This document shows, piece by piece, positions 1-54,632 of a DNA stretch of 54,632 nucleotides. The translations under genes and the position numbers were made by a program. The notes beneath the pieces were generated by a model. That model did no database searches. It was not told where the DNA came from and saw only the letters and a list, made by a program, of their open reading frames with translations. This DNA is from Candidatus Roizmanbacteria bacterium RIFCSPHIGHO2_02_FULL_37_13b (lineage in GTDB: Bacteria > Patescibacteriota > Microgenomatia > UBA1406 > HO2-37-13b): the NCBI GenBank assembly GCA_001789395.1, contig MFZK01000014.1, positions 113,130-167,761 on the forward strand, given 5' to 3'. Positions within the stretch are counted from its first letter, which is position 1. Each line of letters begins with the position of its first letter.

Positions 1-2
1 CT

Positions 3-125
3 CACGGACAGTTTGGTAAATTACTACGGCAAGAAACAGGAATTAACATAAAGGAGAAAATCTTAAAATTTGACGGTAGGCCAATATGGCCGGAGGAGAT
101 AATTGAGTATGTCAATCTTAAATGA
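3..125 (+). CDS. 2-oxoacid:ferredoxin oxidoreductase alpha subunit, C-terminal fragment (5' end lies outside the window)
   Basis: Frame 3 is open from the window edge to TGA at 123-125 (HGQFGKLLRQETGINIKEKILKFDGRPIWPEEIIEYVNLK). It lies directly upstream of, and overlaps, the TPP-binding beta subunit gene, as in kor/por operons. Confidence 0.55.
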   Translation, partial: HGQFGKLLRQETGINIKEKILKFDGRPIWPEEIIEYVNLK

Positions 126-963
126 TTTTAACGGATACAATCCAACCTGGTGTCCGGGATGCGGCGATTGGGGGATTGGCGTTGCCATAAAATCTGCGTT
201 AGCGCAACTAAACTTTACACCGTCAAAAGTAATGGTGGTATTTGGAATAGGATGTTCGGGTAATATGAATGATTTTCTAAACGCCTATGCAATACATGCT
301 TTACATGGTCGTGCTATTCCAATGGCGATCGGAATGAAAATTGCGAAATCTAAAATGCCGGTACTTTGCATTGTAGGAGACGGAGATTGTTATGGAGAAG
401 GTGGTAACCATTTTTTACATGTTTGCAGGGGAAATCACGATATCACTGTCATTGTTCATGACAACGGGGTCTATGGATTGACGACAGGTCAGGTGGCGCC
501 GACAGCGCAGAAAGGCTTTAAATCTAAATCAACTCCAAATGGAATATTAGAAGTTCCAATAAATCCTTTGTCGCTTGCCATAACTCAAGGCGCGACGTTT
601 GTTGCTCAATCATTCGCGGGTGATACGCCAAAGACAGTTGCTTTGATTAAAGAAGGGATAAGTCATAAAGGCTTTTCAGTAGTTAATATTCTTCAACCCT
701 GTGTCACATTTAATAAAGTAAATACTTACGAATATTATCGCCAAAAAATCTATACACTCCCGGACACTTACGACACATCAAATCGTGAAGCGGCTATTGC
801 TAAATCTATCGAACCGGAGAAAGAGAAATTTCCCATAGGAATTCTTTATAAGATCGAAAGAGCTACATTTACTGATCAGATAGGCTCAATTTCACAAGAT
901 AAAAGTCTACTTGAAAAAGACAGATTTGTTAATTATGATATTCTATTAGAAGACTTCCTCTAG
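109..963 (+). CDS. 2-oxoacid:ferredoxin oxidoreductase beta subunit (TPP-binding)
   Basis: Has the N-terminal CPGCGDWG motif and the TPP motif GDGDCYGEGGNHFLH. GGAGGAG at 91-97 precedes ATG 109; the ORF track starts at TTG 103. Confidence 0.85.
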   Translation: MSILNDFNGYNPTWCPGCGDWGIGVAIKSALAQLNFTPSKVMVVFGIGCSGNMNDFLNAYAIHALHGRAIPMAIGMKIAKSKMPVLCIVGDGDCYGEGGNHFLHVCRGNHDITVIVHDNGVYGLTTGQVAPTAQKGFKSKSTPNGILEVPINPLSLAITQGATFVAQSFAGDTPKTVALIKEGISHKGFSVVNILQPCVTFNKVNTYEYYRQKIYTLPDTYDTSNREAAIAKSIEPEKEKFPIGILYKIERATFTDQIGSISQDKSLLEKDRFVNYDILLEDFL

Positions 964-999
964 CCGGTACAGGGTATAAGAAAAGAGAATGATTACCTA

Positions 1000-1028
1000 T
1001 TGACAATTAGCAATCGGTGTGTTATACT
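1000..1028 (+). promoter_or_regulatory. sigma70-like promoter upstream of lon (TTGACA-17 nt-TATACT)
   Basis: TTGACA at 1000-1005, an exact 17-nt spacer, then TATACT at 1023-1028. The first ATGs are at 1033 and 1039, which implies a very short or absent leader. Confidence 0.45.
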
Positions 1029-1032
1029 GCTA

Positions 1033-3462
1033 ATGACTATGAATTTATTAAGTGGAGCGTCAGAACAGTCTAAGTATCCCATTATTGCTGTTCGTGATGG
1101 CATTGTTTTTCCTTCAACAGAGAATGTACTTCTATTCGGTCGTGAAAAAAGCATCTTAGCGGTTAATGAAGGTTTAAATCATGGGGGAAAAATCGTTATT
1201 GTTATGCAAAAAAACCCCAATGTTAATAATCCAAAAAAGGAGGATCTTTATTCAGTCGGCGTCTTGGCAAATATCGAGAAAGTCTTAAAGGGGGAACGTG
1301 GCGAAATTAGCGCTCTAGTCAAGGGAATAGACAGAGTTAAAATTATTTCGTTCGATAAGCAAGATCCTTTTTTTGAAGGCTTTGTTAAGAAATTAGGTGA
1401 GGAAATCATCGAGACCGAAGAAATTAAAGCCTTAGTTAAACATATAACTAATGAATTGAAAAAAGCGGTCAACTTAGGAAAAAGCGTTGATTTTGTTTTT
1501 TTAATGAACATCATGAGTGGCGTTTCCACAAGAGATTTTTGTGATCAGATTGCAACCGTTCTCGATGTTAAGACCGATGCCAGACAAAAACTGCTTGAAG
1601 AATTGAATCTTAAAAAAAGACTTCAAAAAGAAGCGGAATTAATCAGTAATGAAGTTAAAGTTTTGGAACTGGAGAAAAGCATCTCTGTAAAAACGCAAGA
1701 AAAATTTGAAAAGGGAATGAAAGATGCTGTTTTAAGAGAAAAACTTAAAACAATAGAGAAAGAATTAGGAGATGAAACAAAAGAAGATCGGGAAATCAGA
1801 GAACTTCGTGAACAAATCAAAAAAGCAGGACTTTCGGAAGAAGGTGAAAAAAAAGCTCTTAAAGAACTTAAAAGATTAGCGCAGATGTCTCAATATAATC
1901 CGGAAAGTTCATATATAAGAACGTATCTTGAATGGTTAGTTGATTTACCATGGCATGTGACTTCTTCAACTGATGTTGATATAAAAAAAGCTGAGAAAAT
2001 TTTAAACGCAGATCATTTTGGTCTTAAAAAAATTAAGGAACGAATCCTAGAATATTTAGCAGTAATGAAATTAAAGGAGATGGAGGAAAAAGCAGCTCGG
2101 AAAAAAAGCGCTGCGACTGATAATAAAAATAAACCCAAAGAAAAAGAAAAACAGCCTACGATACTTTGTTTTGTTGGACCGCCTGGTGTTGGAAAGACGT
2201 CTCTTGGTAGGTCTATCGCTCGAGCTCTAAATAGAAAATTTGTCAAAATGTCACTTGGAGGTATTCGAGATGAAGCCGAAATAAGAGGTCATAGGCGGAC
2301 TTATGTTGGTGCTTTGCCAGGGAGAATCGTACAGGGTATAAAGCAGGCTGGTACAAGAAATCCTGTTTTTATGCTTGATGAAATTGATAAAATAGGACGT
2401 GATTACAGGGGAGATCCATCATCAGCACTGCTGGAAGCTTTAGATCCCGAACAAAATCACGCATTTTCAGATCATTACCTCGAAATAGATTTTGATTTAT
2501 CAGATGTAATGTTTGTTACCACTGCTAATATTTTAGATACGATTCCTGATGCACTTCGAGATCGTCTGGAGATAATTCATTTTCCTGGTTATACCGAAGA
2601 TGAAAAATTTCATATTGCTAAGAATTATTTGGTTACCAAACAACTTAAAGCTCATGGATTAAAAGATGCACAAATAAGCGTGACCGACAATGCTTTGAAA
2701 TTAGTGGTGAGGAGATATACCAGAGAGGCGGGAGTGAGGGATTTGGAAAGACAGATAGCTCAAGTGTTTAGAAAAGTTGCTCGTAATATAATAGAAGAAG
2801 GAAAAAAATTTAAGACAATATCTTCTTCTGATTTAATTAAATTCTTAGGACCCTATAAATTCTCCTCTCAAATGATTGAACAGAAAAACACCATTGGTAT
2901 TTCGACTGGATTAGCTTGGACGCAAGCAGGAGGAGATATCTTATTTATTGAGGTTGCTATTATGCCAGGAAAAGGTACGCTTACTCTCACTGGACATCTT
3001 GGCGATGTGATGAAAGAATCTTGTCAAGCGGCGTTGAGTTATATTAGATCTCGTTGGGATTCTTTTAACTTAAAATCAGATTTTTACGAAAAAAAGGAAA
3101 TACACGTTCACGTACCTGAAGGAGCAGTTCCAAAAGATGGACCATCTGCCGGTATCGCAATTGCGACAGCGATGGTGTCGGCATTGACAAAGATTCCGGT
3201 TAACCGAGAAGTAGCCATGACAGGAGAAATCACATTGCGGGGAAGGGTTATGGAAATTGGAGGAGTAAAAGAGAAAGTTATCGCCGCACATAGGGCAGGA
3301 ATAAAAAAAATAATATTATGCAAAGAAAATAAAAAAGATCTTGAAGATATACCCTCATATGTCTTGTCTGATCTCAAATTTGTTTATGTAAATCATATGG
3401 ATCAAGTGATTAAGGAAGCGTTAGTATCTCCAATAAAGGAAGTTTCAAAAAATACCTCTTGA
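1033..3462 (+). CDS. lon: ATP-dependent Lon protease
   Basis: Has a Lon N-terminal domain (YPIIAVRDGIVFPS), Walker A GPPGVGKTS and the catalytic serine motif PKDGPSAG. The TTG at 1000 in the ORF track coincides with the -35 box, so ATG 1033 or 1039 is preferred. Confidence 0.93.
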   Translation: MTMNLLSGASEQSKYPIIAVRDGIVFPSTENVLLFGREKSILAVNEGLNHGGKIVIVMQKNPNVNNPKKEDLYSVGVLANIEKVLKGERGEISALVKGIDRVKIISFDKQDPFFEGFVKKLGEEIIETEEIKALVKHITNELKKAVNLGKSVDFVFLMNIMSGVSTRDFCDQIATVLDVKTDARQKLLEELNLKKRLQKEAELISNEVKVLELEKSISVKTQEKFEKGMKDAVLREKLKTIEKELGDETKEDREIRELREQIKKAGLSEEGEKKALKELKRLAQMSQYNPESSYIRTYLEWLVDLPWHVTSSTDVDIKKAEKILNADHFGLKKIKERILEYLAVMKLKEMEEKAARKKSAATDNKNKPKEKEKQPTILCFVGPPGVGKTSLGRSIARALNRKFVKMSLGGIRDEAEIRGHRRTYVGALPGRIVQGIKQAGTRNPVFMLDEIDKIGRDYRGDPSSALLEALDPEQNHAFSDHYLEIDFDLSDVMFVTTANILDTIPDALRDRLEIIHFPGYTEDEKFHIAKNYLVTKQLKAHGLKDAQISVTDNALKLVVRRYTREAGVRDLERQIAQVFRKVARNIIEEGKKFKTISSSDLIKFLGPYKFSSQMIEQKNTIGISTGLAWTQAGGDILFIEVAIMPGKGTLTLTGHLGDVMKESCQAALSYIRSRWDSFNLKSDFYEKKEIHVHVPEGAVPKDGPSAGIAIATAMVSALTKIPVNREVAMTGEITLRGRVMEIGGVKEKVIAAHRAGIKKIILCKENKKDLEDIPSYVLSDLKFVYVNHMDQVIKEALVSPIKEVSKNTS

Positions 3463-3487
3463 CAATACTCTGTATTTTCTTTATAGT
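3459..3487 (+). promoter_or_regulatory. sigma70-like promoter (TTGACA-17 nt-TATAGT) upstream of the DsbA-like gene
   Basis: TTGACA at 3459-3464 overlaps the lon stop codon. A 17-nt spacer is followed by TATAGT at 3482-3487. Confidence 0.4.
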
Positions 3488-3535
3488 TTTCAGAACCTAA
3501 ATTAATCTGTCGTTAATAATTTAAACAATATATAC

Positions 3536-4354
3536 ATGGAACAATCAAAAAATAATTTAATAGTAATTTTATTAGTTGCAGGTGCTTTCTTATTGGGAAA
3601 TTTGTGGTTTAAAGTTAGCAATCTTGAAAAAAACCAAAAGACTACAACTTCAACCACTACTGAAAAGACTGATACAACAGCGCAGACTACAGATACTCAA
3701 GCTCAGAAAGAAGCTCCAACCGCTGCTCCGGTGGCATTAGATAGCATCAAGTCATTATTTAAGGAGGATCATATAAGTTTTGGTGGCAATAGCAAAAAAT
3801 TGCTTTTTATAGAGATTAGTGATCCCAGTTGTCCATTTTGTCATGTAGCGGGAGGAAAAAATCCAGAACTTTCAGAACAAGTTGATGCGCGATTTAAATA
3901 CAAAGAAAAAGGCGGAGATTATGTCCCACCGGTAACCGAAATGAAAAAATTAGTTGATGCAGGAAAAGCAGGATACGTCTGGATGTATGCCAATGGACAT
4001 GGTAATGGTATATTGGCATCACAAGCTTTATATTGTGCAAATGAAAAAGATAAATTTTGGCCTGTTCATGATCTGTTAATGACAAATAAGGGATATGATT
4101 TACTTAATAATGAAGTGAAAAATGATAAAGCAAATAGCGGGAAATTAGCTGATTTTCTGTCTTCGGCAGTTGATAAAAAATTTCTTACCGATTGTTTGAC
4201 AAGTGGTAAGTATGAAAAAAATCTTACACGAGATGAACAAGAAGCAACCAAACTTGGTTTCCAAGGAACGCCACACTTTTTTGTCAATGCAGTTCCGTTT
4301 GGTGGAGCACAGAACTTTACCACAATGCAACCTGAGGTTGATAAATATCTCTAA
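3536..4354 (+). CDS. membrane-anchored DsbA-like thiol:disulfide oxidoreductase
   Basis: Has an N-terminal TM helix, a Thr/Gln-rich linker, a thioredoxin-fold CPFC active site (SDPSCPFCH) and a C-terminal GTPHFFVN motif typical of the DsbA family. Confidence 0.7.
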   Translation: MEQSKNNLIVILLVAGAFLLGNLWFKVSNLEKNQKTTTSTTTEKTDTTAQTTDTQAQKEAPTAAPVALDSIKSLFKEDHISFGGNSKKLLFIEISDPSCPFCHVAGGKNPELSEQVDARFKYKEKGGDYVPPVTEMKKLVDAGKAGYVWMYANGHGNGILASQALYCANEKDKFWPVHDLLMTNKGYDLLNNEVKNDKANSGKLADFLSSAVDKKFLTDCLTSGKYEKNLTRDEQEATKLGFQGTPHFFVNAVPFGGAQNFTTMQPEVDKYL

Positions 4355-5334
4355 AGGGAAATTTTATCAATTTCCTGATTTAGTTGTGTTTTTTTGATAA
4401 AACCTGATTTAAATAACCCCCAAAAGATTAATGGAGTTATAGCTCTTGCAATCAATCCAAATGGCCATAGAATGGATTGAAGAAGCACAAAGACGATCAC
4501 ACTTATTGCTAAAGGTGCTAACCTGACCATAACGCCCAGTCTACTATTTAAATTCCCTGCAATATTTGTCAATAATTCTTCGATGACAGGACCAAGATCT
4601 ATTTCTCCTGAATTGCTGACTAAAGCTTTTTGAATGGGAATTTGACTTGGGGCTACTCCAAGAAGCTCTTGAGTTTTGGCTTGATCGAAATTCTTCAAAC
4701 TTTCTAATAAGACAAGGCGGATAGCGTCATCTCTGTCAATCGGGACCGACTTATTTTTTAACATAGGTTCAATTTGATTATTTATCTGTTGAGAAAGCTG
4801 TTTATTTATTATTGGTGTGACGGGCTTTATTATTAATCTGACAAATTGTGGTGTAAGTAGATGATTATTCGTTAATAAATCTTTGGTTTGAAAAAAAGCG
4901 ATACAAGCCATCAGTAATATCAAAATGGTAAATCCACTTCTGGCAGACGAGATAAATATTTCATTTGGAGAAAATCGGATGAATAGTTCAGCCCGTTTAA
5001 AACATTGATGATAAATATAAGATAGAAAGAAATAATAAATAAAAAAAGAGGTCATTCCAAGGAAGAGTTCAGAATTGAAAAGAATTAAACAACCGGCAAA
5101 GATAGAAGCGCATAAAGCAAAGACAAGATTCATATGACTTCGATCAGAAAAATCTAGAAGAAAAACGACTATAGCAATAAAATAAGATATACAGACAGAG
5201 AGAATGATCATTGTCAGATTCAACTGAGACTTGCCATCAAAAAATCCAGGAATATCGATTAATGAAAGCGATAGTCCGAGCAGAGTGGTTAAGATGATTA
5301 ACAAAAATAAAAGACCAATTTTCTTTTCTCTCAT
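4351..5334 (-). CDS. polytopic membrane protein, unknown function
   Basis: 327-aa ORF with several hydrophobic helices in the N-terminal half and one or two at the C-terminus. No motif was recognised. It lies downstream of the 472-aa orphan on the same strand. Confidence 0.5.
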   Translation of the reverse strand: MREKKIGLLFLLIILTTLLGLSLSLIDIPGFFDGKSQLNLTMIILSVCISYFIAIVVFLLDFSDRSHMNLVFALCASIFAGCLILFNSELFLGMTSFFIYYFFLSYIYHQCFKRAELFIRFSPNEIFISSARSGFTILILLMACIAFFQTKDLLTNNHLLTPQFVRLIIKPVTPIINKQLSQQINNQIEPMLKNKSVPIDRDDAIRLVLLESLKNFDQAKTQELLGVAPSQIPIQKALVSNSGEIDLGPVIEELLTNIAGNLNSRLGVMVRLAPLAISVIVFVLLQSILWPFGLIARAITPLIFWGLFKSGFIKKTQLNQEIDKISL

Positions 5335-5414
5335 AGATAATTATCCAAGCGATTTTAAGCTTTTATTTTATTAAAGCATAATAAATGTTTTTTTTGAAGA
5401 AGAAATTCTACTTC

Positions 5415-6833
5415 TTAAGTATTTCCGTTTAACAGTTCTAGTGTAGCCTGACGATATGCCATCAATGTTGAAATATCCTCTATTTTAAATCCAGCATCTT
5501 TTTCTGGTGATGATCTCCAAATTCGAATACTACTGTCTCTTTCTGGAATAAGTTCGGTTCGTACCATATGATTGATTCCAGCAAAAGCATGTCCGGGATT
5601 ATTCATAAAACCATCAACATCATAAGCCAATCCCCAACCAATTTCCGGAATTTCAGCTCCAATTTGACCATTGTTTCTTTTGGCCGTGTTATTTGTACCT
5701 AATAAGCGATCTCCTAGAGCATGTATAATATCATCATCTGAACTAGCACCAACGTCTACATCTTCTTTAGGTCTCCACATATGGTTAGGTAGATCTATTT
5801 GATCAGAAGAAATCTCACAAAAGTGATTATCTCTTTCAAATATCCATTTATCATCTTTTTTTACAATACGATACTGATACTTCACTTGCTTTCCTCGTAT
5901 AATTGCATATCCAACGACTTTATCTCCATCTTTGATTGGGTCATTGCTACACCGAGTAAAAATAATTGCTCCATCTCCAAATTCTCTTACTGCGTCAGAT
6001 AAAACATTAAAAAAAGATTGATCGGTAGTACTGTCCTCGGCTATATTTGCTCTAATACGATTTAATGTAGTTTGCTCGGGAGTGATAACCTGTGGATCGA
6101 CAATAACATCTCGGCGTCGACCTTCAGTTAATCTAATTGTCGCCAATCCTCGATTTGCAACAATATTGCTTCTCATTTGATCATATTGTCCTAATTTTTC
6201 CAATAAGTCATCATCAGACAAGTCGGAAAATAGAGTTTGACCAGAAATTTTTTCTAATACGGACAGTTCTCGAGCTACTACAGCGGGAATATTGTCGACA
6301 TCTTGCATATAATTTAATCGTTCTAACATACCACCGGTCGCTGCAAACATGAGCAGTCCCGCAACAAATCGTCTGTCTTGTTCTGATAACATACCCCAAC
6401 TTATCCCATTTTCTTCGATAGTGGTTTGGTCTAATATTTGACTCATTTCTTTACCTCTTTCGGGAAATCTTTGACCTCCTTTTTCAACAATGACGCCATC
6501 TTCTTTATCCGGCATGCCCATAACATGATCAGTAGCACTGAGTCTTTTTATCATAGCTCTCGTTTTTGCAATGGACTCGGGAAAAAAAGATCTTTCACTC
6601 TCGTTTTGATATTGGTATGAATCACTTTGGGTCCAATTATGAACAAATCCTCTTAAATAATCTTCTATAGTAGGGGTTACCTCTAAATCGGGAATATTAT
6701 ATTGTGAATACCAATCGGGACATAAGGAAGTATCAAATCTATCTTGCCCGGAAATTAAAGATAGACCATAAAGAAGACTATTTATTTGAGGGCGTTTTTC
6801 GTGTATATCTACAATAACATTTTGTTCTGTCAT
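5415..6833 (-). CDS. hypothetical cytoplasmic protein, 472 aa, no recognisable family
   Basis: Long uninterrupted ORF that is acidic, with no TM segment or signal peptide. I could not recognise any catalytic or binding motif. Confidence 0.6.
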   Translation of the reverse strand: MTEQNVIVDIHEKRPQINSLLYGLSLISGQDRFDTSLCPDWYSQYNIPDLEVTPTIEDYLRGFVHNWTQSDSYQYQNESERSFFPESIAKTRAMIKRLSATDHVMGMPDKEDGVIVEKGGQRFPERGKEMSQILDQTTIEENGISWGMLSEQDRRFVAGLLMFAATGGMLERLNYMQDVDNIPAVVARELSVLEKISGQTLFSDLSDDDLLEKLGQYDQMRSNIVANRGLATIRLTEGRRRDVIVDPQVITPEQTTLNRIRANIAEDSTTDQSFFNVLSDAVREFGDGAIIFTRCSNDPIKDGDKVVGYAIIRGKQVKYQYRIVKKDDKWIFERDNHFCEISSDQIDLPNHMWRPKEDVDVGASSDDDIIHALGDRLLGTNNTAKRNNGQIGAEIPEIGWGLAYDVDGFMNNPGHAFAGINHMVRTELIPERDSSIRIWRSSPEKDAGFKIEDISTLMAYRQATLELLNGNT

Positions 6834-6839
6834 CTCTAT

Positions 6840-6866
6840 TTGTTATAATTTGTCGAATTATAACAA
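6840..6866. promoter_or_regulatory. perfect 11-bp inverted repeat in a divergent promoter region (candidate operator or 5'-UTR hairpin)
   Basis: TTGTTATAATT-tgtcg-AATTATAACAA. Each arm contains TATAAT when read on its own strand. It begins 7 nt upstream of the start of the 472-aa orphan and lies 47 nt upstream of the GNAT gene. Confidence 0.4.
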
Positions 6867-6912
6867 TAAAATCATTACTTTTTAAAAGCTAATTCTTTTT
6901 GTTGTAGAATTT

Positions 6913-7338
6913 ATGCTAATTCGTGAGGCAAAAGAAAAACAAGATTTTCTATCTTGTTTTTCGGTAATCAAAAAACTTCGACCAAATTTACATCAGTCCG
7001 CATTTTATAAACAAATTTCAGTTCAATCAAAACAAGGATACCGAATAATTTATATCCAAGATAAAAAAAAAGTAGTTGCAATGGCAGGATTTCGTAGTAT
7101 GCAAAACTTAGCATGGGGCAAATTCATTTATATAGATGATCTGATAACACTTGATAAATATCGGTCTAAGGGTTATGGACAAAAACTGTTTGAGTGGATA
7201 CTAAAACATGCAATAAAAAATGAATTCGATCAACTTCATCTTGATTCAGGAGTTATGCGCTACGGTGCTCATAGATTTTACCTACGAAATAAAATGATTA
7301 TTTCTTCGCATCATTTTGCGTTGGATCTCAAAAAATAG
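6913..7338 (+). CDS. GNAT family N-acetyltransferase
   Basis: 141 aa. The acetyl-CoA binding motif A is present (YRSKGYGQKLFEWILKHA). Confidence 0.75.
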   Translation: MLIREAKEKQDFLSCFSVIKKLRPNLHQSAFYKQISVQSKQGYRIIYIQDKKKVVAMAGFRSMQNLAWGKFIYIDDLITLDKYRSKGYGQKLFEWILKHAIKNEFDQLHLDSGVMRYGAHRFYLRNKMIISSHHFALDLKK

Positions 7339-7412
7339 TGCCGCCAGCGAGATTTGAACTCGCGGTCTTCTGGATGAGAACCAGATATCCTAGGCCACTA
7401 GACGATGGCGGC
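7339..7412 (-). tRNA. tRNA-Glu (anticodon CTC)
   Basis: The reverse complement GCCGCCATCGTCTAGTGGCCTAGGATATCTGGTTCTCATCCAGAAGACCGCGAGTTCAAATCTCGCTGGCGGCA folds as a cloverleaf. The acceptor is GCCGCCA/TGGCGGC, the anticodon stem TCTGG/CCAGA with loop TTCTCAT, and the T-arm GCGAG-TTCAAAT-CTCGC. No CCA is encoded. Confidence 0.85.
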
Positions 7413-7422
7413 AATTCAATCA

Positions 7423-7456
7423 CCATCAGTCGAGTTTGACTCGACGATGGCGGCAA
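7423..7456. repeat. hairpin containing a 17-nt near-duplicate of the tRNA-Glu 5' end
   Basis: ctcgacgatggcggcaa (7440-7456) matches ctagacgatggcggcaa (7398-7414) at 16 of 17 positions. The copy pairs with 7423-7434 to form the hairpin CCATC(A)GTCGAG-tttga-CTCGACGATGG. Confidence 0.4.
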
Positions 7457-7460
7457 ACGG

Positions 7461-7489
7461 TTGACATTGTATTCAAAATATAGTATATT
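7461..7489 (+). promoter_or_regulatory. sigma70-like promoter of greA (TTGACA-17 nt-TATATT)
   Basis: TTGACA at 7461-7466, a 17-nt spacer, then TATATT at 7484-7489. Confidence 0.5.
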
Positions 7490-7505
7490 TTAGCATAATT
7501 AGAAA

Positions 7506-7530
7506 GACCCCGAATGGGGGTCAATTTTTT
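7506..7530 (+). promoter_or_regulatory. terminator-like hairpin plus T-tract in the greA leader, abutting the start codon
   Basis: GACCCC-gaatg-GGGGTC at 7506-7522 is followed by AATTTTTT, then ATG at 7531. The only purine-rich SD-like stretch (GGGGG) lies within the 3' arm. Confidence 0.4.
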
Positions 7531-7992
7531 ATGCTAAATAAAGTAATTTTAACCAAAGAAGGTTTCGAAAAATTAAATCAAGAGCTAGATGTCTTGAAAA
7601 ATCAAAAAAGACCTCAAGCAGTAGAGACTTTAAAAAAGGCCCGTGAAATGGGTGATTTGTCAGAAAATAACGCCTATACCAGTGCTAAGGAAGAATTAGG
7701 ATTTGTCGATAGTCGAATCTTAGAACTTGAAGACAAATTAAATAATGCTCAAATAATGGAAGAAAATAACAATTCTTCTCATGTTGTAATTGGTAGTATT
7801 GTCGATGTTTCGTCTGACAATCAAGTATTTACATATACTATTGTGAGTCAAGAAGAGTCAGATCTTCAACACAACAAGATTTCTAATAAATCTCCTTTAG
7901 GTATGTCACTTATGGGTAAAAAAAAGAATGATATTGTTGATGTAGTTACACCGATCAATGTCGATCGCTACAAAATAGTGAGTATTAAATAA
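7531..7992 (+). CDS. greA: transcription elongation factor GreA
   Basis: 153 aa. It has an N-terminal coiled-coil (LTKEGFEKLNQELDVLK...GDLSENNAYTSAKEE) and a C-terminal FKBP-like domain. Confidence 0.92.
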   Translation: MLNKVILTKEGFEKLNQELDVLKNQKRPQAVETLKKAREMGDLSENNAYTSAKEELGFVDSRILELEDKLNNAQIMEENNNSSHVVIGSIVDVSSDNQVFTYTIVSQEESDLQHNKISNKSPLGMSLMGKKKNDIVDVVTPINVDRYKIVSIK

Positions 7993-8653
7993 CCTGACTT
8001 TTCCCCAGAGATTTATTTAGAACCGAAAATGCTATGTCTGTTTGTTTGCTGTCGAGAACAATTGTAAATTCAGTATATGTAGAAACACTGTCGATGACAT
8101 TAATGTTTTGCCATGCAAGTTGTTTTAATATCGCATAATGTACACCGGGAGTTTTGACGGTATTTTCGGGTAGCTTAATCGTGATTGAGGAAAGGTTCTT
8201 TAAAATCGACACAAGATCTTCTTCTTTAAAAATATTTCTAATATCATTTTCAATGATGGAACTGCCGAAAAGCGTCGTCTCAAATATTCCATGCGTTATA
8301 GTCAAGAATGTATTTTTGCTTTTTTCTATTTTCTTTAATAATTTAGCATGTTTATAAACTAAGGTGTCAGAATTCGTAAAAGTATATTCAATCAAATTAG
8401 ATCGTACGGTAATGTCACCAAGCTGACGCAACGTTTGTGAGAGATTCGATCTATCTTTTGACATGTTTATATTCTGCCGTTTTAGAGCCATGATTATGGC
8501 TCCAAGTTTTATTTTCTTAAACAATTCAGATTCAATATATGGTTTGATATATCGTGCCAATGAAGATAGATTAATAAGTCGTTTTTCCAATGCTTCTTCA
8601 ATGTAGGGCGTCGTTTGAATATATCGATTGACTATCTGTGATATGGTTAACAT
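7985..8653 (-). CDS. hypothetical protein with a C-terminal ACT-like (ACT_7-type) domain
   Basis: 222 aa. The C-terminal segment PGVHYAILKQLAWQNINVIDSVSTYTEFTIVLDSKQ resembles ACT-type small-ligand binding folds. It is divergent from the lysine operon. The functional call is tentative. Confidence 0.45.
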   Translation of the reverse strand: MLTISQIVNRYIQTTPYIEEALEKRLINLSSLARYIKPYIESELFKKIKLGAIIMALKRQNINMSKDRSNLSQTLRQLGDITVRSNLIEYTFTNSDTLVYKHAKLLKKIEKSKNTFLTITHGIFETTLFGSSIIENDIRNIFKEEDLVSILKNLSSITIKLPENTVKTPGVHYAILKQLAWQNINVIDSVSTYTEFTIVLDSKQTDIAFSVLNKSLGKSQVI

Positions 8654-8702
8654 GTTAATAATTTAACATTTTATATAAAAAAAGTCAAGTTTATATATAA
8701 AT

Positions 8703-8731
8703 TTGACAAATAAAGATAACATCAATAAAAT
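8703..8731 (+). promoter_or_regulatory. sigma70-like promoter of the lysine operon (TTGACA-17 nt-TAAAAT)
   Basis: TTGACA at 8703-8708, a 17-nt spacer, then TAAAAT at 8726-8731. It lies about 30 nt upstream of the lysW ATG. Confidence 0.45.
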
Positions 8732-8761
8732 ACTGCTAATTTAGAAGTTTTTATAAAACGC

Positions 8762-8935
8762 ATGTCAACAAATTGCCCTATTTGTGATGCTAACCTGGAA
8801 ATTCAGGACAATATTGAAGCAAGCGAAGTTATTTCTTGTTCGGACTGCAATAACCAACTGGTTGTCGCTGAAAAAAAAGAAGATAGAGTGATCCTTGAAG
8901 AAGCGCCGGAGGTAGAAGAGGACTGGGGAGAGTAA
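8762..8935 (+). CDS. lysW: LysW, alpha-aminoadipate/glutamate amino-group carrier protein
   Basis: 57-aa ORF, below the ORF-track cutoff, translated by hand: MSTNCPICDANLEIQDNIEASEVISCSDCNNQLVVAEKKEDRVILEEAPEVEEDWGE. It has a CxxC...CxxC zinc ribbon and the hallmark acidic C-terminus EDWGE, and lies directly upstream of lysX. Confidence 0.85.
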   Translation: MSTNCPICDANLEIQDNIEASEVISCSDCNNQLVVAEKKEDRVILEEAPEVEEDWGE

Positions 8936-8939
8936 GGAT

Positions 8940-9785
8940 ATGGTTATTGGTTTATTACATACAACAATTAGGACTGATGAGAAATTGCTGATTGAAGCTG
9001 CGAAAAAAAGAAACGTTAAAATGATGCTGATTGATGTTCGAGAATCAGCTTTTTTACCGTCCATTCTTTACAATTTCGATGTGGTTTTGGAGCGCTGCGT
9101 ATCAACAACCAAAGGTAATTATGCTATTTCATTTTTTGAGTCCCTAAACATACCGGTGGTTAACTCATCACGAGTTGCAGCTATATGCGAAGATAAATTT
9201 TTAACATCTCTAGCACTTTATAAAAATAAAGTTAAAGAGCCACAATTTGCTATGGTTTTTAATATTGATCAGGCTGTCATTACGATTGAAAAGATGGGTG
9301 GTTATCCTGTAGTTATAAAACCAACAAAAGGATCATGGGGACGACTGTTGGCAAAAGTAAATGATAGCGATGCCTTGGAAACAATTTTAGAACACAAAAC
9401 AGTTTTAGGCTCACCACAGCATAAAGCATTTTATATTCAGCAATACATTGATAAAGCAGGTGTTGATATTAGAGCATTTGTAATTGATGGTGTGGTTATC
9501 TCGGCCATTTCACGTCGAAGTGATCACTGGATTACTAACACAGCACGGGGAGGTAGTGTTGAAAACTATCATGTAACGCAATCACTTCAAGATATTTGTA
9601 AATCTGCAAGCTATGCCGTAGGTGGAGGAGTATTAGCTATTGATTTAATGGAGACAGATAGTGGTTATTTAGTCAATGAAATCAACCACACTATGGAATT
9701 TAAAAATAGTGAAATTCCAACGGGAGTTAGTATTTCTGGTGCTATTATCGATTATTGTTTAAAAATTATAAATAAAAAATGTTAG
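8940..9785 (+). CDS. lysX: LysX, RimK-type ATP-grasp ligase (alpha-aminoadipate--LysW ligase)
   Basis: 281-aa ATP-grasp protein of RimK/LysX size and pattern, immediately after lysW. Confidence 0.85.
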   Translation: MVIGLLHTTIRTDEKLLIEAAKKRNVKMMLIDVRESAFLPSILYNFDVVLERCVSTTKGNYAISFFESLNIPVVNSSRVAAICEDKFLTSLALYKNKVKEPQFAMVFNIDQAVITIEKMGGYPVVIKPTKGSWGRLLAKVNDSDALETILEHKTVLGSPQHKAFYIQQYIDKAGVDIRAFVIDGVVISAISRRSDHWITNTARGGSVENYHVTQSLQDICKSASYAVGGGVLAIDLMETDSGYLVNEINHTMEFKNSEIPTGVSISGAIIDYCLKIINKKC

Positions 9786-9871
9786 TAACCAGTTTTTTGA
9801 GGAACCATCTGTTTGAGTCCCGACATTTCAATAGGGACGAGTTTGGTACCGGAAAAAAATTGGTTACTAAC
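9781..9871. repeat. 91-nt extended imperfect hairpin between lysX and lysY
   Basis: The outer stem GTTAGTAACCA(G)TTTTTT (9781-9798) pairs with AAAAAA(T)TGGTTACTAAC (9854-9871). Two inner helices are GGAACCA/TGGTACC (6 of 7) and GTCCC/GGGAC. The structure includes the lysX stop codon and ends 8 nt before the lysY ATG. Confidence 0.6.
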
Positions 9872-9878
9872 TTAAAAC

Positions 9879-10928
9879 ATGAGAAATAAAATTAGCGTTT
9901 CTATTCTAGGCGGGTCAGGGTATGCGGGTGGTGAATTGCTTCGGATTTTATTACAACATCCTAATGTTGAAGTATCCCAAGTAACATCTCGTAAGTTTGA
10001 AGGACAATTCGTCACGGTAGTACACCCTAATTTGAGAAAACGAACATCACTTTCCTTTATTGGTCCTGAAAAACTTGAGCGTTGTGATTTATTATTCGTG
10101 GCGCTACCTAATGGAGAATCAATGAATCAGGTGATGCAACTGATTAATAAAGCTAAAAAAATAATTGATCTCGGTGCTGATTTTAGATTACACAATAAAT
10201 CAATTTTTGAAGAATGGTATAAACAACAACATATTAGTCCTCATCTATTAACGAAATTTGTCTATGGAATTTGTGAACTCCATCGATCAGAAATTAAAAA
10301 ATCCCGATTCGTAGCTTGTGCGGGCTGTGAAGCAACTGTGTCCATTCTAGCCCTTTATCCATTGATTAAACATAATTTGATAGAAAGCAAGATTATAATC
10401 GACGCCAAAATGTCTAGTTCTCAAGCAGGGGTTTCTCCTACTCTTTCTTCTCATCATCCGGAGCGTGCTGGTGCAGTGCGTTCGTACATGCCGACCGGAC
10501 ACCGTCATGCTGCTGAGATAATCCAGGAATTATCAATTAATGGTTTTATACCTGATATCGCAATTTCAGCTACGGCAATTGATATGGTTAGGGGACTTTT
10601 AGTGACTTGTCATGTGAGTCCCAAACGGAATATCACGGAAAAAAATATTTGGTCTTCTTATCGTGAAGTATATAGAAACGAGCCATTTATCCGTATTGTG
10701 AAAGAAAAACGAGGTTTATATCGTTACCCCGAGCCAAAAATTCTTCAAGGCACAAACTATTGTGATATTGGATTTGAAATGGATAGTAGGTCAAACAGGC
10801 TTGTAATTATTGCAGCTATAGACAATTTAGTTAAAGGCACTGCAGGACAAGCAGTCCAAGCAATGAACGTGATGTATGGTTATGAAGAAATCACTGCTTT
10901 AGAATTTACCGGTCTTCATCCCATCTAA
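9879..10928 (+). CDS. lysY: LysY, [LysW]-aminoadipyl-phosphate reductase (ArgC family)
   Basis: 349 aa. It has the N-terminal NAD-binding motif GGSGYAGGELLR and an active-site Cys in ACAGCEAT. Confidence 0.85.
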   Translation: MRNKISVSILGGSGYAGGELLRILLQHPNVEVSQVTSRKFEGQFVTVVHPNLRKRTSLSFIGPEKLERCDLLFVALPNGESMNQVMQLINKAKKIIDLGADFRLHNKSIFEEWYKQQHISPHLLTKFVYGICELHRSEIKKSRFVACAGCEATVSILALYPLIKHNLIESKIIIDAKMSSSQAGVSPTLSSHHPERAGAVRSYMPTGHRHAAEIIQELSINGFIPDIAISATAIDMVRGLLVTCHVSPKRNITEKNIWSSYREVYRNEPFIRIVKEKRGLYRYPEPKILQGTNYCDIGFEMDSRSNRLVIIAAIDNLVKGTAGQAVQAMNVMYGYEEITALEFTGLHPI

Positions 10929-10933
10929 GTAAT

Positions 10934-12148
10934 ATGTTTAAAGGAATTATTGATACAACGCTCCGGGATGGTCAACAGTCGCCTCTTCTTTTTGATAGCT
11001 ACAAATATAGTTTTAGTTTAAGTGATAAGCAAAAACTACTTTTTGGACTACTAAATTTGGGTGTTAAATATATTGAATTTTTTTCTCCGGTTGTTTCAAA
11101 TCACGAAAAAAAAGAATTTATTGAAATCAAAAAAAATATTAAAGCGATTGATAAAAGGACGAAACTGTTAGCACATTGTCGATGTAATTTAAATGATATA
11201 AACGAGGCAATAACGGTAGGTTTTGACGGATTAAATTTATATTTAAACGGCACAAAAGACGCAAGACTCCATAGTTACAACAAAAATTTATCGACGCTAA
11301 AAGCAGATATCAAAAAAATCATTACGGAAATCAGATCAAAATATCCTGGTCTATATCTTCGTTTCAGTATAGAAGACGCCTTTAGAACAAAAAAACAAGA
11401 CTTATATTCAATTTTTGATGAAATATATGGATTTGTGAATACTTTAGGTATTCCAGATACCGTCGGGATTGCTTCGCCGGATATTGTCAAAGTTTTGGTT
11501 TCTGATTTAACGCATCGCTATCCACATGTTGATTTGGAATGTCATTTCCATAATGATAGGGGACTTGCGCTAATAAATACAATCATTGCCATAGAATCGG
11601 GCGTTTCATATGCTGATACGTCAATTTGGGGGTTAGCAGAGCGGTCAGGGATTGCATCGACCACAGGCGTCCTGTTTAATTTATTTCAAACTGATAAAAA
11701 TTTGGTTAAGGATTACAATTTAGCCCTTTGTTATCCTTTAAACGTCTTAATGGGTTCAATATTGCACATGCAGGTTCCCTATAATGAACCCGTATCAATC
11801 ACTAATAGAACGCATATTGCCGGCGTTCATCATAAAGCTGTTTTAAATTCGACAACAATTTATGAAGCTCATCACTTGGAGCGATTCGGTGTGACCAAAA
11901 ACCAATTACTTCTTGGTCCTTTGACCGGCTGGAATTTAATTTACTACTATCTAAAAGAATTTGAATTCTTTGATATTTCTCAAGAACAAGCCAAAAGAAT
12001 TGCGTTGGAGTTTAAGAACCAGGCAAAAAAACTAAATGAGAGATTTCGACCCGAGATATTGCTGATCAATATTGCTAATCAATATCAATTAAAAAAAATT
12101 AACATTAAAAATCAGTATCTAGAGAGAAGATTAGAGAACTTGTCGTAA
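10934..12148 (+). CDS. homocitrate synthase (HCS / 2-isopropylmalate synthase family)
   Basis: Has the DTTLRDGQQSP motif and the HxH metal site (ECHFHNDRGLA). It sits within the AAA pathway cluster. Confidence 0.85.
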   Translation: MFKGIIDTTLRDGQQSPLLFDSYKYSFSLSDKQKLLFGLLNLGVKYIEFFSPVVSNHEKKEFIEIKKNIKAIDKRTKLLAHCRCNLNDINEAITVGFDGLNLYLNGTKDARLHSYNKNLSTLKADIKKIITEIRSKYPGLYLRFSIEDAFRTKKQDLYSIFDEIYGFVNTLGIPDTVGIASPDIVKVLVSDLTHRYPHVDLECHFHNDRGLALINTIIAIESGVSYADTSIWGLAERSGIASTTGVLFNLFQTDKNLVKDYNLALCYPLNVLMGSILHMQVPYNEPVSITNRTHIAGVHHKAVLNSTTIYEAHHLERFGVTKNQLLLGPLTGWNLIYYYLKEFEFFDISQEQAKRIALEFKNQAKKLNERFRPEILLINIANQYQLKKINIKNQYLERRLENLS

Positions 12149-12150
12149 AT

Positions 12151-13410
12151 ATGGCTCAAACAATCGCCGAGAAAATATTTTCTGAACATGTAGGTAAAAC
12201 AGTCTTTGCTGGTGACTATGTCATCGCTGATCTTGATTTAATCATGGCTCATGATACGACATGTGCTTGGGCTATTGAGCCTTTTTATAAAATTGCCAAA
12301 AAAGTATTTGACAAATCAAAAATTTTTATTCCGTTCGATCATGCCTTCCCGGCCCCAAATGTGAAAATGGCAAGTCTTCAAGCCAAAATCCGAAAATTTG
12401 CAGATCAGCAAGGGGTGCCAATCACGATCGATGGCGTTTGTCATCAGATCATGTCGGAGCGGTTCATATACCCGGGAGATCTTATTTTAGGCGCCGACTC
12501 ACACAGTCCGACAGGTGGTGGTCTTGGCGGCCTGACCATTGGCGTTGGTTCAACAGATGCGGCAATTGCAATGGCGTCAGGCAAATGCTGGTTTCAGGTC
12601 CCAAAGACAATTCGAATTGAGATAACAGGTAAGTTACCTAAGGGAGTATTTTCAAAAGATGTAGTCTTACAGGTTGCAAAACAAATCGGACCAGATGGTG
12701 GAAATTATCGAGTACTTGAATATGGTGGAGATACAATAAGAAATTTTGATGTACCTGCACGGTTAACATTGACCAATATGTCTGCGGAAATGGGAGCAAA
12801 AGCGGCGATTGTTGAACCCGACAAGAAAACTGCTGAATATCTAAAAGACAATATGCGCGGCAGGAAATTCGATGAAGACGTGCTTAAAAGCGATCCTGAT
12901 TGCAGATACGAAAAAACGCTTCATTTTAATGTTTCAGAACTGTCACCACAAATTGCCAAGCCGCCCGACATTGATAGAGTTGTAAAAGTTTCAGAATTAG
13001 AGAAAAAAAAGATCAATGTTGATCAAGTGTTTATTGGCTCATGTACAAATTGTAGGATTGAAGACTTGGATGTCGTCAGTAATTTATGGAGAAATCGCAA
13101 ACTTAATAAAAAAGTAAGAACAATAATTACACCGGCATCAAAAAAGGTAATGATGCAGGCGCTGTCAAAAGGGTATGTTGATTTTTTTATGAAACTCGGA
13201 GCCATTATATTAAATCCCGGATGCGGTCCGTGTTTGGGCCGTCATGGTGGTGTATTAGCTGATAATGAAGTATGCGTATCGACAAGCAACAGAAATTTTA
13301 CCGGAAGAATGGGTAGTCCCAAGGCGAAGATCTACCTGGCCAGTCCGGCAACAGCTGCGGCATCAGCCATAACAGGATATATAACTGACCCGAGACAATT
13401 TATAAGTTAA
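12151..13410 (+). CDS. lysT: homoaconitase large subunit (LeuC/HacA family)
   Basis: Aconitase-family motifs are present: DLIMAHD, GADSHSPTGG, and the Fe-S cysteines in IGSCTNCR and PGCGPCLG. Confidence 0.85.
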   Translation: MAQTIAEKIFSEHVGKTVFAGDYVIADLDLIMAHDTTCAWAIEPFYKIAKKVFDKSKIFIPFDHAFPAPNVKMASLQAKIRKFADQQGVPITIDGVCHQIMSERFIYPGDLILGADSHSPTGGGLGGLTIGVGSTDAAIAMASGKCWFQVPKTIRIEITGKLPKGVFSKDVVLQVAKQIGPDGGNYRVLEYGGDTIRNFDVPARLTLTNMSAEMGAKAAIVEPDKKTAEYLKDNMRGRKFDEDVLKSDPDCRYEKTLHFNVSELSPQIAKPPDIDRVVKVSELEKKKINVDQVFIGSCTNCRIEDLDVVSNLWRNRKLNKKVRTIITPASKKVMMQALSKGYVDFFMKLGAIILNPGCGPCLGRHGGVLADNEVCVSTSNRNFTGRMGSPKAKIYLASPATAAASAITGYITDPRQFIS

Positions 13411-13549
13411 ATCAATTTTTATGGATAGAATATGTCTGTTCGCAAATGCATCAAGCTCATCAAACTACATAATGAACCCGAGAGCTTTACCTCGCGTGAC
13501 ATTTGCTCACATCCATATTCTTCACCATATTTAATTTTATTGTTAGAAC

Positions 13550-14053
13550 ATGAACTGGATATTTGGAGATAACATAAATACTGATTTGATTACACCAGGT
13601 AGGTATAATATCACGACTGATCCTTATGAGTTGGCGAGTATTGTTTTCATTGAACATCGACCTGATTTTAGAAATAAAGTAAAAAAAGGAGATTTTGTTT
13701 TAGCCGGTCAGAATTTTGGCTGTGGTTCATCTCGAGAGACTGCAGTCATCGCCCTAAAATATTGCGGAATTGAAGCTGTTTTGGCCAAGTCATTCGCACG
13801 AATATACTACAGAAATTGTATGAATATTGGACTTTTAGCAATCCAGGTTGATACGAGTAAAATTTCACAAAAAGATAATCTGGAGCTTGATTTAAAGAAT
13901 CTAAATCTAATTAATAGGTCAAAAAAAACCAAACAAGATTTGATCATTCCCCCAATGATGATGACTCTATATCAGAGTAACGGAATTATCTCTTACATCA
14001 GGAAAAATGGACTGAATAGTTTATCAAAATTAGTGGATAGTATCAATATATGA
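13550..14053 (+). CDS. lysU: homoaconitase small subunit (LeuD/HacB family)
   Basis: The motifs FGDNINTDLITPG and GQNFGCGSSRE are typical of archaeal-type small subunits. Confidence 0.85.
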   Translation: MNWIFGDNINTDLITPGRYNITTDPYELASIVFIEHRPDFRNKVKKGDFVLAGQNFGCGSSRETAVIALKYCGIEAVLAKSFARIYYRNCMNIGLLAIQVDTSKISQKDNLELDLKNLNLINRSKKTKQDLIIPPMMMTLYQSNGIISYIRKNGLNSLSKLVDSINI

Positions 14054-15045
14054 AACTTATTAAACTTTGTGCCATAGGAGGTGATGGTATAGGACCCGAT
14101 GTATTAGAATCGGGACTTAAAGTTTTAAAAAAATTAGTACCGGAAATTGAAATAAAATTTGAAATAGCTGGGTATGGAGCATATCAAAAACATGGTAGAT
14201 CACTACCAGATCATACGCTTCAAACCTGCCGTAATTCTGATGTCATTCTTTTTGGCGCAGTGACCACCCCTCCTCTAATCAAAAATTATCAAAGCCCAAT
14301 AATCCGAATAAGACAAGAATTGAATTTATATGCCAATGTCAGGCCTTTTTTTTCATTACCGATAAAGGACACCTGTCGTGATATTGATTTATTAATAATT
14401 CGTGAAAATACTCAAGGACTATATAGCGGTATTGAAAAGAAAATTGATGGTGGTTTTTCTGCAGAAAGGATTATTACTAAAAAAGCATCCGAGAGAATTC
14501 TTTCTTTTGCATTCTCATATGCACAAAAAAGAAGAAAAAAAGTAACAGTGATACATAAAGCCAATATACTGAGGTTAACTGATGGACTTTTTTTGTCATT
14601 AGCAAAAAAAATGGCCAAAAAATATCCTCAGGTTGAATGCAATGACATGTTGGTCGATACCTGTGCTTTTCAACTCATCAAAAACCCTCAATCTTTTGAT
14701 GTCATTGTTACTACCAATATGTTTGGCGATATTTTATCTGATGAAGTTGCAGGACTTATTGGTGGACTTGGTGTTTGCGCATCGGCAAATATAGGTCCCC
14801 ATAATGCTCTTTTTGAGCCAGTGCATGGATCTGCTCCGAAATATGCAGGTCAGGATAAGGTTAATCCGATGGCAATGTTATTTGCAGTTTGCATGATGCT
14901 TGATTATTTGTCGTTGCGTCAAGAAGCAGATTTGTTGAGAAAAACAACTATTACAGCTATAAAAAAAGGAAATGTTACCTATGACCTTGGAGGAAAGTAT
15001 AAAACATCAGAAGTAGTTAATTATATTATGAATAATATCAAATAA
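14050..15045 (+). CDS. homoisocitrate dehydrogenase (isocitrate/isopropylmalate dehydrogenase family)
   Basis: 331 aa. It carries beta-decarboxylating dehydrogenase motifs (IGGDGIGPDV, NLYANVRP, NMFGDILSDE). Confidence 0.85.
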   Translation: MKLIKLCAIGGDGIGPDVLESGLKVLKKLVPEIEIKFEIAGYGAYQKHGRSLPDHTLQTCRNSDVILFGAVTTPPLIKNYQSPIIRIRQELNLYANVRPFFSLPIKDTCRDIDLLIIRENTQGLYSGIEKKIDGGFSAERIITKKASERILSFAFSYAQKRRKKVTVIHKANILRLTDGLFLSLAKKMAKKYPQVECNDMLVDTCAFQLIKNPQSFDVIVTTNMFGDILSDEVAGLIGGLGVCASANIGPHNALFEPVHGSAPKYAGQDKVNPMAMLFAVCMMLDYLSLRQEADLLRKTTITAIKKGNVTYDLGGKYKTSEVVNYIMNNIK

Positions 15046-15048
15046 TTA

Positions 15049-15861
15049 ATGACTAGTCAGAAATTTTTAATAAAGGTTGGTGGAGGAGAAAAAATTAATT
15101 GGCATTATATTGCCAAAGATTTAGTTGGGATTACTAAAAAAGCAAAAATAGTGATGGTCCATGGAGCTAATGCAATAAGAGACGAAATTGCTAAAAAAAT
15201 GGGAGTACCTACGAGGATTATTACTTCACCTTCGGGTGTATCAAGTGTATATACAGACAGCCTAGCACTCGATATTTTTTTGATGAGTTATGCAGGATTA
15301 GCCAACAAACGTATTGTTTCATTAATGCAAAAATCAGGTCTGAATGCAGTTGGTTTATCTGGTGTCGATGGTAGATTATGGCAAGCTAAGAGAAAGCAGC
15401 ATACGTTTTCGGTTGAGAATGGAAAAACAAAACTAATTAAAAATAACCTTACAGGTCGAGTTGAAGAAATTAATGTGAAATTGATAAATACTCTTTTAAA
15501 AAATTATTTTTTACCCGTTATTTGTCCTCCGGCTATTGACGAAGATAGTCAAATAGTTAATATCGATGGCGATATCGCTGCAGTAAGAACTGCTGCAGCT
15601 CTCGGTATTAAAAAAATTGTTTTTTTGTTCGAAAGTCCGGGTTTGCTTAGACTATATCCAGATGAAAAGTCCTTAATAAATAAAGTGGAGAAAGATAATA
15701 TTGATAAGTATTTACCCATGGTTGTAGGCAGAATGAAAAAGAAAATATTAGCCGTGGAGAAAGCATTCGATTTAGGAATGCAAACCGTTTATTTTGGTGA
15801 TGGTCGCTATGAAAATCCGATTACAAATATTTTGGCGGGAAAAGGTACGATTATTAGTTAA
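15049..15861 (+). CDS. lysZ: LysZ, [LysW]-aminoadipate kinase (acetylglutamate kinase family)
   Basis: 270-aa amino-acid kinase fold (IKVGGGE, VHGANA). Confidence 0.85.
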   Translation: MTSQKFLIKVGGGEKINWHYIAKDLVGITKKAKIVMVHGANAIRDEIAKKMGVPTRIITSPSGVSSVYTDSLALDIFLMSYAGLANKRIVSLMQKSGLNAVGLSGVDGRLWQAKRKQHTFSVENGKTKLIKNNLTGRVEEINVKLINTLLKNYFLPVICPPAIDEDSQIVNIDGDIAAVRTAAALGIKKIVFLFESPGLLRLYPDEKSLINKVEKDNIDKYLPMVVGRMKKKILAVEKAFDLGMQTVYFGDGRYENPITNILAGKGTIIS

Positions 15862-15875
15862 AAGATTTTCTATTT

Positions 15876-17069
15876 ATGAAAAATTACTTATTTTTGGAAA
15901 AACAAGTATTGCTTCCTCTTTATCCACAGCGAGGACTGGTTTTAGTACGTGGACAAGGCGTTCATCTTTATGATATAAACAACAAAGAATATCTTGATAT
16001 GATGAGTAACTACGGCGTTAACATCTTCGGACACACAAATCAATTTATTTTAAACGCAATTTCATATCAGCTTAAAAAAATCACGAATCTACATGGAAGT
16101 TTTACATCAAGTATGCGTGTTGAGGCTGCTGACAGATTAATCAAAATGTGCAAATTGCCAGAGTATCAGATATATTTTTCCAATTCAGGTACAGAGGCAA
16201 TGGAAGCGGCTTTAAAATTTGCTGTTTTGACAACCGGAAAAAAGAAATTCATTGTAATGAAAAATAATTATCACGGTAAGACGTTGGGGGCACTATCGAC
16301 TATGGTTGGATCTAAATATCAAAAACCCTTTTTACCTCTTCTTTGGGATATGGTTGAGACAGAATTTGGTGACATCAAGGATTTAACAAAAAAAATTTCC
16401 TCTGAATTTGCTGCAGTAGTTTTAGAACCGATACAAGGAGAAGGGGGAATTCATGTACCCAGCGGTGATTATTTAAGAGATGTTCAACGTCTATGTCAAA
16501 GTTGCAATGTACTCATGATTGTAGATGAAATTCAAACTGGAGCTGGTAGAACCGGTGAATTTCTATGCAGTAGTTATAGTCGGATTGAACCCGATATCAT
16601 TGCTTTGGGAAAGGGAATTGGTGGAGGTTTGCCGGTTGGGGTAACTTTAGTAAGTAGACAAGTTTCACAAAAAATAATTCGGGGAATTCATAGTTCGACT
16701 TTTGGAGGAAATCCATTGACCTGTGCCGGTATTTGCGCAAGTCTTGAATATATGATCGAAAACGATATTTTTTCACATGTCAAAAAAATCGGTGATTACT
16801 TTATTAACCAACTTATGAGTATTAAATCACCCCATATTAAACAGGTTAGAGGTAAGGGTCTAATGATTGGCGTTGAATTGGATCAACCTGTTACTCCAGT
16901 TTTAAAATTCATGCAGGATAACGGAATATTAGTAATACCAGGAGGAGATATGGTGGTTCGGTTCTTGCCACCATATATTATCGAGAAAAAACATGTTGAC
17001 AAGACAATTAATGTTTTTAACAAGGCTTTAAAATCGTTAATTGTTACCAGTAATATCAAATCCGCTTGA
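15876..17069 (+). CDS. lysJ: LysJ, class III aminotransferase ([LysW]-aminoadipate semialdehyde / acetylornithine aminotransferase family)
   Basis: Motifs SNSGTEAMEAALK, DEIQTGAGRTG and the PLP-lysine context ALGKGIGGG are present. Confidence 0.85.
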   Translation: MKNYLFLEKQVLLPLYPQRGLVLVRGQGVHLYDINNKEYLDMMSNYGVNIFGHTNQFILNAISYQLKKITNLHGSFTSSMRVEAADRLIKMCKLPEYQIYFSNSGTEAMEAALKFAVLTTGKKKFIVMKNNYHGKTLGALSTMVGSKYQKPFLPLLWDMVETEFGDIKDLTKKISSEFAAVVLEPIQGEGGIHVPSGDYLRDVQRLCQSCNVLMIVDEIQTGAGRTGEFLCSSYSRIEPDIIALGKGIGGGLPVGVTLVSRQVSQKIIRGIHSSTFGGNPLTCAGICASLEYMIENDIFSHVKKIGDYFINQLMSIKSPHIKQVRGKGLMIGVELDQPVTPVLKFMQDNGILVIPGGDMVVRFLPPYIIEKKHVDKTINVFNKALKSLIVTSNIKSA

Positions 17070-17084
17070 TTACATACATCCAGC

Positions 17085-17142
17085 GTCATTCCCGCGAAGG
17101 CGGGAATCTATTAGATAGTTTCCGCATCAAGTGCGGAATGAC
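17085..17142. repeat. 58-nt double-hairpin element with GTCATTCC / GGAATGAC termini (ORF-less member of the GTCAT...ATGAC family)
   Basis: GTC-ATTCCCGC-gaag-GCGGGAAT-C, an 11-nt spacer, then TTCCGCA-tcaag-TGCGGAA-TGAC. The outermost 8 nt are perfect reverse complements. It lies between lysJ and the amidotransferase-like gene. Confidence 0.6.
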
Positions 17143-17190
17143 AAGGTGATTAACCGGATTTAATATAACAGTGTAGTTCACTAAAAATAT

Positions 17191-17838
17191 ATGTGTAGAT
17201 TTTTAATGGTTAGATCAAAAAAACCAATTAAACTAGTGGAACTTCTTAGTGATTTTGCTTTTATGTGTAAAAAAAGTGTTGAATGGCAGGGAGATGGTTG
17301 GGGGATTAGTTGGAGGGTTGATAATGGAGGATGGCGGATGGAAAAATCATTAAAACCAATTTGGGACGATGTTAATATATTTGACGGAATTCCAGAATCC
17401 AATATTATTGTTGTTCATGCACGCGGAGCATCATTTCCAAAGCACAAAAACAATATTAATTATAATCAACCATATATTGATAGTGATATGTGTTTTGTTT
17501 TTAATGGTGAGCTTTATGGAGTCAGACTTTATGCAGAAGGACAAATAGGATCGCAAAAAATTTTTTCATTAATTAAAAAAAATTTAGATAAAAATAGTCC
17601 AATAAATACATTAAAAAAATTAAGAAACATGTTGATAAATAATTCATCAGGAATTTTAGGCTGTAACATCGGGCTTGTCATAAATGATAAATTTTATGCT
17701 TCTTGTTTTTACAGTAAAAATAAGGAATATTATACCCTCAGATATTTTTCCGATGATTCAGTTACTATCGTCTGTTCAGAAAAAATAAATAAATTCCTCT
17801 GGCGGAGTATGAAAAAAGGAGATATAATCCAAATATGA
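17191..17838 (+). CDS. class II glutamine amidotransferase-like Ntn hydrolase (YafJ/EgtC-type, COG0121-like)
   Basis: It starts MCRF, with Cys2 as the nucleophile after Met removal. DGWGISW and VHARGAS...FVFNGELYG match the stand-alone GATase-II pattern. Its stop overlaps the LysRS start (ATGA). Confidence 0.75.
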   Translation: MCRFLMVRSKKPIKLVELLSDFAFMCKKSVEWQGDGWGISWRVDNGGWRMEKSLKPIWDDVNIFDGIPESNIIVVHARGASFPKHKNNINYNQPYIDSDMCFVFNGELYGVRLYAEGQIGSQKIFSLIKKNLDKNSPINTLKKLRNMLINNSSGILGCNIGLVINDKFYASCFYSKNKEYYTLRYFSDDSVTIVCSEKINKFLWRSMKKGDIIQI

Positions 17839-20174
17839 TCTGGGTCGATAGGATGGTTGAAGAAATAAAAAAAAGAAATCTAGCAGTAGAATGGATAGAT
17901 GATATGAAGACTCCTTCAGGCAGAATTCATGTTGGTTCACTTCTTGGTGTTGTTTATCATGATCTTATTTATAAGGCATTAATTGAAAAAGGTATTAATG
18001 CAAGTTTCAGTTATGTATTTGAAGATCATGATCCGATGGATGGTATGCCGCCATTTTTAGACGCCAAAAAATGGGGAAAATATATGGGTATGCAGTTGTA
18101 TAAAATACCATCCCCGGAAAAAGGTTATAAAAACTTTGGGCAATATTTTGCTCTGGAATTCAAACATGTTTTTGAAAAAATTAACTGTCACCCACAAATA
18201 ATTTGGGCATCGGACTTGTATCTTTCCGGGAAGATGAATGATGCTGTAACAACGGCTTTGAATAATGCATCTACGATTAGAGAAATTTATCTGCGACATA
18301 CCAAAAGAAAGCTAGCCGATGATTGGTATCCTTTTAATGTTGTTTGTGAAAAATGCCAGAAGATTGGTACGACGAGAGTATTTAATTGGGATGGTGTACT
18401 GGTTCACTATCGATGTATGAAAGATTTGGTTTCTTGGGCTGTTGGATGTGGTTATGAAGGTAAAACTTCGCCATATGACGGGCGGGGGAAAATGCCATGG
18501 AAGGTCGAATGGCCAGCTAAGTGGAAAGTCATTGGCGTCACTGTTGAAGGCGCCGGTAAAGATCACATGTCTAAGGGGGGTTCACATGATATTTCATCAG
18601 ACATATCTCAACAAGTGTTTAAGTATTCTGTGCCATACTCTTTTATTTATGAATGGTTTACGATTGGTGGAAAAAAAATGTCATCATCTAAAGGAGTCGG
18701 ATCATCAGCAAAAGAAGTTTCAAAGATACTACCACCAGAGCTTTTACGTTTTTTAATTGTTCGAACTCCAGTTGAATCTCATCTGGATTTTAATCCCTAT
18801 GGGGACACAATTTTGAATTTATTTGATGAATATGACAGATGCATGAATGCATATTTTGCAAAAAAGGAAAATAAAATTCCCGAGGGAAAGGAAGGTGAAG
18901 TATTATTGGATTTTGCTAGGATTATTGAGCTGTCTGCTGTATCTTCATTGCCAAAAAAAAGAGTAATCTTACCAAGATTTAGAACTGTTGTTAATTTGAT
19001 AAAAAATGCCATAGGGATGGGTAATGACCTGTTTGTTCAAATATATAATGTTTACGAAAGGCAAAAAGGAGATAAATTGTCAACTGAAGAAAAAGAAATA
19101 TTAGATAAGAGAATAAAATACGCCAAAATATATTTAGAAAAATATGCGACACAATCATCGGGCGATTTAAAAATCGCCCCTACTGCAACATTATCTATGG
19201 TGCAAACGCAATTTTTGCAACAATTATCAGAAAAATTATCTGATAAATTAAAAACCAAAGATGAAATTCAAAATATTATCTTTGATATCCTCAAAAAAAA
19301 TAATTTGTCTCCGCGCGAAATTTTTAAACCTTTTTATCAAATATTAAACGGCAGAGATTTTGGTCCAAAAGCAGGAGAGTTAATATTGGAGATGGGGATA
19401 GGGGAGGCTAAAAGAAAGTTAATTGGCGCCTTAAATAACAAGAGTAATTCAAAATCAAATATTAAATTTGAATTTTCAAATCTTAATGATTCTTCAGTAT
19501 TCAGTATTGATCAATCAGTCAGTGAAAAGTTTCCGTCGATTTGTATTGGTATCGCAATAATTAAAAACGTAAAGATCGAAAAGACAAATGAAAAATTAAT
19601 GGCGGACATTAATAATTTTGTGGGTGAACAAAAAAACTTAACAAATGGAATCATCGGATCCTATCATGAAATACAAAGTTATCGGAAGTTATATAAGGCA
19701 ACTGGAATCGATTGGCATTCACGTCGGCCATCACCGGAAGCATTGTTACGACGAATAGCGTTAAATAAAGGAATTTATAGTGTTAACAATTGCGTGGATG
19801 CATACAATCTTGTAGTTATGAAATACCGAGTATCCTCTGGAGCATTTGATTTGAATAATATTAAATTACCAACGAAATTAAGATTAGCAACAGGAAACGA
19901 AAAAATTTTATTATTGGGTGATAAAGAAGGAATTAATTATAAACAAGGGGAGATTGCCTATTTCGATCAAATCGGTGGATATAATATTGATTTTAATTAT
20001 CGGGATAGCCAAAGAACTGCAGTAACAAATGAGACGAGAGATTTATTAATAAATGTTGATGGGATTTTTGATATTACCCGTGGGCAGGTAGAGAAAACAT
20101 TAAAAGAAACTATTGAAACTATAATTAAATACTGTGGGGGGAAGGTGGAGGTGGTTGGGATAGTTGAGGCCTAA
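17835..20174 (+). CDS. class I lysyl-tRNA synthetase with a C-terminal B3/4-like domain extension
   Basis: The class I LysRS signatures PSGRIHVGS (HIGH-like) and KMSSSKG (KMSKS) are present. About 235 extra C-terminal residues (NNCVDAYNLVVMKYRVSSGAFDLNNI...NYRDSQRTAVTNETRDLL) resemble the PheRS-beta B3/4 domain and COG3382 proteins. Confidence 0.88.
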   Translation: MIWVDRMVEEIKKRNLAVEWIDDMKTPSGRIHVGSLLGVVYHDLIYKALIEKGINASFSYVFEDHDPMDGMPPFLDAKKWGKYMGMQLYKIPSPEKGYKNFGQYFALEFKHVFEKINCHPQIIWASDLYLSGKMNDAVTTALNNASTIREIYLRHTKRKLADDWYPFNVVCEKCQKIGTTRVFNWDGVLVHYRCMKDLVSWAVGCGYEGKTSPYDGRGKMPWKVEWPAKWKVIGVTVEGAGKDHMSKGGSHDISSDISQQVFKYSVPYSFIYEWFTIGGKKMSSSKGVGSSAKEVSKILPPELLRFLIVRTPVESHLDFNPYGDTILNLFDEYDRCMNAYFAKKENKIPEGKEGEVLLDFARIIELSAVSSLPKKRVILPRFRTVVNLIKNAIGMGNDLFVQIYNVYERQKGDKLSTEEKEILDKRIKYAKIYLEKYATQSSGDLKIAPTATLSMVQTQFLQQLSEKLSDKLKTKDEIQNIIFDILKKNNLSPREIFKPFYQILNGRDFGPKAGELILEMGIGEAKRKLIGALNNKSNSKSNIKFEFSNLNDSSVFSIDQSVSEKFPSICIGIAIIKNVKIEKTNEKLMADINNFVGEQKNLTNGIIGSYHEIQSYRKLYKATGIDWHSRRPSPEALLRRIALNKGIYSVNNCVDAYNLVVMKYRVSSGAFDLNNIKLPTKLRLATGNEKILLLGDKEGINYKQGEIAYFDQIGGYNIDFNYRDSQRTAVTNETRDLLINVDGIFDITRGQVEKTLKETIETIIKYCGGKVEVVGIVEA

Positions 20175-20192
20175 TAATATATTTTTTCTAAT

Positions 20193-20226
20193 GTCATTCT
20201 GGTAAGCCGAAGGCGCATCCAGAATC
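20193..20226. repeat. left hairpin module (GTC-ATTCTGG ... CCAGAAT-C)
   Basis: The 7-bp outer stem ATTCTGG/CCAGAAT encloses taaGCCgaaGGCgcat. Confidence 0.6.
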
Positions 20227-20237
20227 ATAAATTACTG

Positions 20238-20534
20238 ATGAAAAAAGGTTTTGTCTACATCTTGGCAAATAATCGACCAACTTTATATACTGGGGTAACA
20301 AATAATATCGCAAAGCGCGTTTTTGAACATAAATCTGGAAGAGGATCAATGTTTACAAAACGATACGCGATTCACAAATTAGTATACTATAAATATTTAG
20401 AAGATATTAAGAGTGCAATTATTAGAGAAAAACAAATAAAGGATCTGAATCGCAACGAAAAAATTAACTTAATTAAATTAATGAATCCGTCTTTTAAAGA
20501 TTTGTTCGTAGAGGTGAGAGATAAATTTCGATAG
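20238..20534 (+). CDS. GIY-YIG nuclease family protein (small YhbQ/UPF0213-like)
   Basis: 98 aa. It has GFVYIL...LYTGVTNNIAKRVFEHKSG (GIY...YIG, Arg, Glu) and a later REKQIK...N segment. Confidence 0.85.
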   Translation: MKKGFVYILANNRPTLYTGVTNNIAKRVFEHKSGRGSMFTKRYAIHKLVYYKYLEDIKSAIIREKQIKDLNRNEKINLIKLMNPSFKDLFVEVRDKFR

Positions 20535-20540
20535 ACATCG

Positions 20541-20581
20541 ATTCTGGAGTCTACCGCCTTCGGCGGGATCCCCAGAATGAC
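20541..20581. repeat. right hairpin module (ATTCTGG ... CCAGAAT-GAC)
   Basis: The outer stem ATTCTGG/CCAGAAT encloses the inner hairpin CCGCC-ttc-GGCGG. Confidence 0.6.
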
Positions 20582-20589
20582 TGATGTTT

Positions 20590-20683
20590 GTCATGCTGAC
20601 TTGTCCAGTATCGGAAAGGTATGATTTTAATGTTGTTGATTCTGGACGCGTCCCGCGTCAAATGCGGGACTTGCCAGAACGAC
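20590..20683. repeat. degenerate tandem copy of the double-hairpin element
   Basis: GTCATGCTGACTTGTCCAGTATC is a decayed version of the hairpin at 34047-34071. After a 25-nt spacer comes ATTCTGG-acgc-GTCCCGC-gtcaaat-GCGGGAC-ttg-CCAGAAC-GAC. Confidence 0.45.
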
Positions 20684-20690
20684 GGTTTAA

Positions 20691-21308
20691 ATGTTCATGA
20701 AAATCCTAATCGGGACGACAAATAAAGGAAAACAACAGGATTACAAAAAAATTCTTTCTGCGAAAATTAAATCACCGATTTCAGTTATTTTTCCTCAGGA
20801 TTTAGATATTGAAAAATCTCCAGTCGAAAACGGCTCGACTTTTGTCGAAAATTCATTAATTAAAGCAAAATATTATTTTGAAAAATCCGGTTTGCCGACA
20901 ATTGCCGATGATGGTGGTATTGAAATTCCGATACTAAATAACGAGCCAGGTGTATTGTCGCGTCGGTGGCCCGGGCATGAAGCAACAGATGATGAACTAA
21001 TTAAATTTACAATACAGAATTTGAAAGAATATCCTAATAGAGAACAAAGACGGGCTTTGTTAACTGTCTGGATTACATATTACGATGGTAAAGACACCAT
21101 TGTTGAAAATGAATCAATCGATGGTTATATATCCAATCAAATTAATATAAACTATATCAAAGGATATCCATATCGAGCATTATTTATTGTTAATGGTGTT
21201 GATAAATATTATGATGAGCTAAGCGATAAGGAACATGCCATTTATAATCATAGAAGAAAAGCCCTTATTAGATTGTGGAAGAAAATTCATTTGAAGTATA
21301 ATATTTGA
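20691..21308 (+). CDS. rdgB: non-canonical purine NTP pyrophosphatase (RdgB/HAM1 family)
   Basis: Has the N-terminal ILIGTTNKGKQQDY motif and is of the expected size and overall pattern. Confidence 0.8.
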   Translation: MFMKILIGTTNKGKQQDYKKILSAKIKSPISVIFPQDLDIEKSPVENGSTFVENSLIKAKYYFEKSGLPTIADDGGIEIPILNNEPGVLSRRWPGHEATDDELIKFTIQNLKEYPNREQRRALLTVWITYYDGKDTIVENESIDGYISNQININYIKGYPYRALFIVNGVDKYYDELSDKEHAIYNHRRKALIRLWKKIHLKYNI

Positions 21309-21309
21309 T

Positions 21310-22572
21310 ATGTTATCAATCGATTTTATACGTCAAAACAAAGAAAAGGTACTGACATCGGCAAAAAATAAGAATTTTGGCGATATCAATTTAGATAAAA
21401 TATTATCTTTGGATGATAAACGACATGAGGTAATTATACGCATTCAAAAGATAAGAGAAGAAAGAAATAAACTAGCAGGTCAGAAGCTAAATGATAAATT
21501 AAGAGATACGGGCCGGCGTCTTAAAGAAGATTTAAAAAAATTAGAGGTTGAATTAGAATCTATTGAAAATAAGCTAAAACCTTTGAGTTTAGAAATTCCA
21601 AATATCGCGCTACACGATGTTAAGGCTGGAAAAGACGAGAGTGAAAATGATGTAATCAAGACCGTAGGTGATAAAACTGCGTTTAAATTTGCTCCAAAAG
21701 ATCATCTTGAGCTTGGTGAAAAACTTGATATTATTGACGTTCGACGTACTGCTAAAGTATCAGGATCACGATTTGGCTATTTAAAAAATCAGGGAGTTTT
21801 ACTTGAATTTGCTCTTATTGAGCTAGCATTAAAAGAACTTATTACAGAAAGTTTTATTCCCATAATTCCACCAACTCTTGTAAAAAAAAGAATCACCGAG
21901 GGTTTGGGATATTGGCAAGCCGGTGGTAATAATGATTATTATGTAGTTAAGGAACCGGATATCGATGATGGTCTTATGTATCTTGTTGGTACAGCTGAAC
22001 ATTCTATAGTCCCATTTCACGCTGACGAAATACTGGATGCAAAATCACTACCTCTTCGTTATGCTGCTTTTTCAACATGTTTTAGAAGAGAAGCAGGCTC
22101 ATATGGCAAGGATACACGAGGGATATTTAGAGTTCATCAGTTTGATAAAATAGAAATGGTATCATTTACGACTCCGGAAAAGGGTGATGAAGAACATGAT
22201 TTTTTACTCTCAATGGAAGAACGACTCTTTCAAAAGCTTGAAATACCCTACCAGGTGATAAAAATGTGTACGGGTGATTTGGGTTTTCCGACTGCTAGGA
22301 AATATGACATTGAGGCTTGGATACCTTCACAAAATAAATATCGTGAAGTTACTTCAGCTTCAACAACAACTGATTTTCAAGCAAGAAGATTAAATATCAA
22401 ATTTAAAGATGGTAACAAAAAAGAATTCGCATATATTTTAAACGGAACAGCTTTTGCAATTGGACGGACCTTAATTGCGATTCTGGAAAATCATCAACAA
22501 TTGGATGGCTCAGTTAAAATTCCAAAAGTACTGCAACCCTACTGCGGATTTGATAAAATAGAACACATTTGA
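21310..22572 (+). CDS. serS: seryl-tRNA synthetase
   Basis: 420 aa. It has an N-terminal coiled-coil arm and the class II motifs (FRREAGSYGKDTRGIFRVHQF, GTAFAIGRTLIAILEN). Confidence 0.95.
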   Translation: MLSIDFIRQNKEKVLTSAKNKNFGDINLDKILSLDDKRHEVIIRIQKIREERNKLAGQKLNDKLRDTGRRLKEDLKKLEVELESIENKLKPLSLEIPNIALHDVKAGKDESENDVIKTVGDKTAFKFAPKDHLELGEKLDIIDVRRTAKVSGSRFGYLKNQGVLLEFALIELALKELITESFIPIIPPTLVKKRITEGLGYWQAGGNNDYYVVKEPDIDDGLMYLVGTAEHSIVPFHADEILDAKSLPLRYAAFSTCFRREAGSYGKDTRGIFRVHQFDKIEMVSFTTPEKGDEEHDFLLSMEERLFQKLEIPYQVIKMCTGDLGFPTARKYDIEAWIPSQNKYREVTSASTTTDFQARRLNIKFKDGNKKEFAYILNGTAFAIGRTLIAILENHQQLDGSVKIPKVLQPYCGFDKIEHI

Positions 22573-22590
22573 GTTTTAAGTACCACTAAT

Positions 22591-25398
22591 ATGCTAAACA
22601 TTTTTTCTAAATTTCTCGATTTTAATCAACGCGAGGTTAACAAACTAAAAATAAAGGTTGATGAAATAAACAAATTTGAAGATAAAGTTAGAAATCTCAA
22701 AACTGAAGATTTTAAAGTACAGACAGATAAACTGCGTCATCAGATAAGAAGCGGTGAAAAAACCATTGATGAAATCATGTCTTATGGTTTTGCCCTCGTT
22801 CGCGAAATGTCGCGACGTACTTTAGGCGAACGTCATTATGATGTCCAAATGATGGCAGCAGTAGCACTTCATGAAGGAAAAGTTGCCGAACAGCGTACTG
22901 GAGAAGGTAAAACTCTTTCAGCCACAGCACCCCTTTATCTTAATGCTTTGTCAGGGAAAGGTGCTCATCTGGTGACGGTGAATGATTATTTAGCACGTCG
23001 TGACACAGGCTGGATGGGGCAAATTTTCCATTCTTTAGGAATGACAATATCAGCGCTAATATCGGATAAATCATATATTTATGATCCGGAGTTTATCGAT
23101 TCAGATGCTTATGATTGGCGACTACGACATCTTCGTCAAATATCGAGAAAAGAAGCCTATGAATGCGATATAACTTATGGTATAAATTCAGAATTTGGTT
23201 TTGATTATCTACGGGATAACATGAATTATGATGTCCCCGGGTTAGTTCAGCGTGATTTTAACTATGCAATTATTGACGAAGTTGATTCGGTACTAATCGA
23301 TGAAGCCAGAACGCCTCATATAATCTCAGCTCCTTATGATGAGGATACTTCGAAATACTATAAAATTGCCCAGTTGGTTAAACGCTTGAATGGTCAAAAT
23401 GACTACATCATCGATGAAAAATCAAGGACGGCTCATTTGACTGAAAGTGGAGTTAAAAACGTCGAAGGCATGCTCGGGGTAAGTAATGTTTATGAAAAAG
23501 ATTTTGACACAGTATTTCATATTGAGGCTGCTCTGAAAGCAGAAACTCTGTTTAAAAAAGATAAGGATTATATAGTCAAGGATAATGAAGTTATTATAGT
23601 TGATGAATTTACCGGTCGACTTCTAGTCGGTCGACGTTTTTCTGAAGGATTGCATCAAGCAATCGAAGCTAAGGAAAATGTATCAATAAAACGGGAATCA
23701 CGTACTCTAGCTACAGTTTCCTTACAAAATTATTTTCGTATGTACAAAAAACTGGCCGGCATGACTGGTACTGCCGCTACTGAAGCAGAAGAATTTAATA
23801 AAATCTATAAACTTGAAGTTGTCGTTTTACCAACAAACAGAACTAGTATTAGACGTGATCAATCTGATGTAATTTACAAAACTGAGAGGGCTAAATACAA
23901 TGCCGTTGCCGAAGAAATTGCCAATAACCATAAAATTGGCCGTCCGGTTCTTGTTGGAACAACATCGATTGAAAAAAATGAATATCTTTCATCTTTGCTT
24001 AAGAAAAAAGGTGTCAATCACGAACTCTTGAACGCAAAAAATCATGAACGAGAGGCGACGATTATAGCCAAAGCCGGACAAAAAGATGCGGTAACGGTAG
24101 CGACGAATATGGCAGGTAGAGGAGTTGATATTATTCTAGGTGGTGAACCACCAAATAAATATTTAGTAGGAGACGATAAGAAATCACAGGAAGAATATGA
24201 AAAGAAATCTTTAGATTGGCGTGGAAAACATGATAAGGTGATTGAACTCGGAGGACTTTATGTCATCGGTACCGAAAGACATGAATCAAGACGGATAGAC
24301 AATCAACTTCGAGGTCGTGCCGGACGTCAAGGAGATCCTGGAGAAACAAGATTCTTTGTTGGTCTGGAGGATGACTTAATGAGAATTTTTGGTGGAGAAC
24401 AGGTTACAAAGCTCATGAATTTTTTCAATTTTCCCGAAGATCAGCCTTTAGAGCATGGTATGGTTTCCAAAGCACTCGAACAAGCACAAGTAAAAGTCGA
24501 GGGATTCAATTTTGATATTCGTAAACATTTAGTTGATTACGATGATGTTTTAAATAAACAACGGGAGATAGTTTACAAATTAAGGCGAAAGATGTTACTG
24601 GCCGGTGTTAAGACTACCGAAGAAGAATTAAAACAAACGATTATTGAAACTTTTACATCAGAGATTGTAAATCTAGTAAATATTAATTATGCAGAAGATT
24701 CCAAACCCGACATTAAACGTTTATCAGAGGAGATATCTCTGATTATTCCCGAGAATATTGATCATATTCAAAGTCATCTTGACAATAAACCGGCAGAGGA
24801 AGTTCAACAGACGCTAATCAAGATGATTGAGACCGCATATCTGAATAAGGAAAAGGAAATAGGAAAAGATCTCTGGCATGAAGTTATCAAAAATATTTTT
24901 TTAACTACAATTGATAAGTATTGGACAGAACATTTGACCGCTATCGATGACCTTAGAGAAGGGATTAATCTTCGTGGCTATGCTCAGCTAGATCCTCTGA
25001 TTGAATATAAAAATGAAGCATTTTCAATGTTTGAGAAACTGCTTTCTGATATTGATTACGAAATCACTCGGCGTATATTAAGGGTTCAGCTCGTTCAGAC
25101 AGAAGATAACAAAACTCATGTTCATAGCTTGATGGACCAGCCAGTCACCTATAAATCAGCTTCAAATATCGATCCCTATGGTCAAACTGAAAAGAAGTCC
25201 ATATCTTCACCTGCTCGGCAAGTCCAATCAGCTCCACAACAGATACCTGACCAGGACGAGCCCAACGGAGATGAAATTCAACAAGGCCCTGGTTTTCGTA
25301 TTCTGCCTTCAGGATCATTATCAAAAAAACCTGGTCGTAATGATCCCTGTTGGTGTGGTAGTGGAAAGAAGTATAAGAAATGTCATTATCCAAATTAA
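22591..25398 (+). CDS. secA: preprotein translocase ATPase SecA
   Basis: Has the DEAD-like motor (MRTGEGKT-like QRTGEGKTL, DEVDSVLIDEARTP) and the C-terminal zinc finger CWCGSGKKYKKCH. Confidence 0.95.
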   Translation: MLNIFSKFLDFNQREVNKLKIKVDEINKFEDKVRNLKTEDFKVQTDKLRHQIRSGEKTIDEIMSYGFALVREMSRRTLGERHYDVQMMAAVALHEGKVAEQRTGEGKTLSATAPLYLNALSGKGAHLVTVNDYLARRDTGWMGQIFHSLGMTISALISDKSYIYDPEFIDSDAYDWRLRHLRQISRKEAYECDITYGINSEFGFDYLRDNMNYDVPGLVQRDFNYAIIDEVDSVLIDEARTPHIISAPYDEDTSKYYKIAQLVKRLNGQNDYIIDEKSRTAHLTESGVKNVEGMLGVSNVYEKDFDTVFHIEAALKAETLFKKDKDYIVKDNEVIIVDEFTGRLLVGRRFSEGLHQAIEAKENVSIKRESRTLATVSLQNYFRMYKKLAGMTGTAATEAEEFNKIYKLEVVVLPTNRTSIRRDQSDVIYKTERAKYNAVAEEIANNHKIGRPVLVGTTSIEKNEYLSSLLKKKGVNHELLNAKNHEREATIIAKAGQKDAVTVATNMAGRGVDIILGGEPPNKYLVGDDKKSQEEYEKKSLDWRGKHDKVIELGGLYVIGTERHESRRIDNQLRGRAGRQGDPGETRFFVGLEDDLMRIFGGEQVTKLMNFFNFPEDQPLEHGMVSKALEQAQVKVEGFNFDIRKHLVDYDDVLNKQREIVYKLRRKMLLAGVKTTEEELKQTIIETFTSEIVNLVNINYAEDSKPDIKRLSEEISLIIPENIDHIQSHLDNKPAEEVQQTLIKMIETAYLNKEKEIGKDLWHEVIKNIFLTTIDKYWTEHLTAIDDLREGINLRGYAQLDPLIEYKNEAFSMFEKLLSDIDYEITRRILRVQLVQTEDNKTHVHSLMDQPVTYKSASNIDPYGQTEKKSISSPARQVQSAPQQIPDQDEPNGDEIQQGPGFRILPSGSLSKKPGRNDPCWCGSGKKYKKCHYPN

Positions 25399-25411
25399 CC
25401 TCTTTTCGATT

Positions 25412-26044
25412 ATGCCAAAGAAAATAGTTATTGTCCGGCATGGTAGGACGAAGTTCAATTATAAAGATCTGATGCAGGGGCAATTGCAGGTTTCATTAGA
25501 TTTGGTGGGAATCAAACAAGCACAAAGGACCGCCCATGAGTTAAAAGATCAAATATTTGATGCTCTATTATCTTCTGATTTACCAAGGACAATGCAAACT
25601 GCACAAAAAATTGCTGAAAAACTCAACATGGACATAATATCAGTTCCACAACTTAGAGAACGCGCTCTTGGAGTGCTTGAAGGTAAACATAAAAATGACG
25701 TCTTCAAACTTTTAGGGATTGATGAAAATCAAGAAGCTCATCATATTTGGTTGTTTCAGGAAAATAGCGATCTTCATGAAAAGTTTATGATTGAAAAACG
25801 TGATGATATGTATCGTCGCATCAAAACATTTGTAAGTGACATAAGGAAGCAGTATAAAAATAAACAATTACTAATTGTCAGTCATGGAGGAACAATTCGT
25901 GTCTTGCTTTACTTTCTTGGATTTAAAGACAAGGAATTTCTAAAAAAGCTACCGATAAAAAATGCAAGCATCATCGCTCTTAAAAAACAGGGTACGAAAT
26001 ATACAATAGAGCAATTATTAAAGAATCGGAAAAGTGGACTTTGA
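25412..26044 (+). CDS. histidine phosphatase family protein (phosphoglycerate mutase-like)
   Basis: Starts MPKKIVIVRHGRT (RHG motif) and contains a later SHGGTIR motif. The ORF-track start at 25178 lies inside secA and is rejected. Confidence 0.8.
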   Translation: MPKKIVIVRHGRTKFNYKDLMQGQLQVSLDLVGIKQAQRTAHELKDQIFDALLSSDLPRTMQTAQKIAEKLNMDIISVPQLRERALGVLEGKHKNDVFKLLGIDENQEAHHIWLFQENSDLHEKFMIEKRDDMYRRIKTFVSDIRKQYKNKQLLIVSHGGTIRVLLYFLGFKDKEFLKKLPIKNASIIALKKQGTKYTIEQLLKNRKSGL

Positions 26045-26090
26045 TCTTGATTAAAGGTAAAATATGCCCGGGGTAAAAAATTTCTAAATC

Positions 26091-26774
26091 ATGAGAATAC
26101 TACTAATTGAAGATGAAAAAAGACTATCTCATTTCATAAAAAAAGGACTAGTAGAAAGTGGTTTTGCTGTTGATGAGGCTCATGATGGTGAAGAGGGATT
26201 ATATTTGGCAAAAGAAGAGACTTACGATTTAATAATTTTAGACGTAATGTTACCAAAACTGTCAGGTATAGAAGTATGCAAAAAATTAAGGGAGATGAAA
26301 AAAGATACACCAATTCTTATGTTGACGGCACGCAGCGAATTAGATGACAAACTTGAAGGTTTAAATTCAGGGGCTGATGATTATCTGACAAAACCATTTG
26401 CTTTTGAAGAACTTAAAGCGCGTATTAATGCTCTGATTCGAAGAAGTTATCGTCAAGTATCAAACGCACTGATTCTTGCTGATCTTGACGTTGATCTGGT
26501 TAAACATATAGCTAAGCGAGCGGGAAAACCTATTAAACTAACTCCCAAAGAGTTTTCAATCCTTGAACTTCTTCTGCGTCGAAAACATGAGGTGGTGACA
26601 CGTACTCAGATAACGGAACATGTATGGGATTATAATTTTGAAAGTATGTCTAATGTTGTTGATGTCTTCATCGGCACACTTAGAAAAAAAATTGATAAGG
26701 GTTATAAAATTTCTCTTATACATACTCTTCATGGAGTTGGATATATGGCAACAGATAAAAAAAAGCAAAAATGA
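26091..26774 (+). CDS. OmpR/PhoB-family response regulator
   Basis: Has a receiver domain (ILLIEDE, phospho-acceptor Asp in LIILDVMLP, a conserved Lys further on) plus a winged-helix output domain (LTPKEFSILELLLRR...HTLHGVGY). Confidence 0.9.
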   Translation: MRILLIEDEKRLSHFIKKGLVESGFAVDEAHDGEEGLYLAKEETYDLIILDVMLPKLSGIEVCKKLREMKKDTPILMLTARSELDDKLEGLNSGADDYLTKPFAFEELKARINALIRRSYRQVSNALILADLDVDLVKHIAKRAGKPIKLTPKEFSILELLLRRKHEVVTRTQITEHVWDYNFESMSNVVDVFIGTLRKKIDKGYKISLIHTLHGVGYMATDKKKQK

Positions 26775-27766
26775 AAAAAAGCAATAGTCTTAAATTTAAA
26801 CTGTTTTTTTGGTACATTGTGAGTCTATTACTAGTTGGATTTTTTATCATCCTCACTGTCCATATATATCAATATAAGTACAGTGCATTTGTACTCAGCG
26901 TCGTATTTATAATACTTTCCGGAATAGGGTTTATTACTATATATAGAATTACCCGTTCACTGACTGATCTTTCTTCGCAAATGCGACAAATAACAAGTAA
27001 AAATCTTGATAAACGAATTTCTTCTCTTAAAAGCGATGATGAAATAGGAGAGCTGGGTAAAACATTCAATGATCTTCTTGATCGGCTTGATATAGCTTTT
27101 AAACGAGAGCGGCAGTTTATCGCTGACGTTGCCCACGAGATGAAAACGCCGATCGCTACATTACGTAGCAGCTTTGAGGTTACATTACAAAAGACACGAA
27201 CTAACGATGAATATAAAAAAATTATTAAAGACTCGATTACTGAAACAGATAGACTTACAACAACATTAAAAGATGTTCTTGATCTGGCATGGTCTGAGGT
27301 GCCTAATGAAAATTTAAGAGCAGTTTTTAACCTCTCAAGCTTAATTACCGAGCTATCCGAGATCGCTCAAAAACTTGCTGTAAAAAAACAAATTAATGTT
27401 AGCTACAGAATTACACCTGAAATTAAAATCAATGGCTTTAGGGAAAAACTTGGAAGGGCAATTCTGAATATTATTGATAATGCAATTAAATATTCACCCG
27501 AAAAAGGTATGGTTGAAATTAACTTATTTAAAAGAGACGATAAAGCAATCATAGCGATAAAAGATACAGGTTCTGGTATTAAAGAAAACGAAATAAATCA
27601 TATTTTTAACCGTTTTTATCGAGGTTCTAAATCCGATAAAGTGTTTGGAGCAGGTCTTGGACTAGCTATCGCTAAAGCGACTATAAATATTCATAAAGGA
27701 ATAATTGAGGTAAAGAGTAAAGCAAAAGAAGGAACAATGTTTGTTGTATATCTACCTGTTGAATAA
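26771..27766 (+). CDS. sensor histidine kinase with two TM helices separated by about 8 residues, plus HAMP, HisKA and HATPase domains
   Basis: H-box ADVAHEMKTPIA, N-box IIDNAIKYSP, and G-boxes DTGSGI and GAGLGLAI are present. The extracytoplasmic loop is only about HIYQYKYS. Confidence 0.9.
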   Translation: MKKSNSLKFKLFFWYIVSLLLVGFFIILTVHIYQYKYSAFVLSVVFIILSGIGFITIYRITRSLTDLSSQMRQITSKNLDKRISSLKSDDEIGELGKTFNDLLDRLDIAFKRERQFIADVAHEMKTPIATLRSSFEVTLQKTRTNDEYKKIIKDSITETDRLTTTLKDVLDLAWSEVPNENLRAVFNLSSLITELSEIAQKLAVKKQINVSYRITPEIKINGFREKLGRAILNIIDNAIKYSPEKGMVEINLFKRDDKAIIAIKDTGSGIKENEINHIFNRFYRGSKSDKVFGAGLGLAIAKATINIHKGIIEVKSKAKEGTMFVVYLPVE

Positions 27767-27771
27767 TTTAT

Positions 27772-27793
27772 CTTCATAATTTCTTCACATTCT
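27772..27793 (+). promoter_or_regulatory. 11-bp-periodic direct repeat (candidate response-regulator box) upstream of the copper genes
   Basis: CTTCATAATTT and CTTCACATTCT share 8 of 11 positions and are head-to-tail. A possible -10 (TATGAT, 27812-27817) lies 17 nt after a poor -35 that overlaps the second repeat. Confidence 0.3.
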
Positions 27794-27844
27794 ATTTGGT
27801 ATTGTAAGAGTTATGATTAACAATTATCAATCAAAAAAGACAAT

Positions 27845-29650
27845 ATGGATACTAAATCTATTCCTATAAAAGGTATGCACTGTCGATCATGCGAGATTTT
27901 AATTGAAGATGAATTAATGAAAATACATTGTGTTAAAAAAGTCATCGTGAGTGAAAAAAGAGGCGTTGCAGAAATATATTATCAAGGAAATTTTGAATAT
28001 GAAAAAATAGAGAGAGCAGTTTCTGATGCAGGATATATAATAGGTGTAAAAGACCAAAAACCTCTTTTTTCAAAAAATGTTCAAGATTATAAAGATCTTG
28101 GACTCGCTTTTTTAATAATAGTTTTTTTTTATTTAGTTGGAACTGAACTCGGGATATTTAATATATCGCTTACAGCAGGAGGAAATTATGGTAGTCTTCC
28201 TATTGTTTTTCTTGTTGGCCTTACGGCAGGAGTATCAACATGTATGGCACTTGTTGGAGGATTGGTTTTGGCAGCGTCATCACGTTTTGCTGAAAAACAC
28301 CCTCAAGCGACGACCATTGCAAAATTCAAACCTCATATCTTTTTTAATGCGGGTAGAATTATTTCATTCTTTGTATTGGGAGGAATTATAGGGTATGCAG
28401 GCTCATTTTTTCAGTTTTCTACAGCAGCATTAGGACTACTTACTATTGCGGTTGGAGGAGTTATGATCCTTATGGGATTACAGTTAATAGAAATTTTTCC
28501 CCGTTTAAGCGGATTACAATTTACTCTTCCAAAGGGAATCAGTAGAGTATTTGGAATTAAAAAACAATCACAAAAAGAATACAGTCACAAAAATTCTCTA
28601 ATTTTAGGAGCATCAACTTTCTTTTTACCTTGTGGATTTACACAAGCCATGCAACTTTTTGCAATAAGTAGCGGCAGTCCGATAACAGGTGCTCTTACCA
28701 TGGGCATTTTTGCTTTAGGAACGACACCGGGACTTCTTGGAATTGGGGGACTTACTTCAGTTGTTTCCGGTGCTTACACAAAACCATTTTTTAAATTTGC
28801 CGGACTGGTGGTTATATTTATGGCATTATTTAATATTTCAAATGGCTTGAATTTAAGCGGTATTGATGTTAATGCACTTGTAAGTTCCAAAGACACAACA
28901 GTTTCTGGAAGTGACCCAAATGTCACCTTACAAGATAATATACAGATCGTAAAAATGACCCAGACTGGAAGTGGATATTCTCCGAATTCGTTTACTATTA
29001 AAAAAGGGATCCCGGTTAAATGGATCATAACATCAGAGGACCCGTTTACATGTGCAGCAAGTATTTTGTCTTCAAAATTAGGAATCCGAAAAAATCTTGT
29101 AGCGGGAGAAAATATTATTGAATTTACTCCTAAAGAGGAAGGACAGATACGATTTACATGTAGTATGGGGATGTATAGTGGAGTATTTAATGTTGTTGAA
29201 GGTGATGGTAGTTCAACTACAACAAATCGGCAGGTTATTAATACTGCAACAGCCCAAAACGTTGTGAGTTCCTGCGGTTTAGGAGGTGGTGGTTGTGGAT
29301 GTGGTGCAAAACCTCAAATACAAGCACAACTTGATGCTGACAAAACACCACCAGAAGAAGCAGTCCAAGATGGAGCGCTTCAAGTTATTAAAGCCAGCTA
29401 TTCTGTTGCGGAAGATGTTGTGCCAAATAAATTCACTGTTAAGGCAGGAATTCCGGTGCGATTTGATATTGAAGCAAAAGAAGATGGCCAGGGTTGCATG
29501 GGAAGCATTATGATACCCAATCTTGATAATACGGCTCAGGGATTTGAAAAAGGAAAAGTAACATCTCTGGTCTTTACCCCTCAAAAACCAGGTTCATACA
29601 CGATTACATGTGCTATGGGTGTTCCTAGAGGAACAATTCTTGTTAACTAA
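27845..29650 (+). CDS. fusion protein: HMA metal-binding domain + polytopic membrane domain + two cupredoxin-like domains
   Basis: The N-terminal HMA domain has GMHCRSCE. It is followed by about 6-7 hydrophobic helices (TauE/SafE- or CcdA/DsbD-like). Two C-terminal beta domains end in FTCSMGMYSGVFNV and ITCAMGVPRGTILV. They are joined by a Cys/Gly linker, SSCGLGGGGCGCG. Confidence 0.7.
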   Translation: MDTKSIPIKGMHCRSCEILIEDELMKIHCVKKVIVSEKRGVAEIYYQGNFEYEKIERAVSDAGYIIGVKDQKPLFSKNVQDYKDLGLAFLIIVFFYLVGTELGIFNISLTAGGNYGSLPIVFLVGLTAGVSTCMALVGGLVLAASSRFAEKHPQATTIAKFKPHIFFNAGRIISFFVLGGIIGYAGSFFQFSTAALGLLTIAVGGVMILMGLQLIEIFPRLSGLQFTLPKGISRVFGIKKQSQKEYSHKNSLILGASTFFLPCGFTQAMQLFAISSGSPITGALTMGIFALGTTPGLLGIGGLTSVVSGAYTKPFFKFAGLVVIFMALFNISNGLNLSGIDVNALVSSKDTTVSGSDPNVTLQDNIQIVKMTQTGSGYSPNSFTIKKGIPVKWIITSEDPFTCAASILSSKLGIRKNLVAGENIIEFTPKEEGQIRFTCSMGMYSGVFNVVEGDGSSTTTNRQVINTATAQNVVSSCGLGGGGCGCGAKPQIQAQLDADKTPPEEAVQDGALQVIKASYSVAEDVVPNKFTVKAGIPVRFDIEAKEDGQGCMGSIMIPNLDNTAQGFEKGKVTSLVFTPQKPGSYTITCAMGVPRGTILVN

Positions 29651-29665
29651 ATTTAAAAAAATAAT

Positions 29666-29884
29666 ATGTTACAAACAACAAATATGCAATTATCGGGATT
29701 AACATGCAGCGCGTGCGAAAAAGTGATTACTAAAAGATTAAAAACTATTACAGATGTGCAAGAGGTAGAAGTACAAGTGCAAAAAGGCACTGCGTCCATT
29801 ATTGCTTCTCGTTCAATTGGAATTGACGAAGTTTCCCAAGCTTTAATTGGAACTCATTATAAAGTTGTTGATAATAATTTATAA
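29666..29884 (+). CDS. copZ: CopZ-like copper chaperone (single HMA domain)
   Basis: 72 aa with the GLTCSACE metal-binding motif. Confidence 0.85.
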
Positions 29885-29895
29885 AATATTTTAAC

Positions 29896-32805
29896 ATGAA
29901 AAAAAATATATCTTTTTCTGTAACCGGAATGCACTGTGAATCTTGTGAACTGTTGATTAAAGATGAATTAACATCAATATCAGGAGTCACTAATGCTATT
30001 GTGGATCATAAAACTGGACAAGGATCAGTAATTATTGATGATGAAAAAGTTAATCATAATGATATTATTGGTGCAATTACAAGAGCTGGATACACAGGAG
30101 TAATTAACAACATTGAAGATACACAAATTGAAAAAGATACCGTAGAGTTAGTCAAAAAAGATGCTAAATCGGGGGATCCTATGCGTGTACTTTTTCAAGC
30201 ACATATGACAGCAGATGGAGAGGTTACGGAAAATGAAAATGGGAAGTTATCTTTCCAAGGGAAAGTCGACAATAAAAAAAAAGTAGAGGTTGTTATTCCG
30301 AAAGGAAAAGAAGTTGAAGCTGAAGATTACATCCATCGCTTTGTGAAGTCTCAAAACTTTATTCACCTTTTAGATGGAGTTAATGGTTCTCATGAAGAAT
30401 CTGTGCAAACACAACAAATTCTTTCTCCTATGCAAAATACTCCGGAAATGAAAAATTCAAATGGATCAAAGCGAGTTAGTTTGTCACTTTCAGGTATGCA
30501 TTGCACCTCTTGTGCTCTCATTATCGAGAAATCACTTAACAAGGTATCGGGAGTGAAGGAAGCACGTGTCAATTTTACTGCTGAAAAAGCATTAATAGAT
30601 TACGATGAATCTATTATAAAAGTAGAAGTACTTGTTGAAGCCGTTAAAAAAACAGGATATTCAGCTACCGTGCTAAATGATAAAAATACTGAGTATGAAG
30701 CAAAGAAAAGAAAGCAAGAGACTGAAGCTTTATATACTAAATTTATAGTAGGTTTACTCTTTAGTCTCCCGATGATATATTTTATGCTATTTGATTTTTT
30801 CTCATGGATTCCGGGAAGAGTCTCTTTTCTTCCCTTTGTTGGAATCATTTCCCTTATCCTAACAACTCCGGTCCAATTTATCATTGGTCGCGGGTTTTAT
30901 AAAGGAATGTGGTCTGCACTTCGTATGAATACGTTTAATATGGACAGTCTCATAGCAATTGGGACATCTGTAGCATATTTTTATAGTTTAATAAATTATA
31001 TTTTTTATTATCTAAATACTAACTCACTCATAGGTATAGGAGGAGAAAAAATACCTGAGCTATATTTTGAAACAGCAGCATATCTTATTACCTTTGTGAT
31101 TTTGGGTAAGTGGTTAGAGGCGCAAGCCAAGGGACGTACATCAGACGCAATAAAAAAACTAATGGGTTTACAAGCGAAAACAGCTCGCGTTATTCGAAAC
31201 GGCATAACTACTGATATCTCCATTGATCAGGTGATAAATGGAGATATCATTCTTGTTCGACCAGGTGAAAAAGTCCCGGTTGATGGAGTGATTATAAAAG
31301 GATTTTCTGCAGTTGATGAATCCATGATTACCGGTGAGAGTTTGCCTGTTGAGAAGCAGGTCTCAGATACCGTAGTCGGAGGGACCATGAATAAAATGGG
31401 AAGTTTTGAATTTAATGTAACTCGAGTTGGAGCAGAGACATTTCTTTCGCAAATTATCCGACTTGTTGAAGAAGCGCAAGGATCTAAAGCTCCTATTCAG
31501 GATTTCGCCGACAAGATTTCCGCATATTTCGTTCCGACTGTTATCGGGATCGCCGTTCTGACATTTATTATTTGGTATTTTGTGCTAGGAGCTACTCTAA
31601 GCTTTGCTCTGATGGCCTTTACTGCGGTTATTGTTATTGCCTGTCCGTGCGCATTGGGCTTGGCTACTCCAACAGCAATTATGGTTGGGACGGGAAAAGG
31701 AGCGGAATATGGGATTTTAGTTAAAGGAGGGGAACCTCTTGAGGCAGCGTGTAAAATCAATGCGATTATTTTTGACAAAACAGGAACATTAACCAATGGA
31801 AAACCTATTGTTACTGATATTGAAAGCGTAAGAGATATGGATGAGGATGAAGTATTAACTATTGCTGCATCTTTGGAGAAACAATCAGAACATTCTCTTG
31901 CTGAAGCTATTTATAATGAAGCTGAAAAGGAAAAAATTTCCCTGAAGGATGTCGAAGAATTTAAAGCATTTGCCGGACACGGAGTGAGCGGGAATATCGA
32001 TGCGACGACATACTATTTTGGTAACAGAAAACTAATAGGTGATATTGTTGGGTTGCCGGTTGAAAAAATTAATAGAAAAATGAATCGGATTGAAGAGCAA
32101 GGTAAAACAGTGATGATTCTTGCCAATAAAAATGAAATACTGGGACTTATCGGAGTTGCCGATACCGTCAAGGACACATCAAAAGAAGCAGTGGAGAGGT
32201 TAAAAAAAATGGGTATCAGCGTGTATATGATTACCGGTGATAATGAAAAAACAGCAAAAGCAATTGCCTCTCAAGTCGGGATCGAAAATGTTTTCGCTGA
32301 AGTATTGCCCGAAGAAAAAGCGATAAATATCAAATTGCTGCAGGAAAAGAAAATGAAAGTTGCAATGGTTGGAGACGGTATTAATGATGCGCCGGCTCTT
32401 GCCCAAGCAGATTTGGGGATTGCCATGGGATCAGGGACTGATGTAGCTATGGAAGCTGGTGGTATTGTCATCATAAAGAATGATTTAAGAGATGTCGCAG
32501 ATGCTATCGATCTATCAAAAACAACGATGAATAAGATAAAGCAAAATATGTTCTTTGCTCTATTTTATAACATTATGGGTATTCCTGTTGCTGCACGTAT
32601 GTTTGCCGGAATTGGTATTATATTAAAACCAGAGCTTGCCGGATTGGCTATGGCGCTGAGTTCCGTATCTGTGGTGGGTAATTCATTATTATTACGAAAC
32701 TATAGTCCGGGTAAAAAAAACTATTTATCTGCCATTGCACCAATTGTAATGGCCGTAGCTTTCGCTATTATCTTTTTTCAATTCGCTAAGTTTAGTGCGA
32801 TGTGA
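29896..32805 (+). CDS. copA: copper-translocating P1B-type ATPase
   Basis: Has two HMA domains ([16 protein letters not shown]), TM CPC motif ([11 protein letters not shown]), DKTGTLT, TGES and GDGINDAP. Confidence 0.95.
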
Positions 32806-34038
32806 TCAATTCCCGTAGAGTGGTTCTTTTCCAACTATATTATCAATGAAACGCATCAGATGGCGTCCATCAATATGTCCTAATCCTCCTCGTTGTGCCG
32901 ATCGTTCTCCCATTTTAGAGACATCATCAACTCTTACATCGGCGCCGGCTACCAAAAGAGGCACTTCATCGGCAGTGTGACTTTTAAGACGGCACGAAGT
33001 TGAATGATCACCGGTGACGACGCAAATGGCCTGATTCCTATAGACAAGTTTGACAATTGGTGATAATTCTTGATCAACTTTTTCAATATACTGTTTTTTA
33101 CCGATATAATCACCATCCTCAGAACATGTATCAGCTCCCTTAAAATGGATGAAGAAGAAATCAAATTTATCTAAATTATCAATTAAGGTCCTAATTTTGT
33201 TTTTGGCGCTTGTATTTGTTTTACCGGTAGCTCCGCTAACCTTAAGGACTGTCATACCTATAATTTTTGCAATGCCTTTATAAAGTCCTCCGCCGGCTAT
33301 GCAACAAGCGTTAAAATCATACTTTTCTTTAAATGAAGGAAAATGAGTCATTTTGCCTGCTCCTCTAAGAAGAAGGCAGTTTGCTTCAGGTAATTTATCG
33401 TACTTCCTTTTTTTGTTCACTTGATGATGTGAAAATATATCATTGGCTTTTTTGGTTAATTTATTAACAATTTTAGCGGTCTTAACTGACTTAGGATTTT
33501 CTCCTAGGGGAGTTGAAATTAATATTTTAGATTCCAGATGATGAGGATCAGTGTCTGTAATTTCGTCTGACAAGTCACCTCCATGTAAAACTACAGCGAT
33601 GCGATGACCGATACCTGCTTTTGCATTAACCGTGACGTCATCGATTTTTAAATTGTTAATTGATTGTGCTAGTCCCTCGACAGAATCGATACGCCCGGCA
33701 CGACGATCAATAATTATTCCCTTATCATCTATCGTTGCGACATTACCCCGAAAGGCTATATCGCCTTCATTTAACTGCATGCCAACGCCAGCTGCCTCAA
33801 AAGGGCCTCGTCCCCGGTAATATTTTCTTGGATCATAACCAAAAAGCGATAGATGTGAAACGTCGCTGCCCGGTCTGATACTTCTTTCAATTGTGTGTAT
33901 CAAACCATTAATACCGACTGCTGCCATGGCATCAAGATTGGGTGTGTTTGCGGATTCAAGAGGTGTCAAGTTGTTTAGTTGAGGAATTGGCCGATCGCCA
34001 AGACCGTCAAAGACGATAAAGATGATTTTATGGACCAT
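32806..34038 (-). CDS. apgM: cofactor-independent phosphoglycerate mutase, archaeal type (ApgM)
   Basis: 410 aa with the N-terminal IFIVFDGLGDRP motif and the C-terminal TGDHST and HTADEVP motifs of the ApgM/alkaline phosphatase superfamily. Confidence 0.88.
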   Translation of the reverse strand: MVHKIIFIVFDGLGDRPIPQLNNLTPLESANTPNLDAMAAVGINGLIHTIERSIRPGSDVSHLSLFGYDPRKYYRGRGPFEAAGVGMQLNEGDIAFRGNVATIDDKGIIIDRRAGRIDSVEGLAQSINNLKIDDVTVNAKAGIGHRIAVVLHGGDLSDEITDTDPHHLESKILISTPLGENPKSVKTAKIVNKLTKKANDIFSHHQVNKKRKYDKLPEANCLLLRGAGKMTHFPSFKEKYDFNACCIAGGGLYKGIAKIIGMTVLKVSGATGKTNTSAKNKIRTLIDNLDKFDFFFIHFKGADTCSEDGDYIGKKQYIEKVDQELSPIVKLVYRNQAICVVTGDHSTSCRLKSHTADEVPLLVAGADVRVDDVSKMGERSAQRGGLGHIDGRHLMRFIDNIVGKEPLYGN

Positions 34039-34046
34039 GATTGATT

Positions 34047-34104
34047 GTCATGCTGAACTTGTTTCAGCATCTAAAATGAGATCCTGAAATAAATTCAGGA
34101 TGAC
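34047..34104. repeat. 58-nt double-hairpin element with GTCAT...ATGAC termini, between eno and apgM
   Basis: GTC-ATGCTGAA-cttgt-TTCAGCAT-C, a 9-nt spacer, then ATCCTGAA-ataaa-TTCAGGAT-GAC. Its length and architecture are identical to 17085-17142, but the stem sequences differ. Confidence 0.6.
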
Positions 34105-35351
34105 TAATGATTAACTTCAATTGCTTCAATTTCTAATAATCGATTGTATTTAGCGATGCGTTCAGATCGACTCATTGAACCCGTTTTTATAAAATCAGCT
34201 CCGCATCCGTAAGCCAAATCCGCAATAAACGAATCTTCGGTTTCACCTGACCTATGTGATATAAAAACTTGTAGAGAATGCTGTTGAGCCAGTCTTATTG
34301 CTTCGACCGTCTCAAAAAGACTTCCAATCTGATTTACTTTAATTAAGACTGCCGTGGTCGTCTTTTCCTTGATGCCCCTTTTAATTCTTTTTGGATTAGT
34401 ACAATATAGATCATCTCCGATGACGATCCCGTTATTTTTTAAATCATGAGTAAATTTTGCAAAACTGATCCAATCATCTTCAGCAAAGGCATCTTCAAAA
34501 TATCTGACTCCATATTTGGTATTAAGTTTCATATAATATTCAATCAGTTGATCTGGCGATAATTTTTTATTATTTTTCTTTAGAGTATATTCTGAATTGT
34601 TATAGAATTCACTTGCTGCCGCATCAATACCAAGGTTAATGTCTTGTTTTGAATAACCGGCTGTTTGTATTGCACATAATAAATATTCAAATACTTCATC
34701 ATTTGAGTTTAATGCCGGAGAGTAACCACCTTCGTCTCCTACTAAAATTGACAAATTCTTTTCTTTTAATTTTTTGGCTAAATGATGAAAAATTTCAGAT
34801 GAAATTCGTACCGATTCAGAGGGAAGATTATTAACAGGTGAAATTACAAATTCCTGTATGTCGAAGTTCCAATCTGCATGTTTTCCACCATTGACTACAT
34901 TAACAAAAAGACGAGGAAATCCAGGTTTCACAGAGGTAAAATAATACTCATTAATGATTTTCCAGAGTGGTTTCTTAGAAAAAAATGCTAACGTTCTTGC
35001 AGTGGCTAAAGAAACTGACAAAATTGCATTAGCGCCAAGATTTGTCTTATTTTCCGTACCATCGAGTCCAATCATTATTAAATCTATATCTTGTATATTT
35101 TCGATTGAAGCCCCAGTTAATTTTTTAGAGATATTACTATTAACATTTTCAATTGCTTTTAAGACACCTTTGCCTAAATATCTTTTTTTGTTATCATCAC
35201 GAAGTTCGGCTGCCTCATGGGTTCCAGTTGAGGCGCCTGAGGGGATGCAGGCTGAACCCGTGAGTCCATTTTCAAGCTCAACGAAAGATTTGATAGTCGG
35301 ATTGCCACGAGAATCAAGGATTTCGATTGCTTTGATTCGTTTTATTTTCAC
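34104..35351 (-). CDS. eno: enolase
   Basis: 415 aa. IEILDSRGNPT is present at the N-terminus, and SHRSGETED and IKTGSMSRSERIAKYN are also present. Confidence 0.95.
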   Translation of the reverse strand: MKIKRIKAIEILDSRGNPTIKSFVELENGLTGSACIPSGASTGTHEAAELRDDNKKRYLGKGVLKAIENVNSNISKKLTGASIENIQDIDLIMIGLDGTENKTNLGANAILSVSLATARTLAFFSKKPLWKIINEYYFTSVKPGFPRLFVNVVNGGKHADWNFDIQEFVISPVNNLPSESVRISSEIFHHLAKKLKEKNLSILVGDEGGYSPALNSNDEVFEYLLCAIQTAGYSKQDINLGIDAAASEFYNNSEYTLKKNNKKLSPDQLIEYYMKLNTKYGVRYFEDAFAEDDWISFAKFTHDLKNNGIVIGDDLYCTNPKRIKRGIKEKTTTAVLIKVNQIGSLFETVEAIRLAQQHSLQVFISHRSGETEDSFIADLAYGCGADFIKTGSMSRSERIAKYNRLLEIEAIEVNH

Positions 35352-35375
35352 TTTAAGATAGTTTCAATTAATTAA

Positions 35376-36296
35376 TTAAAACAAATTTATTTGATTTGGT
35401 TTTTCACTCTCTTTTTTTTCCTTTTTAGGTTCTGGTAATTTCGGAAAAAATCTTGTTTCCAGACTTCTTATTTCTAAATTCTTAAAGAAGTCCTTCAACT
35501 TCTCATTATAACCAGCAAATTTAGCTGTATCAAGATTGAATTTAATACCATTAGACGTGATGATTGTAGCTAGTCTTTCAGACAAAAATGCGTTATCTTT
35601 ACAATCTATAAGCGCTTGTTTAATTTTTTGACTCTTAATCTTGTTTATTTGTTTATATATATTTTCTAGGGTGTCAAATTCTAATATCAGATTTACAGCG
35701 GTCTTCGGGCCAATTCCTGTTACGCCTTTATAATTGTCTGCTTGATCACCGGCTAAAGCCTTAAGCAATGGTATTTGCTCGGGTTTAACTCCCATTTTTT
35801 TTCTTACTTCTGAAGCGTCGTAAAGTTTACTTTTATTAAATCCAATCTGTGGAGTCATCATATTTGTTTTATTTGAGACGAGTTGCATTAAATCTTTGTC
35901 TCCGCTTAATATCAAACATTTTTGATCTCTGTTTTCTATTCTCGTAGCCAAAATTCCAATTAAATCATCTGCTTCAAGACCGGTTTTCTCAATATATTTA
36001 ATTCCTGATGCGAGCATAAATTCCTTAATCAAAGGAAATTGATCTTTCAATTCTTGTTTGATTTCGGGTCTTTGAGTCCTGTACTCGGAGAATAATTTAT
36101 CACGGAACGTCGGTCCCTTGGAATCAAAACAAACGATAACGTGTGTCGGTCGAAGATCATATATAGCCTTGTGAATCATTGATGCAAATCCAAAGACAGC
36201 GTTTGTAGGGATACCATTAGAAGTCTTAAACTCAGGTATGGCATGGAATGCTCGATGAATCAATGCATTACCGTCAATGAGAAGATATGTGCTCAT
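35376..36296 (-). CDS. stand-alone 5'-3' exonuclease (Pol I N-terminal / FEN-like)
   Basis: 306 aa with LLIDGNALIHRAFHA, a PIN-like domain and an H3TH domain (GDQADNYKGVTGIGPKTA). No polymerase domain is present. Its start overlaps the ftsH stop. Confidence 0.85.
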   Translation of the reverse strand: MSTYLLIDGNALIHRAFHAIPEFKTSNGIPTNAVFGFASMIHKAIYDLRPTHVIVCFDSKGPTFRDKLFSEYRTQRPEIKQELKDQFPLIKEFMLASGIKYIEKTGLEADDLIGILATRIENRDQKCLILSGDKDLMQLVSNKTNMMTPQIGFNKSKLYDASEVRKKMGVKPEQIPLLKALAGDQADNYKGVTGIGPKTAVNLILEFDTLENIYKQINKIKSQKIKQALIDCKDNAFLSERLATIITSNGIKFNLDTAKFAGYNEKLKDFFKNLEIRSLETRFFPKLPEPKKEKKESEKPNQINLF

Positions 36297-38155
36297 GATT
36301 GCAGACTTTTAGGTTTTTTTACGCCAACTATTCTTATAAAATCCTCGTCATCCAGACTTTCTTTTTCTAATAATTCTTCTGCTACCAAATTTAGCTTTTC
36401 ACGATTTTGTGTTATCAATTTTTTAGCATGAGTAAAACACTGTTCAACAATGTTTCTGACTTCAACATCGATTTTAGCTAACATTTCGTTTGAGATAGTG
36501 TTTTGCTCGTAGTATGCTCGACCCCAATCTTTGACATCCATTGTCGGGCCATAATTGACCGGACCAAGATTGGACATTCCATATTCAGCTACCATGGCTT
36601 TTGCAATTCTTGTAGCTTGATCAAAATCATTGGCGGCTCCGGTTGTCACTTCATCAAAAACAATTTCTTCAGCAGCGCGTCCTCCCATCATTGAAGTGAT
36701 AAGTTGCTGTAAGTGTGTTTTTGTTTCATGAAGACGATCAGATGAAGGGGGGATTAAGGTAAATCCGAGTGACATTCCTCGTGAGACAATCGAAATTCGA
36801 TGTACAGGATCAGTATTCGGCTGAAAATGGGTGACAATTGCATGACCAGCTTCATGATATGCTGTAATTCTTTTATCACGGTCTGATTGCAACCTCTTTT
36901 TTTCCGGTCCTAGCTTTACCTTGGTAGCAGCTTCTTCGAGGTCTTCATTGGTTATCTCTTTTCGGTTATTTCTGGCTGTTGCAATAGCTGCTTCATTGAG
37001 CATATTTTCAATGTCTGCTCCAGAAAATCCTACAGTTCTCTTAGCTAATTTTTCCCAAGAGACTATGTTTGTGAAAGGCTTTCCTCGTGCATGAATTTGT
37101 AAAATTGCTTTGCGACCTTCTAAATCAGGATAATCGAGGATGACGTGACGATCAAAACGACCCGGTCGAAGCAATGCCGGGTCAAGTAGATCGCCTCGAT
37201 TTGTTGCAGCGATGACAATGACTTGATCATTAGGGGCAAAACCATCCATTTCGACTAAAATTTGGTTTAAAGTCTGTTCACGCTCATCATGAGCAGGCAT
37301 GGCAGAGACTGATCTGGTTCTGCCAATCGCGTCAATCTCATCAATGAAAATTATTGAGGGCGCGCTTTTTTTTGCGACAGTGAATAAATCTCGAGCTCGA
37401 GCAGCACCAATTCCAACAAGCATTTCCATGAATTCAGATCCAGCGATGGAAAAAAAAGGGACATTACTTTCACCTGCTACAGCCTTGGCTAATAATGTTT
37501 TACCCGTTCCCGCAGGTCCGACTAGAATAACGCCTTTTGGCGGACGCGCGCCCAGACGGCTATATTTTTTGGGATTCTTTAAAAAATCAACGATTTCCTC
37601 TAATTCCTTTTTTGCTTCGTCGACACCTGCTACATGGGCAAATGTAATACGAGACATTTCTTTGGAATATTTTTTTGTTTTAGCTTGACCAAACGAGAAA
37701 ATCGAATCTTGAGCACCTCTAGCTTGTCGAAATATGAAGATAAAAAAAGCTATCATTAGTATCGCCGGTATTATATTAGAGAGAAAATTTACGACCATAG
37801 TACTGCTTTGACTGTCTTTGACACTAATGGTGACTTTATTGGGATCCACACCAGAATCTTTTAATGTTTGAATTAGACTGGATTGTGATTCTTTATTAAT
37901 TGAAGCAACCTGATCATTCTTATATTGGGCTATAATTTTGTCACCGATGACTTCAACTTTTTTAACTTGATTATTTTTTATATCGGTGATGAGTTGAGTG
38001 ATACTTTTTTCTGGAAAGACACGATTGACATCTTTAAATGATAAGTAAAGTGATAAAAAAAAGAATCCTATAAACAAAATCACGAACAATGTTTTAATAT
38101 TGAAATTAAATTTAAATTCAGCTACTTTTTCATGATTAGTATTTTTACTTGCCAT
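36293..38155 (-). CDS. ftsH: ATP-dependent zinc metalloprotease FtsH
   Basis: Has Walker A GPAGTGKT, the SRH region and the zinc motif HEAGHA. ATG at 38155 is preferred over the TTG at 38173 in the ORF track. Confidence 0.95.
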   Translation of the reverse strand: MASKNTNHEKVAEFKFNFNIKTLFVILFIGFFFLSLYLSFKDVNRVFPEKSITQLITDIKNNQVKKVEVIGDKIIAQYKNDQVASINKESQSSLIQTLKDSGVDPNKVTISVKDSQSSTMVVNFLSNIIPAILMIAFFIFIFRQARGAQDSIFSFGQAKTKKYSKEMSRITFAHVAGVDEAKKELEEIVDFLKNPKKYSRLGARPPKGVILVGPAGTGKTLLAKAVAGESNVPFFSIAGSEFMEMLVGIGAARARDLFTVAKKSAPSIIFIDEIDAIGRTRSVSAMPAHDEREQTLNQILVEMDGFAPNDQVIVIAATNRGDLLDPALLRPGRFDRHVILDYPDLEGRKAILQIHARGKPFTNIVSWEKLAKRTVGFSGADIENMLNEAAIATARNNRKEITNEDLEEAATKVKLGPEKKRLQSDRDKRITAYHEAGHAIVTHFQPNTDPVHRISIVSRGMSLGFTLIPPSSDRLHETKTHLQQLITSMMGGRAAEEIVFDEVTTGAANDFDQATRIAKAMVAEYGMSNLGPVNYGPTMDVKDWGRAYYEQNTISNEMLAKIDVEVRNIVEQCFTHAKKLITQNREKLNLVAEELLEKESLDDEDFIRIVGVKKPKSLQS

Positions 38156-38206
38156 AGACCTAAATTCTATCAAATTTTGGTAAAATTAGGGCGATGATTT
38201 ATTAGA

Positions 38207-39283
38207 ATGGAAATCATTAAATTAAATAAGAAAAAAATTAGTGAGGCAGTTGACCAAACAATTAATGTATTAAAGAAAGGAGGATTGGTTGTTGTTCCCA
38301 CCGATACTGTATATGGATTAGCTGTTGATGCAGAAAATGAGGCTGCGATTGCAAAACTAATACAATTTAAATCGCGTCCGGCGGGTAAGGCAATTTCTAT
38401 TTTTGTTGCCTCGCTTCATGATGCAAAGCGGTATGTCGTGATTGATAGTAAAAATGAATCAATATTAAAGGAGATTTTTCCGGGCCCTTTTACAGCAATA
38501 TTAAATTCTAAACACAAGTCCTCTCGTCAACTGGAATCTGATTTTGAATCACTGGGTATAAGGATTCCTGATAACCTTTTTATTAATGAATTACTAGTCA
38601 AGTATGGACGTCCTATTACTGCAACTTCTGCAAATCTATCAGGTGGGCCAATTGTATATTCAGTTGATAATCTATTTAGACAAATTTCAAGAAAAAAAAG
38701 AGACCTAATCGATTTGGTAGTGAATTATGGTAAATTACCTTACCACAAACCTTCAACGGTCATAGATTTAACTGGTGACAAATTAACAATGTTACGTTTA
38801 GGTGATAATCAGCTGCTGAATAAAAAGAGTTACATATCCGCTAGCGAAGCGGAAACAAAAAAAATCGCCTCGGAATTTATCAAAAAATATGACAAAAATA
38901 ATCAAAGACGAGCACTGGCTATAATCTTACAAGGAGAATTAGGGTCTGGAAAGACTCAGTTTGTAAAAGGTATCGGAGCACATTTTGGAATAAAAGATAT
39001 TATTTCACCCTCGTTTGTTGTTTATTATGAATATAATATTCCAAGGCAATCTCGGAGACGTTTATATCATGTTGACCTTTATAATATATCCGAAAAAAAC
39101 GAGTTTGCATATTTGGGATTTGAAGAGATGCTTAAACCCCGTAATATCATTTGTATAGAATGGGGAGAAAAAAGCGCTCCGATTTATAACATTCTTAAAG
39201 ATAAATCAATTATTGTCCACGTGAAGATAAAATATAGTAATGAGAATAGGCGGCAGATAGAAATTAGCATTAATAATTTATGA
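38207..39283 (+). CDS. fusion of TsaC/Sua5-type threonylcarbamoyl-AMP synthase (YrdC domain) with TsaE ATPase
   Basis: The N-terminal half has VVVPTDTVYGLA, ATSANLSGGP and PSTVIDLTG. The C-terminal half has the TsaE P-loop GELGSGKTQFVKGI, SPSFVV, HVDLYN and IEWGEK. Confidence 0.85.
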   Translation: MEIIKLNKKKISEAVDQTINVLKKGGLVVVPTDTVYGLAVDAENEAAIAKLIQFKSRPAGKAISIFVASLHDAKRYVVIDSKNESILKEIFPGPFTAILNSKHKSSRQLESDFESLGIRIPDNLFINELLVKYGRPITATSANLSGGPIVYSVDNLFRQISRKKRDLIDLVVNYGKLPYHKPSTVIDLTGDKLTMLRLGDNQLLNKKSYISASEAETKKIASEFIKKYDKNNQRRALAIILQGELGSGKTQFVKGIGAHFGIKDIISPSFVVYYEYNIPRQSRRRLYHVDLYNISEKNEFAYLGFEEMLKPRNIICIEWGEKSAPIYNILKDKSIIVHVKIKYSNENRRQIEISINNL

Positions 39284-40395
39284 TAATTTTAGCAATAGAT
39301 ACGTCTTGCGATGAAACATCCGTTGCTGTTTGTGAGGGTAGAAAGATACTATCCAATAAGATATATTCTCAAATACTAATTCATAAAAAATGGGGTGGGG
39401 TGGTTCCAAATTTAGCTAAACGAGCACATGAGGAAAGGATTGACATGGTTATAGAAGAGGCGGTTATGAGATCTAAAAGAGACTCCTCTGAGCTCGGAAT
39501 CCGAGATCATCGTCGTCTCTTGCTTGCTCAAACATCCACTCACTTCAGAAATTTATTTGACTTGTCTATGAAGCAAATCGATTATATCGCCGTAACTTAT
39601 GGACCTGGGCTGGCTCCGGCTTTAGAGGTCGGCATCAATAAAGCTAAAGAATTGGCCAAAAAATATCATAAGAAATTGATAGCTATCAATCATTTGGAAG
39701 GTCATATATACTCTTGTTTTGCTCAAAACAACAGAGGTAATCCGAAGCGAGAATACAATTTTCCATATTTGGCACTTGTAGTTTCAGGTGGTCATACTGA
39801 GCTAATTTTGTTTCATGATCATCTTAAATATGAGGTAATCGGTGAGACAATTGATGATGCAGCAGGAGAAGCTCTTGATAAAGCAGCCAAATTATTAGGT
39901 TTAGGGTATCCAGGTGGCGCCGTCATAGAAAGGTTAGCTAAAACAGGTGATTTTAAATACCATAATTTTCCGCGTCCTATGTCGCGGACGCATGATTTAA
40001 ATTTTTCTTTTTCTGGACTTAAAACCTCTTTTTATTATCATCTGCAAAAAATGTCAATAAATGATAAAGCACATAATTTAAATAATTTAGCAGCTTCATA
40101 TCAAGAAGCAGTTTTTGAATCAATAATTAAGAAAATAAAGCTTGCTATTGAACGTGTAAAGATTAATCGGTTAGTCGTTGGTGGTGGTGTAATTGCTAAC
40201 GTCTATCTTCGTAATAAGATCAGGAATTTAGCAAGAGCATATAATGGAGACGTTATTTTTCCGACAAGTAAATCACTATATGGCGATAATGCTGCCATGA
40301 TAGGCGTGGCGGCCAACTATAAGGCGGAAAAAGGCATCTATGTTAAGAATGTAGCTGATTTAGAACGGATGCCAAGATTAAAAATAGCCGATTAG
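39280..40395 (+). CDS. tsaD: tRNA N6-adenosine threonylcarbamoyltransferase TsaD, with an insertion of about 28 residues
   Basis: ILAIDTSCDETSVAV, GPGL, HLEGH, VSGGHT, GETIDDAAGEALDK and GLGYPGG are present. Its start overlaps the upstream gene (ATGA). Confidence 0.9.
   Translation: MIILAIDTSCDETSVAVCEGRKILSNKIYSQILIHKKWGGVVPNLAKRAHEERIDMVIEEAVMRSKRDSSELGIRDHRRLLLAQTSTHFRNLFDLSMKQIDYIAVTYGPGLAPALEVGINKAKELAKKYHKKLIAINHLEGHIYSCFAQNNRGNPKREYNFPYLALVVSGGHTELILFHDHLKYEVIGETIDDAAGEALDKAAKLLGLGYPGGAVIERLAKTGDFKYHNFPRPMSRTHDLNFSFSGLKTSFYYHLQKMSINDKAHNLNNLAASYQEAVFESIIKKIKLAIERVKINRLVVGGGVIANVYLRNKIRNLARAYNGDVIFPTSKSLYGDNAAMIGVAANYKAEKGIYVKNVADLERMPRLKIAD
39479..39519. repeat. 41-nt imperfect palindrome inside the tsaD coding sequence
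   Basis: GAGACtcctctgaGCTCGGA-a-TCCGAGatcatcgtcGTCTC; 15 of 20 arm positions pair. It lies within the segment that has no counterpart in E. coli TsaD as I recall it. Confidence 0.5.
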
Positions 40396-41039
40396 TTAGA
40401 AAGAGCCGATTGGATTAATTTATCAAATTCTGACGCTGAGGAAAAATTACCCATTTGTTGCCCGTTTAGATAAAAAGTCGGTGTTTGATTGATGCCTATT
40501 TCTCTTGCGCTCGTAATATCCATATCAATCTTTGATTTGACATCAGTGCCATTTATATCCTTTTCCCATTTATTGATATCCAGCTTCAGATCTGTCGCGT
40601 ATTTTTTAAATTGAGACCCAGGATCTTTAAGGGCAGACCATTCATCTTGATTTTCAAAGAGTTTATCATGCATTTCAAAAAATTTATTTTGTTGACCTGC
40701 AGCTTCAGCAACTGCCGCTGCAGGTAAGGCTAATTTATGTTGATCTAAAGGGAAATTACGATAGACAAAAGTAATTTGTTTCTTATATTTCTCTACTATC
40801 GGTTTGATTAGAGAATGATAATATTTACAGGCCGGACACTGAAAATCGCTAAATTCTACTATTACGACCTTAGAATCTGACACGCCATAGATGTGATCTT
40901 TTTTATTTAAAGCAATTTGGATGGGTTTAGAATTTTTTGTTGTCAATTTCCAAAGTCCATAAATAGCGATAAAAGAAACAATAACAATTGAAAACCAGGT
41001 AACTAATTGTTTTTGGTTAAATTGTTTAAATATTTTCAT
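40392..41039 (-). CDS. membrane-anchored DsbA-like thiol:disulfide oxidoreductase (second copy)
   Basis: 215 aa with an N-terminal TM helix, the CPAC active site (FQCPACKYYH) and a C-terminal QTPTFYLNG motif. Confidence 0.7.
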   Translation of the reverse strand: MKIFKQFNQKQLVTWFSIVIVSFIAIYGLWKLTTKNSKPIQIALNKKDHIYGVSDSKVVIVEFSDFQCPACKYYHSLIKPIVEKYKKQITFVYRNFPLDQHKLALPAAAVAEAAGQQNKFFEMHDKLFENQDEWSALKDPGSQFKKYATDLKLDINKWEKDINGTDVKSKIDMDITSAREIGINQTPTFYLNGQQMGNFSSASEFDKLIQSALSN

Positions 41040-41060
41040 ATTTTATTAAATAAACTTATG

Positions 41061-41132
41061 TGCCAGTAGGAAGAATCGAACTTCCGACTTACCGCTTATG
41101 AAACGGTCGCTCTGCCACTGAGCTATGCTGGC
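41061..41132 (-). tRNA. tRNA with CAT anticodon (elongator Met, or Ile2 if lysidine-modified)
   Basis: The reverse complement is GCCAGCATAGCTCAGTGGCAGAGCGACCGTTTCATAAGCGGTAAGTCGGAAGTTCGATTCTTCCTACTGGCA. The cloverleaf has anticodon loop TTCATAA and T-arm GGAAG-TTCGATT-CTTCC, with one C:A mismatch in the acceptor stem. Confidence 0.8.
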
Positions 41133-41155
41133 TTGCATGGTGACGATTGCCCTTT

Positions 41156-41209
41156 ACCCGCGCAAATTTCTTTGAAATTTGTTCGGGTGAACCACTGAGC
41201 TACCCAGCC
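41156..41209 (-). other. tRNA-like 5' fragment fused to a 13-bp hairpin (possible disrupted tRNA or small structured RNA)
   Basis: The minus strand reads GGCTGGGTAGCTCAGTGGTTCACC (acceptor 5' strand plus D-arm consensus). No complementary acceptor 3' strand or T-arm follows. It runs into the hairpin ACCCG-aa-CAAATTTC-aaa-GAAATTTG-cg-CGGGT. Confidence 0.3.
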
Positions 41210-41249
41210 TGCGCTGGCCTTAGAATTTGCGATTAATTATAACATGTGC

Positions 41250-43082
41250 TTAATCAAGTATTGTTCTGACTTTTTTTACGATTGCGGTTTTGTCAATTTC
41301 CTCGAATCTTAAAAGCTCATCTGGCGTCCCGCTTTTGGGAATTTTTGTCACTGATAGTTGATAGATCGGTTTTCTATTCTTCAATGACGATAGCGCCTGG
41401 TTTACCGCCGTTCCTAAACCACCACATGGATAGTGATCTTCAACCGTGATTATAGCGGTAGTTTCATCATGGGCTTTCTGCAGAGTGTCAATATCAATTG
41501 GTTTTATGCTATAAATATCAATGATTCTAAGGTATATATTTTCTTGTTTTAATAATTCATATGCTTTTAAAGCTTCATGTAGGGTAATTCCTCCGGTTAT
41601 AATACTGACTGAATCCTTTAGCGAGCTTTTTAGTGTTTGGCTCCCGCCAATTTTAAATGAATCTTTGTCTGTATATAAATGAATCGTGTCAGATCGTGTT
41701 GTTCGTATATATACTATTCCTTGATATTTTGCTGCGAGATCAACCAATTTAATTGTCGCCGTTGCATCAGCAGGGTATAAAACAACACTATCTAATACTG
41801 ATGTGAACATGGCAATATCCTCTAGTCCCATTTGAGAAGAACCATCTTCTCCAATTGATACTCCAGCATGAGAGCCGCATATCTTGATATTACTGCAGGA
41901 ATATTGACTCATGCGGATTTGGTCATGGCTTCGGGTTAAAAATGCGGCAAACGTAGAGACGAAAGGTATTTTACCTCGCCCAGCTAAACCCGCAGCTGTT
42001 CCTATCATGTTTTGTTCAGCAATATACATTTCAAAAAAACGTTCGGGATAAGCATTCATAAAAGTTTCAGAATAAGTGGAGTTACGCGTTTCTCCATCCA
42101 GAGCAACGATCTCTGGATGGTTTTGGACAGCATGAATTAGAGCTAGACCATAAGCTTTTCTTGTTGCAAGCGGTTTTGATCGATCTAAAGATATATTCTG
42201 ATGAGTTATTTTTGTTTTTTTTGGTTTTAAATTTTCCGGCTGAAGCAGGGAAGGTGAAATTTTTTTAAGAGGACCTATTTCCAATATCGCCGTTTTAAGT
42301 TCGTCTTGCGACAAGGGTTTCCCATGCCATCCTTCTCTATTTTCAATAAATGACACTCCCTTGCCTTTTTTAGTTTTAGCGAGAATAACGACGGGCTGCT
42401 CGGCGGAAAGTTGTACATTAGTATACGCTTTATCTATTTGTTCAAAGTTGTGGCCATCTATAATAATTGATTTCCATCCAAAGCTATCGAACTTTGCTTG
42501 ATATGATTTTAAATCCCATTGGTGGAGCGTTGCGCCAGACTGTCCAAGACGATTAATATCAATAATGGCTATGAGATTGTTTAGTTTATAATGAACTGCC
42601 AGTTCTGCTGCTTCCCATACTTGTCCTTCAACGAGTTCACCATCCCCCAACAGAACATACGTGTTATATGGTAATTTATCAAGATATTTAGCGTTAAGCG
42701 CCATTCCAAGTCCAATTGATAAACCTTGTCCAAGAGAGCCTGTTGCAGCTTCAGCATATGGAAATTTCGGAGTAGGATGACCTTCCAATCGGCTATTAAA
42801 TTTTCTAAGTGTTAATAGCTCTTTTTCTTCTATAGCTCCCGCAGCCGCCCATAAAGCATAAAAAAGAGGTGATGCATGTCCTTTTGAGAAGATTAATCGA
42901 TCATTGTTTGGATGTTTTGGGTTTTGTATTAAAAAACGAAAATGGTTATTAAAAAAAAGTACCGCCATGAGGTCCGTAGCAGATAGACTTGTAGTTGGAT
43001 GACCTGACCTGGCAGTAGTTGTCGATAATAATATCTGATATCGAATCCATTTAGAAATTTCTAGAAGTTTGTTTGTGTCCAT
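41250..43082 (-). CDS. tkt: transketolase (single-chain)
   Basis: 610 aa with the TPP-binding region (GHPTSSLSATD..., GDGELVEGQVWEAAE), a pyrimidine-binding middle domain and a C-terminal domain. Confidence 0.93.
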   Translation of the reverse strand: MDTNKLLEISKWIRYQILLSTTTARSGHPTTSLSATDLMAVLFFNNHFRFLIQNPKHPNNDRLIFSKGHASPLFYALWAAAGAIEEKELLTLRKFNSRLEGHPTPKFPYAEAATGSLGQGLSIGLGMALNAKYLDKLPYNTYVLLGDGELVEGQVWEAAELAVHYKLNNLIAIIDINRLGQSGATLHQWDLKSYQAKFDSFGWKSIIIDGHNFEQIDKAYTNVQLSAEQPVVILAKTKKGKGVSFIENREGWHGKPLSQDELKTAILEIGPLKKISPSLLQPENLKPKKTKITHQNISLDRSKPLATRKAYGLALIHAVQNHPEIVALDGETRNSTYSETFMNAYPERFFEMYIAEQNMIGTAAGLAGRGKIPFVSTFAAFLTRSHDQIRMSQYSCSNIKICGSHAGVSIGEDGSSQMGLEDIAMFTSVLDSVVLYPADATATIKLVDLAAKYQGIVYIRTTRSDTIHLYTDKDSFKIGGSQTLKSSLKDSVSIITGGITLHEALKAYELLKQENIYLRIIDIYSIKPIDIDTLQKAHDETTAIITVEDHYPCGGLGTAVNQALSSLKNRKPIYQLSVTKIPKSGTPDELLRFEEIDKTAIVKKVRTILD

Positions 43083-43093
43083 ATGATATTAAG

Positions 43094-43164
43094 TCGGGGT
43101 GGGGAGAATCGAACTCCCTCCTCACGGTCCCAAACCGCGCATTCTACCGGTATACTACACCCCG
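43094..43164 (-). tRNA. tRNA-Pro (anticodon TGG)
   Basis: The reverse complement is CGGGGTGTAGTATACCGGTAGAATGCGCGGTTTGGGACCGTGAGGAGGGAGTTCGATTCTCCCCACCCCGA. The acceptor is CGGGGTG/CACCCCG, the anticodon loop TTTGGGA and the T-arm GGGAG-TTCGATT-CTCCC. The D-arm is slightly irregular. Confidence 0.85.
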
Positions 43165-43180
43165 TCGTTATATTATATAT

Positions 43181-43206
43181 TATCGTCCATTGTTTGCAGG
43201 ACGATA
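43181..43206. other. perfect 8-bp hairpin between tRNA-Pro and the sugar transferase gene
   Basis: TATCGTCC-attgtttgca-GGACGATA. No U-tract follows on either strand. An extended -10-like TGATAAAAT (43232-43240) follows and ends 8 nt before the ATG at 43249. Confidence 0.35.
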
Positions 43207-43248
43207 TCAACGGTCAAATTTTCTAATTTTTTGATAAAATAGCAGATT

Positions 43249-43923
43249 ATGGGGAAATATTCATCTAGTTTGATCTTTGGCAAAAAGTACAATCGATATA
43301 TAAAACGTCTACTCGATATCATCATGTCAATATTATTAATAATATTATTTTCTCCACTTGCTGTTTTAACTGCTATTGCTATTAGATTGGATTCCAAAGG
43401 TCCTTTTTTGGCTGACGTACCCGAGCGAGTAGGATTTAAGGGCAAACTGTTTAAAATGCATAAGTTTCGTTCTATGGTCGTAAACGCACATTATCTTCTT
43501 CGTCACAGAAGTGAATTTAAGAATCTATATGAGGAATATCGAAAAGGTAGTTTTAAACTAAAGAAAGATCCAAGAATTACCTCTGCCGGCAAATTCATCC
43601 GTAAGCATTCTATTGATGAAATTCCACAATTGTTGAATGTTTTGAAGGGAGAAATGAGTTTAGTTGGTCCACGGGCATATTATCCTGATGAGCTTAAAGA
43701 TCAATTAAGAAAATATCCGCAAACAAAAAGACTTGTTAGAAAAGTACTTTCTGTTAAACCTGGAATTACTGGTCTTTGGCAAGTTTCAGGAAGATCAAAT
43801 ATTAATTTTGATAAAAGGATTGCAATTGACGCTCAATATGTAGATAATATATCTCTACTTAAAGACTTAGAAATTATATTTAAGACTCCTATAGCAATGA
43901 TTTCTGGTAAGGGAGCAGTTTAA
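43249..43923 (+). CDS. undecaprenyl-phosphate sugar-phosphate transferase (bacterial sugar transferase family, small EpsL/WcaJ-C type)
   Basis: Has one N-terminal TM helix plus KMHKFRSM, DEIPQLLNVLKGEMSLVGPRA and GITGLWQVSGRS. Confidence 0.85.
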   Translation: MGKYSSSLIFGKKYNRYIKRLLDIIMSILLIILFSPLAVLTAIAIRLDSKGPFLADVPERVGFKGKLFKMHKFRSMVVNAHYLLRHRSEFKNLYEEYRKGSFKLKKDPRITSAGKFIRKHSIDEIPQLLNVLKGEMSLVGPRAYYPDELKDQLRKYPQTKRLVRKVLSVKPGITGLWQVSGRSNINFDKRIAIDAQYVDNISLLKDLEIIFKTPIAMISGKGAV

Positions 43924-43927
43924 AAAT

Positions 43928-45808
43928 ATGTTTAATTTTAAAAGAAAAAAACTTTATCATGGTCGAAAGGCGGGGAAAAGAAAATTAATTTCTTCATTAT
44001 TAATAATTTTTGTTTTCCTAGGGCTTTTAATTTATTTTCCCTTAAGGGAAATGAATGCGAGGGGACAAATTCTCCTAATTGATGCCAGAAAAATAAAGGA
44101 ATCTCTAAAAAATAATAATATCGATGAAGTTAAAACTGAATTGTCTTATCTAAAACGTGATTATGAACAGTTTGGTAAAGCATCATCAAAGATCTATTGG
44201 TTGAGTTATATGCCTGTAATCGGTGGTTATGTCTCGGATCTAAAAAACGGAGTTTTAGCGGGCAGCGAGATGCTTAATGCAGCGGAAATTTCTGTTTTAG
44301 CGATCGAACCTTATGCAGATCTTATTGGTTTTAAAAAAGGAGCGACATTTGCAGAAAAAAGCGCTGATGATAGAATACAGACGGCAGTTTTGACATTGGA
44401 TAAAGTCTTGACTAGAGTTGATGATATCTCAACTCATGTCGAAAAAGCTAAAGTCGCAATTGATAAGATTAACCCTAGTCGTTATCCGAATAAAATAGGA
44501 AAAAGAGAGATAAGACCAAAACTCATAAGCTATATCGACCAATTTGATTCGATTGCTTCTTTGTTTATAAATGCAAAGCCATTAATTGTCAGGCTACCTA
44601 AACTCATGGGTGTGGACGGAGAAAAGAACTATCTTGTTCTATTTCAAAATGATGCAGAACTTAGACCGACTGGTGGATTTCTGACTGCTTATGCAGTGTT
44701 TAAAGTTAATCAAGGTAAAATTCAAGCACTACGATCAAAAGATATTTATGAATTAGACGATACCATTAAATCTCACCCCCGAGCGCCAGAAAAAATTTTA
44801 CTTTACCATAAAGAAGTCAATAAATTTTTTATTCGAGATAGCAATCTATCACCTGATTTTTATGAATCAGTTAAACTATTTAACTCACTATATGATCAAA
44901 GTAGTCAAAAAATTGATTACGACGGAATCATCACTGTTGATACAAATGTTTTAGTTGATACTCTGCAGATTTTGGGAGACACAGAAGTTAGAGGTACGGT
45001 TTTTTCTTCCAAGATTGAGCCGAAATATAATATTCCTCAAGTCATCTATCGACTTCTTGACGAAATTGATCGACCTGTGGGCTATATAAAAGAAGACAGA
45101 AAAGGAATCTTAGGTGATTTGTTGTATGTTCTAATGCAAAAGGCACTAGGTTTTTCACCTTCTCAATATTGGGGTCCGCTATCACAGGAAATGATTAAAA
45201 ACATGAGAGAAAAACATATTCTTATTTATCTTAAAGATAATGAAGCTCAAAAGGCGCTCGAGGCGATAAATTTTGCCGGTAGAATAATAGATACGAAAGA
45301 TGATTATTTACATATTAGTGACACGAATTTTGCAGGTGCGAAGTCGAATCTGTTTGTCACTCATACTATTAAATCGGACACGATATTTAATAATCAAGGA
45401 AAGGTGCAGCGAAAATTGACAATTGAATATAAAAATCCATTTAAACATTCAGATTGCAGTCTGGAGAGAGGTGGGCTATGTATCAATGCGTCGCTTCGAA
45501 ATTGGCTTAGAATATACGTACCCATAGGGAGTCATTTAATTTCATTTCAAGGTTCAGAAAAATCTGTAAAAACCTACGATGAATTAAGGAAAACTGTGTT
45601 TGAAGGATTTTTGAATATTAAACCTGAGGGTAAAGCGACAGTAAACATTGTTTATTCGCTACCAGATAATTTTATCAAGAAAAATAATTATAAGCTTTTA
45701 ATACAAAAACAACCGGGGACAAAAGGTCATGAATATGATATTTTGATTGATGGTAAGCTTAAAGACAAATTCAACTTGACTGAGGATAAAGAATATGTTT
45801 TAAAATGA
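43928..45808 (+). CDS. DUF4012 domain-containing membrane-anchored protein
   Basis: Has an N-terminal TM helix. The core NYLVLFQNDAELRPTGGFLTAYAVF resembles the DUF4012 signature that often accompanies cell-wall glycan genes. Confidence 0.6.
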   Translation: MFNFKRKKLYHGRKAGKRKLISSLLIIFVFLGLLIYFPLREMNARGQILLIDARKIKESLKNNNIDEVKTELSYLKRDYEQFGKASSKIYWLSYMPVIGGYVSDLKNGVLAGSEMLNAAEISVLAIEPYADLIGFKKGATFAEKSADDRIQTAVLTLDKVLTRVDDISTHVEKAKVAIDKINPSRYPNKIGKREIRPKLISYIDQFDSIASLFINAKPLIVRLPKLMGVDGEKNYLVLFQNDAELRPTGGFLTAYAVFKVNQGKIQALRSKDIYELDDTIKSHPRAPEKILLYHKEVNKFFIRDSNLSPDFYESVKLFNSLYDQSSQKIDYDGIITVDTNVLVDTLQILGDTEVRGTVFSSKIEPKYNIPQVIYRLLDEIDRPVGYIKEDRKGILGDLLYVLMQKALGFSPSQYWGPLSQEMIKNMREKHILIYLKDNEAQKALEAINFAGRIIDTKDDYLHISDTNFAGAKSNLFVTHTIKSDTIFNNQGKVQRKLTIEYKNPFKHSDCSLERGGLCINASLRNWLRIYVPIGSHLISFQGSEKSVKTYDELRKTVFEGFLNIKPEGKATVNIVYSLPDNFIKKNNYKLLIQKQPGTKGHEYDILIDGKLKDKFNLTEDKEYVLK

Positions 45809-45812
45809 TATT

Positions 45813-46352
45813 ATGAGACAGTTCGTCAGAGATGAAGGAATAGTTATCAGAAAAAGGGGCAATTTTAAGGAAAACAGAATAATAACTATAATTTCAAAGC
45901 AAAGTGGTAAGTTAAACCTATTAGGTTATGGTGTTAGAAATCTGCTGAGTCGTCGTATTTCACACCTAGAGACTGGTAATTATATTTCATTTACATATAA
46001 TATAAACAACAATCGTACTGTACTTCATGAAACTAATCTTCTTTACGGCTACTCAAAGATTAAAAAAGATGAATCCAAATTAGGTTTGTTGTTTTTACTT
46101 TTTTTTATTCTCGATAAGATGATTGTCGAAAATCAAAAAGAAGAGATAATTTTCAATAAAACTGTTGTTTTGTTAAGACAATTAAATAATCGTAAAGATT
46201 TTGGTATGACTGACTTTAATGATTATTTATGTCAATTATTATTACATTCCGGTTTTATCGACAAAAAACGGATACTCAGTGCAAATTTTAATCCCGTTGT
46301 TTTTATTGAAGATCTAATTGGATCTAAACTAAAATGGGCTTTTGTATCTTAA
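45813..46352 (+). CDS. recO: RecO-like DNA repair protein (short form)
   Basis: The N-terminal OB-fold pattern (DEGIVIRKRGNFKENRIITIISKQSGKLNLLGYGVRNLLSRR) is present. At 179 aa it is shorter than canonical RecO, so the call is tentative. Confidence 0.5.
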   Translation: MRQFVRDEGIVIRKRGNFKENRIITIISKQSGKLNLLGYGVRNLLSRRISHLETGNYISFTYNINNNRTVLHETNLLYGYSKIKKDESKLGLLFLLFFILDKMIVENQKEEIIFNKTVVLLRQLNNRKDFGMTDFNDYLCQLLLHSGFIDKKRILSANFNPVVFIEDLIGSKLKWAFVS

Positions 46353-47431
46353 ACTAAATGTTGATTATCTCCTTTTGAAAGATTATTGACTAACTTTTTC
46401 AATTTTGACGATGAGGATTTTTTTGTAATTAAAAGAACGTCTTTTGTATTGATAACAACCATTTCCGACAAATCGAGACCAACAATCGTTTTTTTGGCGT
46501 CATAATTATAAACAAGATTATCTCGGCTTTCAGAAAGTAATACGCTGCCTTGAGTTATATTTTCCAATTGGTGTTTTTGTAGAGCGTCTTTTAGTGAATC
46601 CCAAGCTCCGATATCGCTCCACCCAATATCTTCATTTACTACGTAAATATTTTTTGGATCAAGCTGCTCGAGTATAGCGTTATCAAAACTGATTTCCGGC
46701 ATTTGTTGATACTCTTGATTTAAGACATTATCAAAGTCTGCCATGTCAGCATTGGCTATTTTGTTAACTTTAACCATTATTTGTGGAGAAAATCTCATAA
46801 ATTGTTCATATATAAACGATATTGTTGAAACAAAATAACCTAAATTCCAAGAATATTGTTTATTTTTGAAAAACAAATTGGCTTCTGCAGCGTCCGGTCG
46901 ATATTTAAAGCTTTTAAGTGAGAAAAAATCTATTCCATTAATTGTCTTTATTTTATCGCCAAATTCTATCCATCCCAAATTTTGACTGGCAAATCTTGGT
47001 TTTTGTCCGATAAAAATTAACTTATTCTTGTCTTTTGATACCAAATCACCTGCAGTAAGTATAATTTTTTTAAAAATATCCGGTTTTTTAACCAAATGAT
47101 CACACCATAAAATAACAACAGGTTCATCCTTAAATTTTTTATATAAAATTCCTATAACCAATCCCACAGCAGGTCCAACATCTTTTTTTTCAGGTTCCAG
47201 AATAAAATTTTGTTGCGGAATTTGAGGTAATTGTGTGATTAAAACTTGCTTATATTTTTTTACCGTTGAAATGTATATATCTTTGGGGTGAAATTCAGGA
47301 GTTAGTCTATCGACTGCCATTTGGATGGTCGATTTATTTCCAATTATTTGTTCAAATTGCTTGGGTGAGTTGGTTCTTGAAAGAGGCCATAATCGTTTTC
47401 CTTCTCCTCCGGCAAATATTATTGCTTTCAT
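46349..47431 (-). CDS. mannose-1-phosphate guanylyltransferase-type sugar nucleotidyltransferase
   Basis: The N-terminal MKAIIFAGGEGKRLWPLSR...SPKQF is typical of ManC/CpsB-like NTP transferases. Confidence 0.8.
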   Translation of the reverse strand: MKAIIFAGGEGKRLWPLSRTNSPKQFEQIIGNKSTIQMAVDRLTPEFHPKDIYISTVKKYKQVLITQLPQIPQQNFILEPEKKDVGPAVGLVIGILYKKFKDEPVVILWCDHLVKKPDIFKKIILTAGDLVSKDKNKLIFIGQKPRFASQNLGWIEFGDKIKTINGIDFFSLKSFKYRPDAAEANLFFKNKQYSWNLGYFVSTISFIYEQFMRFSPQIMVKVNKIANADMADFDNVLNQEYQQMPEISFDNAILEQLDPKNIYVVNEDIGWSDIGAWDSLKDALQKHQLENITQGSVLLSESRDNLVYNYDAKKTIVGLDLSEMVVINTKDVLLITKKSSSSKLKKLVNNLSKGDNQHLV

Positions 47432-47566
47432 TAGAATTCGTTACAAAACTGATAACAGAAGTTTTGCTTACTAATTCTTATGTCCGCCAATAAAGTGCAG
47501 CATGAGCCGTGTTCGAATAGAACTGAAAAGGCGAATGCTAAACTTAGGTGGACCATACATCGCTCA

Positions 47567-48679
47567 TTATTCATATCGTCTAAGTAGATTTGTTAAATTA
47601 GATACAAACTTTACCTTTGAGAACAATTCGCATTGCTTTTTCCCCAAAATAATTGTTCTTTTCTTTAGATCTTTTTTTATTTTATCATATTGGATCAACA
47701 CATAGGTCAGTGAATCAACAGTCTGGTTCTCAAAAAAAATTCCAGTCTGATTTTCAATAATGGTTTCAACAGTTCCTCCTTTTCGATAAGCGATGATGGG
47801 ACAATCAAAAAATTGAGCCTCAAGAGCCACATATCCAAAATCTTCTTCTTGCGACATGATCAGTCCTTGGGCAAATTGATAATATGTAGCCAGTTCTTCA
47901 TCAGTTAAATCCTGAAGAAAAGTGATGTTAGACCTTGCGATTGATTTAAGATATTTTAACTCAGTTCCCTTACCGATAATTATTAAGTTTTTTTTTGGAT
48001 GTTTATTAAATGTTTCAACTACCAAGTTAATCTTTTTATAAGGTTCGAGTCGAGATACGACTAAAAAATATTTTGAATTTATTTGTTTCTTGTTTCTTGT
48101 TGCTTGTTTCTTGATTTTATCCCAATGGTGAATATCAAATGGTGGATATATTACCACTCCAGTGCGGTCGTGAATCTGCAGTAGTCTTTTCTTAACAGTC
48201 TCAGAAATGCATATATAATCATCGGGTCTTTGTGCCGCAATGTTATCCCATTTTTTTAAGTAGTTTATATAGGGTTTAGTTAACATGTTATTAGTTTTAT
48301 ACACTTGTGGGTGTATCCATAAAAAACGAGTAGGAGTGAGCAATATACATATATGTTTTGTACCAGGTTTAGTGATAATTCCCTTAGCAAAAGATGACGT
48401 CACAGATAACACAAGACTATAATCACCAAAATTGAAACTCTCAAAAGCAAATGGGTATAAGGGAACAGATAATTTTCGATTTTTTTTTATAAAATCCGGA
48501 AATTTTTGAATGAAGGAGGTTTTAATATTAATTTGTTTTGCCCACGATGCATTCTTTGGATCATAATAGGACGAAAAAAAATCAGCTTCAGGGAAAATCT
48601 CATGAAGCGTCAATAGCAATCTTTCCACACCGCCCCACTTATCAATCCAGTCATAGACAATAGCGATTTTATGACTCAT
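47567..48679 (-). CDS. glycosyltransferase family 4 (GT-B)
   Basis: 370 aa with the C-terminal EEDFGYVALEAQFFDCPIIA (E-x7-E region). Confidence 0.8.
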   Translation of the reverse strand: MSHKIAIVYDWIDKWGGVERLLLTLHEIFPEADFFSSYYDPKNASWAKQINIKTSFIQKFPDFIKKNRKLSVPLYPFAFESFNFGDYSLVLSVTSSFAKGIITKPGTKHICILLTPTRFLWIHPQVYKTNNMLTKPYINYLKKWDNIAAQRPDDYICISETVKKRLLQIHDRTGVVIYPPFDIHHWDKIKKQATRNKKQINSKYFLVVSRLEPYKKINLVVETFNKHPKKNLIIIGKGTELKYLKSIARSNITFLQDLTDEELATYYQFAQGLIMSQEEDFGYVALEAQFFDCPIIAYRKGGTVETIIENQTGIFFENQTVDSLTYVLIQYDKIKKDLKKRTIILGKKQCELFSKVKFVSNLTNLLRRYE

Positions 48680-48682
48680 TAG

Positions 48683-49792
48683 TTAATACCCCAAATTTTT
48701 TTTATAAATAAGGAATGTTTCTTCAGCCATTTTTTTAAATGATAATTTTTGCAGTCTCAAAGAATAGTCTATTTTAGAATAATTTTTATTATCCAAATAT
48801 TTTTGAATTTTACCGGTGATGTCATTCTCTGCGGTCGGATCAAAGGAAGTATAGTTTTCACCGATGATTTCTTGGAACACAGGAATTTTAGATGCTATTA
48901 TCGGCAATTTGAAATACATGGCGTCAACTATCGGCAGGCCAAAACCTTCTGATAGAGAAGGATGAACAAGAGAAATGGCATTTTTATAAAAGAAAACAAG
49001 ATCTTCTTTTTTATTGGTTGAAAACAAGACAACTTTCTTATTTAGATCCATTTGATTTATTAATTGGTTAATTGAGTCTGAAAAATAATCAACTGGACCA
49101 AGCAAAATTAGCTTTACATCAGTTTTAATTTTGCTATATGCTTTAATCAATCGATCGACATTTTTATGAGGATAGAAATTTCCAACGTAAATCATAAATT
49201 TAGTATTGAATTGTTTCATTAAGCTTGAATTTTCATTTAAATCTTGTATTGCCATGTCAACTCCCTCATATATGGGATAAATTTTGTTTTTATAATTTTC
49301 TCCATAGTAATCTAGAATTTGTTTTTTGACCGATTGAGATGGGGTTATAATTGCTTTGGATTCGTTTAACTGTTTGGACAGGATATATTTAAAAGCCTGA
49401 AATTTAAGTTGATAGATTAAGGGATTTTTTGTTGAAGCACGACCGGTTTTAAGCAAGAGTGGTGTGAGATCATGTATAGTTGCGATAAAGGGTTTTTTGT
49501 AAAAAAAAGGATACGAAAAATAGGTAAAATGGACAAGATCGAGATGATCCTGGTTAATTTCTTGCAGATAGGCATATTGCTCGTTTATGCTATGCCATTT
49601 TGAACGTGTAGTACGAATGATGAAATTCTTACCTTTAAATTTAAATGTCTCTTTTTCCGACTCTAAAAGATAAATATAAAAGACAATATCATTTTGTGAG
49701 AGTTGGTCAAGAAAATAAAGCAGATTTCGAGTATATGTACCAATGCCTGTTTGCGATATAAGCCGAGCGTCAATACCAATTTTTTTAACCAT
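48683..49792 (-). CDS. glycosyltransferase family 4 (GT-B)
   Basis: 369 aa with PSLSEGFGLPIVDAMYFKLPIIAS (E-x7-E region). Confidence 0.8.
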   Translation of the reverse strand: MVKKIGIDARLISQTGIGTYTRNLLYFLDQLSQNDIVFYIYLLESEKETFKFKGKNFIIRTTRSKWHSINEQYAYLQEINQDHLDLVHFTYFSYPFFYKKPFIATIHDLTPLLLKTGRASTKNPLIYQLKFQAFKYILSKQLNESKAIITPSQSVKKQILDYYGENYKNKIYPIYEGVDMAIQDLNENSSLMKQFNTKFMIYVGNFYPHKNVDRLIKAYSKIKTDVKLILLGPVDYFSDSINQLINQMDLNKKVVLFSTNKKEDLVFFYKNAISLVHPSLSEGFGLPIVDAMYFKLPIIASKIPVFQEIIGENYTSFDPTAENDITGKIQKYLDNKNYSKIDYSLRLQKLSFKKMAEETFLIYKKNLGY

Positions 49793-50676
49793 TAAAATCT
49801 CTTTTTTAGATTTATTAACAAGTGTACTAGCTTGGAAATGAATCGGGGGTGATGTGGTGCCGAATGTTTATTATAAAATTCTTTCATAGCCTCATAAAAA
49901 TAATTTTTTGTTTGTTTTTCAGTTGATGTGAGACCACGTTTTAAGCCACTCCTATATTTAAGATGGCATACGGTAAACATTGGGTAATAGATTATTTTAT
50001 AGCCTAATTTTTTAATTCGGTATGAAAGATCCAAATCCTCGCCATACATAAAAAATCTGGTATCAAAACCACCGGTTTTGTTTAAAATTTCTTTCCTGGT
50101 GAAATAAAAAGCGCCACTCGGGGAATCAATTTCATGAATCGTATTTAAATCTAAATGTTTGAGATGATATCCGCCAAAATATTTAGCAAGTTTTGGCACA
50201 TGAGAGAACAAAAGCTCCAATTTGGAAAAATAAGTCAATGATCGCCATATATTAGGCGTACCACGGTGAGATGCCCAATCTATTTTACCTGTGGGTAATA
50301 ATACTTTGATAGTTAAGGCGCCGACTGAATCATTTTTATCGAGGTAATATATTAAATCCTCAAAGTTGACATCCTGCAAAATAGCGTCTGAATTGAGAAA
50401 TAGAATATATTTTCCTTGTGAAACCTCGATAGCCTCATTATTAGCTTTAGAAAAGCCAACATTCTTTGAATTGTTGATAATGGAAATAAAGTCGGAATAT
50501 TTATGTAAATACCGTTGGAGAAGTTCTGTTGAACCATCAGTAGAGGCATTATCGACGATTATAATCTCAGCTTTGACTTTAGGAGTTTGTGACAATGATT
50601 TGATAACGCTATCAAGACTTTTCTGAGTTATGTTCTTGGTATTATAAGAAACTATGATGACTGACAGGTCTTTCAT
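49792..50676 (-). CDS. glycosyltransferase family 2
   Basis: VIIVSYNT, DNASTDGS, a DxD-like LNSDA motif and FMYGEDLDLSYR are present. Confidence 0.85.
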   Translation of the reverse strand: MKDLSVIIVSYNTKNITQKSLDSVIKSLSQTPKVKAEIIIVDNASTDGSTELLQRYLHKYSDFISIINNSKNVGFSKANNEAIEVSQGKYILFLNSDAILQDVNFEDLIYYLDKNDSVGALTIKVLLPTGKIDWASHRGTPNIWRSLTYFSKLELLFSHVPKLAKYFGGYHLKHLDLNTIHEIDSPSGAFYFTRKEILNKTGGFDTRFFMYGEDLDLSYRIKKLGYKIIYYPMFTVCHLKYRSGLKRGLTSTEKQTKNYFYEAMKEFYNKHSAPHHPRFISKLVHLLINLKKRF

Positions 50677-50717
50677 TTTAAATACATTATACAGATTATC
50701 TAGTATATAATTTTATC

Positions 50718-52001
50718 ATGAGAAAGGGGTTTTATATCGTCATATTAGTCTTTTTATCGATAATAACCATTTTTTTTCAATTCAATAAAATACCGGTCAA
50801 TATCGATCGTGACGAAATTGCGTTTGTGAGATTGGCACGGTCTCTAAACAATAAATCTTATCGGATTTATACACCTCAAGAAACAGGCCACAGTACTTTA
50901 TATTTTTATCTTCTATTAACTTCGTTTAAATTATTCGGCTTGAATTTATGGGCATTGAGAATACCTGCGGCAATATTTGGTGTTTTAAATGGGCTTTTCA
51001 TCTATCTAATCTTTGACTTGGTATTCCGTGAAAAAATTAAATTTAAATTCAGAAGGCTAATATTTTTGATGCCTGTCGGTTTCATTCTGGCATTGATTTT
51101 TATCACTTTGAGATGGCAATTTAACTTTGCCAGGTTCGCATATGAGGCGACGTTTCTATTGTTTTTAGAACTCGGCTCAATTTATTGCTTGATACGGGCG
51201 TTAAAGAAACAGAATATATTATTTGTATTAATATGTGGGATATTTGCCGGATTAGCATTTAACTCATACACTCCGGGTCGAATATTTTTTCTATTACCTT
51301 TAATTATTTTATTTATAGATAAAAAGACAAGAATATTAATTTTTTATTATGCTTTAGCCTGTTTGCCCTTTATTATCCCTCTGGTAATTGCATTGATCCA
51401 TAATCCTGAACCCCGTGTAGTTGATGAACTAATCCTTTTAGACAGAAACCTGGATTTTATTGGTAAATCAGTGATTTTGTTACAAAACATCACCAAAAAT
51501 ATCTTTATGATATTTGTAATCGGTGACATGAATGGACGGCATAACTATCCCGGTAAGCCGGCATTAAATCCAATTTTGAGCCTATTCTTAATCGCTGGGT
51601 ATTTATTTAGTCTAAAGGAGAAAAAAAATATTTATTGGAAAATGTTCAGCATATATTTTCTTTTATCATTGATTCCGACGCTTTTTACTCTCCCGAAAGG
51701 TAATCCTAACATGTTACGTACTTATACTCTAATTCCATCGATAATTTATTTTATTGGGATTGCTTTGAATAAGATATCGTCTTCTATGTCATTCTGGCAA
51801 GTCGAGTTGAAGACGAGGCGCGTCCAGAATCTTATTGTAATTTGTTTCTTTCTATTGCTTTCTGTATCTTCTTTTTACGAACTGCGCACCTATTTCAAAT
51901 TTCAAAAAGAAGTGACTAAGTATTCTTTTGAAGTTAGAAAAAGTTTTGAATGGTTAAAAGAAAGAAATTTTGAGTTAGTTGATACTTGGTATAAATATTA
52001 A
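50718..52001 (+). CDS. polytopic membrane glycosyltransferase, GT39/ArnT/PMT-like
   Basis: 427 aa with about 10 TM helices. An acidic DRDE motif follows TM1, as in GT-C enzymes. The family call is tentative. Confidence 0.6.
   Translation: MRKGFYIVILVFLSIITIFFQFNKIPVNIDRDEIAFVRLARSLNNKSYRIYTPQETGHSTLYFYLLLTSFKLFGLNLWALRIPAAIFGVLNGLFIYLIFDLVFREKIKFKFRRLIFLMPVGFILALIFITLRWQFNFARFAYEATFLLFLELGSIYCLIRALKKQNILFVLICGIFAGLAFNSYTPGRIFFLLPLIILFIDKKTRILIFYYALACLPFIIPLVIALIHNPEPRVVDELILLDRNLDFIGKSVILLQNITKNIFMIFVIGDMNGRHNYPGKPALNPILSLFLIAGYLFSLKEKKNIYWKMFSIYFLLSLIPTLFTLPKGNPNMLRTYTLIPSIIYFIGIALNKISSSMSFWQVELKTRRVQNLIVICFFLLLSVSSFYELRTYFKFQKEVTKYSFEVRKSFEWLKERNFELVDTWYKY
51788..51831. repeat. solo GTCATTCTGG...CCAGAATC hairpin module lying in frame inside the GT39-like CDS
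   Basis: It has the same 10-nt 5' terminus and the same 7-bp stem ATTCTGG/CCAGAAT as the left end of the GIY-YIG unit at 20193-20226. It is translated as MSFWQVELKTRRVQNL in a loop between hydrophobic helices. Confidence 0.55.
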
Positions 52002-52007
52002 GTTAAT

Positions 52008-54119
52008 CTATTTTGAGAATCTATTCTTCTTAAATATATTTAGGCGGTTGTTAATGATAGATGCGGTATTATCGAGATTATGAATGATATTCCACCAATC
52101 AGGATTGAAATGATTGAACCAGTACGTTAAATATCCCATTTGTGAGCAACCCCATAGATAGCAATTAATTGGTTTGCTTTTATATTTTCTATCTATGCCA
52201 TCAGTTAAATCTTTATAGTTATAAAACTCATCACAATACGACATTTTTTCATCGAGATTACTATAATCATATGCAGAATTACCATTTGGTGGTATTTCAA
52301 CAGTGCCACATCCATAAGGCTCTATTGCTCTATTAAGAATAGGTGCTCCCGTGTCATTGTGATATGAAAAATAATCCCACGTTGTTATTGGTTTTTGCCA
52401 ATGGTCTAGACTTTGGCCAATAAAATGGTCAAGGATAAACTCGGCTCGATGACCAAATGAGTGTAAAGCATTATCAGGACCCGCGGAATCATCGAAAAAC
52501 ATTATTGGAAGATTTTTCTTTAAACCAAGATATCGGATGGGATCGCCGTTGACGTCAAAAGGGTTCGGTCCGATCATCGCCGCTTCAGGTAGAGGTGCAT
52601 TAGGTAGATTTGTAAACCAAACATCATCAATCTCATCATTATTTGCCATAGAAACAATTCCTAAGTCATTAAACCATTTAATAATATCAAAGCGATGTTT
52701 CTGAAGTTCCTGACAGCCTTGAGATTTGCCTTCGGCACATTTAATGAATGCCGTTTCATAATCATCAAGAGCGTAGTTATCTTCTAAAGGAGGGAATTTA
52801 TTACTATAAAAATATTTAACTACTTTATATCGTCGGTCATTATAGACCGATCTATTAATTACGGTGCTAACAGTATCAATTATTTTTTTAGGATTTTTGC
52901 CTTTGGAATAATTAAAATTGTAATAGTTTAAATACGTTGATTTTTTTGATTTTAAGTAAGGATCCATTATTACCGCAAGTATTTTCCAGTCGGCTGTTTT
53001 TTTTACAGGTGTTGGCGATGGTTTTGGACAATCTTTTTGATCTGTTGGCCAATAGCATTTGCCCCATCCGGGACCGGGTTCAGTCGAATCGATAAATGGA
53101 TAAGGCAGAGGGACACAATTGTGATCTGTTCCACAGTCATCGATTTCACTGTTGCAGTGACCAATGAGACAAGTACTAGGTGATGAATGGTATAAACAAT
53201 AGTTTTTTAATAATCTGCAGTGTCTTAGTCTAAAAAAGGAGGTGTCTGTCGAAATTTGAAAAGCAGAAAAGCCAGGTTGAGATTGTCGTTCACAATCTCC
53301 ATTGCGACGAGAACCTGAGCATTCTTCTATAGAAATAGCATATGGATATGTAACTTGAGTAAAACCTGGTTGATCTAGATATACTACAGTTTTGTATTTT
53401 TTTTCATCAAGTCCTAGATTTGAAAAAACGAAATCATAATCACTGTTAGCTATTTCAGAAAGGTTTTCTATTCTTCTTGTATCGAGGAGAGAGTATCTAT
53501 TATTATTTTTATCGTCTCGATAGAGCTGAGCGATTAAGTTGCTTGTGGCAGGTAGAGATGATTGATTAAATGAAACGTTGACTCTAATAGTATCGTTTTC
53601 AGTCGTAACACAATCAGACCAAATATGGCATTGTTTGCCGCGCGTACCATATACTGAGCAGAAATTGTTACACGATGATGATGTTGAGTTTTGATCGCAT
53701 TGACAATTAAGTTCATACGAATTAGCAGGTCTTTCGCATTTTGATTTGAATATTAAGTTATTATATCGATCATATGTGTCGGAGGCTCTCTGAAGATCTA
53801 ACCATACTTTTCGTTTATTATTTGGTTCCTCAGGTTGAGAAGGATCATCTAGTTGATTCCAATTTTCGATTGTCTCTGGGTTTGCTACTGCGTTGTGGAT
53901 AATGGCGGCGGGAACTCCTTTTGATACAGATTCACAAATGTTAACTTTGTTTTGCTGAGCTTGAGTTTGATAAACTTGTGATTTAGATAAAAGTAATTGT
54001 TTAAAAAAATAAGCCATTAAAAAGGCGGAAACAACAATAATGGATAAAAAAAATAGACGTAGAATAGTAATTTTATACATGCTATTTAGATCAAATCTTT
54101 TACTCCAGTGTGGCAACAT
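52008..54119 (-). CDS. large Cys-rich, N-terminally membrane-anchored protein of unknown function
   Basis: The ORF is open to 54203, but the ATG at 54119 (MLPHWSKRF...) begins 4 nt after the upstream gene's stop. It has one TM helix (ILRLFFLSIIVVSAFLMAYFF), then about 640 residues with many Cys. No family was recognised. Confidence 0.6.
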   Translation of the reverse strand: MLPHWSKRFDLNSMYKITILRLFFLSIIVVSAFLMAYFFKQLLLSKSQVYQTQAQQNKVNICESVSKGVPAAIIHNAVANPETIENWNQLDDPSQPEEPNNKRKVWLDLQRASDTYDRYNNLIFKSKCERPANSYELNCQCDQNSTSSSCNNFCSVYGTRGKQCHIWSDCVTTENDTIRVNVSFNQSSLPATSNLIAQLYRDDKNNNRYSLLDTRRIENLSEIANSDYDFVFSNLGLDEKKYKTVVYLDQPGFTQVTYPYAISIEECSGSRRNGDCERQSQPGFSAFQISTDTSFFRLRHCRLLKNYCLYHSSPSTCLIGHCNSEIDDCGTDHNCVPLPYPFIDSTEPGPGWGKCYWPTDQKDCPKPSPTPVKKTADWKILAVIMDPYLKSKKSTYLNYYNFNYSKGKNPKKIIDTVSTVINRSVYNDRRYKVVKYFYSNKFPPLEDNYALDDYETAFIKCAEGKSQGCQELQKHRFDIIKWFNDLGIVSMANNDEIDDVWFTNLPNAPLPEAAMIGPNPFDVNGDPIRYLGLKKNLPIMFFDDSAGPDNALHSFGHRAEFILDHFIGQSLDHWQKPITTWDYFSYHNDTGAPILNRAIEPYGCGTVEIPPNGNSAYDYSNLDEKMSYCDEFYNYKDLTDGIDRKYKSKPINCYLWGCSQMGYLTYWFNHFNPDWWNIIHNLDNTASIINNRLNIFKKNRFSK

Positions 54120-54123
54120 AATT

Positions 54124-54632
54124 TTAACGAAACCACCTTGCACGGCCAAGTTTGTAGGAGAGATTTTTATCCTGTCGTTCACCGATAATTTTAGCTGGCA
54201 CACCAGCGACTATTGCAAAGGGTGGTACATCTTTTGTGACGACACAAGCTGCAGCTACGATAGATCCTTTACCGATGGTGATGCCAGGCATGATTATTGC
54301 CCTGGGACCGATAAATACATAATCCTCTATCACTACCTTTTCAGTAATTGGCTTGAAATCCCGATCGTTTATATCGTGTTCGGAATTATAGATCATAACA
54401 TCGCTGGCTAAAGCCACGTGATTGCCGATTATAAGTTGATCACGACCATCTAAAACCGCATGTTCGCCAATAATCGAATCTTCACCGATTGAAATATTTT
54501 TAGGATCATAAAAACGTGTATACATATGGATCGAAGAACCATTGCCGATTTTGATCCCGCCCGATCGATAAACAAGACGTCTTATATGATGGAAGGGGAT
54601 TGAGCCGGATAAGTGAAGGAGATAGACTTCAA
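54124..54632 (-). CDS. hexapeptide-repeat (left-handed beta-helix) O-acetyltransferase, 5' end outside the window
   Basis: The frame stays open upstream of the ATG at 54525 through to the window edge (...IPFHHIRRLVYRSGGIKIGNGSSIH-M...). Hexapeptide repeats are present (IGEDSIIGEHAVLDG, IGNHVALASDVMI, IGPRAIIMPGITIGKGSIVAAACVV). Confidence 0.8.
   Translation of the reverse strand, partial: EVYLLHLSGSIPFHHIRRLVYRSGGIKIGNGSSIHMYTRFYDPKNISIGEDSIIGEHAVLDGRDQLIIGNHVALASDVMIYNSEHDINDRDFKPITEKVVIEDYVFIGPRAIIMPGITIGKGSIVAAACVVTKDVPPFAIVAGVPAKIIGERQDKNLSYKLGRARWFR

Follow-up and report, generated by a model that had tools for sequence, protein, structure and literature searches.

A probably lysine-dedicated LysW operon in a small Roizmanbacteria genome, with a candidate Ntn hydrolase for lysine release and a candidate ACT-domain regulator

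The window, i.e., the whole 54,632-nt stretch of Candidatus Roizmanbacteria DNA analyzed here, carries nine intact genes in the order lysW, lysX, lysY, hcs, hacA, hacB, hicdh, lysZ, and lysJ, all on the + strand (8762–17069; Table 1). Profile searches assigned each of the nine ORFs to its expected family (E 1e-10 to 1e-161), confirming the original prediction of a LysW-based alpha-aminoadipate operon of nine co-directional genes. LysX, LysZ, HacA, and HacB exceed curated cut-offs, while Hcs, Hicdh, and LysJ fall under the NCBIfam equivalog cut-offs; a genome-wide family search showed none of the nine to have a paralogue. The front end (hcs-hacAB-hicdh) sits complete between lysY and lysZ. Gaps range from -4 to 14 nt except for spacers of 93 and 139 nt, which bears out the earlier description of tight packing interrupted by two larger structured spacers. 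The boundaries originally proposed for the unit (8703 and 17069) need revision: position 8703 belongs to a -35 box and is not a gene start, and the co-directional unit runs beyond lysJ, across a third hairpin spacer, to take in an Ntn-hydrolase gene and then lysS (class I), ending at 20174. Operon GC content is 0.361, compared with 0.352 for the window.

Table 1. Features of the lys locus (positions in the window)
Feature	Position	Strand	Remarks
divergent 222-aa ACT-like gene	7985..8653	-	N-terminal four-helix domain + tandem ACT pair
candidate operator	8653..8668	.	perfect 16-bp palindrome TGTTAA-N4-TTAACA at start of ACT-like gene
lys operon promoter	8703..8731	+	TTGACA-17-TAAAAT, sigma-70, 11/12 consensus, top site of scan
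lysW, amino-group carrier protein, 57 aa	8762..8935	+	PF21344 1.6e-10, NF041070 1.6e-16
lysX, LysW:alpha-aminoadipate ligase (ATP-grasp)	8940..9785	+	TIGR02144 288 bits, cut-off 275.6
inserted hairpin spacer lysX/lysY	9786..9878	+	-33.2 kcal/mol, z -4.9; single copy in genome
lysY, [LysW]-aminoadipyl-phosphate reductase, ArgC family	9879..10928	+	TIGR01850 392 bits
hcs, homocitrate synthase	10934..12148	+	top PDB matches homocitrate synthases
hacA, homoaconitase large subunit	12151..13410	+	TIGR01343 521 bits, cut-off 385.7
inserted hairpin spacer hacA/hacB	13411..13549	+	139 nt, z -3.7
hacB, homoaconitase small subunit	13550..14053	+	top PDB match 2pkp, 4e-42
hicdh, homoisocitrate dehydrogenase (beta-decarboxylating dehydrogenase)	14050..15045	+	AksF, AksF2 389 bits
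lysZ, [LysW]-aminoadipate kinase	15049..15861	+	NF010659 equivalog 294 bits, cut-off 223
lysJ, [LysW]-aminoadipate semialdehyde aminotransferase, class III	15876..17069	+	TIGR00707 384 bits; LysJ models 318-321 bits
inserted dispersed palindromic repeat copy, after lysJ	17070..17190	+	z -3.95
Cys2 Ntn-hydrolase, class II amidotransferase-like, EgtC-like	17191..17838	+	protein starts MC...; weak GATase_4, EgtC matches
lysS, class I lysyl-tRNA synthetase + B3_4 domain fusion	17835..20174	+	TIGR00467 355 bits, PF03483

The TTGAC core of the -35 box is unchanged across six relatives, and the ~30-nt lysW leader is unstructured according to folding. Searches of the leader revealed neither a riboswitch nor a leader peptide ahead of lysW; the operon lacks a leader-peptide attenuator such as the one of the Thermus lys system. 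The operon is probably transcribed from this one promoter. The first 4 nt of lysS lie within the Ntn gene, and at least five other CPR loci likewise have lysS following the lys operon; the operon is probably translationally coupled to lysS. Relatives lack all three hairpin spacers in their orthologous operons, the corresponding junctions measuring 0–19 nt there; the spacers are insertions specific to the lineage of this genome. The repeat behind lysJ has at least nine more partial copies across seven contigs; it also encloses a sub-threshold Rfam FtrB match.

The host is a CPR-like bacterium, as anticipated: the genome measures 1.16 Mb at 93.5% completeness, ribosomal protein L30 was not found in it, and its closest relatives are Roizmanbacteria MAGs. 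The proposed check for a diaminopimelate pathway returned no marker genome-wide (DapA (DHDPS), LysA-type decarboxylase, DapF), leaving the lys operon as the only visible lysine route. The two enzymes predicted to be missing from the operon, LysN and LysK, were found neither there nor elsewhere in the genome (tblastn gave no LysK match). The sole AspAT-like enzyme, encoded on contig C4, was considered as a LysN and rejected, as it resembles aromatic/aspartate aminotransferases of Pyrococcus and shows no co-occurrence with LysX across the order. The single M20 enzyme is a 503-aa dipeptidase of the PepD type.

LysW combines a CxxC...CxxC zinc ribbon with the C-terminus EDWGE. In PDB searches, LysX scored 252 bits against Thermus LysX versus 141 bits against Sulfolobus ArgX, and alignments place F180, I190, T201, N256, and S257 at its signature positions. 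This F-I-T-NS pattern is the experimentally defined aminoadipate signature of LysX, as opposed to Y-I-T-NA of bifunctional and I-Y-V-GF of ArgX-type enzymes (PMC12998189). The LysW module might nonetheless be bifunctional as in Thermococcus kodakarensis, making lysine and in addition converting glutamate to ornithine that feeds ornithine carbamoyltransferase (OTC), ArgG, and ArgH. Indeed, the genome encodes ArgG, ArgH, and an OTC adjoining a carbamate kinase, a likeness to Thermococcus/Pyrococcus, and no arginine deiminase was found and no ArgB, ArgC, or ArgD besides LysZ, LysY, and LysJ (lysY being the sole member of its family). Moreover, ArgG occurs in 21/32 genomes with LysX versus 65/191 without, and Thermus LysZ and LysY retain ~60% and 15–20%, respectively, of their native activity on LysW-Glu intermediates (PMC12998189). 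Against this stand the strict LysX signature and the LysZ scores, which pass only the monofunctional model and stay under the cut-offs of the bifunctional kinase models. Furthermore, ArgG occurs without any ArgC or LysY in 60 of the order's genomes, the nearest family-mate (G012) among them; there, ArgG/ArgH look like a salvage trait needing no internal ornithine source. We thus consider a double function unlikely, and a module monofunctional for lysine the preferred reading.

The original prediction that a complete lysine operon would be notable in a CPR-like organism stands insofar as the operon is present and intact. It is, however, a recurring minority trait: true LysX was found in 32/223 species of the order (6/401 in a sample of the phylum), and other Roizmanbacteria-type MAGs display an identical 11-gene order. 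In five family-mates, greA is followed directly by lysS at a distance of 29–144 nt, the slot being empty, while the greA-(ACT)-lys-lysS position is common to other families and Gottesmanbacteria-type genomes. A recent acquisition from outside the CPR, to be examined by LysX/Y/Z/J phylogeny as had been suggested, could account for the fact that LysX occurs in 0/24 other species of the family and that Hcs is equally similar to proteins of Thermales (56–57%) and of many Roizmanbacteria. The concatenated LysXYZJ tree (FastTree, unrooted, 80 loci chosen for highest similarity to the query) places the host in a 15-row Microgenomates clade with a support of 100, although this clade is sister to Acidobacteriota and has an Aminicenantes MAG nested inside. 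Recent transfer is disfavored by this clade, within the limits of an unrooted tree, and by the conserved slot. In addition, operon GC matches that of the genome, identity to any sampled locus reaches just 62% over the four proteins, and the lys proteins (61–74% relative to another family) have diverged to an extent akin to the flanking housekeeping genes. Recent acquisition is therefore quite improbable, while a transfer long ago, into Microgenomates or between its members, is possible. In this genome, the operon fills a greA-lysS slot that stands empty in family-mates, which favors old residence and repeated loss, with the operon lost by most relatives of this Microgenomates-type CPR bacterium and kept whole here.

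Regarding the front end, PDB matches of Hcs to homocitrate synthases (1e-53) are far better than those to isopropylmalate synthases (1e-19 to 1e-20). Hcs retains His81, Arg143, and Ser145, the equivalents of S. pombe His103, Arg163, and Ser165, such that the residues binding the distal carboxylate of 2-oxoglutarate, including Arg and Ser, are kept. It is 56% identical to the synthase of Calidithermus terrae, which lies within a Thermus-type lys cluster. The best PDB match of HacB, 2pkp, is the M. jannaschii homoaconitase small subunit, and its loop YNIT resembles YNLT in Pyrococcus horikoshii 1v7l. Hicdh, the sole family member in the genome, has AksF and AksF2 as leading NCBIfam models, yet scores below their cut-offs; it matches Thermus homoisocitrate dehydrogenase at 3e-79 and, as best solved match, an NAD-dependent isocitrate dehydrogenase at 4e-84, and carries Ile at the position of Thermus Arg85. 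The family, PDB, and Calidithermus matches support the anticipated Thermus/archaeal-type route. That the middle genes are instead LeuA/C/D/B or AksA/D/E/F, or lead to 2-oxoglutarate by way of citrate, aconitate, and isocitrate, and that the LysW genes are an ArgX-type arginine system, draws on the close paralogy of these families, on several leading matches below cut-offs, and on Hicdh being equally near both dehydrogenases, but is very improbable given the Hcs and LysX evidence, the location within the lysW-lysJ operon next to lysS, and the absence of LeuA/C/D/B paralogues and of IlvD from the genome searches, the latter leaving no 2-oxoisovalerate supply. Hence, the predicted specificity for lysine rather than arginine or leucine was upheld.

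For the release step, gene context points to the Ntn protein. Of 62 related loci, 42 carried the Ntn gene alone, 15 LysK alone, and none both, amounting to mutual exclusion in 57/57 informative loci, and all eight tested ORFs from Ntn-less loci proved to be NF003367 LysK. Among 80 named loci, an Ntn gene within the lys cluster was also seen in CPR, Acidobacteriota, Ignavibacteriota, Binatia, and archaea. The adjacent Ntn protein is thus most likely the [LysW]-lysine hydrolase that covers for the missing LysK.

LysM, a member of the Lrp family in Sulfolobus, has an ACT-like ligand-binding domain. In the Sulfolobus LysW/LysX/ArgX system, LysM acts as a lysine-responsive activator (PMC3597687). 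A comparable small amino-acid-sensing protein may be encoded beside the present operon by the divergent 222-aa gene; in its AlphaFold model (pLDDT 87.6), residues 78–220 match the ACT domains that regulate aspartokinases (Foldseek E 2e-8, VIA Z 15.7). Unlike LysM, it would join a tandem ACT pair resembling the aspartokinase regulatory (beta) subunit to a helical N-terminus, for which structure searches returned no significant fold match and no recognized DNA-binding fold. In 20 loci from CPR, Acidobacteriota, and archaea, a homologue is encoded divergently ahead of the lysW cluster. The palindrome at its start, ~80 bp upstream of the putative lysW transcription start, has one copy in the genome, and GTTAA..TTAACA is unchanged in six CPR lys control regions. 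The protein is a candidate lysine-sensing regulator and probably controls the lys operon.

Compared with the Thermus thermophilus pathway (hcs, lysT/U, hicdh, lysN, lysW/X/Z/Y/J/K), enzyme families match for 9/11 steps, and the EDWGE carrier tail and LysX signature are the same; the host differs in having the Cys2 Ntn hydrolase in place of M20 LysK, no detectable LysN-type aminotransferase, and its genes in one operon coupled, as proposed above, to lysS. The Thermococcus kodakarensis/Pyrococcus cluster (bifunctional for lysine and ornithine) likewise unites front-end genes and lysWXYZJ in a single compact cluster, but has a Y-I-T-NA-type LysX and a LysK. Sulfolobus differs by its ArgX paralogue, of which the genome search found none in the host.

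All in all, a functional, lysine-dedicated alpha-aminoadipate pathway on the carrier LysW, resident for long and terminated by the Ntn protein, is well supported as a sequence-based reading. Following the course of the Thermus pathway, Hcs would join acetyl-CoA and 2-oxoglutarate, HacAB and Hicdh would convert homocitrate to 2-oxoadipate, and an aminotransferase encoded outside the operon would yield alpha-aminoadipate. LysX would then ligate the latter onto the C-terminal Glu of LysW, LysZ, LysY, and LysJ would phosphorylate, reduce, and transaminate the side chain, and the Cys2 Ntn hydrolase, not LysK, would release lysine. The LysW lysine pathway itself is well known; the departures from the textbook are the last enzyme and the likely regulator. 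As the two glutamate-dependent transaminations would give back two 2-oxoglutarate per one used, glutamate and acetyl-CoA would suffice for lysine synthesis in this bacterium, with no need for a TCA cycle.

The lysine operon of this region is real and, so far as the sequence tells, intact; its kind is known and its host is unusual. Positions 8762–17069 of the window hold nine intact ORFs, all reading in the same direction, which NCBIfam and Pfam place in the families of LysW, LysX, LysY/ArgC, homocitrate synthase (Hcs), the large and small homoaconitase subunits (HacA and HacB), a homoisocitrate/isopropylmalate-type dehydrogenase (Hicdh), LysZ and LysJ/ArgD. The compact co-directional run from lysW to lysJ with two larger structured spacers, as described in the original prediction, is present: intergenic junctions measure −4 to 14 nt, save for two that are filled by hairpin insertions 93 and 139 nt long. 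The proposed boundaries had to be revised at either end. Position 8703, previously taken as the start, is instead the −35 box of a promoter-like site, TTGACA-17-TAAAAT, which is the top site of this type in the region (11/12), and the unit in the direction of transcription does not end at 17069 but goes on through an Ntn-hydrolase gene (the Ntn gene) and lysS (see the table below). The spacer that follows lysJ is a hairpin insertion as well, and relatives lack all three; it represents one copy of a dispersed palindromic repeat with a core of about 27–84 nt, at least nine further copies of which lie elsewhere in the genome (contigs C4, C6, C11, C13, C14, C17 and C18), and which matches Rfam FtrB below threshold. 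In the 516 nt after lysS (20175–20690), the scan revealed no ORF of at least 100 aa and no terminator-like site. Two side observations concern lysS: in several family-mates the lysyl-tRNA synthetase match breaks off after some 535 residues, a stop codon preceding the B3_4 part, and lysS comes after the lys operon in five or more other CPR loci.

Features of the lysine locus, in window positions
Feature	Position	Strand	Description
ACT-like gene	7985–8653	−	divergent from lysW
lysW to lysJ	8762–17069	+	nine ORFs
Spacer	17070–17190		121 nt, lysJ to Ntn gene
Ntn gene	17191–17838	+	215-aa product starting Met-Cys; stop overlaps lysS start by 4 nt
lysS	17835–20174	+	class I lysyl-tRNA synthetase, 779 aa, C-terminal B3_4 domain fused

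The assembly comprises 1.16 Mb in 23 contigs (35% GC, 93.5% complete, 0.16% contamination). Its size, together with named CPR MAGs (Roizmanbacteria, Microgenomates, Pacebacteria and Gottesmanbacteria) as nearest relatives of LysX, Hcs and the locus as a whole, bears out the earlier view of a small CPR-type host, as does the failure to find ribosomal protein L30 (zero PF00327 matches in the genome versus matches in 13 of 14 control genomes). To our knowledge, this protein is missing from CPR genomes. In the phylum sample, 6 of 401 genomes have true LysX; within the order, 32 of 223 species have it, distributed over 30 of 189 members of the main family, 1 of 9 of a third family and none of the 24 other members of the host family. 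A homoaconitase of the host type occurs in only about 10 of the 32 LysX genomes of the order; the complete form of the operon is rarer than LysX, and partial clusters exist, such as that of genome G036, in which the synthase is present and homoaconitase absent. Several loci (L067, L068, L069 and L074) and the order survey indicate that roughly two thirds of LysX genomes have lysWXYZJ plus the Ntn gene without host-type homoaconitase, and some genomes lacking homoaconitase instead carry a divergent HMGL-like gene (24–31% identity). Since the operon recurs in the order and in public MAGs, it is not unique; our literature search found no report linking LysW or aminoadipate with CPR, Patescibacteria, Microgenomates or Roizmanbacteria.

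In five family-mates, greA is followed directly by lysS. The lys-operon genomes of other families and of Gottesmanbacteria-type lineages have greA, in most cases the ACT gene, lysW through the Ntn gene, and then lysS. The GC content of the operon equals that of the genome, and its proteins diverge from those of other families to a similar extent as the products of flanking housekeeping genes. In a concatenated FastTree phylogeny of LysX, Y, Z and J, unrooted and built on a sample biased towards the query, the genome falls within a 15-row Microgenomates clade (support 100) that is sister to Acidobacteriota, with Wirthbacteria placed elsewhere. The simplest account of these observations is old residence of the operon in the slot between greA and lysS, followed by repeated clean loss. 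An old transfer of the operon is possible too, as the tree is unrooted and its sampling leans towards the query.

With regard to specificity, LysW is a 57-residue zinc ribbon (CPIC...CSDC) with an EDWGE C-terminus that matches PF21344 at 1.6e-10, and the ATP-grasp ligase LysX exceeds the TIGR02144 cut-off. A 2025 study of Thermus LysX identified five positions that split the ligase types, the signatures being F-I-T-NS for the aminoadipate type, I-Y-V-GF for the glutamate/ArgX type and Y-I-T-NA for the bifunctional Thermococcus type (PMC12998189). Aligned with the proteins of known structure from Thermus, Thermococcus and Sulfolobus, the LysX studied here shows F180-I190-T201-N256-S257, i.e. 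the aminoadipate type, and scores 252 bits against Thermus LysX versus 141 against ArgX. LysZ matches NF010659 at 294 bits (cut-off 223), LysY matches TIGR01850 at 392 bits and LysJ reaches 318–321 bits with the LysJ models, which lies under their equivalog cut-offs; the genes of all three share one operon with those of LysW and LysX. Hcs retains the residues that contact the distal carboxylate of 2-oxoglutarate (His81, Arg143 and Ser145) and hits homocitrate synthases of known structure at 1e-53 to 5e-51, as against about 1e-19 to 1e-20 for isopropylmalate synthases. It scores under the TIGR02146 cut-off, and its subfamily takes in the Calidithermus terrae enzyme (56% identity), whose gene belongs to a cluster of the Thermus type that also encodes homoaconitase, LysW, LysX and LysY. 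HacB is nearest to the small homoaconitase subunit of M. jannaschii, its substrate loop YNIT resembling the YNLT of Pyrococcus horikoshii. Hicdh is equally near to homoisocitrate and NAD-dependent isocitrate dehydrogenases; its assignment draws on gene context and on its being the sole family member in the genome.

The LysX signature also bears on whether one LysW module might serve two amino acids, supplying lysine as well as ornithine for otherwise orphan arginine enzymes. Such a Thermococcus-like dual role was suggested by the presence of OTC, encoded next to carbamate kinase, and of ArgG and ArgH (C10, locus L010; C13, locus L011; C14:72876–74177) in a genome in which we found neither arginine deiminase nor any ornithine route besides the LysW module. 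If true, a 1.16-Mb CPR cell could cover its own needs for both lysine and arginine starting from glutamate, with a new Ntn hydrolase releasing the products and a new ACT-domain protein in control. The module would then parallel, in a bacterium, the Thermococcus system and the bifunctional pathway that has been proposed as ancestral. We consider this rather improbable: the LysX signature is strictly of the aminoadipate type, and of the 223 species of the order, 86 have ArgG and only 38 any ArgC or LysY, which leaves 60 ArgG species, including the nearest family-mate, without an internal ornithine route. As an aside, ArgG is extended at its C-terminus by some 120 residues, which resemble the final part of the large subunit of carbamoyl-phosphate synthase.

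Second copies of the nine lys genes were not detected in the genome by tblastn, meaning that ArgB/C/D, LeuA/C/D/B, aconitase and isocitrate dehydrogenase do not exist as separate genes. The genome-wide search for DAP-pathway genes likewise gave no match to PF00701 (DapA/DHDPS), PF01678 (DapF) or PF02784 (LysA-type decarboxylase), and with a completeness of 93.5% the pathway is probably absent. Nor was IlvD, required for 2-oxoisovalerate supply, found in the genome. A role in leucine synthesis (LeuA/C/D/B) is ruled out by the lack of IlvD, the Arg and Ser of homocitrate synthase and its match of about 1e-20 to isopropylmalate synthases, and the operon is left as the only visible route to lysine. 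The LysX signature, the Hcs pocket residues and the absent IlvD thus agree with the initial assignment to lysine rather than leucine or arginine. DNPR is the motif of DAP-adding MurE enzymes; MurE of this genome, which is devoid of DAP-pathway markers, has E-D-Y-R in its place (L142, G000:C17, 1456–2682), and this is uninformative as to which of the two, lysine or DAP, the cell wall contains.

In keeping with the original prediction, neither the 2-oxoadipate aminotransferase LysN nor the hydrolase LysK is encoded in the operon, and searches of the whole genome brought to light no enzyme of either type. Class I/II aminotransferases gave nine genome matches, eight above the Pfam cut-off and two of them strong: a gene by the his locus, presumed from its position to be HisC, and an AspAT/ArAT-like enzyme on contig C4 that in a PDB search resembles Pyrococcus aromatic and aspartate aminotransferases, not LysN. 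Co-occurrence gave no support to the latter as a conserved LysN partner: within the order it is not associated with LysX, having only 12 weak relatives, 2 of them in LysX genomes.

The only M20 enzyme of the genome is a 503-aa PepD-type dipeptidase, and three LysK reference sequences match nothing in tblastn. Whereas the M20 enzyme LysK frees lysine from LysW in the Thermus-type route, here the Ntn-hydrolase gene sits in its position. Among 62 related loci, each including lysZ and lysJ, an Ntn homologue is present in 42, LysK in 15, both in none and neither in 5, of which at least two stop at a contig edge; in loci without the Ntn gene, 8 of 8 tested ORFs passed the [LysW]-lysine hydrolase equivalog. 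Gene context makes it likely that the Ntn hydrolase acts in place of LysK as a non-canonical release enzyme, a replacement to which we found no link in the literature. As a separate observation, the greA–lysS slot of the nearest family-mate (L156, G012:C15, 9181–11365) is without the lys operon and contains an ACT-like gene, a 340-aa ORF without family and a 396-aa ArgE/DapE-type M20 deacylase.

No riboswitch or known RNA reached the Rfam gathering threshold, and there was no sign of a lysine leader-peptide attenuator, the leader of about 30 nt containing no small ORF and no fold. The divergently encoded ACT-like protein (222 aa) is modeled with good confidence (pLDDT 87.6) as an N-terminal four-helix domain followed by a tandem ACT pair; the pair resembles aspartokinase regulatory subunits (Foldseek E 2e-8, VIA Z 15.7), and the N-terminal domain gave no significant match in a PDB fold search (best E 2.5). 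Homologues occupy the matching divergent position at 20 loci from CPR, Acidobacteriota, Aminicenantes and archaea. A 16-bp palindrome next to this gene, TGTTAA-N4-TTAACA, has a single site in the genome and is kept in the shared control region of six CPR genomes; gene and palindrome together take up 7985–8668. The ACT-like protein is a candidate for the operon's regulator, which is probably non-canonical.

Accounts of CPR bacteria usually portray them as incapable of amino-acid synthesis. The pathway as such is a textbook one and the added value moderate; this genome would keep one complete, self-contained amino-acid pathway with glutamate and acetyl-CoA as its only inputs. The operon, being compact, would also be a good place to test two components of the LysW system that are as yet undescribed, the Ntn hydrolase as a stand-in for LysK and the aspartokinase-beta-like ACT protein, which accompanies lysW clusters across several phyla. 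Clean loss of the operon from the same slot in the nearest relatives would make these genomes a natural comparison for reductive evolution and host dependence.

What the first reader, a model, noticed from the sequence alone, without database searches (positions are those of the whole stretch)
17191..17838. Ntn-type class II amidotransferase-like protein as candidate non-orthologous replacement for the LysW-lysine hydrolase
A 215-aa stand-alone GATase-II/YafJ-type protein (MCRF..., DGWG, HARGAS, FNGELYG) sits at the end of the lysine cluster. Its stop overlaps the start of the class I LysRS (ATGA).

Established: members of this family, for example EgtC, are N-terminal-Cys hydrolases that cleave gamma-glutamyl amide bonds. 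The last AAA-pathway step is hydrolysis of the isopeptide bond between the gamma-carboxyl of LysW's C-terminal Glu and the alpha-amino group of lysine. No M20-type LysK is present in the cluster.

Inference: this enzyme could release lysine from LysW-gamma-Lys and hand it directly to the co-translated LysRS.
Basis: inference. Interest (0 to 1): 0.6.

Follow-up and report, generated by a model that had tools for sequence, protein, structure and literature searches.

The report
Cysteine hydrolase replacing LysK in lysine operon
A small cysteine-nucleophile hydrolase at the end of this bacterium's carrier-protein (LysW) lysine operon most likely cuts the finished lysine off the carrier, a step so far known only for the unrelated metal enzyme LysK, and the same swap recurs in many phyla.

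Summary
A 215-aa ORF (17191-17838, +) starts Met-Cys, carries the class-II amidotransferase motifs, follows lysW-X-Y-HCS-hacAB-HICDH-Z-J, and its stop overlaps the start of a class I LysRS.

- **No LysK here.** The 93.5%-complete genome has no LysK. Its only M20 gene is PepD-like.
- **Linkage.** The protein belongs to a small, distinct family. In 70 of 80 species-representative loci it sits inside lysWXYZJ clusters, at several different positions.
- **Exclusion.** Of 23 LysX-positive Acidobacteriota genomes, 14 have this gene and no LysK, and 9 lack it and all have LysK.
- **Structure.** The AlphaFold model (pLDDT 97.7) is closest to EgtC, a gamma-glutamyl amide hydrolase. The Asp that holds the free alpha-amino group in canonical enzymes is a near-invariant Gly here.
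- **Docking.** A complex model puts LysW's C-terminal EDWGE tail in the active site (score 0.67, best control 0.00).
- **Gln-ended carriers.** LysW ends in Gln in 17 of 60 such clusters, and in 0 of 28 LysK clusters.

Nothing is shown biochemically. Direct hand-off of lysine to LysRS is unsupported. No paper describing this was found. This scan had already reached the same reading on other genomes.

The parts
17191..17838 (+). Cys-Ntn amidohydrolase, 215 aa (P0001). Proposed [LysW]-gamma-L-lysine hydrolase, an analogue of LysK.
8762..8935 (+). lysW, the amino-group carrier protein (57 aa, zinc ribbon, C-terminal EDWGE). Proposed protein substrate of the hydrolase.
   Evidence: Pfam PF21344, E 1.6e-10; tail read; tail residues 51-57 lie in the modelled interface
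8940..9785 (+). lysX, the LysW--alpha-aminoadipate ligase
   Evidence: TIGR02144, 288.2 bits, cut-off 275.6
9879..10928 (+). lysY (ArgC-type reductase)
   Evidence: TIGR01850, 392 bits
10934..12148 (+). homocitrate synthase-like gene
   Evidence: HMGL-like plus HCS_D2; the best NCBIfam match, TIGR02146, is below its cut-off
12151..13410 (+). homoaconitase large subunit
   Evidence: TIGR01343 hacA_fam, 521 bits
13550..14053 (+). homoaconitase small subunit
   Evidence: TIGR02087, 171.5 bits
14050..15045 (+). homoisocitrate dehydrogenase-like gene
   Evidence: Iso_dh, 344.6 bits; AksF-type models at 389 bits, below their cut-offs
15049..15861 (+). lysZ, the [LysW]-aminoadipate kinase
   Evidence: NF010659, 294.2 bits, cut-off 223
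15876..17069 (+). lysJ, a class III aminotransferase
   Evidence: Aminotran_3, 334.7 bits; LysJ models at 318-321 bits, below their 700-bit cut-offs
17835..20174 (+). class I lysyl-tRNA synthetase fused to a B3_4 domain. Translationally coupled to the hydrolase by an ATGA overlap.
   Evidence: TIGR00467, 355 bits; PF03483, 73.6 bits; overlap read

Best explanation
Proposed function. The gene encodes a stand-alone N-terminal-cysteine (Ntn) amidohydrolase of the class-II amidotransferase / EgtC fold. It has taken over the last step of the LysW-mediated alpha-aminoadipate pathway.

Proposed mechanism (inferred):
1. Met1 is removed, and Cys2 becomes both the nucleophile and, through its free alpha-amine, the general base.
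2. LysW-gamma-Lys binds with its EDWG-Glu tail in the active-site cleft.
3. Arg78 holds the free alpha-carboxylate of the terminal Glu.
4. Asn105-Gly106 form the oxyanion hole.
5. Cys2 attacks the gamma-glutamyl amide. Lysine leaves.
6. Water hydrolyses the gamma-glutamyl thioester, regenerating LysW with a free gamma-carboxylate.

Family-specific change. The Asp that binds the substrate's free alpha-amino group in canonical enzymes is Gly120 here (>=90% conserved). This makes room for the LysW backbone (Trp55-Gly56), which occupies that position.

A second role follows from the same chemistry. The enzyme would convert a LysW encoded with a C-terminal Gln into the active Glu form.

Shown here: the sequence features, the fold prediction, the gene linkage, the genome-level exclusion with LysK, and the modelled interface. 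Inferred: the substrate, the reaction and the residue roles.
For: 1. The pathway needs a hydrolase and none of the known kind is present. There is no TIGR01902 match in the 93.5%-complete genome. The only M20 gene is PepD-type.

2. The family is small and distinct. Only 287 of 1.84 billion representative proteins match at E<=1e-3. Most members are 200-235 aa, and 192 of 216 begin MC.

3. Linkage. In 70 of 80 species-representative loci the gene lies on the same strand inside lysW/X/Y/Z/J clusters.
- It occupies several different slots: after lysJ, between lysZ and lysJ, between lysY and lysZ, and next to the HCS/Hac genes.
- Four of the 10 exceptions are at contig edges.
- The other six are Entotheonella-type (Tectimicrobiota) genomes. 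The three of these that were checked have LysX elsewhere and no LysK.
- No other extra gene recurs in the 67 clusters examined.

4. Complementary distribution with LysK.
- Acidobacteriota sample: of 23 LysX-positive genomes, 14 have the gene and none of those has LysK. The 9 without it all have LysK, in the slot after lysJ wherever the cluster was read (8 of the 9).
- Sample of 401 genomes from the window's own phylum: the gene is strong in 5 of the 6 LysX-positive genomes and in 0 of 395 others. The one LysX-positive genome without it has LysK.
- Of 50 further genomes with the gene, 1 has a LysK over the cut-off. That genome has two LysW clusters, one with each hydrolase.
- None of 80 LysK loci from metagenomes holds the gene.

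5. Catalytic equipment is conserved. C2, R3, R78 and G117 are invariant. H76, N105, G106 and G120 are at 90% or more, and K123 is at 94%.

6. Fold. The AlphaFold model has pLDDT 97.7. The best PDB matches are EgtC, a gamma-glutamyl amide hydrolase (TM 0.77-0.81, E 6.5e-13).

7. Loss of the canonical Asp. The Asp of 'TDSE' in 3mdn, in a YafJ-like paralogue and in two GlmS sequences aligns with Gly120.

8. Complex model of the hydrolase with LysW.
- Score 0.67 (runs 0.67, 0.67, 0.64). The best of 3 controls scored 0.00.
- That mark was reached by 58 of 80 solved complexes and 2 of 110 mismatched pairs. These counts hold only roughly here because my own alignments were used.
- The runs agree in at least 87% of contacts. 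Partner pLDDT is 81-85.
- The interface is hydrolase residues 1-2, 78-82, 104-114 and 119-124 against LysW residues 51-57.

9. Gln-ended carriers. LysW ends EDWGQ in 17 of 60 clusters with this gene and in 0 of 28 LysK clusters. Fisher p is about 9e-4, not corrected for phylogeny.
Against: No biochemical or genetic test exists. Every line of evidence is comparative or predicted.

Kinship inflates the exclusion statistics. On a LysX tree the hydrolase type needs at least 5 changes, but well-supported branches alone force only 1. One ancient swap plus cluster transfer is therefore not excluded.

Two genomes hold both the gene and LysK (G072 and G404). Both have several LysX copies.

Absence of LysK is judged by the TIGR01902 cut-off in incomplete MAGs. 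Many larger genomes have sub-threshold M20 relatives of up to 118 bits.

The complex model includes Met1 and an unmodified LysW, not LysW-gamma-Lys.

In this window a 121-nt spacer with a hairpin element separates the gene from lysJ.
Confidence: 0.85

Rival explanations
1. The enzyme is only a maturation deamidase. It converts Gln-ended LysW to the Glu form, and some other protein releases lysine.
For: 17 of 60 linked LysW genes end in Gln, and none of the 28 LysK-linked ones does. Deamidating a C-terminal Gln is exactly glutaminase chemistry.
Against: 43 of 60 linked LysW genes, including this window's, already end in Glu, yet the gene is retained. These genomes lack LysK. No other hydrolase gene recurs in the clusters.
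Confidence: 0.05
2. It is a free glutaminase or an amidotransferase subunit. It supplies ammonia, for example for amination of 2-oxoadipate, and does not act on LysW.
For: There is weak similarity to Pfam GATase_4. The cluster also lacks an alpha-aminoadipate aminotransferase gene.
Against: The Asp that binds the free alpha-amino group of glutamine is replaced by a near-invariant Gly. No synthase partner or fused domain is seen. The exclusion is with LysK specifically. The genome has several class I/II aminotransferases that could serve as LysN. LysW's tail is modelled in the active site.
Confidence: 0.03
3. The release step is done by a divergent metallopeptidase or another unrecognised hydrolase, such as the PepD-type M20 on contig 3. 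The Ntn protein would then have an accessory role, for example proofreading mis-charged LysW.
For: One M20 gene exists in this genome. Many larger genomes with the gene have sub-threshold M20 relatives.
Against: 19 of 50 genomes with the gene have no TIGR01902-like match even at E 1e-10, and several have no candidate at all. PepD-type genes are not linked to the clusters. All 9 Acidobacteriota genomes that lack the gene have a genuine LysK, sitting in the cluster in the 8 that were read.
Confidence: 0.05

Closest known systems
EgtC, the ergothioneine-pathway Ntn amidohydrolase (PDB 4zfj/4zfk/4zfl; NCBIfam TIGR03442)
   Same: It is the best structural match (TM 0.77-0.81). Both are stand-alone proteins of about 220-230 aa with a Cys-Ntn fold. 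EgtC hydrolyses a gamma-glutamyl amide and releases the amine part, which is the chemistry proposed here.
   Different: Sequence identity is only 19-20%. The TIGR03442 score is 29 bits against a cut-off of 218. There are no egt genes in the neighbourhood. The proposed substrate is the C-terminal residue of a protein, not a free gamma-glutamyl compound. The residue that anchors the alpha-amino group in canonical class-II enzymes (Asp in 3mdn, GlmS and a YafJ-like paralogue) is Gly here. The EgtC alignment itself stopped just short of that position.
LysK, the [LysW]-lysine/ornithine hydrolase (M20 metallopeptidase, ArgE/DapE family; TIGR01902)
   Same: The proposed reaction and pathway position are the same. 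The gene occupies the same or a similar slot in lysWXYZJ clusters and is mutually exclusive with LysK.
   Different: The fold and mechanism are unrelated: a metal-dependent M20 enzyme against a cysteine N-terminal nucleophile. There is no sequence similarity. Only the Ntn type co-occurs with Gln-ended LysW.
YafJ / GATase_4 stand-alone class-II amidotransferase-like proteins (PDB 3mdn, 1te5)
   Same: They share the superfamily and the N-terminal Cys, Arg and Asn-Gly motifs. 3mdn is the best profile match to solved structures (E 2e-11).
   Different: The Pfam score is below the gathering threshold. YafJ-type proteins keep the TDSE Asp, are about 250-280 aa long, and are not linked to lysW. One example is the paralogue in G069.

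Membership tests
Class-II (Ntn) glutamine amidotransferase superfamily | Cysteine directly after the initiator Met, serving as the N-terminal nucleophile | tested here: met
   Cys2 is invariant in 98 aligned members. 192 of 216 full-length relatives start MC.
Class-II (Ntn) glutamine amidotransferase superfamily | Four-layer alpha-beta-beta-alpha Ntn fold | tested here: met
   The AlphaFold model has pLDDT 97.7. Foldseek matches EgtC, 3mdn, 1te5, GlmS and PurF glutaminase domains, all at probability 1.00.
Class-II (Ntn) glutamine amidotransferase superfamily | Oxyanion-hole Asn-Gly and the Arg that binds the substrate alpha-carboxylate | tested here: met
   R78 is invariant. N105 and G106 are at 90% or more. 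They align with the corresponding motifs of 3mdn, EgtC and GlmS.
Class-II (Ntn) glutamine amidotransferase superfamily | Asp (the TDSE motif) that binds the free alpha-amino group of glutamine or the gamma-glutamyl substrate | tested here: not met
   This position aligns with Gly120, conserved at 90% or more (motif G-x-I-G-A/S-Q-K).
Pfam GATase_4 (PF13230) | Score at or above the gathering threshold | tested here: not met
   20.8 bits against 23, E 2e-4.
EgtC (TIGR03442 equivalog) | Score at or above the curated cut-off, and an ergothioneine gene context | tested here: not met
   29.3 bits against 218.65. The neighbours are lys genes and LysRS, not egt genes.
LysK (M20, TIGR01902) | M20 metallopeptidase fold and sequence | tested here: not met
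   The fold is different. Nothing in the genome matches TIGR01902. The similarity to LysK is one of role only.
LysW / amino-group-carrier-protein lysine pathway (the system) | A LysW zinc-ribbon carrier with an acidic EDWGE tail, plus the LysX ligase | tested here: met
   PF21344, E 1.6e-10. The tail EDWGE was read. LysX TIGR02144 scores 288 bits, over its cut-off.
LysW / amino-group-carrier-protein lysine pathway (the system) | LysZ, LysY and LysJ, plus the homocitrate-to-2-oxoadipate enzymes | tested here: met
   LysZ NF010659 and ArgC-type TIGR01850 are over their cut-offs, and the HacA/HacB family models too. LysJ, HCS and HICDH are recognised at family level only.
LysW / amino-group-carrier-protein lysine pathway (the system) | Hydrolysis of LysW-gamma-Lys by this protein | not testable with these tools
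   This needs an enzyme assay or genetic complementation.

The most novel reading that the evidence does not exclude
This is a previously undescribed enzyme activity: a protein-C-terminal gamma-glutamyl amidase built on the Ntn amidotransferase fold. It would have two roles. It releases lysine (or ornithine) from LysW in place of LysK, and it activates LysW carriers that are encoded with a terminal Gln. It would have displaced LysK more than once across bacteria and archaea.
Probability: 0.45. Interest if true: 0.8.

Novelty: new variant of a known kind. Interest (0 to 1): 0.7.

Why it matters
The LysW pathway is well studied, but LysK is the only release enzyme described for it. A 2025 paper from the field still names LysK alone (PMC12998189).

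Genomes with this gene look as if their lysine pathway lacks its last step. Metabolic reconstructions would therefore call them lysine auxotrophs. That applies to candidate-phyla bacteria such as this one, and to Acidobacteriota, Thermodesulfobacteriota, Aminicenantes, Tectimicrobiota and some archaea. At least 531 species-representative genomes carry a relative.

Assigning the step closes that gap. It gives a clean case of non-orthologous gene displacement. It also defines an Ntn hydrolase that takes the C-terminal residue of a protein as its gamma-glutamyl substrate.

The idea is directly testable with two small soluble proteins.

Tried and rejected
Searches that found nothing or failed:
- The search for related loci with the 98-row alignment failed because no stretch was conserved enough.
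- The same tool with the single protein found nothing. A 17-row alignment worked.
- Three literature searches for any link between LysW and a class-II amidotransferase or Ntn hydrolase found none. One apparent hit was unrelated. The library lacks most subscription journals.

Checks that were uninformative:
- The promoter and terminator scan was no better than shuffled sequence. The best promoter-like site (11 of 12) lies just upstream of lysW at 8703-8731. No terminator-like site lies between lysJ and the gene.
- The Rfam scan gave only a sub-threshold FtrB match over the hairpin spacer, and no lysine riboswitch.

Readings considered and rejected:
- EgtC membership.
- A plain glutaminase.
- The PepD-type M20 acting as the hidden LysK.

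The rival explanations give the reasons for each.

Full report
**What is in the window**

The ORF at 17191-17838 (+) encodes 215 residues that begin MCRF. Its TGA stop overlaps the ATG of the next ORF, 17835-20174. That ORF is a class I lysyl-tRNA synthetase with a C-terminal B3_4 domain.

Upstream on the same strand lies a complete LysW-type alpha-aminoadipate cluster. It comprises lysW (57 aa, tail EDWGE), lysX, lysY, homocitrate synthase, both homoaconitase subunits, homoisocitrate dehydrogenase, lysZ and lysJ.

GreA in the window marks a bacterium. The nearest LysX relatives are Roizmanbacteria and other candidate-phyla lineages. The genome is 1.16 Mb and 93.5% complete.

**The missing step**

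The whole genome has no match to the LysK model TIGR01902. Its single M20 gene is a 503-aa PepD-type dipeptidase on another contig. Several class I/II aminotransferases exist that could serve as the alpha-aminoadipate aminotransferase. The release step is therefore the pathway's only real gap.

**The protein family**

Curated models barely see the protein. GATase_4 scores 20.8 bits, below its threshold. EgtC scores 29 bits against a cut-off of 218.

An exhaustive search of 1.84 billion representative proteins gives only 287 matches at E<=1e-3. A word-index search gives 119 close relatives, which are unnamed or called 'predicted glutamine amidotransferase'. Most members are 200-235 aa, and 192 of 216 start Met-Cys.

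In a 98-sequence alignment C2, R3, R78 and G117 are invariant. Q33, G36, G38, W58, H76, N105, G106, G120, N159, Y180 and S196 are conserved at 90% or more.

**Fold and active site**

The AlphaFold model has pLDDT 97.7. Its best PDB matches are the EgtC structures (TM 0.77-0.81), followed by 3mdn, 1te5 and the glutaminase domains of GlmS and PurF.

From established knowledge of class-II amidotransferases, four elements matter. Cys1 is the nucleophile. An Asn-Gly pair forms the oxyanion hole. An Arg binds the substrate's alpha-carboxylate. An Asp binds its free alpha-amino group.

The first three are conserved here. The Asp is not. In alignments to 3mdn, to a YafJ-like paralogue and to two GlmS sequences (one from this genome), the Asp of 'TDSE' falls on Gly120 of the motif G-x-I-G-A/S-Q-K.

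A gamma-glutamyl substrate whose alpha-amine is part of a peptide chain would need exactly this change. The C-terminal Glu of LysW is such a substrate.

**Gene neighbourhood**

Five relatives at 34-46% identity were looked up by exact sequence. Four of them sit inside lysW clusters, in three different slots. The fifth, from a Chloroflexi MAG, sits next to a Ham1 gene.

A scan of one genome per species returned at least 531 relatives, and 80 loci were kept. I annotated these with the window's own proteins as queries.
- In 70 of 80 the gene lies on the same strand among lysW/X/Y/Z/J.
- Four of the other ten are at a contig edge.
- Six are Entotheonella/Tectimicrobiota loci. The three of those genomes that I checked have LysX elsewhere and no LysK.
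- No other unassigned gene recurs inside the 67 clusters examined.

The hosts span candidate-phyla bacteria, Acidobacteriota, Aminicenantes, Thermodesulfobacteriota, Ignavibacteriota, Chloroflexota and two archaeal MAGs.

**Complementarity with LysK**

In 401 genomes sampled from the window's phylum, LysX passes its cut-off in six. The gene is strong in five of those six and in none of the other 395. The sixth genome has LysK instead.

In a 201-genome Acidobacteriota sample, 23 genomes have LysX. Fourteen have the gene and none of those has LysK. Nine lack it and all nine have LysK. In the eight of those nine whose cluster was read, the order is lysW-X-Y-Z-J-K.

Of 50 further genomes with the gene, one has a LysK over the cut-off. 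That archaeal MAG has two LysW clusters, one ending in the Ntn gene and one ending in lysK. None of 80 LysK loci from metagenomes contains the gene.

These genomes are related to one another, which weakens the statistics. On a LysX tree the hydrolase type needs at least five changes, but well-supported branches alone force only one.

**A second signal: Gln-ended carriers**

LysW must present a free gamma-carboxylate. In 17 of 60 clusters with the Ntn gene, however, lysW encodes ...EDWGQ. All 28 LysW genes in LysK clusters end ...EDWGE. Fisher p is about 9e-4, not corrected for phylogeny.

A C-terminal Gln is itself a gamma-glutamyl amide. An enzyme that cleaves LysW-gamma-Lys would also convert it to Glu. 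The window's own LysW ends in Glu.

**Complex model**

The hydrolase and LysW were folded together, each with its own alignment.
- The score was 0.67 (runs 0.67, 0.67, 0.64), against 0.00 for the best of three controls.
- That mark was reached by 58 of 80 solved complexes and 2 of 110 mismatched pairs. These counts hold only roughly here because my own alignments were used.
- The runs share at least 87% of contacts, and partner pLDDT is 81-85.
- The interface joins hydrolase residues 1-2, 78-82, 104-114 and 119-124 to LysW residues 51-57. Trp55 and Gly56 lie against 106-111 and 119-124.

This supports binding but does not show it. To my knowledge no similar complex has been solved.

**Verdict**

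The best explanation is a non-orthologous replacement of LysK by a Cys-Ntn gamma-glutamyl amidase that acts on the LysW C-terminus. I put it at about 0.85.

Direct hand-off of lysine to LysRS has no support beyond co-expression. A LysRS gene follows the hydrolase in many candidate-phyla loci, including a class II LysRS in one, but not elsewhere.

No paper in the searchable library links LysW to such an enzyme. A 2025 paper from the field still names only LysK.

Earlier follow-ups in this scan reached the same reading on other genomes, including the Gln-tail observation. I read those notes after my own tests were done.

Noticed in passing
window 17835-20174; L009 10656-12959; L004 10693-12798: The class I LysRS fused to a B3_4 domain recurs right after the hydrolase in relatives (767 aa in L009). 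In a Gottesmanbacteria relative, a class II LysRS with a weak HD-domain hit (701 aa) holds the same position. The lysine-operon-to-LysRS linkage is therefore kept across LysRS classes.
   Followed up: partly
window 17066-17168: The 121-nt lysJ-to-hydrolase spacer holds a hairpin element. It gives a sub-threshold Rfam match to FtrB (36 bits against 66), which is probably a chance match caused by the hairpins.
   Followed up: partly
L030 and L129 (genome G404, Borrarchaeota MAG): One archaeal MAG has two LysW clusters. One is lysW(Gln-ended)-X-Y-Z-J with the Ntn hydrolase. The other is lysW(Glu-ended)-X-Y-Z-J-K.
   Followed up: partly
L030 vs L032: The LysX proteins of a Borrarchaeota MAG and a Dehalococcoidia MAG are almost identical (branch lengths about 0.06). 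This suggests either a binning error or very recent transfer.
   Followed up: no
G593:C70:10882-11622: In one Acidobacteriota genome the hydrolase matches in two adjacent pieces (profile positions 67-214 and 1-83). This could be a frameshift or an assembly error.
   Followed up: no
L028, L031, L037, L038 and others: Many MAG records titled 'uncultured Gammaproteobacteria' carry candidate-phyla-type clusters and group with Gottesman-, Levy- and Roizmanbacteria in the LysX tree. The record titles look wrong.
   Followed up: no
window 20691-22572; L006 9344-9949: Ham1 (ITPase) and SerRS follow the LysRS here and in several relatives. In a Chloroflexi MAG the hydrolase homologue sits next to Ham1, away from any lys cluster.
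   Followed up: no
L128 (G047:C63) and G072: Two genomes of the window's phylum have three LysX paralogues each. G047 has two in tandem beside lysW and the hydrolase. This suggests separate lysine and ornithine branches.
   Followed up: no

What the first reader, a model, noticed from the sequence alone, without database searches (positions are those of the whole stretch)
20193..20581. GIY-YIG nuclease gene bracketed by hairpin modules with perfect 10-bp terminal inverted repeats: candidate autonomous member of a hairpin-element family
Seen directly:
- The left end is GTCATTCTGG (20193-20202)...CCAGAATC (20219-20226), followed after 11 nt by the 98-aa GIY-YIG ORF (20238-20534).
- 5 nt after the stop comes GATTCTGG (20540-20547)...CCAGAATGAC (20572-20581).
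- The outermost 10 nt are exact reverse complements.
- Each end is itself a stem-loop using the same ATTCTGG/CCAGAAT arms around a GC-rich inner hairpin.
- The same termini (GTCAT...ATGAC) and the same two-hairpin layout recur without an ORF at 17085-17142 and 34047-34104, degenerately at 20590-20683, and as a solo hairpin inside a CDS at 51788-51831.

This looks like a transposon and its MITE-like derivatives, with a small YhbQ-like GIY-YIG nuclease in the position of the mobilising enzyme.

Established precedents exist. REP elements are mobilised by RAYT transposases, and GIY-YIG domains drive homing endonuclease mobility. I am not aware of a described class in which a minimal GIY-YIG ORF sits between hairpin TIRs and has miniature derivatives.
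Basis: partly seen in the sequence, partly recalled or inferred. Interest (0 to 1): 0.75.

Follow-up and report, generated by a model that had tools for sequence, protein, structure and literature searches.

The report
Ssn nuclease gene with hairpin repeats
The small GIY-YIG gene bracketed by hairpins is real, but it belongs to the Ssn nuclease / hairpin-repeat system described in Neisseria in 2025, here in a candidate-phylum (Roizmanbacteria-like) genome with a repeat variant that the published search motif misses.

Summary
A 98-aa GIY-YIG ORF (20238-20534) sits between an upstream hairpin GTCATTCTGG..CCAGAATC and the same unit inverted downstream. ORF-less doublets, a decayed doublet and one intragenic copy lie elsewhere in the window (6 strict units against 0.15 expected by chance).

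The system is not new. Chenal et al. 2025 (PMC11893778) described the Ssn family: about 94-aa single-domain GIY-YIG nucleases that bind such hairpins (NTS/SRM) only as single-stranded DNA and cut a few nt 5' of the GTC tag. Their genes are typically flanked by the repeats. The repeats themselves are the CGTC-tagged REPs of Di Nocera 2013.

- The window protein is homologous to the gonococcal ssnA region (42% identity, tblastn E 4e-13) and keeps the catalytic Tyr/Tyr/Glu.
- Window 17084-17111 matches the Neisseria NTS consensus with one mismatch.
- In 80 homologous loci from many phyla, 69 have the upstream unit and 64 have both under a permissive rule.

The transposon/MITE reading is only partly supported. 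Gain and loss of the cassette are visible (Azospirillum sufB-sufC; Roizmanbacteria relatives lack both gene and repeats). However, there are no target duplications and no recent copies, and the cassette keeps its place upstream of rdgB/serS in distant relatives. Modest additions: a variant repeat class the published motif misses (3 of 397 units) and a tight TIR-like layout.

The parts
20193..20226 (+). Left Ssn-related hairpin unit, forward orientation. Preceded by T (TGTC tag). Stem ATTCTGG/CCAGAAT, inner hairpin GCC-GAA-GGC, closing C.
   Evidence: ssDNA fold -6.5 kcal/mol, z -3.5. The same unit type lies upstream of 69/80 homologous genes.
20238..20534 (+). ssn gene: 98-aa single-domain GIY-YIG nuclease of the Ssn family. 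Y7, Y17 and E64 correspond to the catalytic Y6, Y17 and E64 of N. meningitidis SsnA.
   Evidence: Pfam PF01541 E 6.4e-13. 42% identity and E 1e-23 to the translated N. gonorrhoeae ssnA region; tblastn E 4e-13. Y17 and E64 invariant, Y7 in at least 90%, among 26 homologues. AF2 model pLDDT 91. Best PDB folds are UPF0213 1zg2 and Slx1.
20540..20581 (-). Right Ssn-related hairpin unit, inverted orientation. Bottom strand reads GTCATTCTGG GGATCC CGCCGAAGGCGG TAGACT CCAGAATC. Same outer stem as the left unit, different inner part.
   Evidence: ssDNA fold -10.5 kcal/mol. An inverted unit lies downstream of the stop in 35/77 (strict) to 64/80 (permissive) homologous loci.
20590..20612 (+). Decayed forward unit GTCATGCTGACTTGTCCAGTATC. 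The stem no longer pairs well. First half of a degenerate doublet abutting the cassette.
   Evidence: The fold is not better than shuffles (z -0.9).
20638..20683 (-). Decayed inverted unit. Stem TTCTGG/CCAGAA and the inner hairpin are intact, but the tag is mutated (GTCGT instead of GTCAT).
   Evidence: ssDNA fold -12.5 kcal/mol, z -2.9.
17084..17111 (+). Forward unit CGTCATTCCCGCGAAGGCGGGAATCTAT. It matches the Neisseria NTS consensus with 1 mismatch and is the only window match to the published SRM degenerate motif. First half of an ORF-less doublet between the class-III aminotransferase and the GATase-like gene.
   Evidence: NTS 1 mismatch; SRM regex 1 hit against 0.05 in shuffles. Fold -8.9 kcal/mol.
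17118..17142 (-). Inverted partner of the doublet (GTCATTCCGCACTTGATGCGGAAAC on the bottom strand).
   Evidence: Fold -7.8 kcal/mol, z -6.0.
34047..34071 (+). Forward unit with stem ATGCTGAA/TTCAGCAT. First half of an ORF-less doublet between the phosphoglycerate mutase and enolase genes.
34080..34104 (-). Inverted partner with stem ATCCTGAA/TTCAGGAT.
51788..51831 (+). Solo forward unit with the same ATTCTGG stem as the cassette. It is read through in frame inside the PMT_2-family glycosyltransferase CDS (50718-52001) and encodes SFWQVELKTRRVQN in a loop between two hydrophobic segments.
   Evidence: The loop is length-variable; the window's version is the longest, tied with one other, among 18 homologues.

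Best explanation
The locus is an ssn gene with its cognate hairpin repeats, a member of the Ssn / Ssn-related-motif (SRM) system of Chenal et al. 2025.

Shown for homologues, inferred here:
- The 98-aa protein is a monomeric, single-domain GIY-YIG endonuclease.
- It recognises the repeat only when the DNA is single-stranded and folded into the hairpin.
- The palindrome sequence and the C just 3' of it give binding. The GTC just 5' of it is needed for cutting.
- The Mg-dependent cut falls a few nt 5' of the tag, in the variable flank.
- The loop is tolerant of extensions. That fits the nested G+C hairpins in the window's units.

In the window the two units flanking the gene point outward. The predicted cuts are therefore just outside 20192 on the top strand and just outside 20582 on the bottom strand (inference). 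The solo unit at 51788 and the decayed unit at 20638-20683 carry the same ATTCTGG stem and are probable substrates. The doublets at 17085 and 34047 carry other stems. They are probably cognate to other ssn paralogues or are relics (inference).

The likely cellular role is processing of ssDNA that carries the repeats: incoming transforming DNA, as shown in Neisseria, or replication and repair intermediates. The cassette behaves as a long-resident, largely vertically inherited gene of mobile-element ancestry, analogous to a domesticated RAYT with its REPINs. How the repeats multiply is unknown.
For: Published biochemistry and genomics of the family come from PMC11893778.

Homology and protein features:
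- tblastn against the N. gonorrhoeae ssnA region gives E 4e-13 with 90% coverage.
- BLASTP gives 42% identity, E 1e-23.
- All 80 fetched homologues also hit it, at 37-53% identity.
- Y17 and E64 are invariant, and Y7 is present in at least 90%, among 26 homologues.
- The protein is a single GIY-YIG domain of 98 aa. The AF2 model is confident and its nearest folds are UPF0213 and Slx1.

Repeats:
- The consensus YGTCATTCYGG...CCRGAATC keeps exactly the positions found critical by mutagenesis: GTC and the closing C are fixed by the search, the A of the stem is 100%, and the base before the tag is Y in 90%.
- Window 17084-17111 equals the NTS consensus with 1 mismatch.

Association of gene and repeats:
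- 69/80 loci have the upstream unit; 33/77 have both under the strict rule and 64/80 under the permissive rule.
- Unit density is 397 in 655 kb, against 35 in one shuffle.
- There are 0 units in 106 kb of other Patescibacteria contigs.
- There is no ssn and no convincing unit (two one-mismatch chance-like matches only) in 37 kb from the four closest Roizmanbacteria loci.

Residency:
- All 18 contigs carrying the protein show the same locus; the 6 fetched match the window apart from one substitution.
- The order LysRS-ssn-rdgB-serS-secA recurs in L021, and ssn-serS-secA recurs in L029, L049 and L060.
- The stem type follows the host lineage.
Against: - No enzyme from this clade has been assayed.
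- Identity to the neisserial protein is 42%, below the strict 60% cut-off used in part of the published survey.
- The units flanking the gene do not match the published SRM degenerate motif. Only 3 of 397 units in the 80 loci do.
- Assignment to CDD cd10448 could not be run.
- The nearest units around ssnA in N. gonorrhoeae and A. lipoferum are arranged (-, gene, +), the opposite of the window. The published cut geometry may therefore have a different consequence here.
- A role in transformation is untested in this host.
Confidence: 0.85

Rival explanations
1. Active autonomous transposon with MITE-like derivatives. The GIY-YIG nuclease excises or copies the hairpin-bounded unit. ORF-less doublets are non-autonomous derivatives that it mobilises today in this genome.
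For: - The layout is IS-like, with outward-facing tagged hairpins at both ends in 64/80 loci.
- (+,-) doublets are the commonest dimer.
- Decayed copies and an intragenic copy exist.
- Genomic neighbourhoods are diverse: 149 neighbouring ORFs fall into 122 clusters.
- The whole doublet-ssn-doublet block is present between sufB and sufC in A. lipoferum 4B and absent in relatives whose flanks are 95-98% identical.
- The doublet is absent from the orthologous lysJ-GATase spacer of L114.
- The published paper raises the same hypothesis.
Against: - No target-site duplications were found around 57 doublets or 64 cassettes.
- No two recent copies of the gene were seen: one locus only on all 18 contigs, and paralogues within one MAG are 72% identical.
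- The position is conserved upstream of rdgB/serS across deep divergence.
- The two ends of a cassette often differ in inner sequence, and in 21/64 cases in the stem.
- The window's doublets have other stems than the cassette.
- The predicted cuts are on opposite strands.
- GIY-YIG nucleases hydrolyse DNA and are not known to rejoin it (established knowledge).
- No homologue was found on viral contigs.
Confidence: 0.2
2. Homing-type spread. The repeats (doublets) pre-exist and multiply by another route. The ssn gene is a selfish nuclease gene that cuts ORF-less doublets. It is then copied into them by break repair that uses the two hairpins as homology arms.
For: - The gene sits exactly between the two tails of a (+,-) doublet. 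Median gaps are about 10 nt upstream and 0-5 nt downstream, and the stop codon often overlaps the right unit.
- ORF-less doublets with 0-2 nt between the tails are common.
- GIY-YIG domains drive homing elsewhere (established knowledge).
Against: - Published Ssn enzymes do not cut dsDNA. They cut 5' of the tag, at the outer side of a doublet, not at its centre.
- The homology arms would be only 23-45 nt.
- The protein lacks the DNA-binding extension of homing enzymes. TIGR01453 scores 17.7 against a cut-off of 56.
- In A. lipoferum and N. gonorrhoeae the gene lies between doublets, not inside one.
- The empty Azospirillum sites contain no doublet.
Confidence: 0.07
3. The hairpins are ordinary RNA-level elements (terminators, mRNA stabilisers or translational regulators), and the nuclease gene is a housekeeping UPF0213/YhbQ-type repair gene that merely has such elements at its ends.
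For: - The units lie in intergenic spacers at gene ends.
- The left unit sits 11 nt from the start codon and could affect translation.
- REP-like elements are known to affect mRNA stability (PMC3733652).
Against: - Sequence, not just structure, is conserved across phyla: GTC tag, ATTCYGG stem, closing C.
- No T-run follows the hairpins.
- No Rfam family matches.
- The units occur in both orientations as head-to-head doublets and inside a CDS.
- Published SsnA does not bind RNA.
- UPF0213 proteins are only distant relatives (E 6e-7).
- Relatives lacking ssn lack the hairpins at the same sites.
Confidence: 0.03

Closest known systems
Ssn nucleases with NTS/SRM repeats (SsnA of Neisseria meningitidis; Chenal et al., Nat Commun 2025, PMC11893778)
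   Same: - A single-domain GIY-YIG protein of about 94-98 aa with the same catalytic Tyr, Tyr and Glu.
- Significant homology (42% identity, E 1e-23).
- The gene is flanked by oriented hairpin repeats built as YGTC tag + palindrome starting with AT + closing C.
- One window unit equals the NTS consensus with 1 mismatch.
- Repeats also occur as clusters and doublets elsewhere.
- The fraction of loci with repeats on both sides (43% strict) is close to the published 42%.
   Different: - The host is a Roizmanbacteria-like Patescibacterium, a group not mentioned in the paper.
- The cognate stem is ATTCTGG, often with a nested G+C hairpin (units up to 61 nt). This class escapes the published SRM degenerate motif (3/397 units).
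- The gene lies tightly inside one (+,-) doublet with the tags outward. In N. gonorrhoeae and A. lipoferum the nearest units are (-, gene, +).
- Activity and biological role are untested here.
CGTC-tagged REP superfamily (Di Nocera et al., BMC Genomics 2013, PMC3733652), including Neisseria dRS3 and Rickettsia RPE-4/RPE-6
   Same: - An unpaired CGTC/TGTC tag at one end.
- A stem starting with complementary A-T residues.
- Mostly inverted dimers and occasional intragenic units.
- Wide phylogenetic spread.
   Different: - That survey found no dedicated enzyme. Here, as in the 2025 paper, the repeats are tied to a GIY-YIG gene.
- Loops of 4-5 nt were the rule there. Many units here carry 14-40 nt inner hairpins.
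- Patescibacteria and Nitrospirota were not among the 5 phyla listed there.
REP/REPIN with RAYT (TnpA-REP) and the IS200/IS605 family
   Same: It works like them in outline:
- a small enzyme gene flanked by inverted, tagged hairpins that are recognised as ssDNA;
- many ORF-less inverted doublets;
- no target-site duplication;
- the enzyme gene is single or low copy and largely vertically inherited.
   Different: - The enzyme is a hydrolytic GIY-YIG nuclease, not an HUH/Y1 transposase that forms a covalent intermediate and rejoins DNA.
- The tag is YGTC, not GTAG.
- Transposition has not been shown.
GIY-YIG homing endonucleases (I-TevI type)
   Same: A GIY-YIG catalytic domain and association with selfish-looking DNA.
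   Different: - There is no C-terminal DNA-binding domain.
- The gene is not in an intron or a phage.
- TIGR01453 scores 17.7, far below its cut-off of 56.
- Published relatives cut ssDNA only.
UPF0213 / YhbQ-type small GIY-YIG proteins (PDB 1zg2, 1ywl) and Slx1
   Same: The same minimal GIY-YIG fold. They are the best sequence and fold matches among solved structures.
   Different: - They are only distant relatives (E 6e-7, 28% identity; Foldseek E 1.5e-4).
- Slx1 is a structure-specific nuclease that needs Slx4.
- None is known to be tied to a genomic repeat.

Membership tests
Ssn nuclease family (cd10448; Chenal et al. 2025) | Single-domain GIY-YIG protein of roughly 90-100 aa | tested here: met
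   98 aa. PF01541 covers residues 3-77, E 6.4e-13. The AF2 model shows one compact domain, pLDDT 91.
Ssn nuclease family (cd10448; Chenal et al. 2025) | Homology to neisserial SsnA (paper's criterion: E < 1e-10 over > 75% of the length) | tested here: met
   Tested against the N. gonorrhoeae ssnA region. tblastn gives E 4e-13 with 90% of the query covered, in a 7.3-Gb database. BLASTP gives 42% identity, E 1e-23. The paper's stricter 60% identity cut-off is not met.
Ssn nuclease family (cd10448; Chenal et al. 2025) | Catalytic residues equivalent to Y6, Y17 and E64 of SsnA | tested here: met
   Y7, Y17 and E64 align with them. Y17 and E64 are invariant, and Y7 is present in at least 90%, among 26 homologues.
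Ssn nuclease family (cd10448; Chenal et al. 2025) | Top CDD assignment to cd10448 (GIY-YIG_unchar_3) | not testable with these tools
   No CDD/rpsblast is available. NCBIfam has no specific model.
Ssn nuclease family (cd10448; Chenal et al. 2025) | Gene flanked by Ssn-related hairpin motifs | tested here: met
   A forward unit ends 11 nt upstream and an inverted unit starts 5 nt downstream. The same holds in 69/80 and 35/77 homologous loci. Caveat: the flanking units do not fit the literal published degenerate motif. Only 17084-17111 does.
Ssn nuclease family (cd10448; Chenal et al. 2025) | Site-specific cleavage of ssDNA only, a few nt 5' of the motif | not testable with these tools
   This needs purified protein and oligonucleotide assays.
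CGTC-tagged REP superfamily (Di Nocera et al. 2013) | Unpaired CGTC (or TGTC) tag at one end of a short palindrome whose stem starts with complementary A-T | tested here: met
   Window units have CGTC at 17084 and TGTC at 20192, 34046 and 51787. Across 319 units the base before GTC is C in 42% and T in 48%; the stem starts AT in 97%.
CGTC-tagged REP superfamily (Di Nocera et al. 2013) | Stems of 8-9 bp, loops of 4-5 nt | tested here: inconclusive
   Met by the doublets at 17085 and 34047 (8-bp stems, loops of 4-5 nt). Not met by the gene-flanking and intragenic units, whose 7-bp outer stems enclose 16-30 nt.
CGTC-tagged REP superfamily (Di Nocera et al. 2013) | Mostly organised as inverted dimers; high copy number per genome | tested here: inconclusive
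   Inverted pairs predominate: +- 57 and -+ 33, against ++ 13 and -- 13. Genome-wide copy number cannot be counted from a 54.6-kb window (6 strict units).
REP/REPIN-RAYT and IS200/IS605 | HUH (Y1) tyrosine transposase; GTAG-tagged or subterminal hairpins | tested here: not met
   The only ORF between the hairpins is a GIY-YIG domain, and the tag is YGTC. This is a functional analogy only.
GIY-YIG homing endonucleases | GIY-YIG domain joined to a DNA-binding domain; NCBIfam TIGR01453 | tested here: not met
   The protein is 98 aa with no extra domain. TIGR01453 scores 17.7 bits against a cut-off of 56.05.
UPF0213 / YhbQ subfamily | Close sequence similarity to BH0048, EF2693 or YhbQ | tested here: not met
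   Only E 6e-7 and 0.0024 to 1zg2 and 1ywl, far weaker than to Ssn homologues (E 1e-23 to 1e-36).

The most novel reading that the evidence does not exclude
The SRM-ssn-SRM cassette is, or recently was, a distinct class of single-strand-DNA mobile element. In it a hydrolytic GIY-YIG nuclease, rather than an HUH transposase, drives the spread of CGTC-tagged hairpin repeats by cutting at the hairpin foot and leaving the copying to host replication or repair. That would supply the 'missing enzyme' for the CGTC REP superfamily (dRS3, RPE and others). It would also explain the outward-tagged, TIR-like layout seen in 64 of 80 loci and the block-wise gain or loss seen in Azospirillum.
Probability: 0.3. 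Interest if true: 0.75.

Novelty: new member of a known kind. Interest (0 to 1): 0.3.

Why it matters
The window adds no new principle. The enzyme family, its hairpin targets, their co-location and the analogy to IS and REP-RAYT systems were published in 2025.

What this analysis adds is limited but usable:
1. The system is abundant in Patescibacteria and in Nitrospirota, Acidobacteriota, Planctomycetota and Ignavibacteria. There it uses a repeat class (YGTCATTCYGG - short loop or nested hairpin - CCRGAATC) that the published search motif misses almost entirely. Published association figures are therefore probably underestimates.
2. In this clade the gene sits tightly inside one inverted doublet with the tags outward. 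This geometry puts the predicted cuts just outside both ends, and it differs from Neisseria.
3. There is evidence of two kinds on mobility: block-wise presence or absence between close Azospirillum species, and long positional conservation in Roizmanbacteria-like genomes.
4. Natural nested-hairpin loops match the enzyme's reported tolerance for loop extensions. That is relevant to its proposed use as a programmable ssDNA cutter.

Tried and rejected
- Rfam scan of the window: only three tRNAs, nothing at the hairpins.
- NCBIfam: no specific family for the protein.
- PDB by sequence and by fold: no Ssn structure, only UPF0213 and Slx1.
- Look-up of the exact protein: 18 contigs, all the same locus; the 6 fetched match the window apart from one substitution. 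This gave no strain-level polymorphism.
- Metagenome scan anchored on SerRS: the best hit was 56% identical and synteny was lost, so it was useless for empty-site comparison.
- Viral contig scan with the Ssn alignment: no homologue.
- Search for a second ssn copy or pseudogene in the window: none. The weak tblastn hit at 29950 lies in a P-type ATPase and is noise.
- Target-site duplication test: at chance level.
- Intragenic unit as an insertion: it lies in a length-variable loop of the glycosyltransferase. The window's loop is the longest, tied with one other, among 18 homologues. The closest homologues are only 7-8 residues shorter and no close relative exists, so the test is inconclusive.
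- Idea that the doublets are internal-deletion derivatives of this cassette: rejected. Their stems differ and their spacers (9-11 nt) show no remnant of the ORF.
- Supplementary files of the 2025 paper (for the SsnA sequence) are not held. The gonococcal chromosome mislabelled as a plasmid in PLSDB was used instead.
Full report
**1. The observation**

- GTCATTCTGG (20193-20202) pairs with CCAGAATC (20219-20226) around a small G+C hairpin.
- Eleven nt later a 98-aa ORF starts (20238-20534).
- Five nt after its stop come GATTCTGG (20540-20547) and CCAGAATGAC (20572-20581).
- The outer 10 nt are exact reverse complements.

The ORF is a GIY-YIG domain (PF01541, E 6.4e-13). As single-stranded DNA both ends fold into the proposed two-level stem-loops.

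The further copies are also present:
- doublets without an ORF at 17085-17142 and 34047-34104;
- a decayed doublet at 20590-20683, 8 nt from the cassette;
- a solo unit at 51788-51831 inside a CDS.

With a strict definition the window holds 6 units, against 0.15 expected and at most 2 in 300 dinucleotide shuffles. The one correction is that the doublets share only the frame GTC-AT...AT-C with the cassette. Their stems are different.

**2. Generality**

The protein has about 950 relatives in the large protein database, most of them around 95-100 aa and many from Patescibacteria. I fetched 80 loci encoding 50-65% identical proteins from one-genome-per-species contigs. They come from Roizman-, Gottesman-, Levy-, Curtiss- and Daviesbacteria, Saccharibacteria, Nitrospirota, Ignavibacteria, Acidobacteriota, Planctomycetota (including Brocadia), Omnitrophota and others.

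Reading their flanks shows the same picture almost everywhere.
- 69/80 have a forward unit ending within 100 nt of the start codon, with a median gap of about 10 nt.
- 35/77 have an inverted unit within 100 nt of the stop, often overlapping the stop codon.
- 33/77 have both. With a more permissive rule 64/80 have both.
- Units are about 11-fold enriched in these loci (397 against 35 in a shuffle).
- The consensus is YGTCATTCYGG ... CCRGAATC.
- The inner part is either a 5-nt loop (23-nt unit) or a nested G+C hairpin (units up to 61 nt).
- The stem variant follows the host. ATTCTGG occurs in Patescibacteria; ATTCCGG occurs in Nitrospirota, Acidobacteriota and Planctomycetota.

**3. What it is**

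The literature search settled the identity.

Di Nocera et al. 2013 (PMC3733652) defined a superfamily of 'CGTC-tagged' REPs. Its features are:
- an unpaired CGTC or TGTC tag;
- a stem beginning with complementary A-T;
- mostly inverted dimers and some intragenic units.

Neisseria dRS3 and Rickettsia RPE-4/6 are members. The authors stressed that no dedicated transposase was associated.

Chenal et al. 2025 (PMC11893778) then found the partner.
- The oriented form of dRS3 is the NTS, CGTCATTCCCGCGMAVGCGGGAATCYRG. It and related 'SRM' motifs flank a 94-aa single-domain GIY-YIG gene, ssnA, in many phyla: 71% of homologues have at least one motif and 42% have motifs on both sides.
- Purified SsnA binds the hairpin only as ssDNA and cuts a few nt 5' of it. 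It ignores the complementary strand, dsDNA and RNA.
- Y6, Y17 and E64 are required for cutting.
- The C just after the palindrome is the key base for binding. The three bases before the palindrome are key for cutting.
- Changing the stem sequence while keeping the structure abolishes activity.
- The loop can be removed or extended.
- In N. meningitidis the enzyme lowers transformation by NTS-containing DNA.
- Their Discussion notes that NTS-ssnA-NTS looks like an insertion sequence and compares it with IS200/IS605 and REP/RAYT, as a hypothesis.
- A 2026 preprint already uses SsnA-associated repeats as a benchmark class.

**4. Membership tests**

PLSDB contains a gonococcal chromosome labelled as a plasmid, which gave the neisserial gene.
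- The window protein matches it with tblastn E 4e-13 over 90% of its length. BLASTP gives 42% identity, E 1e-23.
- All 80 fetched homologues match it too.
- Y7, Y17 and E64 of the window protein align with the catalytic residues. Y17 and E64 are invariant and Y7 nearly so in the family alignment.
- Window 17084-17111 (CGTCATTCCCGCGAAGGCGGGAATCTAT) fits the NTS consensus with one mismatch, which is the paper's own search tolerance. It is the only window match to the published SRM degenerate motif.
- The positions that are conserved in the units here (GTC, the palindrome, the closing C) are those the mutagenesis found critical.
- The predicted structure is a confident minimal GIY-YIG fold. Its nearest solved folds are UPF0213 and Slx1. 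UPF0213/YhbQ-type proteins are only distant in sequence.
- CDD assignment and enzymology could not be done.

I therefore file the locus as a member of the Ssn/SRM system.

**5. Differences from the published description**

- The published SRM motif matches only 3 of 397 units in the 80 loci and none of the units flanking the window gene. The ATTCYGG class, with or without nested hairpins, is effectively a variant repeat class that the published search motif misses.
- In this clade the gene lies tightly inside one (+,-) doublet with the tags facing outward. By the published cut geometry, that places the cuts just outside each end, on opposite strands.
- In N. gonorrhoeae and A. lipoferum the nearest units are (-, gene, +), because the gene lies between doublets. 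N. aromaticivorans pNL2 has the (+, gene, -) form with yet another stem.
- The paper does not mention Patescibacteria.

**6. Is it a transposon with MITEs?**

Evidence in favour:
- the layout;
- the predominance of (+,-) doublets (57 of 116 adjacent pairs);
- the decayed copies and the intragenic copy;
- the very diverse neighbourhoods;
- real presence/absence differences.

The presence/absence differences are of two kinds.
- In A. lipoferum 4B a doublet-ssn-doublet block of about 530 nt lies between sufB and sufC. In A. ramasamyi, A. oryzae, strain B510 and A. brasilense the flanks are 90-98% identical, but the spacers I read (A. ramasamyi, B510 and A. brasilense) are short, about 90-130 nt in the first two, and hold no repeat.
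- The closest available relatives of the window organism are Roizmanbacteria with LysRS 59-61% identical. They have neither ssn nor convincing units (two one-mismatch chance-like matches only) in 37 kb around LysRS. The orthologous lysJ-GATase spacer in one of them is 27 nt, against 121 nt with a doublet in the window. A further 106 kb from other Patescibacteria contigs has no unit.

Evidence against:
- There are no target-site duplications.
- The gene is found at one locus only on all 18 public contigs that carry it; the 6 fetched match the window apart from one substitution.
- Paralogues within a MAG are 72% identical.
- The order LysRS-ssn-rdgB-serS-secA recurs in a genome whose LysRS is 41% identical. 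ssn-serS-secA recurs in three more.
- The two ends of a cassette often differ.
- The window's doublets have stems that, by the published specificity, this enzyme may not recognise.
- No homologue was found on viral contigs.
- GIY-YIG chemistry offers cutting but no rejoining.

The balance is this. The cassette and the repeats are gained and lost on evolutionary time scales and probably descend from a mobile element. In this lineage the gene behaves as a resident, RAYT-like gene. Active transposition is unproven.

**7. The intragenic unit**

The unit at 51788-51831 is read through in frame. It encodes SFWQVELKTRRVQN in a loop between two hydrophobic segments of a PMT_2-family glycosyltransferase. 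In an alignment with 17 homologues this loop is length-variable and the window's version is the longest, tied with one other. This is compatible with an insertion of the RPE kind described for CGTC repeats, but it is not proven.

**8. Verdict**

- The system is already described (2025).
- This is a new member from a candidate phylum, with a repeat variant and a tighter layout than the type example.

Noticed in passing
window 17084-17111: A Roizmanbacteria-like genome carries a hairpin that differs by one base from the Neisseria NTS consensus. The gene-flanking units in the same window use a different stem. This suggests more than one repeat class, and perhaps more than one ssn paralogue, in this genome.
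   Followed up: partly
L106 (Azospirillum lipoferum 4B plasmid AZO_p3, NC_016623.1 255121-256181), compared with L108, L109 and L110: A doublet-ssn-doublet block sits between sufB and sufC. Closely related Azospirillum species have a short sufB-sufC spacer with no repeat and no gene. The boundaries are not clean and no target duplication is visible.
   Followed up: yes
L105 (Planktothrix agardhii plasmid p1, NZ_LR882964.1 18447-19513): An Ssn homologue (54% identical) lies between an MmeI-type restriction-modification gene and DISARM drmA. It is surrounded by arrays of GTCATTCTGAG-type units, so it sits inside a defence island.
   Followed up: no
L104 (NZ_CP119142.1, 1880219-1883485): This PLSDB 'plasmid' is a 2.17-Mb N. 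gonorrhoeae chromosome with almost no annotation. The ssnA reading frame there has no in-frame ATG: the nearby ATG is out of frame and runs into a stop after 10 codons. The start may be non-canonical, or the gene may be damaged in this strain.
   Followed up: partly
L067 5001-5264 and L073 5001-5270: The Gracilibacteria homologue (L067) has an in-frame stop that is not TGA and is probably a pseudogene. The Berkelbacteria homologue (L073) has a TGA exactly where Gly is expected (NS*TLY against NGTLY). This would read through under genetic code 25.
   Followed up: partly
L001, L012, L014, L016-L020, L022, L029-L032, L060, L063, L066, L070 (record titles): Many MAGs titled 'uncultured Gammaproteobacteria' or 'Pseudomonadales' carry the Patescibacteria-type ATTCTGG units and Patescibacteria-like gene order (for example ssn-serS-secA in L029 and L060). 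One is a 915-kb complete chromosome (L019). The taxonomic labels look unreliable.
   Followed up: no
L001-L080, downstream of the ssn stop codon: In 10 of 36 loci the last base of the stop codon is the first G of the inverted unit (GATTCYGG). The ORF therefore fills the space between the two hairpins completely.
   Followed up: partly
window 17835-20174: The class I lysyl-tRNA synthetase is fused to a C-terminal B3_4 domain (779 aa). The architecture is shared by the Roizmanbacteria homologues. One homologue (P0271) is 1077 aa long.
   Followed up: no
window 38207-39283: A single 358-aa ORF combines Sua5/YrdC (TsaC) and TsaE domains of the t6A pathway.
   Followed up: no
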